Source of the DNA: Phallusia mammillata
Lineage: Eukaryota
Reading direction: 5' to 3'
NCBI GenBank assembly: GCA_965637545.1
Contig: OZ281500.1
Location: 10,850,001 to 10,914,000 of the forward strand
DNA length: 64,000 nucleotides
Shown here: piece after piece, positions 1-64,000 of the stretch
Layout: the number at the start of each line of letters is the position of its first letter
Position numbering within the stretch: position 1 is the first letter of the stretch
The notes under the pieces: generated by a model
Database searches by the model: none
What the model was told of the DNA's origin: nothing
Seen by the model: only the letters and a program-made list of their open reading frames with translations
Translations under genes and position numbers: made by a program

Positions 1-2222
1 CTCTGGGTTTGGGAGATTCTTTAGGCGGTGTTGGAGGTCGTGGTTTCTTAACGTCTGGCCTGGATGGAGGAGCTTCTACAGGTGCGGTGACAGAACGGGG
101 TTTGGATTTTGGAGGTTGCAAATTGTTTGACTCATGAGCATCAGGTTTTTGATTTGTTTGTTTTAATTGGTGAGATGACGATCGCTCTTTTGGATAAGGG
201 GCAGGTTTTATGGAATCGGATTTTTCGTTAACAGGGTTAGGAATGTCAGTGTCAGTGCCATTTTCCTTGATCACCCGATGAGTGTCGTTCGTGTCGATGT
301 CATTAGAAGAAGAGGACTGATCAATGCCATTCGTTTTCGGTGCTTCGGTTTTCGTCGTCGGTCCCGATGTGGATTTGGACCTTCGGAGACGTTTGGCGTT
401 CGCAAGAATTTGAACTACATTTAAGTAAACGAAAACAAGTTCAGGGAATCTTTCTTTTATTTCCCTGTAGCCAGGATATACAGTCATGTCCTTTTCCTCA
501 GTGTCCTCACTCTTGGCATCATGCGGAAAATGTGAAACATGAAATACCAGGAAAGTTTGAATGATGTCAAACACATCGTTAATGTCATTTGGTAGATGTT
601 TTCCCGACTTATGTCCTGTGTTTAGTGATTCTAGGCTACCGTCGAAACTTAGCAACCAACCCAACTTCGAGATCGCTATGTCAGCACAAATTTCCTGAAC
701 CTAAATAAAAAATAAAATCTTAGCCTTAGACTTTAGAGTCTCAACATTATTATTACATTCTTACTAATACCAGCAGTATCAAATAAGTAAAAACAACGCC
801 TCTCATTTATAACGTCACTATATGACGTAACATTGAGCAGCAAGCAACAATCACAACTTGTGAAAAATTGGTTTGAAACAAAAACGTTCACCCTTGTTGT
901 TTGATGTGTTTTAAGACATATGTACACGTTATGCTATGATAATAATGATAATTATCTTTACGGAAACTGCAAAATTTCTGTTTTACTACCTTAATTAGTA
1001 GTAAAACCACATTTCGTTCACGAAACCCCACTTCAATACCACACTAGGTTTGATAGGGCGTTTACTTCAGTCATGACGCTTACCTCCTTCATTTCCGTGA
1101 TAATTGCTGCCTGCAGAGTTGGTAGCACATTCTCATGGGTAATTTCCAGCACACCAGAATAGGCAAACTTGAGTATGGGTCGCAGTCCAGCTGCTGAGCA
1201 CTTAAATCCAACTTCGGTGACGTTTCCTAAAATCATTTTCGTTTTCGGGTCCACGAAGTGAGATCTGAGGAAGTTGGTTTAAAGAATTAGAAAAGTGGAA
1301 TGTTGTTGTTTTTGACCTTTGAAACGTTTTAAAGTCAAACTTTCACTTCAAAATTCTGAGAAAGTCGCTGGCGTTAATAACAACCACAAACGAGGTCGCG
1401 AGGGCAAACGAGGGCATCCTACGCAACTTCAACTCGCTATGTTTGTTCAAACATTATGCAAATCATTAAATCTATTCCTAATAAAATGCGCAACCAATAC
1501 TAGACTTCATACAAAAGCAATCTATTCCAGTCACTGAATCCGTTATTTCCCTAAAGTAATGAAATGAATTTACGTAGTCCATTGCAAAATAACGGAGGAA
1601 GTTGCGTATTTTAAAACACATTGTATATTTATACATCAATAGATTAAGGGGAATATATTTCGTTTAACAAAGTCTCGCCAATACATTGTACATTGTTAGA
1701 CGTAGGCATATTTTAGAATAGTCCAGCATAGCAGCAATAAAATTTCGTTGTATATGACTTTAAACATCTTCACTTTACCTGTTTAGAGAAATTTGACGCG
1801 TGTAACATGTTTTCTATACAAGGGATGGGAACAAAAAATCTAGGTTAGATTCGTTGAAGGAAACCCAAAATGTTTTTGTTTTATTTGTAAGAATCGAAGC
1901 AGATACTCTAATATTGCATAAATAGCTTGAAGTAGTCGTTTTGCATTTAATCCGACAACCTTCTCGTGACTCACCGGAACATACCGCCACAAGCTGCTAG
2001 CACTACTTTGTGGGCCGCTAAATCCACGTCGTAAGCCTTAAGCGTGACATCAAAGAACATATTCTTCTTTCGAAATTCGTCCAACCGCTGCAGAAGCTTG
2101 TCACCATATTGCGCCACTTCCTGGTTCCATTTAAACTGTACGAACTCAACGTGTTTTGAATTTGAAGTTTTTTCTGAAACTTTTATAGCTGACGAACCGG
2201 CGATCTCACTTTCTGGTTCCAT
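1..2222 (-). CDS. BTB/POZ-domain protein (KLHL-like N-terminus), 5' part; continues past the window edge
   Basis: Exons 2222-1975, 1264-1084 and 700-<1, with GT-AG introns and consistent phases. Spliced product has BTB hallmarks (FFDVTL...LAAHKVVLAACGGMFRSHF...LRPILKFAYSGVLEITHENV...LQAA), then VQEIC... and an open Pro/Lys/Ser-rich stretch to position 1. Confidence 0.85.
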
Positions 2223-2542
2223 ATTTAAGTTTAAGCAAAAGCAATTTGAGCATAACCCTAGGTTTCCATGTACATGGGAAATGTTTGCCTATTAAATGAA
2301 AGCTTTTTCATGAAACTGGAAATAAACAAGTCCTTTCTTGGACTGCTTTTTTCTGGGTCTAGTATCCAGACAGCAAACAGTATTGGCCGTGTGAAGGGAG
2401 TCACATCCTATTAGACCTGTGAACTGTACACTCATCAGTAAAGGTAACGCTTTGAAGTGGTAACGCCTAACTGCTGACTACTTTACATGCCAAAACAAGC
2501 ACGACTAAAAACCAACATACTTCGCTGTGTGACTGTCTAAGG

Positions 2543-2996
2543 CAGTGCTTTTCAACCGGGTGTATTGTACACCCCAGGGTGTACCATAATTTTTAAAGGG
2601 TATACCATTTTGATGGGGTGTACTGGGGTGTACCAGATACAAAATATAATATACCTATGACCCAGGCATCACAATAGGCAGGTTTCAGTTTTAGAACAGA
2701 CTGACTGGAGTGTACAATATATGGCACAACATGCATCTCAAGTGTACGTTGATTTTAAGTTACAAAACTCTATTTGTGACATCATAATTCAATATTTCAC
2801 TTGATAATCGTTGTTAATGGTAGTTATTTTTGAAATTATGGATTATGGCTTGTTGGTGTTGTGCTCATCATCATTATTTCTGTTGGGACCACAGATTTAG
2901 TGTGTTACAGGGTTGAATAATTTTTTCACTAGGGTGTACAAATTTTGAGTAAACGTTAAAAGGGTGTACAGTTTCAAAAAAGGTTGACAAGCACTG
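2543..2996. mobile_element. hAT-type MITE (454 bp)
   Basis: TIRs CAGTGCTTTTCAACC / GGTTGACAAGCACTG (14/15). Exact 8-bp TSD GTCTAAGG at 2535-2542 and 2997-3004. Subterminal GGGTGTAC repeats. Confidence 0.9.
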
Positions 2997-3903
2997 GTCT
3001 AAGGTTAAGCATCACGTAACAAAAAGGGTGGATCAGTGTGACCTTTGAGCTAATCACAAAACACAACGGCAGACACCACCACGTTCCCTGACGCTTTAAC
3101 TTTTGTATACAATACCCTGTTCCTGTCACTTGTTTACATGAAACGCAAATGTACACTGTCGCGTATCCTGAAACAGTATCCTGTCATACACCCAAGTACG
3201 CTGCAGCACCAGTTTCCTAACACCTACACATTTTCACTAACATAAAACGCATTCGCAGTATGTTATGTCACGACTTATCAATAATGTATTGTCGTCGAAG
3301 AAATAGACTCTGGGCGTTTCCCAATAATCTAATAGATCGAAATGTACTATAACGTATAGCACATACCTTTGTTTTTCATTGCATAACAAAAGCTACCACT
3401 GTGCTACATTGAAAAAGTTGAATAGGTCTTATGCGTTGTGCAACAAGCACACTGCGAGCTGTGGGTCAATCAATAGACTGGCTTCCTTCTCCACAGTTGT
3501 TGTTCAGCATGACTTACTCTGTCGCATATACGTCACACTTGCCTGCGGCGCAGGAACCCGACCTACCGATTGTTGCTTTCGGTAATTGAAGCAGTTATTT
3601 ACTGTTAGATGAAAGTCGAAACGATTTATAACTTAGAGATATAGACTAAACGTGTCGCCTGGAAACCCTAACTTTTTCGCTCCGACAAACCAATGCAATT
3701 TTACAACACACACTAACCACGATCCTTTTTACTACTGCATTTGTTCGTCTGTGGTTGGTTTTATTTCAGCAATAAAAAGGTAGTTCGATAAATGAAAGAC
3801 GCAAGGTTTTAAAATAAATCAAGTTCAGAATACATAGATGTAATCCCATATTGGATTAACGTGCTTCAAGAAATAAAATATTTGGGGTTTTAAATGTCTA
3901 GAT

Positions 3904-4227
3904 CAGTGCTCTTCAACCTTTTTTGGTTTGGTGAACCCTTAAAGTTGTTGGGACGAACTCGTGCACCCTGTTTGGTCTCGAAGTACATTAAGGGGCAGGC
4001 ACATTTTTGATCGAAAACTATTGACGTAAATTAACATCAATCCGCACTCTATGCAAAATGTCTTTTGACATAGATATACGTATTTTTTCTAATATCCTGA
4101 AAGTCAAAATATTAATGGTTCATTAAAAGTTTGTGATGCACCCTTGTATACCCTTTTGTACTGGTGCACCCCATGCATATTTTGGTGCAACCAAGGGTGC
4201 ACCGTGCACACCGGTTGAAGAGCAATG
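3904..4227. mobile_element. hAT-type MITE (324 bp), TIR-related to the 2543 element
   Basis: TIRs CAGTGCTCTTCAACC / GGTTGAAGAGCAATG. Exact TSD GTCTAGAT at 3896-3903 and 4228-4235. GGTGCAC-type subterminal repeats. Confidence 0.9.
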
Positions 4228-4235
4228 GTCTAGAT

Positions 4236-4444
4236 CAGTAGTTCTCAAACTGTGCGTCGCGACGCCCAGGTGCGTCGTTTCAATTTTCCAAGGACGTCGC
4301 AGAATGTTTCGTGACTTTTTGTTGTTGTATTAATAAACACAACTTTAATATTAAGTTTGCTCATTAACTTTTATTTGCTGGTGCGTCGCAAGTCCAGGAA
4401 ACTTTTCCAGAGGCGTCGCAACAAAAAAAATTTGAGAACCACTG
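4236..4444. mobile_element. Second hAT-type MITE family (209 bp) abutting the previous element
   Basis: TIRs CAGTAGTTCTCAAA / TTTGAGAACCACTG. Flanks GTCTAGAT (4228-4235) and GTCTGGAT (4445-4452). Internal GCGTCGC repeats. Confidence 0.85.
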
Positions 4445-4669
4445 GTCTGGATAACAACTGTTCAAATTGTAGAATTTAGTTTTAAGGGTTTATTACTCGA
4501 TCATTACCTTGCTCAAACAATCATGCAAACCCAAAGCTGTGCTAGAACACTTCTTTTGCAACTTTTAAAAAATCACAATGAACTTCTGAGGGCAGCATAT
4601 AGATTTACGGTATCTGGGGGCTTAATTATTTCTTCGGTGCTCGTGCTCAATTGTCTTGATTCTCTGATG

Positions 4670-4740
4670 CAGTGTTTCTCAACCCTTTTTACTTTGCGCC
4701 CCCCTTAGGGGTTTCCTAACATAACGCGACCCCCACCAGA
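4670..4740. mobile_element. Probable left end of another hAT-type MITE
   Basis: CAGTGTTTCTCAACC resembles the neighbouring TIRs. No convincing right TIR or TSD found. Confidence 0.4.
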
Positions 4741-5795
4741 ATGTGTTTACACATTTACTAACAAACGTCGCATAGAAAATCTCTAAAAGTTGTGGTTATG
4801 ACTCATGTCACCAAAAGACCTTTAAACCGTTTCATGCTTGTGATGTCAAAAACCCAAAACCACAATCACACAGAAGTATATATTACCACAAATGCTGTTG
4901 TGACAATTCTAAATCAAACTGCCGTGTCAGTTAGGTACTAGGCTATGTTAAACAGAAGTCACAGGCAAAGTTTTAATGATACGGCTAAATCATTTTGAGC
5001 TTGGTTGCGTCTCAAATGTAACGTTTTTTAAAAAAAAAATGTGCCAGAAACAATTTACTAACAGAAATTTTAAAAAGTCATGAGGTTTGGTTAACTCAGG
5101 GATTATCAAAAATTACTTGAAAATCAGTAAAACAAGTTTTTTTCGAGAAATGCTTTTGTGTTGGCAAATTTAAATCACATTGTTTTTATTAAAATAGAAT
5201 TCTTGCTAATTTTGTTATTCTTTTCAAATATCATCACCAAAAACCATACCGGTATGCTAAGAAAACGAGAAATTTTTGTGATAACTAAGTCACGCATCAT
5301 TAACTCTCAAAATCGTGTTTTCCAATGTTGAAATCTAAACAAAACAGCTGACTGTGCGGCGAAGAAGTATAGTGGCACTGGGTCATGTCTAGTTTTTATT
5401 ACGTTTGTTCGCAACCGCATCACTTCTTGGTTAGTTGAGTTAGGTTTAGAATACTGAGGTTGCTGGAAAAGTAAACGTAAATTTCGTGCTGTCAGTAATA
5501 TTTAGTATCTGTTATTCAATAAAAAAAAACAAGATTGTTTTTCGGAATTTTATAGGCAATTTTTATTCTTTACAAGATAAGACGCACTACACCAGTTTTG
5601 GACATTTTATGAAGGAATTTTTGAAACTTTTTTTTATTTGGAACTTTACTTAATGTATCTTTTCTAAAAACATTTTTTTGTGTGAACAACACTTCATTAT
5701 TTCTAAACTATTTGTAATTTTGTTTTGTAGAAATTTTTGCCATGGACATGGCATTTACAAATATTTTGTAGTGCTAATTTTTATACAATGGAAAA

Positions 5796-8700
5796 ATGGT
5801 TGTCCATCAGCCAGAAATACAAAATCTCTCCAAGGAGATGAATCGTTTCATAGATTATTTTTTCACATGTGGTCTCTCTGAAGATGAGAAACCAACATTA
5901 TACAGGCACTTTGAAGACCCTGTATCTCCAGGTACGGTAACCTATTTCTAAGAGTTAAAATAAATACAAACATCAATTTCTATTAATCAATCAAATAATT
6001 AATGTATAAAAATAAAATAAATGGAACCAATGTAGCAATTGTTTAACCATTTTTATGTATTTATTAAATTGAATGTTTAAAATATTTTATATATATATAT
6101 ATATAATAAACAAAAAATATTTTTCACAGTGGTAAATTAAAGTAGTTTTCTAAATCTTTCTATCATGGATTAAAATTCCAGACATCATTAACTTTTATCT
6201 GAATTTAGAAACTCACAGAGAAAAACGTTTAAACTCATCAGTCCTTACTCATTTTCCTACAAATTTGCCTGACAACCCTTGGAACTCAGCAGAGGTATGT
6301 ATGCTGTATTAGTTATTGATCCAAGCAGAATATGAGACAAATTTAATCTTGGTTTGTAATTTTTTCCACAGCTTTGGAAACTCTGCACACCAGGAGGTTT
6401 AACTATTGAAATTGGGGATTTACCTCCACGGGGCCCTCATTTTCATTCTTTTATTATCACAAGAGAAGATGCCACTCGAAGCTATGGACATGCTCTTACG
6501 TTCTTCGAGCCATGTGTTAATCCTACTCTGGAAAAGGAAATAACTGGTATGTTGAATTTGTAATTTTAAAGGATCAAAATTTTCTCAAAATTCTCTATCA
6601 ACCAAGGTCACTTAATGGATGGTATGATTTTGGCAAGTTCTATTTCATTGTCAGCTTTTTGAAAAAAGCTCAAATAGGACAGTTTGTCTTGCAAACAGGA
6701 CTTAAAGTCATATTAATACATCAACATAAAAACTAGGTCTATTAGCACTTTTAATCAGCTCTAATTTTGCTGTTGCAATTTCGTGGTTTAGTGATGGGCA
6801 TAAGTTACCACAACAACAGAATTATTTTATGGTGCATGGTCAGCATGTAACCATTTCCACTAATCCCTATGCATTGTTTACTTGACCCATTTGCCTTTTT
6901 ATGATCATTGAACACAAGGCTGCAGTAGGGGTAAAGGGATGCATTTCAAAAGTTTATGATCACAGATTTGATGTTTCTGGAGAAGCCGGAGGGAAAGAAA
7001 ATTTTTGTAGAGAAATGCATTGGGCTTATTACACAGCTTGGCTGGGTCCGCACATGTGAAAAAGTGCTAACAACCTTATACAGGATGTTTGTAAGTGAAG
7101 CTGCACTTCCTTCAACCAGCGGCACAACTCTTCCCATGGAAAGCTATATATACAACCTACTGTATGAGGTAATTCAAAGTTGATGTGTTACCAACCAATA
7201 TAGGTATTTACATTTAGTATTCTATAAAAAAGAGCAAAACTACAAACAATACATAAAAAAATATAAAATGTGAATCCAAATCGGACAGACTTAGCAGTTA
7301 AATTTGAAATAAATCTTCTTTCAAACCTTAATATTTATTTCTCTATTAGTAATGTGTACTTTTTAAATAAAGTTATAACATATAAATATCAATCTTGGAC
7401 TAGCAAATAAATGTTTAAAATGGGCAATCATATTTGTACAACTATGTATGTGGTTCATGTTAACTAGCATAAAAAATCGGTACATTTTCTGTTTGCCACT
7501 GTGATTAATTAAGATTTTGAAAGTTCTAAATTGGTAGAGCACCATAAATACCCCACATGCCAAATTTATTTATTTACTACCCTATTGCTATAAATTCAAC
7601 ATAGTCATCTCATGTTTGCAAGCCCAGTAATTAAATTAGTGACATGCATAACATGTCTAAAGATTTTAAAATGACAAATCCTTCTTTTAAACTTAATTTT
7701 ACATTACATGTTTTCAACATTACACATACCTAACTCCCATTTCACCATTTAAAAAAAAAATTCATGTAGGTTCCTTTGCTAACTCCTGGCTGTAGCTTAA
7801 AAATTGCTTGTTTTGGCCATGATGACCCACTCATTGTGCAACAACCCGACTCTTCAGAGTTGCCATTACTTGACATCAATTTAACAGAGGTTGTGCATTT
7901 GGTTGGCGGAGCAAAAAACCTGATGACCCTTGTTACCTCTGTGTTGTTGGAACATCAGATCTTACTTGTTTCGAAAGGTAGAATTACAATCTTTGTTCTT
8001 TTTGTTCTGTGAAGTATGTTTTTAGACATATATCCTGTTTTGTGTTGATTTGTGGCTGACTTGCGATACACAGTATGCTACAACATGACAAACTTTAATA
8101 TACTATTGCTTCTGCTCTGTTTTATGAAATTAGTAATATAGTTTTTTTATATCATTTTTTTCTCTAAAAAATAGACAGTCAAAGAATGATGACTGTTGCT
8201 GAAGGAATAACTTCACTTCTCTTTCCATTTCAATGGCAGCATACCAATGTGACAGTTTTACCATATGAGCTTGCTACACATTTCTTTGATGCCCCAGTCC
8301 CTTACATTATTGGAGTTTTGATTAAGGGCAATGAGAAAAAACTAATTCGTCAAGCGATTGAGGTTAGTGTCCACTGAAATCAACAAAAGTTTAGGCATCA
8401 TTGTGTATGTAGGTTTAGTATTGTGTAAATTTTGTGAATGGTGTCACATGTTTTGTTCCAGCCACTTGTTTTAGTGTGAGTATTTTTACAGTCGGGTGTA
8501 ATGGTGGCCCACTACAATAATCATTTTCTTGTTTTATTACATTGTTAGTTTTTCAGTAATATAAATATTTGTATTCAAAGACAATTGTGGTGAAATTAAA
8601 TATACAAACCATTATAAAGGTGCTCTTATGGCTCACAATAAAATCAGAATCCAAAATGTACCTTTTCCCATTGTACATGTTCAACTTTACAACAATATTT

Positions 8701-11700
8701 TTGTTTAAAGGTAAATCAGTGCTATGTAGACTTGGATAAGTTCATAGTGGAATCTCCAGAAGAACAACCAACATTTCCAAACCAGCCAGAAATTGTTTGC
8801 AAGATCAAGCATTTTCTTGAGGAGTACCAGGAATGGGTAAAACACCCTTTTAATATCATAAAAAGCATGTTGTAAACCTAAAGACTCGTGCCCTTGTTTT
8901 AGTGATCTGATTTTTTAAGTGTATGGAATTTATTACTAAAGTTTTAGGCTTAGCTGGAAACTAAAATCTTAAACAGATTGTTAACTTTCGTGTTCCTATG
9001 CCATAAAAATTTTGCAGCAATCTGATTCCCAGTACTGTATTTTAATCTTCTAAAATATTACATACTTTTTGTAGCATGAAACAACTAATGAAGCGAATGA
9101 AGGTTTATCCAACAAAGCAAATTCACCAACATTAGACAATAACAACTCCCCCACAGGTTTGTTGCACAATTGACTTTTATCTGCCAAACAAACAGGGAAC
9201 ATTTACCATTATAACTTCTTTTTACAGCAGCAGATCAAATGGAAACCTCAAATTTGAAGGCAAATGAAACTCTGTCTCGGGTTGCAAACATTGCACAGAA
9301 AGCGGGTGTGATTGACTGTGTGGATGACTTGGATAGTTTACACGCAAATGTTGGTGGTTCTGTGTCCAGGGCATCAACAGTCCACAAGGTATATACTGTT
9401 GTAATTACAATCTACCTAATACTTTGCTTGTACCAGTTTTATGGTACAAGGGTGTCAACAGAAGGGTTGCATCAATGACTGACCATGCATCTATCAGTTG
9501 AATGAATTATAGCACATGGTTGCTAAAATAAACAGTTATTGCCCTGGTTTGAGCCTTTTAATTGTAACATTCCCTGAATTAATATATAAAATAAATGGTC
9601 TGTTTTTGTTATTCGTTGATTTTTACACCTTTGTGCCAAACTAATGTAAAAAAACAAACAAACTAATTTTGTCTATTTTTAATAATCTTGTTTTGTTGCT
9701 GCAAACACATTGCTGTTGGTAAAATGGAAATATATTTTTTGCACTGCTCTGGGTATTTTTGGACAGTTTTCGTAGCATTTACTTCAGCAATTTGCAAGCT
9801 CCAGAGTGGTTTTCAATTTTAAGGTTCAAGACGGTGTTTTGAGGGAACAATATTTCAACATCAAAGTTCGTGAGACTGTTGCAGCCTCATTTCTCTCGGT
9901 GTTTGCACAATATGATAAGTTTATCATTCAACCAACTCAAGATGAAAACGGGACATGGAACTTTTCTGTCGACACCCAAGACAACTTTGATAAGGTTGGG
10001 CCACCTTCAATTCATATAACTTATGTGTAAATCTGATACATTTAGAATTTCCTTTTATTGTATTGTCAACTTTAGTTCACATTAAGATGTGACAATATTG
10101 TTACCACTTTTTAAGTTACTGACTTACTTTTCTTGTCAACCATGTTTTCTTTAAAAAAAAAAGATTTTGTCAATATTTTTTGACCATTATTGTGGGGTTT
10201 ATGCTTAAGCCCTTTTTTGTTGTTTTGAATCCTTACAAAGTTTTTAGAGTAGTTTAACTATTTTTCAGTTTTTGTTATCTGTCTTATTTTTGCAGACTTC
10301 GTTTCTCTCTGATCAACCAGAATCTAATCTTCGCTTTTTATGTTCATTTCTCGACACCCAAATGTTTGCCTCGCTCGTTGATAATGCCATTATTGCCCAT
10401 CAAGCCCAGGGGAATGAGCAGGATGTTAAGGTTACATTTTTTATGATGCTAATGGATTTTTATTGCCCTTGGCACTTGTAATTAATAGTTATGGTATTAT
10501 GTGTATCCAAATGTTTTAGTAACCTAATTTACATTCATTTGTTTTACTTCATTTAATTGGACAATCAGAAAATTTGCAGTGGTTTTTATTTTGAATTTTT
10601 AATATGCAGGATAACTTGTTGAGGTTATTTGATGACCGAATCGAGCAAGCTAAATTGCCACCAGATGTGAGAAGTCCAACATCAGCTGATCTGGCCACAG
10701 CTCCCACAAGAAGCTTTTCTGTTTCCTCTGCGTCATATTATGACTTCCATGATGTAAAACCTTTAATCAAAAAGTCACGTAAGTGCCTCATGGTGACATG
10801 ATAAAAAGCTTCACAGAGCCTGAATTTAAAAAAAATGCTCTTTACAGAATCTGCTGTCAAAAAACGTCTAACTCACATTGAAATTGTTAGCGTACCTCCC
10901 CATATTGTTCATGGCCAAGTGTCATCAACAGACACAGGAATTAACATCATGAATATGCCTGGAACCCTACCGAGTTTACAGGTATACAACAATATCGAAA
11001 CTGCAATTTCAATGACCATTAGAGCTTTGTCATTGTTTGTCTTACGTGTGTGTGGACATGGCATAAAATTTTGTTTATATTTTTACAGTCTAGCTTACTG
11101 GAATCTGAAGGAATTGGAACCAAGAAGAGACATTTGCGCCGCAGGGATGAATCACGAGTTGCTTTTAGACAACCTTCACAAAAATGGGTAAGGGTAAATG
11201 CAGCCTGTTAGTTGTGCTTTCAGATGTTAGAAAAATCTGACAAAATAAATTGCTTTTTGTTTTGTTCAGATTATCATAACAAAATATTTTCCTCAGGTAT
11301 TACGGTATTAAATTTACAAAGCACAGAAAAGCATGTTGAATAAGCATCAACAGACCCAATTAACTAATTTAAAGCTTGTCCCATTACTGGTTGTTTACAG
11401 GTCATACAAGGCAACCAACAAGCTATCTGCACCTCTTACTCATTTAAGCGTCATCAGTAGAATGATTTGTACATTTCAAAATCTCACTAATGTTGTACCC
11501 TGTATTACAAAGTTCTATCACAGTGTACCACTTTACCTTGTGATGTAGTTTGGAAAGCTGCTACTCTGGTAGTAACTAGTTCATTTCCTGTTTTAGAGAA
11601 AAATACAGCAGGCAAGGTCAAAGCTTTTACGACAGCCCAGTATGTCAGAATATTCACCAGAGGTCATTGCCCAGACCAACTGGAAATTTGTGGAAAAGCT

Positions 11701-14700
11701 TTTAAAAGATGTCAAGCTAAAGGTATGGTGTTGTAATATTGCTGGAATTTGTTTTTGTGTGAGTATGTGCTGTTTTACTTTTCGAACATTTATCACTGTA
11801 CGTAACTTTTGTGAAGTTTTGATCTTTAGATAAGTGTATGCATATTTGTAGTTCGTGTATCTGTTCATGTAATATCTATTTGTGTTCATTGTATGCAGAT
11901 GTTAGTGTGACATGTTGATGAATCATGTATTGCATAAGTCAAATGTACATTTTGTCATTATGTCAACTCAATGTGTTGCTACAATCACTGAAAGAACTGT
12001 CACACTGTAAATATAAGTTAAACTGTAGACCAAAGAGGTGGTCACAAACTGTTAAACCTATTTCATTATTCCTATGTTTTATGTAACATTATAGCAAATA
12101 CTAATCATTTTTTTATCAGACAAAAAAGATATTGGTTGGCAAAATGGGCCAGGAGGCGATTGAACTTGGTCATGGAGAGTTATGTTTATCGGACCTAGAG
12201 GAAAACACATGGATTGCCAGTTTATGTGACCTCCTGGAAAAAGTATGGAGCCACGGGTTGCTTACAAACCATAAAAAGGTATCATACTTAGTATATTTTT
12301 GGTAAAAAAGTAAAAGCATCATTAATTAACCGAAAATTTAAAAATAATTTTATTTGTGCTTAAAAGTACATTGCATGGTTATACTTTAATTATGATTATG
12401 AAACATAGCGTTGTAAAGCACAAACAAATCCAGTTTCATAATAAGCGTTTATTATACAACTGTATGGCAAATGTAACCACATTTAAATTTCACCATATTG
12501 AGTCCATGAAAAATTTCGCACAGGGTAAGTCAGCCTTATGGTCGCATCTTATTCAATACAACATGCAAGAAGAAGAAAAACACATCAAGAAGCATTCCCT
12601 TCAGCACCTGAGTGGGAGTTCACCTTCGCTTCTTAACGACGTAACGGACGAATCGAATTTCGATCGAAACTCATCTTATTATTCACTGCCGAGGTCTTTC
12701 CAACGAAAGCGGAACTCCGACGCTTCTCATAGACACCAAATACAGAGTAAGGGACTACATTGACGATTGTTTGTTTTGAGGGATTTTTTTAAAGGCCCAA
12801 CCAGAATTGTGTAGGGAGTATTTCCTACGTGGAAAAAACGTCTGGCTTTTCCATTGCACGGAAATGGTGTAACTTCTCTTAAGTAAAGTTGTATTGCTAG
12901 TAACATTAATAATTTTAAGTTCAATATATTGATTATGTATGTGTCAAAAATCTTCAAATTCGGTGACATATTAGTGTATATTACGGGTTTAAGTGGTCTG
13001 CACATACGAATACAGAGCTATGTAGTCTCTGTCATTTTTGAAAAAAGAGATTAATGTATTTTTTGAATTTTTAAAGTTGAAAATTTCTGTGTTTGATTTG
13101 TAGCTTCTCGACGTGCAAGTGAACTATCCTTGATTACAAGCAGTCAAAGCATTCCACCACCAAATTACGACCTACTAACATCAATCAGGTACAAATCCTG
13201 CATATCACATACGACTTAGCTTCGAGAATATTACTATAGGCATTATACTGCCATTACCAAGGCTTTGTTATGTTTTTGGTACTCTGCGTGTTGTTTGTCA
13301 CTTTTGATGCGTTGATAAAATCACGCCTAGCTTTGTTTGCCTCATGTCGTCATCGATCAAAAGGTTAATGATGAAACGACGCTGCTTGTGTGAATGCTTG
13401 CCAAGCTGCTTCCGTAAATACGCTTGTCACGTGCATAGCACCTTTGTTGTTTACCTCCGATCACATGTCTGCACACCTATTAATTTTGGTGCAACGAGAC
13501 TTTGAAATATTTGTGACAAAGTCTCATCTCGTTTAAGTTGTTAACAATGATATTGCGTTTTTGAATTTGCTTCGTATATTCTACCGATAACAAATATCTT
13601 AAACCAGTGCTATTCAACCTTTTCCTGTTATACACCATTCATGCCGTTGGTGGGATCTTATGCACTCTTATGATTGAGTTAACAATTGAGGGTTTTCTGT
13701 TGGTTCGCAGACATAAAACAAACATTTTAAGCTTTAAAAACGCAAATGTAAACTGATATTTTTAAAGTAAACGAAGCCATTGTAAAGTGGTATGTTACTT
13801 TGCTCTTATTTGGGCATTATTTTGTAAACCCCTTGAAAATCAACTGCGTGAAACCTAAGAGTTTCATTGAAGCCTTGTTTACAAGATAACAAACTAAAAG
13901 TGACTTCTTTTCGACAGTTTCATTTCCAATTATTTATTTGTTTTGTTATGCCAATGTTATGGTGATTTTGTAGGTGTATCTGCAGCATGCGTGACGTACA
14001 AACCGAAGTTGGACGAAGCAGAGCTTGGATTCGTCTTGCTTTGGAACAGAAGCAATTAAATTGTTATCTGCGACAGTTGCTAAACGACAGAAAACTCCTC
14101 AAGTATGTCATCGGTCATCTCACATAAAAACAGTAGCAATACGAGTCGCAAGTTACTGTTCTTAAATATACGTTTCTAATTTTTCTTGTCTAGACTATCT
14201 TTTTAGCCGTAAAATACCGTAATGTTCTCACGATCACAAACACAAGGGTTTCGTTTGGAGTTTAGACTTTAGCATGTAAAAATCCGCACTTAATATGTTA
14301 ATAATTCCAATTGTGGAAATATTCGAAATTTTTTTGTTATTTCTTGCGGCAACGGTGCGTGCTAGAAGAACAACTGAAAGAAACCTATAATATATCTTTA
14401 AACCTAAGATTGCAATATTCAGTAAAAAGAATTTCAAGCCCACTTTTTTTGAGTACTATCGTCACATATCGTGTATGGTTTGCTGGTTCATTGTGTACAA
14501 AAATGGAGTTTTTTTTCTGTTGTCTGAACTATTCTTTCCTCTTCCAGTGTTATGTATAAGCGTTATTCCTTACTTCAATGTGACGACCAATGTGAGCAGT
14601 TTCTAATCCATTTGCTGTCTCTCAACGCTGCCGACTTTACCTGCTTTACAAATTCATTCCCCAAAACTGGTAAGGGCAAGGAAAATTGAAATAGAATCTT

Positions 14701-17700
14701 CCCAACCGAAATAGTGACGTTTAGTGTTTTTTTACAGGATCTATACCGCGTAATAGTAGGCATCGGCATCCTATGTCGACGATCACTGATTATATGTGTA
14801 ATTCTATGTAATTTAAAATGCATTTTGAATAAAAGCGATGACCACAAGGATGAAATATATTTCGTTTCAAGACTATTTGTTGACTGATTCTTATTCAGAA
14901 GCGTTGTTGCTTTGTCAATTATTCCATTCGAAATAGAGTGTTTATTAGGCGCTGGAGTCTTTTAGGTATATAACTTACTAGTGCTTATTCAAAAACCGTT
15001 TCTCTCCTATTTAGCGTTTCGGAAACATTATAATTTTAAGTATTTGCTTTGTTTGCAGTGATCGAGTATCAAGTGTGGATTATGCCCGGCCGGCAACTTT
15101 CAGGGCCTTCACAGACCACCGCTAATATCTACATGAAGATAGGCGGGGAACAGTGCAATACTGAACTGATAGCTGTGCCAAAAAACTGCCTCGAATTTAC
15201 TTTTAAGGTAACATACAACGTGTAGTGAAGCGTAAAGCTCTCAGATTGCAAAGTAGTCAAGATTTAAAAAAATATTCCTTGGGGCAACCACGGCAAAGTG
15301 TGATTTCCTTTAACAAGGTAGTTTAACATTTTTTTTGCATTTCAGCATCAAAACTTAGGAGTGATGACTACATTACTGGTTGGTCACGACAACTCAGGAA
15401 TGTTTCCAAAGTGGCTTCTAGATTCTGTTGTCGCCAGAAACTTATTTACCGGACAGGTTGGTATTAAAACGCGTCGTATGCGCGCCACAAAAACAATGTA
15501 AAATTGTAAATCTAAAAGAGATATTTTCTGTTTTTTATTTTTGGAAAATACATACAATAATGCAAGAAACTTCACATTAACAAAAATTATTACCTTTTCT
15601 TTTCTGTGCGCCTTTATCTGAAATATTTTTATTAGTTCTATTTTTAGTTTTGTTTTTTCTTGTCGCAGACATATGTGCTTCCATGTTTTCGTTGGCTGGG
15701 AAGGAACGTTGATGACAACAGCATAGAGCGCCTCCTACTGGCCGAAATTGTTCCACACGGCGAAAATGTGACAAATTCTATTTCTCGAATGGCGGCAAAA
15801 AGGTCCGTACTGTATTAATTTTCAGCAAGTGCTTATATAAGTCTCGTCTAGCAGTAAAATTGATCAAATTTTTTAACGGTCACAGTAGGAATCTAAAGTA
15901 AAAATTTTACCACCTGACTTTTTTAGTTTCTAAATTTTAATTTCAAACGAAACATGATACATCTGCTCTGTAGTTTATGTTGTAAAGTGAATGAAATGTC
16001 AAGCGAGTATAGTAAGCCCTATTTAGGACAGTGCAAGCCACTGTTATAGTTGGTGTCATAACTCTGTGCTTATTTATTTGCATTCAACTAAAGCATGGTA
16101 GTGCTTCATTTTTGTAATAAAATTCATAATTAACCGTAGTTTGTGTAAGCGCTTGTTTTCTATTTCAGATCATTTTCCACCGCAACTGTACCGGAACTGC
16201 AGGAGAGAGTCGGACAAGCTGTCAACGACATTTACAAATATTTTCATCACCCCTCGCGTGAACTCAGTCAGACAAAACTTGCCGGACCACCAGCGATGTA
16301 CACCAAGCTATTGTACACCCTCGTGATGGCGCTGGAGGGAGTTTTTACGCACGGCATGAAAAGCTCGACGCGACTGTTCAGGTGGAGTTTAGCTTTGTTA
16401 AATGTATTCAAAGTAAACTTATTAATGAAATATCCTTGCAAGCAAAGGCAAAGGACTGCGACGATTCAGGATCATTAATTCATGATTGCAGGAAATTTTA
16501 AAGTGAAAACAGTAAATCAGTCGCTTTATTTTATTATTTTTATCTTGCTTATAAAAGCGAAATGCTTTTGTTTGTAAAACAATAACTGTATTCAAATTTA
16601 TATTTTGTGGGAAAGTTGGTCCCCCATTTTGAGCAAGCTTTTTAGTCCATTAAACCAGGTCATACAATTTTTTGTTACTGTTGGACACTTCATTAACTTA
16701 GACGTAAATTAAAGTGTCCGTCGCCCGATTAAATTTTTTTTAATGTAAAATGATTTCGAGCCATGCACAAGCATAAGTAATCTATTTTTATAATGCGTAA
16801 TCTAGGGAATAGTCTGTATTTAAAAACCAACTAGGATAGCACCTAAAGATAACATAAGATTAATTTTGTTTTCAGCCGGCGCCGCTTCTTTGCCTGGGAC
16901 GTTGTTATGGAAACCGTTCTCTCGCTTCAAGGTAACGGCAACGGCGAAGTCACCGAAACGACAGACAATAAACTCTCTGCTACATTGCCGCCTAGCGGAA
17001 GCACTGTTGCAGCGGGTGGCGATTGGTTTTTAGGTAAGCAACGCAAACGCCCAATTCGGACAAAACTCGGGGTACAAATAAATTGTAATGTGGTAAGGTC
17101 TTGAACTAATCGACATCGCTTTATCCGGATCTTCGCCTTATCCGGACAAATTTGTTGGTCCAAACGGGTCCGGATCAACCGAGGTTTACTGCGATATATT
17201 ACTTAATCATTTGTGGCTTTTTCTGTGCCATTATAGTTATTATGTTTATGGGACCTTTATTGCTCTCAGTTGATGCTGCACAGTAATGATGTTTTTAGTC
17301 AGCAGCAAGTTTTGCAGCTTTGCTGTTGGGGTAAAAACCCCAGAGATGTTGTGGCCTGATTACACATTGTGTGACGTTTGTCTGACGTCTGTAAGGGTTG
17401 CAGCGGCGTCAGACGCGCTACCATGTACAAAACATCTTGAATAGCCCACAGCTGAATAAGTCGTGATGATTTCGTCTAATGGTAATCGACTAAAAAAGTG
17501 ATATTTTTCGACTTGCTTTGTGTTAAATAATGCACCTGAAATAATGAACTAAAGTCGGCAACATTGTGTTTTTGGCAAATAGAAACCCTGTACGAATTTT
17601 GAAATGAAAAACTTTTATCATGTCCATTAACCTACGGCAGGGCGCCTTTCAAAACCCAAAGTAACGCATACATGCAGTTTTAAAGTTCCCCACTTCGATT

Positions 17701-20700
17701 ATGATCGAGACTATGTTGGATATTGGCTATATACTTTAGCAGCTAACTTAAGTAACGGTAAAGATAGAACACTTCTGATAACCCTTAAATACGATGCAGC
17801 TAAATTTAGCACACCTTGACAGAATACCTCGCATTTCAAAGGTTTTTGAACAATCCTTGCTTTAAAAACGCGATTTTTTTCCTTTTGCTCGTGTGACCCC
17901 CAGTCTAACCGCAGCCAACCCTAAATCTGCTGCCGAGTAATGTTATCCTCTGGGTAAATAAAAGTGTGTCGTGCACGATTGAAACTATGCTAGCCACATT
18001 CACCGCAAGCCACAAATATGCCAACACAAAAAGCTGCCGTCAACAAAGGCTTTAGGAGCTGTGATTTTTTGTCCGCGTTTTTAACCGATATTTTGGGTGT
18101 TGAAAGAGTGACTGGACTTGAAATTTACTTTGCTGACTAAGCTGGCAGTTTACTAAGCCCCTGAAACCTCGGTCAAGATAGTTGAAAGTTTAAAAGCTCT
18201 CGTATTGAGCTTGGTGTTGAAAAATAATACTAACTTTCTAGGAAAAATTAAGGCCTTTTAATATTTTTGCTATAGTTATTAACTATTCGATATACCCTTG
18301 TAACTATTTATAGTAATACCCTTGTAACTATTCGATAGCAAAAATTCTTACTGTGTCAAACTTTTACTGCCGATGTCATTTCTGTAACTATTAGGTTTTC
18401 TTCTAAACATTACATTTTAAACCAGGCAACCGCGACCCACCTTCAAAACCCACATCTCAAAGAAAATCTCGGAAATCTTCCCAACGCGATAGCAGGAGGG
18501 ACCGTGATGACGCTATCGTGAGCCAGTCAAGGTGTGTAATTGTGATGTCATATAGTATTACACCACGTTTTATGCTTAACTTGTTTCAATCGAAGCGATC
18601 AAATCAAATCCCTGGCTCCTTTTGAAAGGACAGAGTTACTTCTTTTTAAACATACAAATATATTTTTTAGGAGAGAGAATATTTAGTCAGTCGATACACG
18701 AATTCGACTTTAATCGGACCATACTGGAATGCATATGTAAAATTATTATACCAAATTGTGGTCTTTGAGGACGAACCACGTTAACAAATACTACATTTTT
18801 ATGGGTCCCATGAAGGGGACACAAGTTGTTTTTGTCCGTATTTTTTTTTGTCTAACGCTGATTTGTAATGCTCGTTTGGTCAAGAAAGAGTGCTTCAAAT
18901 TTATTCAAATTTGGACACATGTTAGTTATTAATCTGAACTTGATCCTCCAGAAGTTTGACCCCGAATGGTCCAGCGGTTCACCCACAGGTGTCCGAAACA
19001 TAAAATTTTTAAAGCTGGTTTGTAATGCTCGTTTGGCAAAGAAACAGTGCTTCAAATTTATTCAGATTTAAAAAGATGTTAGTTACTAATCCGGATTTGA
19101 TCCTCCTAAAGTTGGGTTAATGCTTTCTGAAAAAAATTCCTTTGCAATCTAAAAACCACCGGAATATTTGTTTACCGTAAATGCGCACAAACGCGCGTGT
19201 GGGGACCCATTCGTTTATTCTTACAAAAACAATCATGTGTGTTGATCAAATAATGTGTATAGTAAATTGGTAAACAGGATATAATATATGTAATGGAAGT
19301 ATATCAGAAATCCATTTTTCTAGTTTTTATTCTGTTTGTAGTAATTTAAGGTTAACCAATTAAAGGCCTGGCTCAGATTTTGAAACTAATTGTACATGGC
19401 ATTGGTTTTACCCTAATTAATTGAATAAAAGCAAACCAGCTTACATTTCAGTTTTTGGCTGCTTTCTTTTGTTGCTGGAAACCATTACTTGTAACATTTC
19501 TCCGGATAACATGTCCTACATCGCTGCCAATGGTCTTTAAGCTTTTTTTACAAGGTTTGCGAAACTTGTTCAATGAATAATGCATCGTAAGTAGGATAAA
19601 TTAACCGATTCAACCTAAAGATAATCCGATTCCCAGCACAAGCTTCAAGCTGATGCCGCGGGTAACGCAAGAAATTACATTGCCCTTTTGGGAAAAAATA
19701 GGTTATCCAAAATTACAGGAAATGGTAAAATAGAAGGGTAAAACACTTGTTTTTCCGGTAGATAAGAAGACCTAAAAACAAAGATGTGTACCTGTTGTAT
19801 ATTCGTGAACTAAGCATCGTATACATGCATAAAAGTGGAAAACTTGTATTGCTAATATGTTTACATTGAGTTGAACACTTGCAGTGACCCACTACTTTGT
19901 GCAATAAACTTATGTCGTATGGTCGACACTTAATTGTTGACATCCAAACAACATTAGACAGTTAGACTATTTCAATTTTGACCAAGGTCTATAGTACCAT
20001 CTATGTTTGATGTAGTCCAATAATTTAAGGTCTTAATGTCAAACCTGGTACTAGAAACAAAAGTCGTCAATTTTGCGGCACCTACGCACAAAACGTCAAA
20101 ACTCGAATGTAACCTAACGCGTAAATTGCCTTTGACCCACCCACTACAACACTGAAACTGGACGGAAAACATGTTTTTGCAGCTTGGAACGTGAAAGTGC
20201 CGCTCTATCTCGCATGTGTGACGTGGCAACTCGGATATCTGGTGGTGACGCTTCGGGTCAAACCCAACCCCAACAGCAACAGCAACGTCTCGGCAAGGAC
20301 GATATGTTTTATTTGCTTATGCTGGTCGGAATCAAAGAGCAGAATTTGACACTGTGGCTGCGAAAAACATCAGAAGTAGCGAAGGTTTGTATTATTTTTT
20401 CGTACATTTTCTTTCTTTTTTTTTGCATGAAACTCTTTTACACAACACATAGCGCCTAAGCCGTAACGGAAGTGAACGCCAGTCATAAATTTGACTTATA
20501 TGGTTGCGGCGGTTGTATTAGCGCAATTGCTGGGTAATATACTTACCACAAAAATTCAGACGTAGGTTTGACGCAAGAATCATAAAACAAATTTGCTTTC
20601 TCCAGCTCTCGGTTTTCGTCACAAAGTTACCTTTATAAGGGCCAGTATCAAAAACACTTCGTTTAAAAAAGTTTGTGCAGCAATTGATCTATTAATTGTT

Positions 20701-23179
20701 ACGCCAAGTATGTGTCCTGTGATAATGTTCTGAAAGCTTTCGGTCAACCAATAATATGATGTTTGTTTGTACTTCGTTCATATTTCATATAATTGCTGAC
20801 AGTTCTACAGGTTTGCCTTAGACTTGTTTTTAGCGGCACACTCAAAACGAATGCAAAATTAGTGGCACAAATTTTGTTATGCGAACGAATTTGAGATTTC
20901 GTTTTCGGACAATCGAAAGATGTTGAGAGGCGTAGTGACTGTGCGTAAATCGATCTGTAAGCCGCATTTTGTCGCGCGCAATTCCTGGAAAAGTGGTTTG
21001 CACGTCAATAGAAGGCGCCCAGACAACCATGTTTATAGACTTGTGGCTGAACTGTAGGAAGATGTCAGTTCTTACTATAATTAATCGCTAAAAAAAGCGA
21101 AATATACCAAATCCTGACATACTCGGTGTTATCAACATGTAATTTAAAATTCCCAACTTTATTGTTTTCTTATCAGCACTGCTTATGCTGTACTTTGAAA
21201 AGATTTAATTTGTTTTTGAATGATTTATCACTTGGAAAGTTTAACGTTTGTTGGCCTCATCAGGTCGAGTAAGCTACCGCGTATTATCTTAAACCGCTTC
21301 TATCCCCAGCGGCCATGAACAATACTCAAGTACGAATTGATTGCGCAAATTCAATTGTATTGATCCCCTTCTATAACCCGTATGTCATGAAAATCAATTT
21401 CAAATATGTTTTCTAACTCTGTCCGCAGACCGCGCTCGTAAACGATTTTCAATCAAACACTATTGGCATTTTGACCATTCCCTCAAAGTCTTGGAAATGT
21501 TTTCTTTCTGTGCGTCTAACGCGAACAAGTTCCAAGTACAAAACACTAATGTAGTGGCTTTGCGTCAGTCAAAGGCAAAACACTTCAGAAATTCTGTTTC
21601 AAAATTGTTTCCACCAAATCACCCTAGTTTATCTCATTCAACCCACTCAAGTTCCGCACAACACACGGCACCTAATCCGTAACGGAAGTAAGAACGCCGC
21701 CCTCTTGGCTTATGTGGTTGCGACGCTTGTTTATTTGCTCACTTGCGTATGCGTCTCACCAGTCACCAACCGACGCAACACAAAACATCTATTTTGTTCC
21801 TGGCATTTAGCGTTTCAGCATATTACTTCCTTCCCCCGTGCGTCCATTAGCGCAAACGTGCATAATTAAATACGAACCTATACTTTACTTTTTGGGACGT
21901 TCTCGTTTTCTCCTTTCGACAAATTTCGACGTTGTAAACTTCTTTTCCAAGGGTGAACGCTGTGTTTTTCTTAGGTTTTTTTTTACCTCGGTTTGCACAA
22001 AAGCGGTTTTTATTTTTTTAAATATTTTTGCTTGGAAGGGCATCTGGATAAATGCACGAATTTTATTTACGAACTTGCATTTTACTCAAATTCGGGTCAT
22101 CGTACGAGTCGCATTTACTCCTATTAATTTTTGTCCGAAAAAAAATGGTTCTTCTCCTGGGCGTATTTTCGTTTTTGACCTTTTTATGTCGTCATGTTAA
22201 ATGTCCAAGAAAATGAGAAGTGGTTTTGTTCTACATTCCAACCAATTATATATGCCATAAGCAAAATATTTTTATTTGTATTTGTAAATGCATGTTTGGG
22301 GCAAATTCTTTTCTTAAAAAATATCGCAGGTAATCCACATCTGACTCAGGTGATTTACAATTTACACTTTCAGATAAAATGTGATATAACTGTTACAGAA
22401 CTCCAACCATTCAATATAAGGAATTAAGCATTGCATTTGCCTTTCTCTCAAAGTCAATTGTGAATCGCAGTTGACAAAAAAATCAATGCTTTGTGACAAT
22501 TGCGAGCAACCACCTTTTTTCCGTCGTGTCAGTCACCAAAATCTCTTTACCTTTTGGGGATTTCAGCATGCGGGGATCAGTTAACCTGACAACTCATGGG
22601 TGGCCATAGGCAAACTGCGCCAAAAGATATTGTTGCGCCAATTATAAGCGACCCATGGTTGAAAACCCACGAAGGGTCACAGCCTTGTGCTTACAGAAGC
22701 GTTGCTTACTGGGTTGCCGTTTTTATTATGTCAATTCTCCCAACGCCCCTTTTGTTTCCGGTTGGTGTTAAGTAACGTCGCCTTGGCCTAAGTATTTTAC
22801 AAGAATTGTTATTTTAATTGGATATAGCAGGTGGAAAATGATTTTTTGGTGTTGCTTTCCGGCGAATGCAAGCCTTCAAGCGAGGGAGTGTTTGTAAATA
22901 TAGTGCAACAATGTCTTTTAAGATGAAACTTTCCCAACTATTATTCCAGTTTTTATTTTTGTATGTGTTAGATTTCTAAATGTATTCACCATAGGCCATT
23001 TTCAGGGTAACATTAACCATTTTTGACAATTTTAGGGTTGTCAGCATATATATGAAGACTCTGCGTTCCTCTGCGACACCTCGGCGGTGGCTTTCCTGTC
23101 CCAAGTTCTTGGAATGTTGTGGAAATTTGACACACCGCTCGATAAGCATCTGCTTCGTGGGTTTAATTTTGGACCTTGA
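5796..23179 (+). CDS. DENND5: DENN domain-containing protein 5 (Rab6IP1; uDENN-cDENN-dDENN, RUN1, PLAT, RUN2); ~1377 aa if the A-run frameshift is corrected
   Basis: Exons 5796-5931, 6209-6294, 6372-6546, 6966-7168, 7770-7977, 8175-8362, 8711-8836, 9075-9156, 9228-9388, 9824-9994, 10296-10430, 10610-10778, 10848-10981, 11089-11187, 11597-11722, 12120-12278, 12524-12746, 13104-13188, 13974-14102, 14548-14669, 15059-15206, 15346-15456, 15669-15802, 16169-16381, 16876-17033, 18426-18531, 20183-20384, 23036-23179. Motifs [69 protein letters not shown] and GHDNSG match DENND5A/B. All phases are consistent except at ~15181. Confidence 0.95.
13605..13890. mobile_element. Decayed copy of the 3904-type MITE in a DENND5 intron
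   Basis: Starts CAGTGCTATTCAACCTTTT, with diverged similarity to 3904 onward. Right end and TSD degenerate. Confidence 0.5.
17092..17191. mobile_element. Short Tc1/pogo-like MITE remnant
   Basis: Right end CCGGATCAACCGAGGTTTACTG resembles a CAGTAAA-type TIR, with repeated TCCGGA. Left end degenerate; no clean TA duplication. Confidence 0.35.
18857..19117 (+). repeat. Direct repeat: two ~100-bp copies, 157-bp period
   Basis: TTTGTAATGCTCGTTTGG...GTGCTTCAAATTTATTCA...ATGTTAGTTA...TTGATCCTCC at 18862 and 19019. Confidence 0.85.
20441..21790 (+). repeat. Two diverged copies (20441-~20590 and 21657-~21790) of a ~130-bp element in the last coding DENND5 intron
   Basis: Shared blocks CACAACACA, CCTAA.CCGTAACGGAAGT, GAACGCC, CTTAT.TGGTTGCG.CG.TTGT and GACGCAA. 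Confidence 0.8.
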
Positions 23180-26100
23180 CAGTACGACTTGAGTAAGTTC
23201 TTAAACAAAAAGTGAGAATTGACTGAAAACATAAGGGTTTAATGCACAAAACGGGTTGATGTGTCGGTAAGTCTAAATGCATTTTTTTATTTATTTTTTA
23301 TTGTAAGGTTGCGGGCGAACATGGTAAAGTGTAATTCACAGTAATCTTCATCGTCGTGGATTAATTCTAGACAGTTCGGTTGAATTATCTGTTAACACAA
23401 GCTGCGAGACAAAGAAACCTGAACCTCAGTTTGTTTTGTAAACTTTACGTCCCATCGCCGTAATCCACAAAACTTGTTGACGATTTTGAGCATGTCGATG
23501 GAAAGAAATGAATTTGTAACTTCACCAATCGTCGACTTCCTCTACACATAAACAACTCAATGGAGTAAACGCTCTCTCGTAAACAAGTTGTAACACCTGG
23601 CTCTAGTATTGTCCTTGAGGCTTTATGCAAATGAATTCAAAGTAAAGGATTTAAGAACTCGTCTAAAAATGATTTTTGGATTTTTTAACAGATACAAATA
23701 CGTTTTATTAGACTTAATATTTACCTCTTTCTCCTTTGTTAATTCGTGGACGTTTGGACAAGAACAAAAAAATATTTTTTTTGACGAAAATTCGTTTGGT
23801 TAAAGCCAATTCGCCATGCATTTAGTAAATTTTGTATCAATAGGCAGTTCTAGCAGTGATCAGCAAAAAGTCAAAACAGTCTGAAACAACAGACTCGACA
23901 TTGCGGAGACAAGCTAATGCGCACGTCATGTAAAACGAGCATGCAGTTAAAATGCATTTGCCATCCTTCCATCTATACTTGTCCCCCAACCGCAACGAGC
24001 CACATTTCGCATTTGAAACGTCCCAATTTCTGCACGAGCAAAATCAACGGCACCCGCAAGCCACTAACTGCTTCGTCTGAGCCACGTTCCATCACTCATA
24101 CCTTCGTTAAGTGCTGTCACTTACCGACCTAATATGATTACAGATTTCAGCACTCAAAGTACGCTGTTTTTTCTGTTTCAGGCTTCTATATTTGACACGC
24201 ACACACTTTTCTTTCATTGTCAAGTTTCCACCGATGACGTAACCATTCCATGGTCATGTGACACGTCACGCATCGTGTATTTCCTCAGTTTACGCCACGG
24301 AGATTGCAGAGCCAATATTTCAGGTTTTGTAACAAGCAATTCCCATGTGTTTGCATTTAGATTTACACCATACATAAGTCAAGTTGATTTTACGTTTATG
24401 TTTAAAATTTCCAATTATGACCGAATATTAATCAAGCTTACATGTTGCCCACGCATGCCAGTCTGGCGTCCAATTCTAAAACTGTGACGTCAAACTACGG
24501 TCGACTGTGCGATATTTTGTGTTTATCAGTATTATGTTATGTGTGTTTCCATTATTTTCACATGTTTTCAGTGTTTGCGATATGCTTGTTTCGTGCCTAT
24601 TTTTAGTTTCAGAAACCTATTACTGTTGGTAGAGGCGGTCTAATATTTCGCTGAAAGCAATATTTGGCCCCACGAAAATGTTTTTTTTGTTTAATTCCTA
24701 CAAAACAAGACAAAAATAAAAACCGCAAAAAAATCTCAAAACAAAAATAGTGTGAGACATTTTCAAGCCAGGACAACATTTCAAAACCCTGCCGTACATG
24801 TATATTATGGATGGCTTTAAACAATTATGTGCTAAAGTATCGACAAAGCGGCGGTTAAATGGCATGGCTTACGAAAACTTTAGTCTTCTTTCAGGCCACT
24901 GGAACGCACCCTAAACACTGCATGGTAATTCGGTCCAGGCGCCGTGAGTCTGCGCCTTAATAACAGCGATTGTCCTTGTGACTCACACCCAATTTACGGC
25001 ATTATTCTAAGGCTCTAGTCGTTTTGTAATAAGCCTACTGCATAATCCTCAATGTTGTACTCTGTAATTTTTGTACCAATATGAGACCAGAAAGTATTGC
25101 AAATGCATTTTATTTCAATTCTCCTTCCATAACTTTGAGAACGTTTGACAAGGACATCCGCAATAATGCTTTTTGTTGAAACATCTTCATGCATTGTCCA
25201 TCTAAAAATGTCGTGCTGGGGGCATATTATTGATTTATCTTTTCTCTTTACCAAACAACTAAAGTACCAATATTAAATACAAAAGGTAAAAAAGTATTTG
25301 TCCCTGTTTTAAATCTAAATATCATCCAAGACTGCGATTTTCAATACATTTTCAATCTCCAACCACCCAAGTAGGACAACCGTCCATTGTTAACTTCGAT
25401 CGTATTATTTCTATTGATCACAGACTCGAACTGGAAAATGCAAATTTTAACAAATGTCTGCAAACGAAGGCTTGTTTTACGAGATCTTTCCGGTTTAATT
25501 CAATTTTTAAAACGAGTTACCTCCACAAAGCTTGCTTGCTGCCTACATTCCATAAAAAGGTGTTTTCCCTACCTAAATCTATGATGTTTTAATCCCAAAT
25601 TTTCTGTAACTGCACTAAATCTTTATAGCAACTCAATAGCTCTGGCGTTACATGAATAATTTACGATACGTGGCTTTATTCTGTCGGGGCACAGTTATTT
25701 CATGTCAACGAATTTTGTTATTTCATGTCAACGAAGTTAAACTGCCGTTTTTTTGTTGCACAGCAAATCGCATTTTTTCTACTGTGTGGTCAAACGCTTC
25801 ACGTTAGCTCCTTGTTTAACAAACCTACAACACTTAGGTCCATATTTAAGCATATTGACCCAGTTTTCGATATTAAACAATGTGTGATTGAATGAAGCAT
25901 ACATATTTCAAGCCATGTGTGTCAGTACTACTAACGTTCTTTACTTTTTTTCACATGTTGAATTCGTACTTTGTGTTCTTTTTTTATTTTCATGCATCGT
26001 GTGCCGTTAAATTCAAAATGAAACTGTTATTCTGTGCAAATTGAAAACAAGTCTGTTCAATGAGTACGTGCATCCATAGAAGTATTTGTCAGTTTGGGGG

Positions 26101-29100
26101 ATAATTCCTTGTTATTGTTTTCGAGATACGACCATTGCGTGCTAAAATACGTCACATGATTGATCTGTGGCTCTTTTGGAGATTTTCTATTAACTTGACT
26201 CGACCATGGCCCAAGTCGCCACTCGACTATACTTAACGTATAGACTGAAAACTCGAGCCTAAGTTTATCATGACATGCTTTTTATATATAAGTTGTACTA
26301 CTCCTAGGAAATAGTGTAACTCATGCCGACGGGTGTTATTGTACCGGGTAATACAATTAACAGTTCTTGCTTCTTTACTGCGGGTAAGGATTCTTGTTTA
26401 CGCTGCAATGTCAGTTGTGGTTGTTGTAATGTGTAACTAAATTGTAATCACGTTGATACATACGAAGTGTAGAGAGATATTGGTTTCTTGACTTCATGTT
26501 AAGTGGCCAACAACACAACTTATTCAAAACCGCAATTTTAAACCTCGCGTCAATCGAAGCCCTTTTGAGAGTCTGACTGGACGGTAATTCCCTGTTAAAA
26601 TGTAGCAATAACTTAATTACCATAATACGATGATCTCAACACAGCTATATATTTTCAAAAAATGACGTTTTTATTGTTGCATTTCCTATGGTTGCCAAGG
26701 CGCTTGCAATTTTCCTTGATTGTCGACCGATGTGACCACACCCTGGAACAAAGTGGATTGCGAACAAGCCCTAAATGCAAAGTACAATCCTCAGGGATTT
26801 TTCTCAGGTAGTCTTTCCTTAGCACAAAATAATTGGATTTGAATCCTGCAACTACATTTCTGCAACCAATTAATTGCACTCTGGGACAGCTGAAAAGTTA
26901 GCTAAGGCTCGATCGATGTTTGCGTGCACAGAAATAAGAAAGCGGTTCTTTGGCACGTTCGTGTGGGAAACCATTGTTTGAAGCTGACAATTAAAGTGGT
27001 GTGCAGGTTACGATATGATTGAAACGCTGAGCACGTACTGTTTGTGCCATTCTGTGTCGCATAAAAAACAAATTACTGCGATTGGAATGATTCATGTGCA
27101 TAAAAAACAAAGGACTTGAGTTTTAAGCGACGTAAACAGTAATATACCTTTTCTCAAGAGGACATTGGCACATAATTGAGAAAACTTTTACACGCACAAA
27201 TTGTACAAAAACCTTTGTGTTTGTGACTTTCCGTAAATAAGTTTATCCCTTCAATACTTCCATACGAAGGTATTACAGGAAAAACTTTTTTGTTTCCTGC
27301 ATTTATGCGTTACCTGTGTTGTGTACCTACAGTTTCCCTAAATATTGTCTACCCTTTTTGCTTTGTCTAACAGACACTAAGGAACTATATCGAGAGAAAA
27401 TACTATACCACAGATATTTTCTCTTTTACAACGCATTGATTAACGCCCTTTTGTCTGCACAAAATGTACTAGGTTACACAGGAGAAGGAAAATTCATCAG
27501 TTGCACACCTGTCCTTCCACGACCTAATGTTGGGTTAACCACGAAGGCGCTTTCCCTGGTGTCTCATTTATAGTTGCCTCAGCGTATTATCAAACTCATA
27601 TTGCAGGTTATCAAGAAGGAAGTTGGTCAGATCAGACCTAAGCCGTCCCCACTGGAATTCCACAAGCACAACAGTCGTCTTGCCGTGTTGATAAAATAAT
27701 CACGCTCAGTCATCAATCGTTATTTGTGCACCAGGGTGGTGGACTTCCGTGGACAGACAAGCGTCTATCTGTCCTTACTGGGTACATTTCGCAGTCATGT
27801 CCTATAACTTTTGTCGTGTTTAGAAGTTGTGTGTTGGTTTGGAAATGCCCACATTTTCTTATGGTCCCAACACAAATAGTTTAGTCACGTACGATATTTC
27901 ATCGCATCCTGGCCATTTTGCTCAGGGTTGAGATAAGGTTTTTAAATCCGCACGCATATGATTAAAACATGCCGATGGACACCTTTCAATCTCGAGACGC
28001 GACCTCTTCATTCAGTTTAACATTCTGTACGGATCTATGTATTCGCAAACAACGTCTTGGTGGCATTTTTTCTGTTTTGCCCTAAAGAGTATTTAATAAA
28101 AGATATTAGGCATAGCAATAAACATTCAAAATTTTGTTATTTTTTAATCTTTGGGACTCCCGAGGCAAATCCTGCGCTAGATAATTGTTTTAGGTTTATG
28201 TTTAAAACACTTATTACACATAACCTATGTTTGCAAAAAAGTGTTTTCGTGGCGCTAACTTGACTCGATTCAAACAAATCTTGTCAAACCAAAACATGAA
28301 CTAACCCAATTACTGCCAACCAGACCTGCTTAGTTTCCAATGAATAACTGGAATTCATTCAGGCAGTTGATGAGTATCAGAACAGATCAGTTTCTAATTA
28401 TCAATCTTATAAACAGGTAACCTATCAGAAAAGTAGTGAACATATCACGTACATCTCAATCGACATGATATTTGTATAGTCATGACTTAACGTCGTAATA
28501 AGTCGCCATTTGTACAGCCGTGTATCTTTTACTTGTTACAATCCCTTCTTAAATTTAATTTACGATATTCTCCCTTTCTTGCGCCAGATAAACAACTCAG
28601 AACTGGATAGATACATACAAAACATAGTGAGGTATTTTGTTTGGCCTATAGCAAAGAGCACATGAAAACCAATTCTCATTCTAAAATACCTGCTATGTCT
28701 AAGATGTGATAATCCGAAAACGACTGCATTGTGGTAGATTTTATTCTGATCAATTGTTGTTGGTTTACAGTGGCCTGTCAGGAAAGGCGCGTACTGCCAA
28801 CAGAATACGTTATGTCTTCAAATATGTGACTGGTGATTGTTTGAAGGCATTCTTTTTTAATATGCCTTGACTTGCAAATGTAATTTTTTAGAAAGGTTTT
28901 CACGTTTCCTTTATGTTACCGTTTACTAATTATGTTTTTGAATGTAGCCCAATCCCTTGCCCTAATTACCACATCATTCCAGAGCAACTTAAGTGTGCTT
29001 TAGGGCCATAAAAGGGGATTAAAGGCAATTTTAAAAATGCGGTAAAATGGGGGAAAGACTGGAATGTAGTTGAGGTTATGCCGGATATCGCAGACAACGA

Positions 29101-29894
29101 ACAACTCCCTCACGCACTCGACGTTCAGTGTCCGGACCAAAATAAACTTTTACAATTCAAAACATGAACGTGAATTGACGTCGAGAAAAGCTACTTGTCT
29201 GTAGATTGTAACATTTCTATTGTAACTATGATTGCTGTTAAAAGTAGATCAATATAAAGGAGAATTTCAATTTTTGAAAAGCTATAAAAATGGCAAGAAA
29301 GCGATTTCTAAAAATGCAGTGCAATAGTCAGAGAACTTGACCTCTGATACAGCGAACGCTTCTGGTCACTTCAGGCCGAAATGCAACTGTGACATTTTCT
29401 CTTTGCACTTGCCTTCGCCGATCTTGTTTTAACGCGTAAACTACCAGGTAAGCTTCGATTCGCGGCGCTCTATCAGCGAGAGAAATCTCTTTCACAGGGG
29501 AAAAAGGCAGGTTGTCTGATTATTTCTTGTCGACGCGCTGGTTGTGGGCTCATATAAGCCTTATGTGCTTGCATTCGGTGCGTCGTTCTGTTTATCTTTA
29601 AAGTTAAACTCAAAATATCAATGCAAGTTCCCAGTGCAGGGTAGAAATGTCAGTGCATAAGTTATGAAGAAAACAATTTTACCTATAGTTTTGCAGTGTC
29701 GTTGTTGGTATCTAACTTACTATACTTTTGTTTGTGATTGCAGTGTAGAAACATTTACCGCTTGAAAACTCTGCGCGGTTTTACTTACGTAACAGCACTT
29801 GCTTGCAAGGCTTTACTGGAGTTTAAGGCAGGAATAGCTGACGAGCAGACAAAGAGCACAGCAAATCTCAAGATCGTCAGGAGTATAAGGCATC

Positions 29895-32800
29895 ATGAAC
29901 AACGCCCGTGGTCGCGCTATCTTGATGAGTTCGGCGTTGGCGAGCCTTCCCAGGCCCCACGTTATCCGGCGTAGCCAATCAGCAACAGCCGGAGCCGCTC
30001 CCCGTTCGGTACGGGTTGTGGTTCTCGGAGTTGGTGGTGTTGGGAAAACAGGTTGGTTAAAAATTTGACAAAAAATTCAAAAATAAATCGTATGTTAAGA
30101 TTGTGTTTTTGCAATGTCGAGTTTGTGAAAAAGAAGTTTTGTATCTTCGATGATAACATGTCTACATCATAACTCTGCTGGTTTGGAACGTCGTTTTTGT
30201 AACTTGACGTACGAGGAATCGTAAAAGTTCGAGTCGCGCCTTGATTGATTAATCCGCGACCCGTTAGAAGCTCAAGGCGGCCAGCAGGAGGCACTTTCTT
30301 GGCACGGCGTTTTAAATCACTGTGACCTTGGCCGATAAAGCGGCGATTTGAAATATTTTGCTTTCAAATAAAGTCTTTGGTCTGTTCTGCTTTGGCCCCT
30401 TGTGCGTGCATGAAGTTTGTATTACAAGTGGGAAGCACGGAATTGAAGTTCATTTTTCAACATTACGTGCAATTTGCTGGCAATTTACATGAATTTGGGG
30501 TTTTCAATAGTTGTCGTTAGCATCAACTTTGTCGCAATTCACTAACATTTACTCAAAACTAGGAATAAACAAACTACGTTAAGTTGATTTTGAATACTGC
30601 CACGAGTTGGAAAGTTGAATTCCGTGTCAAATTCGCGAAAGTTTGGCCAAAACGGCGTCGGTAAAGTATCATTTCGGCGAGACCTCACAAAACAAGATAG
30701 CACGCTTACGCCACTCAGAACTAGTCGACAGTTCCAGCAAGCGAAGATCGGCGGCAGCTCAAAACGAATTTTCGGGCACTTAACTTAATTGCGACACTGG
30801 TTAGCCTGAACTTGCCGAGATAAGAGCGAGCTTGTCCACCACCCACTTGTGAACGTTTGAGACTTTCTAGAACTGGTGCGTGGAAACCTTTGGGCCTTGC
30901 TTTCAGGGCAAAACTATTTGTAATTGCTTTAGAACACACATTGTTTACGCATCAAGGACGTTTCATGTTGAACTGATGTACGTTTCAATTGATTGTAATT
31001 ACCCGTTGCAAAACACTTTTTGAAAAGTAAAGCCAATATATATATATATCACAGTCACAAGAGTTTTTCCCCCAAAATAATCCGAAAATCCTAAGCCGAT
31101 ATTTTAGCAAAATATCTGTAAAAAGATGTTTTGATGCGGATGCAGGTCGATAAATATTTGCATTTGCGATGGTTACAGTCTTCGAGAAGTCACACTGTCT
31201 CTGTCAATGTAACGCAGACCACACGGCCTCATTGAAAGCTCGCTTGTTTTGACTGTCGCTGAACGCTTTGTTGCCAATACAATCAAGCGCCAGCCGTTCA
31301 TTACATGGACGAATACAACGACCATCGCTAGTCAATTTGCTGGTTGGTGCGCAAAAGCAGAACGCACAAAACGACATTTGGCCTCTTTCACCTTAGCCAT
31401 GTTATGGATGTTGATGATTTGCTTGATTTGTATTGGGCACACTCTAACTGATGGGTTGTGAGTATGCTGACCGACGTAGCCGTTACAAAGTGACATTTTG
31501 TTCTTCGCTCCAAGTCAGTTTGACGCAAAAGGGGCACGTGAAAAGTGTTTGGTTGCGGGGTGTAAGGAGCCCAATTGCACCAGTCCTTTGTTCGATAGTT
31601 AAAACCGGTTTTGCTGGTGCTTTGTGTGGTGTTTAACCGTGTATACTCATGTTCACGTTGTAAACATTTTAGACTTGACGTCAATATTACCCACACTTAA
31701 ACAGATAGTTGTAAAATTAAAAAAAGCTAGTTGTAAAATTAAAAAAAAACTTTAAATGTAAATAGCGACTCCAGATGGACGTGCGCTTACGATGACGACT
31801 GATTAAACCTCAGTGGGCTACAAAGTCTAAAAGTGCCCTTGGCTCCCTATTGTTCTTTACATAGATTTTTCGGCAGCAATAGAGAATATGCTTGCTTTAA
31901 AAGGCCCCCTAAAAATGCTTTGTCTGACGTTCGGAAAAAAACACCATCAATCGATGTTTTCCTGAAGGTAAATCAGACTGTGTTTCGATTTAAGACCCAG
32001 ATCGAATTGCCCAGATGACTTAACCGCAAAAGGTCAACTGGAAAGCGTTTAGTAGCCTCTTACTAGGATTTGCTTTTAAATCCGCCGTTTTGTACGATGA
32101 CGATTCGAACATGGCGGGAGAAAGACATTTGAACATTGCCACACCTTTGATGCGCACTCTAACTTCTGTCCGTTGGAGCTCTGTTTCGCTTGTAGAACGC
32201 TTCTAAAACCACACGGTAATTCGCGGAGGCAACGACTAATCGGCGCCAGAATCGTGGTACGTCTTATTCTTTACATACCTGGGCTGTTTACCCTCGAAAA
32301 GATACAATAATCTTGCAGCATGCGAAAAGTCTTGCTCTATTTCCACCGAAAACGGACGCCTTTACTAACTGACACAAATTAATTACTGACATAACAAGCT
32401 TATGTATCTTTTCGAATGTAAAATTATTGAATGATTTTTTACGTGCAAATGTGCCTTAAAGTCTTTTTATAGGCAAGCAGATATAGGAAAGGTACTAGTT
32501 CCATTTGTATATTACTGGAATGTGACGCAATTTATATTGCTTCGTCAAGTTGTGCAATAGCCGTATAATTGCGTATTCGATCGGTGTTCGTGGCGTAATT
32601 TTCGCTGAGCAACAGTTAATTATAAGTTATAGGGCCACAGGAATGCTATCTAACAAGGCAGATTGGCTGCGAAGCGGGCATTGCACCTGTGGCCGATTTG
32701 CAGAATTTCACGCCTTCATATATATAAATTTGGCCACGCTGCACCTATAAACAACACGTGGTTTCATTAAATTGTGACAAGCAAGACGCAAATATTTTGC

Positions 32801-35800
32801 CAAAAACTTCAAACCACGCAAAAACTACAGACTATTTATTTTGGGCGAAAACAAAATGGTGTTGTTGGATGTCTTTTTGTGTAAACGCTAAAACACACGT
32901 GTATGAATGTGGTTGATATCAAATAAAACTAGATTTAACCCTGAAATACGGACATGGAAGCACACTGTTGGTTGCGTTAGATACAACAAAATCGACGTCT
33001 TTCCTATGCAAAGTACCACAATAACAAGACATCCAAGCTAATTTTACTTTTTGAAACGTTGTGACACCATACCAGCAACTTGACCGCGCCACCGTAATCC
33101 CGTTGCTTCTCATGCAAACACGTCTTAAGCAGACAAACTTGAAATATCTGCTGACATCAACAATCGACTTTACTTCGAAACTGCTGCGACACTGACTGCA
33201 GTGACACTGGTGACGTCATGCGATAAACGTCACTTAGGTGTCGTGATTAATTGTGGGCGATTGAGGCGTGGAATGTTTGCTTACTTAGCAATACCGGCAG
33301 CCGTTAACCTTCAACGAAGGATTTAAATACCGATAATGGATTACGGCGGCTCGTACATGTGTTGCCTGACAGATTGAAAATAACTGCTGGGTCCGTTGAC
33401 CACAAGATAATTACGTCTTGGCCGTAAATTAGGTAACTTATAGTAACTATACACTATAATATAGTGCCTCAGAAAATCGTCTTTGGGAAACACAGAAATA
33501 TATAGGCAGTAGCTTAAGTTCCTCAACAATGCGGTTAAGTGAGGGGATTCTTGCAATTCAATCCTGACTGGTGTGGGAGAATTGGAGAAAAAACACCAAC
33601 TTAACAATTCTGCATCCGGTGTCACCCTAATCGCTTTGTTTGCATCGAAGGAAGTAGGATATTTTACTCACAAAGTAGTGAGCTGAGCGTTTGTTAAGTT
33701 CACATCGTCCCAATTTTAGACCTGTGCACTTATTTGTGCTTGTGACGTCAAATTAACCCCAAAACGAACATTTTGCGACAAGTTTTGTCGGGGACTCATC
33801 GAACCTACGTATAAAAACAATGCAGACATTCGAAAATTGACCTGGCATTTCCTTTGTGGCTTAGTTGAGCGGACGATCTGCCCCTTGGTTGGTGTAATCT
33901 TTCAGTGCCAAGCCCTAGGCTGTGTGTTGGGAAAGTACGAATTTCCTGTTTAGAATTATGCTCACTCGACGATGCAAATCGCGTCATACCTGACTCAGAG
34001 TGAATGAGCAGCCCCAGACGCATAAAACCTTAAATCGTTGTAGATAATATAAACGTAAACTCCCGATACGTCAGTTCATTTTATCGCTTACCGCGAAAGG
34101 CCGCGTTGCAAATGCGGTCACGTGCGTAAAGTGCAAAACCGTAACAAAATCCTGTGTCGGTTACGTCACAGACCAGTTTTCACCAGACCGTCCAACCGCT
34201 GGGGGGTTAACACACAGCGGCGTAGTTGATCCTTTCTTTACATCCATCAATCACATACAATCGGTTTGGGGTGAATAATTGTCCTTGCCTGGATGTATTA
34301 ACACAAAACACACAAGGCGTTGTGCTATCAAAACATCTCAGTGATATTCGTTTGCAGGTTATAAAAGAAACTGATTGTCAATATTTTAACGAGTCATTCT
34401 GTCCTGTCGGTTCGACTGCCCAGTGGTGGGTGCAACTTCCTATACTTGGCGTGGTCACGGCCGATGCTCCTGTTACGCTACTCGTGGCGTCCTAAGCGGG
34501 TTTAACTTAGTAACGTTGAGTGGGTGGAGCGTGATTGACAGCTAATATTAGACCAAATGAAAAAACTGCGATTTCACAACAAGAGTTCAGCGGATAAATG
34601 GCCCAATAATGTTTTCAAACTCAAATCATTTACCGCTCAATTCAGGCACCTTTTGTCCGTTAGTACTTTGTTAACAACGGGCATGAGAAACAGTAGTAAC
34701 TGATTTATTGTCTCAAAAGCGCATCAATATTGACAGATATGAGTTCATTTGATAACGCTCAGTCAATTCGAATTCCTCGCGTTGGTATTTCTTCGGTTTG
34801 AAAGAAAAACTGCGCGAGGCGTGACTTTGTTGCTTTTCAGAACCTCTCCCGTCTCTAGACTCATCGAGCAGTAAATATTCTACTACCTTAATCAAACATA
34901 ACCTCGTCTACCGTAACAAAGTATCCCATTTAAAACGCATGATTATTTCTGGACATCGGCGTTACTGTAAATAGTGGCACCCGATTTGCGCATCGGGGCA
35001 CGGGTTAATCATCCTTCACAGGCGTCGGGATGGGTAGATTGTCGGAAACCTGGAAGCATTCATTCTGCGAAATCCTGTTTGTATTGGCCTAAGGAGCTTT
35101 GTACATACAATCCTTATATCTCGGTTTTGTTTGACTTTGAGATTGTTTTCTGGCTAAGGGTCTTGCGCCGTTGCGCATAAAGATGTTTGTGACTATAAGT
35201 TTGCTTTCTTTAGTTAGGAGGGCGAGTTTTAAATTTCGTATGTAGTCACTTTGATGTGGAGGTGTGCGTGGCTCACTTTCAAAATTTCACGCTTGTTGCT
35301 CATCGTGTCCAAGTTAGGAGGCCATTAGGGGCAGTGTGGGCAGCTGGGTCTTTTTTCCAGGGCAGGCGCTGTGCCTTCGTTGACGTTTATCCGAAAGGAA
35401 ACTGATACCTTAGAAGATTAGCGGCATACGGTGCCTGTGCTGTTTACTCAAATCTCGGGCGCAACTTTAGCTAACAATGCAGTTCCTTCACTCCTGGGAG
35501 TCCTACAGTTTTCGAAAACGTCAACGCCGAACTTGCTCGCCTGTGGCAACAGGATTTCGCCAGCCGTCTATAAATGTCATCTTAATCCACTCGTGGTGTT
35601 TGTTCGCCCAAACTCAGTAAAAACTGCGGTTTGGACACGCGACCAACGGACCATCGTCCTCCGTTTCTCCACCACTCGCCATGTTGTTTTTGTCATCGGG
35701 GCTCGTGCGTCACCCACTATGTACTACATCAACTCGCCTAATTGATTATTACGACGAGTTACTCTAAGTTGTGAAGGTCACCGTTCTTGATGCCAAGGAG

Positions 35801-38800
35801 GCCTAACTTTCCCAGGTCCTTAATGTGTGTTCTGTACATTCGTGCAAAAGGTTTAGTCAGTGAGTAATCATGCTCCGAACTGTATTTCGTGTAATGGCTT
35901 GTATTGGAAGATGCGACGTATGTTTAGTTGACTCTCGCGCCGCTTAATCTCGCAATTCGTCACGGCTATCACATGGCAATGTGTTTGCTTCCACTTCTGC
36001 ACGCTATGTTGTTGATGTCCTGCTCTCTTCGAACACGTGACCACAATAATGGACCGGCTGACGTCACTATAGGCGATTTTAATTCTTTTGAGAATGCCGA
36101 CATATATTGACATGGACTCACTAATTGTTTGCAGTCTGCTTACAAGTTTTTGACAATAGCCGAATGAGTTTGCGGTCAATAACATGCTTTTCACAAAGCG
36201 TCAATATTAGTCTTTTGTCGCCAGTGCCGTGGTCCTCGCGATTGCTGAGGATTTTGTCAGATGATGCAATGCTCTCATCTTCAGTTGCAAATTCACTTTG
36301 AGTTTTGTGCAGTTGGGTTTGAAGACAAAAATTTTACTCTTGCATTTTAATGTACTATTTGGTCGGTTCCAGGTGTGTATAGCAGTGCCAAAATTAAATT
36401 GATCACCCAGCTAGCCTAAACCCAACCCAAAAACTGTTTGCAAGCACGCAGAAACATTTTGTCGAAACATTATCTTATCAAATCACTCAATCTTACTGTT
36501 TGCAAGATCGCGGCGATGTGTCAATTTTCTCACATAGATGCATTGACGTTCGGGGGAGCACGTTGCCATTCATCAACACCAGACAGTAATTAACAGCATC
36601 AAGCGCGGCGTTATGGCCTTGTCATGTCGTCGGTGCTGTATCTACGCCTTGGATCGATTATCTTATGTTTTCACTTGTCCTCTTCTCATCAAACTCACTG
36701 CGTTCTTAACCACCGGCGCAGAATGAATTGTTTCATTATACACTTAGCCAAATGTTTGCATCTGCGTCAGGCGGTTGCGCCACATTGTTGATGCCCAGCT
36801 CTTTGGTGATTAGCTTCACTCCGTAGTCCACGTCACTAAGTCATGAATATCGCGTAAAAAACCCGATGCCTTCACTCGATAAACGCAAGGCGGTCAGGGG
36901 TCATGTGTTGATATATTCACAATCTTTCGCCGTGCCATGCTGTCATAAAGCCAGGTCATAGTTTCATAACAGCCCTCAAAACAAACCTTTCAAACTTAAC
37001 CTGACAGGGTAAGTACACAAAACAGCGTTCACTTATTTCGCAATGCTGCCCTGTGTTGGCACATATACAAAATTGTGGTCGACGGTAATCTGGTGTGTGC
37101 TTTGCAAGTCAAGGGCAAATGCATTATAGAGTACTTTGACCGGCAAATTATTGCTACATTATGCGCTGTATCCACAGTGCAATTGGCCGCGAAAACAAAT
37201 GTTTTGAAAACCGGGAGAGACAACCCGTCCATTCGTTTTGTTTTAAAGTTACACAATAAAGCGCACCAGACATCTGTCAAAGTCATTTCTTAACTTTTTT
37301 CGCAAATATTAAAAGTCTGGTGCCTAAAAGAAAATAAGTTTTGTATTTTTTCGAGAAAGATAAAAAACATGTCCACACAAACAGCTGACAACAAGGTATT
37401 TTGGGCTCAATTATCTTCACCAGCGGGTGAAATCATACAGAACATTGTATTTATTTCTTTGACCCGATTCGTAACAAACAGGTCACTTTTAAAGAGGTTG
37501 AATTTCATTCAGGGCCATGCTCTAATTACTGTTTACGACATTGATCCACTTGAGCTAAGTCGCTTTAATTACAACCTTGCACTGCAGGCCTGAATTCACG
37601 CGCTTGATACAAAATACGACATAGACTTGAAGGTGTTGTTTTTTTCTTTTTGTTTCGCCCACTTCAACACAGCGCCCGATACGCGATGACATAACCGAAA
37701 TTTCAAAGACGGCATGCCATGCTTGAATTTGAAGTGGCATAGGCAAAAATCGTGTGGCGTTAAATTCAACACCTCCAGGTGAATTTAAGTGGACGAAACG
37801 CAAACTTTTCGCTCAACAACTTTTGAACTCTGAGTTGCATTCTGTGCGGTGTGGCTCAAGTTGTCACGTGTGAAAACGGAGTTTAAACTGAGTGACCGAT
37901 TTCAGCGACAACACGTATCATTTGATAGCTGAATAGGTCTTTCATGTCGCTTTAGGACGCACTTGGAATTCGAGATGCAGCGCAAGAACCATCAAAGACA
38001 GTGTTTTATCTGGCTAAACGCAATCCACCACAAAATCGAATTAAAATCGCATTTGGCTTCAATGTGACTGTTGCAGTGATACACAACACCCTTTACCGGG
38101 TGCGTATTCGGTGCATGTGTGCGTGATGTAATATCTTTCAACGCCAACTCGGGGATTCGGCTCTTTGGTATTTACATACCTGTGCGGTGGCGTTGAAAAG
38201 CCAGGATCTGCTCCTACAAATGTTTCAACGCTGTCTTACTTGTTCTAACAATGCTATTTTGAAGTGGTGCGCATAAGGATCAGTTTTTTCCATGGTTGAG
38301 CACTGCTACAAGTAGAACGAAATGCGCCTTTGCGCTGTTTCAACAATGCCGAAAGTAATATATCTTACACAAAACAAGAAAGCGGCGGTCGGATTAACCT
38401 TTTTGATGATTTCGGGGTTGGTTGGTTGGTTGGTTGGGTTCAAAGATGTTTTCATCCAAATCTAAGAGTTAGAAAATGTCCCAAAAAACTTGGAGTAACC
38501 GTGATGAATGTTGAGTTTACGAATTTCGCACCTGGTAAAATATTTTATTGACACGAATATAGTCATGACAGTGTGTATGTGTTTTGGGATTTATATATGC
38601 CGCCTCCGCTCAAAATCCACTTATCTTGTGGCGATCGACGATCGATCGATAAAGTTGTCGGCCTCGTCAGGGTTACGCAAATGAATTTAATGTCCATACT
38701 TTTGTGAACCGTCACTGCCGGATTTTGATCGTGGTTTTATGCATCGCTTGCTGGGGTAAGTGTTGAGCTGCTCAGGCAGACCCGTGTCGCCTTACTAAAA

Positions 38801-41800
38801 TCCGTTGCGCAACGATGGCATTTGCCTTGAAGCAAGCCAAACCCACTTCACGAATCCAACGTCATACGAATATCGTGTGCCTTAAACAAGAGCAAAACTG
38901 GCTGCACTCAAGTTTTAACGGGACTAAAATCACTGAAGAGAGATGAAACGGGGTTGACCGTTCCCAAGAAAAATCTGAAGAGATAACGCTAAAAAATCCA
39001 AAAAGTACTGTCACTGTTGATTACAATAAGTGCAATCATGAAAGTGGCGATTTTTGCACTATGCCTTATGTGCCGATTTTGAAACTGGACAGCGTTGAAA
39101 TTTTTAACTTTATGACAAGCTAGAGCGGGAAGGGGCGACACTTATCGACAGGAGATAACTTAAAGTGGCTGAAGTTTCTGATAAAATCGCCCAAACCACT
39201 TGTATCATCTTTATGGTATTCTCACTGGCAATATTACTATTTAAAATGATAAATATGTAATTAAAACTATTTAAATATTGTAAATTTATGTAAAAAAAAA
39301 TAATTTGAACATTAGTTAAGAAACATTGCTTGTATTTACCAAAGCTTGAAAATGGCATACCACAGAAAAATATTGTAGTTCTAAGCCAAATATCTGTATG
39401 TCAGTACTTGGTTTCTGATAAAGTATAAGTTGCACAATTTCGTGGTGATTAAGCGTTCGTGTTATTAAAAGTATTCTGTTGTTTTGAAAAAGTAGTTACA
39501 GTAAACAAGTATAGCTAAATATTTGTTGGTTTGGCGTTTTGTACAATCAGTGTGTGTATGTATGATACAAGGAATGCCTTGAGCTGCTGATGCTGGTGCT
39601 TTTCTGCTAGTCTGACCTTCAATTATCTTTCCCGTGCAATTATCTTCTTTGGGTCGCCAAGATTGCCCTGTGGTCTGACTATCGCGCGTTTCACTTTATC
39701 ATGCCGCAAACGCCACATGGGCTGACGGAATTTGGACAGTTTTAAGTTCATTTGCTAAATGTGTTCTATCATGATTTCAGAGTTTGGTGAACAGCAAACT
39801 GTGTTCACCTGAAACCACAAGGTCAATGTTTGCTGAAAAATCAGTCAAGCGCAATGATGAAGCAAGTGATATCACCAGACCCCTAAGCTGGTTAAACTCG
39901 TTAAAACCGGATAAAGCTCCAAAATTACATTGCTAAGTGGGTCGTGCGTTTCTCACACGCACAAAGCGTAGCGAAAATACTAAATTAAAGCTACCCAATA
40001 AGCGTGGAAACAGTTTTTCTCCAACATGATATACCTGTGCGGGAACGAAACCTGCAACCATGTTTAGACACAAAGGTTACCAAATTGAAGCGTCAAGGGC
40101 AAAGAGCGGATTAAAATACTTAAATTCTTCTTGAACCCTTTACCATTATCCTTGGTTGGTGGTGAATGCAAGGGACGTTTATAGTAAGCGCTGTTTACGG
40201 ATGCTTGTTGACCTTTCGCTGGCGGCATTAGTCAACGCCGATGGTCGAAAGTATTTTAATGAGGCTAGAAAGCTTACGAGGGTTCGGCACCATGCTGAGA
40301 GTACAAATATGCTTAGCAAACAGCGTGTTGTTAACAAACGAATCTGGCTACCGAAAAGATATTTAAATTTCATACGAGAAAACCACAGACTCTCACCATG
40401 ACCCGGTTTTTGCCAACGCTGCGCGAAAAACATGTGATTCTAACTTTAAGGCGTAAATTGCTGGTTTAGTGATTAAAATGTCCCCTTTAAGTGTGCTGAT
40501 TCACCTGTTTACCTGGCTTATGTGTGTAATGTTGATTTGTTGTTTTTCAGCCATGGCCGTACGCTTCATCACCAAAAGGTTTATTGGAGACTACGATCCT
40601 ACATTAGGTAAATTGAAGTTATATGTGTACATCTACTAATTAGACGAGAATAAATAGTTGACAAAAAATACAACATTGTGCAAAAATGAGTACTGAACTA
40701 AAAGTAATAATAATAGTAATAAAAAAACTTACAGTTTGTTTCAAAAACAGTATTGTTTGCCCAAAATAATTATTTGGAAACGTGTCCTTTTGACTGCAAG
40801 AGCTCATTAGCTTTTCAAAGCACTCAAATCTGTTGTAATCGTGTCAGTTTACGGGGATGAGTTCGTATCCCTTCTTCTGGCCTATTAGTAAACACACGAC
40901 GGTCTTTACGCCTTATTAGGCTAAAACGATCAACAAAATCCTTTTGGACGGGTAGTCATTGTTCATAAAACTTGTTCAAACTTCACTTTTGCAACCTTGT
41001 AAAACATTTTTTCCATATTTTCAGAAACGATTTACCGCCATACTACGGTAGTGGACGATGAATTGGTCAATTTCGAAATTATGGACACAGCTGGACAGGT
41101 CAGTATCGTGCAGAAAATATATACGTTATACAGGGAACGGTTTCCTGTAGCAACCCCAAATAATGTGGACATTAGTCACCTATCTTCGCCATTCTGCTTC
41201 CAGTTAGTTCACATCAAAGTTTAGTGTAACATGAAACTCGCATATCGCATTGCAGACAATCGGATTGAGTGTAGGGGCAAGGAACCAAATGTCACCAACA
41301 ACACTTTCTGTCAAATTGACATCCGTGAAATTACCGATGTCGGTTAAGTCGCCAAAGAATCTTGCGACCAAGTTCATAAGCACAGATTTCCTTCACTTAG
41401 CTGTCGGCTAAGTAGAGCACTTTAAAGGGCTTCAAATGCGAACTTGTGGTGCAAATAAATGCGAGTTTCGCCGAATTCCGAACAAATTCGAAAATGTTGA
41501 TCAAGGTTTTAAATCAGGCTATTTTGTGCACAAATAGCTACAATTTGCTATCGTCAGCGCCGCAATTTTGAACCACAAATACTAAACGTTCGGCATAGAT
41601 TAAACCACATAGAAATGTTAGCCACTTTTGGGCATGCTGTTGAGTCATAGACGCTCAGGTTATAATTAACTGCCAGTGAGCACTTCAAACGCCCGTCACG
41701 TTGTAATTGAAACCTTGAAGCTGCTCAGAAATTTTTCAACTCGTCGCGCGATTATCATGTGGGAAAGTGGGTGGGTTTCATCGTACTGACACGCCACGTC

Positions 41801-43599
41801 GACTCTTTGCTGTTGAAAGGTTAAAATGGCTGCGGCAATATGAGCGAAGTATCACGTTTTGGACAAGCGCACCCAGAAAGGAGCTTTAAATTTGCTGGAT
41901 AATTTGCACCTGCCCGTGCTGACCCGGCTCATAATGCCCGGGTGTAGAGTCAAGAAATCACATTATCTAATCGCCTATATATCCCTGCCCCCCTTTCTTT
42001 GGCGAATTTGGCGGCGGGTGGTTTATAAAAATTGCTGGTCACTCATATGTCTTGTAGGCTTGCATAGAAAATCTGGTAGCTTTTTGGCAATATTTAAACC
42101 ATCCGTATGTGCTCGTTAGTAGACCATTGAACTCCGTAAACTTTGTTGCACGGCTTAAGGGTTTTAATACAATTACCCGCAGTAGGCGGGCTGTTTGCGC
42201 GCTTAAGCTTACCAAAACAAATAAACGTGAACAGGTTAAAATATGCGATATTCGGTAGGGTTTTTTATCCAGCGTTTCAAAATCCCATGTGATTTTAAAA
42301 CCAAAATATGGGTAACCGGATTAGAAAGTGAAAATCATCCCAACTAAATTCCTACGGGGTAAAATTGCAAGGTGTAACATCTGATTAAATTGCTTAACAT
42401 GCACTCATTCGACTCTGTAATAAACGAAACACCCCTTTATTATGCAGGAAGAAAACTCGTTGATGCTGGAAGACAAGTGCAAATGGGGCGAGAGCTTTGT
42501 CTTCGTCTACGATGTCACCGACAAATACAGCTTTGATGAACTGACCCGACTTAAATTCATTGCCAGTTACACCCATTCACGTCTTCGTGTCAATTTTACT
42601 CCCTGTTGGATTCTCGTTGGTAACAAGTCAGATCTCGCCGAGAATGAGAGAATGGTGAGCACAGAAGAGGGAAGACAACTTGCGAAGGACCTCGGATGTC
42701 ACATGTTTCGCGAAATTTCTGTGCGTGAATCGGTCCATGAATCGGGCGAGGTCTTTGAGGATTTATGGAGGGAATTTTCACGTCTCAGTCCCCGTTCGCC
42801 CTCTAGCAGTCAACGCCGGAAATTCTCGTATCGCATTCAGGATAAGATTCCCGTACTTAACTCAAACGCATCCACTTGCGCTTCTGAAGCACTTAAAAAC
42901 CTTGGAGTGAACGAGGGCATCTCCACGCTTACCCATACACTTAAAAAGCAATGTAGCGCCCCTGGGTTTACATTCTCGACTCGGACATCGAAAGAAAGCC
43001 TCTACAACGATAGCAATAACAACAACCACAGTGATGACATGTATGATAACGCTCGGGATATAGCAAGAATACCTGAGGCAGATGATGAGGACAGTGATCC
43101 CGCTACCCCTCCTCCAGATTACGGAAAACCAATGCGATCCCGAAGGAACGCTGTAGTAAGCGGAAGTCTAACGACCAAACCTCCCACCTTTCCCCGGGCC
43201 CGAAGAAAGGCATTGTGCAAGGCTGTAAGCGTAGACAATGTGTTCAACCATCTTGATGAAAATTCTACAACGGCGAGCGACACCACTACGCCGCTGTCGT
43301 CATCATCGACGTCATCGTCTACTACGTCACTTAATGGAAGCATAAACCCGAGTACGAACTCAAGTGATAAACTAAAAACGAACGATTCGATGAGAGTTCG
43401 TAGTAGCTCGGACGCCGGGCAGAACCAAAGCGACCCAAAGAAAGCTGTCTCTCGAAATCCCGAGGACCTTGTTTCAATATACCAGGACCACTGCCGGCGC
43501 CACAGGGCCCGACGCTGTGAGTCCGTCAAATTCAAACGCCCCTTTAACCCCATGCCTGCAGTACCCTTAACGTCAACGTACGAAGTGGGTGGTTTTTAG
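29895..43599 (+). CDS. RERG: RERG-type Ras-like small GTPase with N- and C-terminal extensions, 479 aa
   Basis: Exons 29895-30051, 40551-40607, 41025-41098, 42448-43599, phases consistent. G1 GVGGVGKT, RFITKRFIGDYDPTLE, G3 DTAGQE, KWGESFVFVYDVT and G4 VGNKSD closely follow RERG. No CAAX. Probable 5'-UTR intron 29448-29743. Confidence 0.9.
33211..34541. promoter_or_regulatory. Candidate enhancer in RERG-like intron 1 (CRE/AP-1 cluster, Pbx-Meis decamer)
   Basis: TGACGTCA at 33211 and 33743, TGACTCA at 33991, TTACGTCA at 34161, CGTCA half-sites near 33229, 33982 and 34069, TGATTGACAG at 34532-34541. Motif matches only. Confidence 0.4.
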
Positions 43600-43888
43600 T
43601 ATTTTCTTCTTTGGTTAAAGTTTTAGACCAGGGTTTATCTGCTATTTAAAACTAAACCATTCATATTTCCAGTTTTTCATTTACAGTCTTACAATCTAAT
43701 AGCAACTACCCGAAATGACAATATTACCAAATGAACGTACGTTTTTAGTTCTTTCAAAGAGATTTTACTTTTTCCTTTTGACAAAACTGTTTCCTTTTGC
43801 ATCGTGATACGAAGTACAGTTTTGATTCAAAACACGTTTTCTTGCAACTTTTTCTCGCTTGGTGCGTACTGTGTGCTTCAAAGCATTT

Positions 43889-43921
43889 TTTATTTGTGCC
43901 ATTGTCGTGATTCGTAATAAA
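43889..43921. promoter_or_regulatory. Opposed polyadenylation signals of the convergent RERG-like and SYBU-like genes
   Basis: First AATAAA I found after the plus-strand stop is at 43916-43921. First after the minus-strand stop is at 43894-43889. Confidence 0.55.
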
Positions 43922-44207
43922 ACCGATTACTTTTAGAATTTCTTGTCATGCACGGACACCAGTAATAGTTCAGAAGTAAATAGTGTATTTGTACGCATAT
44001 ATCTCTTCAAACAACACAGGAAAAACATTGGGAGATAAAAGAATTCAGGGCATCACCAGGTCAACAAGTCTTAGAATAAATATTTCATGTGAACACTAAA
44101 ATCGTTTTTGTTGAGATCACCAAGCATGTATAAGTTGAACACAAAGCAATAAAGAAAAGCAAGGCAAAAATGTGAACAGAAGTGAAAGAGATAGCTTGTG
44201 TGTAACA

Positions 44208-47200
44208 TCACTGAAGACCTGTTAGCATTCCCTTCCAAGCTGGGATGACGAATTGACAAAGCAGTCTTTCGGCTTCGACTGTGTCTGGGCTGCTTTTGCC
44301 TGCCAGCGAACTGACGAGCAGAAGTTGGGGCAAAACGGCGCCAATCAATTTCGCCGCAGACTGCTGTAGCAAGCTTCTGCGTGAATGATAAACAGCATTG
44401 CTGCTAATTACTATTGGCATATTGCCCGGCACAGATGTTATCTGTGCGTCTTCCGTTTGACACCCGACTGCTTTGAAATTTGTGTGAGGGTACAAGGTCT
44501 CATGGTGTGATTTATCTTCGTTCGAACCAAAGGAAAGTTGCACAGCCAAAGAATCCAACTCATTCGCGGCAGCTTTTCGCTTCATGCTGAAATAACCTTG
44601 GTCGCAATGCGACGAGGCGCGTGATTGGTTGGATTGTGGACATTCAGGCGTGACTTGGCGCCGCGATTCGTCTGACTGATATGACGTCACTGATATCTCT
44701 GCCTCCCTTGACTCGTTATCAGATTTGTGGGGACCGTCGACAGCTATTCGTGGCTTATTTTGTTCCGCGCGAAGACGATCCTGAAGGTCAACGATTGTTG
44801 CCTGCAGTTAAAAAACATCCAGTAAATAAATGTTGCGAGGCAATGTTTTTGTTAAATGATATATTGGGTAGTGTTCTGTGCAAAAATATTGCTTCAAAAG
44901 TTAAACTACATCTGTAACCGAATTTTAGGATTCTTACATTTAGATTACCCATATGTTAGTTTAAACGGAAATGTAGATTATTTTTTTACTTTAAATTTGG
45001 CAAAGAATAAAGTTGTACAAACTATGTTTCGTTAATTGCGACAAGGTAACACAACCATCGTTCAAAGAGGAAACACACTAATCAAAGAGGCAAACAGATG
45101 CCTGTCCAGTTATCCTTCAAACCACAATTAGGAAGTGATCTCACCTTGAAGATCCTGCTTTCGTTTTCCGCTTTCGCACGATAAATTTCCGCCTCAACGC
45201 GATAACATTCTTCTTCAATCGCTCCCTCGCGAATCTTCGATGTTTCTGATCTCAGTGAATTTATTTCTGATTCCTAGGAAATTAAATGACAATTTTGGCC
45301 ATTTTACAAAACCTATACCACTTATGATTAGACCTATGAACAGATCCATGTGCAATGTTACACAACCAAATTTATCATTTAAAATATTTCAAAATATTTA
45401 AATTTTGGACTGGTTTGTTAAAAAGTGAAATTCTAAATCGACCATGCAACTAACATTCATTCTAGTTGTGCTATGAAAAGTATCTGTACCTGGAGTTTGA
45501 TGATACTTTTTGCTTCATCCAGCTCATCGGCCATTTCTTGTAAAACTCCATCACGTTGACCAAATTGTAAAAACCTAGAATCATACGTTTTAATACATTA
45601 ACCCGCTAAACTTTGTTTTAGAAGATCTAGTATCCAGTTTTAAATACAAACAAATTGGCTTCTATAATATGTACCTTTCCGATGAGCAATGACCTTTCTT
45701 GCTTTCCCATTCCCGCTTGTGCTGCTTCCTCCTGGTTTCAATCAGACGCAGGAAAAATGATCGATTTCGCAGCCAGTTCTGCGCTGAATTGGACGATGGC
45801 GACGGGAGATTATGCCCAGGTGATGCAAGGCACTTCTTCTTTATCCTATGCAATACATTAATCATCCACATTAGACCGGCTATTAATACAATATTTTGAA
45901 AATAAAGTATTGTATGAGTGTTGAGGAAATAACTTACTTTTCTCCGAGAAGATCAGGTACGCTATTGGTATCAAGTCCCGTCGAGAAGTCGCCTGAAGCA
46001 ATGCTACAAGTAGATGTATGTGCAGAGTTGCCGCCGATGCCATCCATTCTGTCTTCGCTAAATGTCATAAAATGATGCTGGCAACATTCTTGTGAGACCA
46101 CGGAAGAAGATGAGAGCGGAAGTTGAAAGGCAGCAGGTGCCATGACCGTTTCCGATATCTCGGGGTGAAGAAATCTCGATTCATTGCAATCGACAGATTT
46201 CAAATCACTGTCTCGCGCTTCTGCGGGTTTTGCCCAAATGGCCTCGAAGTCGTTGTCATCACTTGAAGACATTGCTGGCGAACGGATTTGCCCAGCGCAC
46301 AAGATGTTGCAGTCGGAGCTTCCGTCTGGTCGTGTACGAATCGGTGTAGTTGGAAATATCGGACCAACGACAAGGTTGTCTTCTTCTCTTAGCGCAAGCG
46401 AAATAGGCATGTCATCTCTTGAGAGTGGCTTGCATTTAGAGTTGTTATTTTTGTCGCAAATGTTGTCGGGTGATAAAGGTTCACTGTCACACAGGCGCCG
46501 ACACGATGATGAACACTGTCCAGACTTGCGGGATGACACGCGTGGCTTGGAATTGAAACCTGTTTTGTATCTTGCAACTGATACATCGCAGTTGTCTGTC
46601 AAACCAATGTCAACTGTTTTATTGACATCTGATTTCCCGGCTGTCAAAGTTTTTCTAGTCTTGTTCTGTCGGTGTCTGGGAGTAGTTGCAGCTCCACAGT
46701 GCCCTCTCGTGGAAGAGTTTCTCGAGCTGCTCACTGGTGAAGCCCCCGAATAACAGATGGATGAAACACTTGTGGATGGCGAATCTAAAGAATTCGTCCT
46801 GGAGTGCGTTTTCTTGTATGGAGGTCCCATCAGATCGCATCGATGCCTCCGTGGACCAGACGATGACGTTGATGTTGACATTGAATTGGTAAAAGACGTG
46901 GAAGATGCACTGGACACTGAAGTATCTCGATTGGATTTTCGTGTGGACTGAGTTCGTTTTCTCCCTCTTCTAACCGAGGTGTTCTTTGGGCGCTCGGCTT
47001 GACCACAGGTTTTTTGTGTATTGTTTCTTGTGACCTTTTCCGTTGCTAAAGATGTCACTTTATTTTTAGTAAGTTCTTCAAAATTTAGTGCAACTTCGGT
47101 TTGCCTAGTTGTCAATGGGAGTGGAGAACCTGGAGATTCGAAACTCGGTGTCGACGGCACGGAGGCAATCGCCTTAATTCGTTTTGGAATACGCTTCGTA

Positions 47201-47763
47201 GAACTTCTGGTTGGCAACGTGTGAAAACGTTTTTTCGAACTTTTGCAACCATCGTCAGACACAATCGGTGATATAGGTGCTGAACTTCTAAATCCGAAAC
47301 GATTGGTACATTTTGGTTGTGGAGTTGTTACTTTACTACTAGTTTTACTTCTAGCATCTTCGCTGTCTGAGTTAGGTTTGGAACATCCGGCCCGTGGTGA
47401 TTCGATGGATGTAACCGATGGACGTCGTGCACATGAATCCACACTCACAGTGCTAGGCGTGTTGGGAACGCTTTTGGTCGTTTTAGTCATCTGCCTTTCC
47501 GATGCAGATTTAAAGCTGTTAAAGATTTGGTCGAGGTTGGTGGCGGAAGGTCGTGGTAATCGTTTCCACTTGCGTTTTTCAGTGCTGTTATTACTTTGTA
47601 AATCCCCCGCTGACACAACACTTGACTTTTCTCGTCCACCACGCCGTAAGGGCAAATGTAGTGGTGACTTGAACGCCAGTTTCTTGCTTGCCTTGTGTCG
47701 CGACGCACTCGTTTTTGTTTCTGCTTGGAATTCATTTGATTGCACTTGTAGTGATTTTTTCAT
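44208..47763 (-). CDS. SYBU: Syntabulin/syntaphilin-like protein, ~877 aa (long S/T/R/P-rich N-terminus, coiled coil, LC8-type motif, C-terminal hydrophobic segment)
   Basis: Exons 47763-45938, 45574-45490, 45273-45145, 44801-44208, phases consistent. Spliced ESEINSLRSETSKIREGAIEEECYRVEAEIYRAKAENESRIFKATIVDLQDRL aligns with the remembered SYBU/SNPH core ESEIVELKSQLARMREDWIEEECHRVEAQLALKEARKEIKQLKQVIETMRSSL. Gene model is solid; the orthology call is from memory. Confidence 0.75.
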
Positions 47764-48675
47764 CGTTGGTCTTTTTCAAGGGAACGAACTCAGGATAACA
47801 AAGGCTCGAACCAAGGGATAAACAGAGATGTCACAGTGAAAAACAGAAGAGAAATAAATTTTACTGTTACATGTATTTACATAAACTATAAGAGGCGTCG
47901 GCCTGCCCTGCACCAGAAAAAAACAAAACAATAAACAACTTTAACATTTTTAACATATATTTCGCGAGCGACATATTTAAAAAAAAGTCTGGTCTAAAAA
48001 AATAATACTTTGCAGAAAATATCAATATCCATGAGTACCTGTAAAAGCTACCGCTCTGTGTGGGTAGTTTTGGAAAATATATCAGAAACTATTGATGTGC
48101 ATAAAACAAGTGCCAACCCAGTGCGACACTGCCATGGCTGTGATACAAAACATATTGATCACTCAGAACCTAACTTGAAGCTTTAAGTGCTGCTCCAATC
48201 GATATGAGCATCAGGGAAATAACCTCGAATGTGTTTTGAAGCTATCTTCTACAAGACTGTTTTTGTGCTAAGGTTAGTAGCACCACTAACAAATCATGTA
48301 ACCCCACTGTCAACAGTTGTCAGCGGTTCAAGCGGTTACAACTGACGTCGACAATACGATAAAAGGCAAAAACGCCTTGTCTTTCACATAACGATATGAC
48401 TGCCAGCTGTAAAACGTCCCATGATAATTATAACAAATTTTAATTCTGTTTAGTATAACGGTGCTTTTGCTACCACTAATTTCACTATCAACAACACTCA
48501 TCACCCTTATATGCCTGATCCTACTAAAGCCACAGCACAAGGACTGTTCGTTGACAACTGCATTACATTATGCCACACTTCTGGTTGCAACCAGTTTTAT
48601 AAGAGGTCCTTTCGCCAGGCTAGACAACCCTGTTAAACTCACACGATTACTCCGCGGGGTGCTCACACTTCTGAC

Positions 48676-48718
48676 TGACGTCACCCGCTGCGCAGGCGTA
48701 AAACAGATCGCTTATTGG
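48676..48718 (-). promoter_or_regulatory. Candidate promoter upstream of the SYBU-like gene (CCAAT box plus CRE)
   Basis: CCAAT on minus at 48718-48714 and TGACGTCA at 48676-48683, in a locally GC-rich patch followed on minus by GTGAGT donor-like sites. Confidence 0.35.
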
Positions 48719-50209
48719 CTTCCAGCTTACATTTAAGTAATTATCAGTGACGGTAGGTTTCATTTGCCTCTCGGCTTTGTATTGTTCTAATTGGGCGACA
48801 ATGGAACGTGAAAGACATCCTAGCAATAATTAATTACAGTTTGTTCGAGCAAGTTAAAAACACCCTCCATTTTTTCGTGACTTTTAAAACATGTACGGAT
48901 ATATGACTGTTCAATCTTTTGGTATGTACCACAACCATACGCAATACTTTACACACATAACCTGCCTCCACCCAACCATCGCGTTCATAAAGTTGTTTTT
49001 TAGCCGTATTTGCTGTTGGTTGTGTGTAAACTAATATGTAACATATACATACTTTTATACGCTGTATGGTCAGAACGTGTTTGGTTTCAAACGCCTTTTC
49101 CCGATGGTTTCGAAAATGTCGTTTTGAATTTAATCCAAGCCACGAAATTGATTTAAGCATTTGGGAATTGACCTCGAAATCAATTCAATGTAAATTGGTT
49201 GACTGTGAATGGAAATCTACTAATCCGCTTTTTGTATCTTATGGTCTTGTCAATTGATCCCGTTGTTGGCAATGTGCTGCAATTTCCATAACATTTTCAA
49301 CATACCTACCGTCAGGTAACGAGGCCCTATAGGTTTATTTTGCTACACAACATTTGGTCAAGTTATTTTGTAATCCTCTGAAACTACAAGCTTTTGGGTA
49401 TACCTCGTATTTGCACAACCTTGTTCGAAAACAGTTTGCGCATGGACGATAACTGCACAGAAAAGCGGTAAAAGTTATCTGGCAATGGTAGACTAATTAT
49501 TGCAAAGACTTTCGTCAGTAGACGAAATAAAATAATAGTATCGTGTCTACATTAAAATCTCGGACTTACCACAGACCATTGTTATTGATTTCGTTTCATC
49601 TAGTATTACTTCACGCACTAAGTAATGCACTTTTTTAAACTCTTTTCTTTGCTAGACTTACTTGCTTTACTCAGCTAGATTTGCTGCTAGCACAAAGCCG
49701 CCCCTCAAGGGAACTTAAATAATTCATTACCGACCTCACCGTGCGTCGGAACGCGTCGGCGAGTCTATCTAGCGCCTGTATCTGCATTTGTGTAAAACCA
49801 ACAAAGCCAGTCGCCGACGAAGGACTGGCCACCAGCGCCCTTCCCTCACACCCAATTACTCCCTGTCATCACCAAAGTTTCAATACACTCTTAATGCAAA
49901 AAGTCGCAGTTTGTATTTTGCGCAATGCTGGCCGCACAGCGGAAAACAGGCAGTAACACAGCAAATGTGTACAGCATTTTTTTGTCTTCAAAGTCAGTTT
50001 TTCATGATAATCAACTTTGGTGCAAAATTTGCCAAAACAACATCACTATTATTTTTTAAACATTTTTTACGATTTTATTTAGCTTTAAAAAATGTTTGAT
50101 GTACAATAGCTGTTTGTATGGATTACGAATCTACTGCGGAACAGTTTTCGCGTGGAACAGGAAACAACGCAGTTCATCGGATTTTAGTTTTTTTTTGCGA
50201 ATTGTTTGA

Positions 50210-62356
<12,147 letters not shown>

Positions 62357-63582
62357 TTTTAACTGAGACAACTTGATATAAATGGAAACCAAATATTTTA
62401 TTCACTACAACGACGTTTTTAAAAACGTTTTTACTTCTCGCAAACACTTGTTGATTCCGCACAGATGTGCACCGAACCATAACATAAAGTTGATGTCTAT
62501 GGTTTTACGCACATGTTGTTTTGGTAGTTCAAAACTCCTCCCTATTTGCCAATGAAACTTTTTTCAGAGACCTTATGTAATTTAATTTATGTTTTTTTGC
62601 CAGTTAATTTAATTACTATTTTAGTTGTATCTTCATTTTTAAAATAGAACAGTTTCCTGAAATTCGCCAGTTTCGAGCGAGTTTTGGGGATCAATATAGT
62701 AGTAGGCCTATACTCTCTTATTTCGGACCAAAATTACGATGTTGCCCTTGAAACTAAAAGCGGATCCAATACATTATTAGTTACAATTGGTGACACTTCT
62801 CGGTAAGTTGTTAACCAACTTATGCAAACAAACAAAATCACCGCTATCAGTTGTCATGGAGTTAACATTCAGTTCATCTTATATCGCTTGATAACCGCTC
62901 ACTCGAAAGCTATTACAAATTACAACGTTTAAGTCCAGGCATTTAGAATTTTAGATGAATTTGTGGCAGGATCGCACCTGCACAATGGAGTCACATAACA
63001 ATGCACACAGTGTCGGCAATTCTTTATTGAGCAAAGCTACGAAAAAATATCTGCACGAAGACTTGATTTATCAACCAAAATGGACAAGTAGGTTGAGGTA
63101 GCAGTAGGACCAAGGTCTATTTTAAGCTTCTTGTACTAAATATCCATAAAAGCACCTAATCCGTTCAGAACTTTCAACAAACAGCAGAAATCGACAATAA
63201 AGAATATACAAAAGCACACATTTTAGGCAACGCATTTCATATTTCACTATTTGCGGCATACATTACTTTGCAGGCTGCATTATTTTATATTCGGCATAAA
63301 AAAGCGATTAAAATACTTAATACAAAAATCGCTTTTTGTCACAAAAAGCAACAAACTTTTTTCACACTAGCATGAAAAATTGAACGAATAGTAAATATAT
63401 CAACGCATAATAAAACACATTAGGCCGACAACCACGGAATTCTTTCATCTAATGAATGGATTTTGTTTCATCGTCTTTGGAACTTCAGACATATGTCTTC
63501 GATTCCTAATATCAATGTCCTTGAAATCAAGTTATATAATGTTGTCAAAAAAAGACAATTTCTATGTTACTCCCGGTCACTG

Positions 63583-63841
63583 TCATAAGTTACATTGATC
63601 GCCATTTACCGAATTTTCTTCGTCAGAACCAGGCTGCCATAATTCGTCTTGTTCGTACAGGCGTTTAAACTCCTCGTTAGACGGCGTATCATCATCTGAT
63701 GGCGCATTTTCTAAAGCCTCTGCAATATTATTGGTCAAACTGAGCAATTGCATTAACCTAGTTGCTATTTCACATCCATTATGGCGTATTTTAATTTTAT
63801 GTATGTCAACTATCAGGGTCCGGAGGCCTGCATTTTCCAAA
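63583..63841 (-). CDS. Probable terminal coding exon of an unidentified gene entering from the right edge
   Basis: Acceptor-like TTGACAG at 63842, then an open frame LENAGLRTLIVDIHKIK...EALENAPSDDDTPSNEEFKRLYEQDELW...QCNL*. Protein-like composition; family not recognised. Confidence 0.45.
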
Positions 63842-64000
63842 CTGTCAAGTGTTCTCATCAAATATTAAACTATGACCAACTGGGGCTGTATATTCATTTG
63901 TTTCCACATTTTTAGGACAATCCCTACTTAATAAAGACTACTTAATTTTCAAGGTCACAAAATTCTGTGTAAAACGGTTGGCGAGTTCGAATTTGCATAT

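What the first reader, a model, noticed from the sequence alone, without database searches (positions are those of the whole stretch)
44208..47763. Syntabulin/syntaphilin-like gene in an apparently non-vertebrate chordate
Seen only after splicing three exons missed or split by the ORF track: the coiled coil with IEEECYRVEAE, preceded by QRDGVLQEMADELDEAKSIIKLQESEI. Known: SNPH docks axonal mitochondria and SYBU is a kinesin-1 adaptor; both share IEEECHRVEAQ and are generally discussed as vertebrate proteins without clear fly or worm counterparts. Inference: a single pro-ortholog predating the SYBU/SNPH split, with a much longer (~600 aa) basic Ser/Thr/Pro-rich N-terminus that may bind microtubules. 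It could reveal the ancestral mitochondrial anchoring/transport function.
Basis: partly seen in the sequence, partly recalled or inferred. Interest (0 to 1): 0.7.

Follow-up and report, generated by a model that had tools for sequence, protein, structure and literature searches.

The report
Sea-squirt syntaphilin/syntabulin-family gene
This is a real, expressed gene of the sea squirt Phallusia mammillata whose protein is a very divergent relative of the vertebrate organelle-to-microtubule linkers syntaphilin and syntabulin; databases already flag it automatically, but I found no paper that discusses it.

Summary
On the minus strand at 44208-47763 there is a gene with canonical GT-AG introns. 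It encodes QRDGVLQEMADELDEAKSIIKLQ|ESEI... and IEEECYRVEAE.

Corrections and additions:
The true product is 934 aa over five coding exons. It is identical to a UniRef entry from Phallusia mammillata named 'Uncharacterized protein LOC100177054'.
- Spliced contigs from four studies show only the five-exon form. One contig carries a sequence I recognise from memory as a spliced-leader tag at the 5' end.
- Pfam Syntaphilin (PF15290) is the only family hit. It scores 28.5-29.8 bits against a cut-off of 25 and covers only the central coiled coil.
- The nearest clusters by protein-language-model features in the ESM Atlas are syntaphilin/syntabulin clusters.
- The predicted architecture fits the family: a basic Ser/Thr-rich disordered N-terminus, an 86-residue helix, and C-terminal hydrophobic helices.
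- Relatives turned up in another ascidian (Clavelina), in appendicularians (Oikopleura), and in an unidentified plankton clade.
- A direct phmmer search reached no vertebrate protein at E<=0.001, so the link rests on the profile.
- I could not fetch vertebrate sequences, so the 'single pro-ortholog' claim has no tree behind it.

Verdict: a new (tunicate) member of a known family, already detected by automatic annotation. Moderate interest.

The parts
43966..47909 (-). Whole mature mRNA footprint: five exons, about 3.2 kb after splicing
   Evidence: Single spliced contigs of 3088-3203 nt from four runs in four studies lie on 43966/43981/44048..47885/47909, with four joints.
47908..47910 (-). 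CAG 3' splice acceptor, probably used for spliced-leader trans-splicing. It is preceded by a pyrimidine tract.
   Evidence: The contig of run X4 continues beyond 47909 with 23 letters that do not match the genome (table 7). On the mRNA strand they read ...ATTCTATTTGAATA, followed by the genomic AG. The genome shows tgttttgtttttttctggtgcag|G at this place. Identifying this as the ascidian spliced leader rests on my own knowledge, not on a tool result.
47764..47907 (-). 5' untranslated region
   Evidence: Covered by the spliced contigs upstream of the ATG. The ATG at 47763 is the first start codon after an in-frame stop and is also the start of P0001.
45938..47763 (-). Coding exon 1 (residues 1-608 plus 2 nt): a disordered, basic, Ser/Thr/Pro-rich N-terminal region
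   Evidence: ORF. Composition is S 17.6%, T 9.2%, R 8.1%, K 7.4%, P 6.9%, with 94 K+R against 57 D+E. No Pfam hit. The donor is GTAAGT.
47545..47559 (-). LPRPS core (residues 69-73) of the motif K-R-L-P-R-P-S..N-L-D-Q-I-F, which is conserved across tunicates
   Evidence: It is conserved in Clavelina (KLPRPSTANFDQIF). As [KR][KR/N]xLPxPS it occurs 4-5 times in the appendicularian homologues P0008 and P0029.
45675..45845 (-).
   Evidence: It is needed to reproduce P0001 exactly and is present in all four spliced contigs. It is flanked by AG and GT.
45743..45775 (-). W-L-R-N-R-S-F-F-L-R-L (residues 633-643), the core of the conserved W..NR[SA][FY]FLR helix
   Evidence: The motif is conserved in Clavelina, in the appendicularians and in the unidentified clade. 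AlphaFold2 predicts a helix over residues 628-660 with pLDDT 74-88.
45490..45574 (-). Coding exon 3 (residues 666-694): FLQFGQRDGVLQEMADELDEAKSIIKLQ, the start of the coiled coil
45145..45273 (-). Coding exon 4 (residues 695-737): ESEINSLRSETSKIREGAIEEECYRVEAEIYRAKAENESRIFK
   Evidence: This exon alone scores 29 bits, E = 1.1e-6, against PF15290 profile positions 87-124.
45187..45219 (-). IEEECYRVEAE signature (residues 713-723)
   Evidence: E-E, R, E-A-E-I, N and R are invariant across all eight tunicate-type sequences in the alignment.
44208..44801 (-). Coding exon 5 (residues 738-934 plus the stop codon): end of the coiled coil, an acidic disordered linker, and two C-terminal helices
   Evidence: AlphaFold2 predicts disorder over residues 757-876 and helices over 871-903 and 909-933.
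44301..44357 (-). The only hydrophobic segment of the protein, AAKLIGAVLPQLLLVSSLA (residues 886-904): a candidate membrane tail anchor
   Evidence: Kyte-Doolittle 19-residue mean of 1.68, the maximum for the protein. It lies in a predicted helix with pLDDT about 61-64. The equivalent segments are weaker in Clavelina (1.38) and P0013 (1.35), and there is none in appendicularian P0008 (0.6).
43966..44207 (-). 3' untranslated region
   Evidence: The spliced contigs extend to 43966-44048.

Best explanation
The locus is a genuine, transcribed, five-exon gene of the ascidian Phallusia mammillata. It is probably spliced-leader trans-spliced. Its 934-aa product is the tunicate representative of the syntaphilin/syntabulin family, most likely descended from the single gene that duplicated into SNPH and SYBU in vertebrates.

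Shown here:
- the gene structure and its transcription;
- the Pfam membership call;
- the predicted layout: a 608-aa basic disordered N-terminus, a short conserved helix (W..NRSFFLR), an 86-residue coiled-coil-type helix carrying IEEECxRVEAEI, an acidic disordered linker, and two C-terminal helices, the first of them hydrophobic.

Inferred from what is established for SNPH and SYBU:
- the C-terminal helices insert the protein into an organelle membrane (mitochondrial outer membrane or vesicles);
- the coiled coil dimerises and provides the syntaxin/microtubule/kinesin-1 interface;
- the protein therefore links organelles to microtubules or to kinesin-1, with the Ser/Thr-rich N-terminus as a regulatory, possibly microtubule-binding, region.
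For: Gene and transcript:
- Exact identity of the five-exon translation to P0001 from P. mammillata.
- Spliced contigs with all four joints in four studies.
- A leader-like loose end at a canonical acceptor.

Family:
- PF15290 is the only Pfam hit. It scores 28.5 bits for the full protein, 29.8 for the C-terminal part and 29 for exon 4 alone, against a cut-off of 25.
- 8 of 9 tunicate-type homologues hit PF15290 and nothing else, always on profile positions about 61-159.
- Of the 30 nearest ESM Atlas clusters by features, 16 are PF15290 clusters. The best scores are 0.92, 0.90 and 0.90, with 169-176 shared features.

Architecture:
- AlphaFold2 helix over residues 666-751 with pLDDT 95-98, plus C-terminal helices.
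- A single hydrophobic segment near the C-terminus.
- This matches the kinesin-binding / syntaxin-binding coiled coil / C-terminal mitochondrion-binding layout described for syntabulin (PMC4751430) and the C-terminal mitochondria-targeting domain of syntaphilin (PMC3971748).

Single copy:
- Only one protein from Phallusia and one 90%-identity cluster from Clavelina among the hits in 1.84 billion representatives.
Against: - The Pfam score is only 3-5 bits above the cut-off and covers 75 of 305 profile positions, all in a coiled coil, where composition alone gives some similarity.
- phmmer with the C-terminal 280 aa reached no vertebrate SNPH or SYBU at E<=0.001 in the whole library.
- The hydrophobic tail is marginal for a transmembrane helix (1.68). 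It is weaker in Clavelina and missing in appendicularians.
- No vertebrate sequence could be aligned here, so motif identity with SNPH/SYBU and pro-orthology rest on the profile and on recall.
- No functional data exist.
Confidence: 0.72

Rival explanations
1. It is an unrelated tunicate coiled-coil protein, and its match to the Syntaphilin profile is chance or compositional similarity of heptad-rich sequence.
For: The Pfam score is barely above threshold and limited to the coiled coil. No vertebrate hit at E<=0.001 by phmmer. A PDB profile search gives only weak, generic coiled-coil matches. Atlas hits among unnamed clusters are generic coiled-coil proteins at 0.82-0.84.
Against: - PF15290 is the only family found, and 8 of 9 divergent homologues find it independently on the same profile positions.
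- The conserved core (EEC.RVEAEI..N..R) is not a heptad-type low-information pattern, and it is invariant across three very divergent clades.
- 16 of the 30 nearest Atlas clusters are PF15290.
- The overall layout matches SYBU and SNPH.
Confidence: 0.1
2. It is a true family member, but in tunicates it is no longer a membrane-anchored organelle linker. It would act as a soluble scaffold through the W..NRSFFLR helix, the coiled coil and the repeated LPxPS motifs.
For: The appendicularian homologues keep the W-motif, the coiled coil, the LPxPS motifs and the last amphipathic helix, but have no hydrophobic segment at all (best Kyte-Doolittle mean 0.6). The ascidian segment is marginal, contains a proline and is modelled with only moderate confidence.
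Against: Phallusia, Clavelina and P0013 all keep a hydrophobic helix at the same relative position near the C-terminus. Tail-anchored outer-membrane proteins typically have moderately hydrophobic anchors (general knowledge).
Confidence: 0.15

Closest known systems
Syntabulin (SYBU / GOLSYN; zebrafish tokkaebi)
   Same: The tunicate protein falls in the same Pfam family, PF15290. It shares the order of a long N-terminal region, a central coiled coil and a C-terminal hydrophobic or organelle-binding tail. That order is described for syntabulin as kinesin-binding, syntaxin-binding and mitochondrion-binding domains (PMC4751430). The nearest Atlas cluster is 'putative Syntabulin', score 0.92.
   Different: - Only about 75 residues are recognisably alike, and there was no direct phmmer hit at E<=0.001.
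- The N-terminus is far longer (608 aa), basic and has no detectable similarity to the family profile.
- The tunicate-specific W..NRSFFLR helix and LPxPS motif lie outside the part that aligns to the profile.
- Kinesin-1 and syntaxin binding are untested.
Syntaphilin (SNPH)
   Same: Same Pfam family. Syntaphilin and syntaphilin-like Atlas clusters score 0.90. SNPH is targeted to mitochondria by a C-terminal domain and anchors them to microtubules (PMC3971748). The ascidian protein likewise has its only hydrophobic helix near the C-terminus.
   Different: The tunicate protein is about twice as long as the typical SNPH cluster members (410-530 aa). The axon-sorting and LC8-binding regions could not be examined. 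No TQT-type LC8 motif was found in P0001.
TRAK/Milton-Miro adaptors (functional analogue only)
   Same: They are coiled-coil adaptors that couple mitochondria to kinesin-1 (PMC3971748). A HAP1_N/Milton cluster appears among distant Atlas look-alikes at 0.82.
   Different: There is no Pfam HAP1_N or Milton hit. An Atlas score of 0.82 is within the noise range. This is not a family relationship.

Membership tests
Syntaphilin/Syntabulin (Pfam PF15290) | Score above the curated gathering threshold of the family profile, with no better-scoring family | tested here: met
   28.5 bits for P0001, 29.8 for residues 620-934 and 29 for exon 4 alone, against a cut-off of 25. It is the only family reported. 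The margin is small.
Syntaphilin/Syntabulin (Pfam PF15290) | Central coiled coil carrying the IEEEC-x-RVEA signature (the syntaxin-binding region of SYBU) | tested here: met
IEEECYRVEAE sits at residues 713-723, inside an 86-residue helix with pLDDT 95-98. It aligns to profile positions 64-139. It was not checked against a fetched vertebrate sequence.
Syntaphilin/Syntabulin (Pfam PF15290) | C-terminal hydrophobic tail that targets the protein to mitochondria or other membranes | tested here: inconclusive
   Phallusia has one hydrophobic segment at residues 886-904 (Kyte-Doolittle 1.68) followed by a conserved amphipathic helix. The segment is weaker in Clavelina and P0013 and absent in appendicularians. 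Targeting itself cannot be tested with these tools.
Syntaphilin/Syntabulin (Pfam PF15290) | Direct (reciprocal) sequence match to vertebrate SNPH or SYBU | tested here: not met
   phmmer of residues 655-934 against 1.84 billion representatives gave 10 hits at E<=0.001. The two I could name (Clavelina directly, Oikopleura through P0008's relatives) are tunicates. The others are unnamed plankton or assembly sequences, two of which look like chance matches. I did not recognise a vertebrate SNPH or SYBU among them. The word-index search also found only the query itself. The link is visible only through the profile and Atlas features, which fits the fast evolution of tunicate proteins but leaves this criterion unmet.
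Syntaphilin/Syntabulin (Pfam PF15290) | Binding of the kinesin-1 heavy chain (KIF5), microtubules and syntaxin-1 | not testable with these tools
   These are biochemical properties. No motif-level proxy is available.
Pro-ortholog of SNPH+SYBU (one tunicate gene to two vertebrate ohnologs) | Single copy in tunicates, and sister position to the vertebrate SNPH+SYBU clade in a gene tree | tested here: inconclusive
   Only one Phallusia protein and one Clavelina cluster (two isoform-like members) appeared among the hits. No vertebrate sequences could be fetched, so no tree with vertebrates was built. The tree of tunicate-type cores shows three long-branched clades.

The most novel reading that the evidence does not exclude
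The tunicate gene keeps the ancestral, pre-neuronal job that zebrafish maternal syntabulin (tokkaebi) still shows: a cargo linker on cortical parallel microtubule arrays of the fertilised egg. In ascidians it would tether the mitochondria-rich myoplasm and/or posterior determinants to the posterior-vegetal microtubule array during the second phase of ooplasmic segregation. The neuronal docking and transport roles of SNPH and SYBU would then be later specialisations. The W..NRSFFLR helix and the repeated LPxPS motifs would be the unrecognised cargo or motor interfaces.

The evidence does not exclude this. The mRNA is present in RNA-type assemblies from at least four studies of this species, and comparable egg microtubule arrays are described for ascidians (PMC13598100). 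However, the stage and tissue of those runs are not known to me.
Probability: 0.12. Interest if true: 0.7.

Novelty: new member of a known kind. Interest (0 to 1): 0.38.

Why it matters
Syntaphilin and syntabulin are central to how vertebrate neurons park and move mitochondria and presynaptic cargo, and syntabulin is also needed for dorsal determination in fish eggs. They are usually treated as having no invertebrate counterpart, and insects lack them (PMC2374702).

A single, expressed tunicate gene offers a system without the SNPH/SYBU paralogue pair for asking what the ancestral protein did. Ascidian embryos are transparent and easy to inject, and they contain both simple neurons and a mitochondria-rich myoplasm that moves on microtubules.

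The comparison among tunicates also points to conserved pieces that are not part of the current family definition: the W..NRSFFLR helix, the LPxPS motif and the terminal amphipathic helix.

The limits are that the gene is already in public databases with an automatic PF15290 label, that the sequence link to vertebrates is thin, and that nothing functional is known.

Tried and rejected
- Word-index homologue searches with exon 1 and with residues 655-934 found only the protein itself. The second even missed Clavelina P0002, so a blank from that tool means little.
- My third and last word-index search used an alignment whose first row was the full-length appendicularian protein P0008. The profile and words were swamped by P0008's close relatives. 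It returned 109 appendicularian-type hits and identified Oikopleura dioica, but no ascidian or vertebrate sequence. In hindsight a single-protein search restricted to the core, with a high E-value limit, would have been better. As a result I obtained no vertebrate SNPH or SYBU sequence, so there is no direct alignment, reciprocal BLAST or tree with vertebrates.
- A PDB sequence search with the core profile gave only insignificant coiled-coil hits.
- An Atlas search restricted to unnamed clusters gave only generic coiled-coil proteins below 0.85.
- The Atlas search for the unidentified-clade protein P0013 failed twice because the machine was busy.
- The organisms behind SRR32119821 (P0013) and the Tara and BILL18 scaffolds (P0003, P0004) could not be determined. 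A paper search for the accessions found nothing.
- Kang et al. 2008 (SNPH domain map) is not held.
- I looked for SxIP, LC8 (TQT) and W-acidic kinesin-light-chain motifs. Nothing convincing or conserved turned up, apart from a conserved REWE inside the exon-2 helix.
- I considered that the 877-aa exon-skipped form is a real isoform. No contig supports it, though contigs cannot exclude a minor isoform.
Full report
**1. What is in the sequence**

The window has no N runs. On the minus strand, QRDGVLQEMADELDEAKSIIKLQ begins at 45558 and IEEECYRVEAE at 45219.

The pieces are 47763-45938, 45574-45490, 45273-45145 and 44801-44208. Every junction is GT..AG, the frame is open, and the product is 877 aa. 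The finding's coordinates are exactly the ATG and the stop codon.

**2. Organism and the true gene model**

A word-index search with exon 1 returned a single protein at 100% identity over 100% of the query. It is P0001, 934 aa, 'Uncharacterized protein LOC100177054', Phallusia mammillata, and it already carries a precomputed PF15290 label.

These are encoded by a 171-nt exon at 45675-45845 with AG and GT flanks. The five-exon translation equals P0001 letter for letter.

**3. Transcription**

Twenty public runs of this species, from six studies, hold the stretch. In fourteen of them about 0.77 of the sampled words are present, which fits an exon-only copy.

I laid four runs from four studies on the region. 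Each gave one contig of 3.1-3.2 kb lying on 43966/43981/44048..47885/47909. The joints were 44800|45144, 45272|45489, 45572|45673 and 45844|45937, which are the four predicted introns, with the 171-nt exon always included. Spliced copies of this kind can only come from RNA. No exon-skipped contig was seen.

In run X4 the contig continues past 47909 with 23 letters that do not match the genome. On the mRNA strand these read ...GGGATTCTATTTGAATA, followed by the genomic AG. The genome there is a pyrimidine tract plus CAG. From my own knowledge, ATTCTATTTGAATAAG is the ascidian spliced leader, so the mRNA appears to be trans-spliced at 47908/47907. This identification is from recall, not a tool result.

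The contig of run X17 differs from the window at six positions, four of them non-synonymous. This looks like ordinary polymorphism.

**4. Family assignment**

- **Pfam.** Syntaphilin (PF15290) is the only hit. It scores 28.5 bits for P0001 (residues 672-746 on profile positions 64-138 of 305), 29.8 bits for residues 620-934 and 29 bits for the 43-aa exon 4 alone. The curated cut-off is 25. Exon 1 and exon 5 on their own hit nothing.
- **ESM Atlas.** For residues 655-934, 16 of the 30 nearest clusters by features are PF15290 clusters. They are named putative Syntabulin (0.92), Syntaphilin (0.90) and Syntaphilin-like (0.90), share 169-176 features and are predominantly chordate.
- **Exhaustive phmmer.** Residues 655-934 against 1.84 billion representatives gave only ten hits at E<=0.001. 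They included the query itself and Clavelina lepadiformis P0002 (952 aa, 104 bits, alignable over the whole 280 residues). There were seven unnamed sequences from plankton or other assemblies (P0003-P0009) and one named only 'hypothetical protein' (P0010). P0006 and P0010 look like chance matches. I did not recognise a vertebrate SNPH or SYBU among them.

The relation to vertebrates is therefore detectable through the curated profile and learned features, but not by pairwise-type search. That fits the known fast evolution of tunicate proteins, but it means the membership call rests on a thin margin. Counting the other way, 8 of 9 tunicate-type homologues independently hit PF15290 and nothing else.

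**5. Relatives and conserved pieces**

The profile search showed that P0008 and P0005 belong to a group that includes Oikopleura dioica proteins (P0029 and P0030, about 40% identical to P0008). The 5' end of the P0008 transcript contig reads CCGATTTCGATTGTCTAACAG directly before the ATG. I recognise this, from memory, as the end of the Oikopleura spliced leader.

A tree of the core region gives three long-branched clades:
- ascidians (Phallusia and Clavelina; support 99/98);
- appendicularians (99/97, with O. dioica nested inside);
- a third, unidentified clade (P0013, P0009, P0003, P0004; support 84/84).

The third clade comes from a Tara Oceans metagenome scaffold, a 'BILL18' metagenome, a Tara metatranscriptome catalogue and run SRR32119821. 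I could not name these organisms.

Alignments show what is conserved:
It is one of the two best-conserved blocks between the two ascidians.
- (b) The coiled coil DELDEA...I....EI..L......I-E-E-E-C-x-R-V-E-A-E-I....N-E-x-R, with 12-13 invariant positions.
- (c) A C-D-x-G-Y-F-S-M island shared by the two ascidians.
- (d) A terminal amphipathic segment (VIPAWKGM in Phallusia, FIYRWCQALM in appendicularians).
- (e) In the N-terminus, a [KR][KR/N]xLPxPS...D-L-L/D-Q-I-F motif. It is present once in ascidians and 4-5 times in appendicularians. Two more ascidian islands are NRFGF..SAP and HTSTCS.AS.

**6. Architecture and likely mechanism**

- **N-terminus.** Residues 1-608 are Ser/Thr/Arg/Lys/Pro-rich with net charge +37.
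- **Predicted structure.** AlphaFold2 on residues 620-934, using the nine-row alignment, predicts a helix at 628-660 (pLDDT 74-88) and one continuous helix at 666-751 (pLDDT 95-98). It predicts disorder over 757-876 and helices at 871-903 and 909-933 (pLDDT about 61-69).
- **Hydrophobic segment.** The only one in the protein is 886-904 (Kyte-Doolittle 1.68). Clavelina and P0013 have weaker equivalents, and appendicularians have none.
- **Comparison with the vertebrate proteins.** Syntabulin is described as having a kinesin-binding domain, a central syntaxin-binding domain and a C-terminal mitochondrion-binding domain (PMC4751430). Syntaphilin reaches mitochondria through a C-terminal targeting domain and anchors them to microtubules (PMC3971748).

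By analogy, I infer a dimeric, tail-anchored linker between an organelle membrane and microtubules or kinesin-1. Its long phosphorylatable N-terminus would be regulatory or microtubule-binding. Only the layout is shown here. All binding activities are inference.

**7. Rivals**

- **Chance coiled-coil similarity.** This is made unlikely by the exclusivity and repeatability of the PF15290 hit, by the non-heptad invariant core, and by the Atlas result. The small score margin and the lack of a direct vertebrate hit keep it alive at about 0.1.
- **True family member that has lost membrane anchoring.** This is suggested mainly by the appendicularians (about 0.15 for Phallusia).

**8. Novelty**

The held literature reports syntabulin and syntaphilin as undetectable in insects (PMC2374702). 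No held paper contains both 'syntaphilin' and 'tunicate'. The few papers containing 'syntabulin' and 'ascidian' came up for other topics, and the one I opened does not describe a tunicate orthologue. No paper cites LOC100177054.

On the other hand, the protein is in UniRef and nr and already carries the PF15290 label. So this is a tunicate member of a known family, known to databases but not studied.

An attractive but unsupported idea is a maternal role like that of zebrafish syntabulin on egg cortical microtubule arrays, which ascidian eggs also have (PMC13598100).

**9. Limits**

I obtained no vertebrate sequences, so there is no reciprocal BLAST, no SNPH/SYBU tree and no intron comparison. 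The third clade is unidentified, so I cannot say whether the family predates tunicates plus vertebrates. The sequencing runs are coded, so stage and tissue of expression are unknown.

Noticed in passing
window 47885-47930 (minus strand): The mRNA 5' end in run X4 carries non-genomic letters. On the mRNA strand they read ...ATTCTATTTGAATA, and they join at a pyrimidine-tract/CAG acceptor. This looks like ascidian spliced-leader trans-splicing of this gene. The leader identity comes from my memory. The preceding GAGTACGGG looks like a template-switch oligo remnant.
   Followed up: partly
It lies outside the part that aligns to the Pfam Syntaphilin profile.
   Followed up: partly
window 47545-47559 (minus strand); P0008 residues 20-200; P0029 residues 18-190: A short motif, [KR][KR/N]xLPxPS, followed some residues later by D-L-L or D-Q-I-F. 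It occurs once in the ascidian proteins and 4-5 times in tandem-like spacing in the appendicularian homologues. Its function is unknown, and it matches none of the motifs I checked (SxIP, TQT, W-acidic).
   Followed up: partly
L001 (SRR32119821 contig), L003 (Tara metagenome scaffold), L004 (BILL18 metagenome scaffold): A third clade of Syntaphilin-profile-positive homologues comes from unidentified planktonic eukaryotes (P0013, 937 aa and Asn/Gln-rich, plus P0009, P0003 and P0004). If these are not tunicates, the family is older than assumed.
   Followed up: partly
L002 1-21: The appendicularian homologue's transcript contig starts with CCGATTTCGATTGTCTAACAG immediately before the ATG. I recognise this from memory as the 3' part of the Oikopleura spliced leader. 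It supports the appendicularian origin of P0008.
   Followed up: no
window 42442-43599 (plus strand): A convergent neighbour. A large ORF/exon encodes the C-terminal two thirds of a Ras-family GTPase domain (PF00071, 46.5 bits) followed by a long Ser/Thr-rich tail. Its stop lies about 370 nt from the 3' end of the syntaphilin-like mRNA.
   Followed up: partly
window 45242, 45782, 46070, 46308, 46407, 47407: The contig of run X17 differs from the window at six coding positions. Four are non-synonymous: T705I, F565C, N486H and P453S. T705I lies in the coiled coil but not at a conserved column. This is probably population polymorphism.
   Followed up: partly
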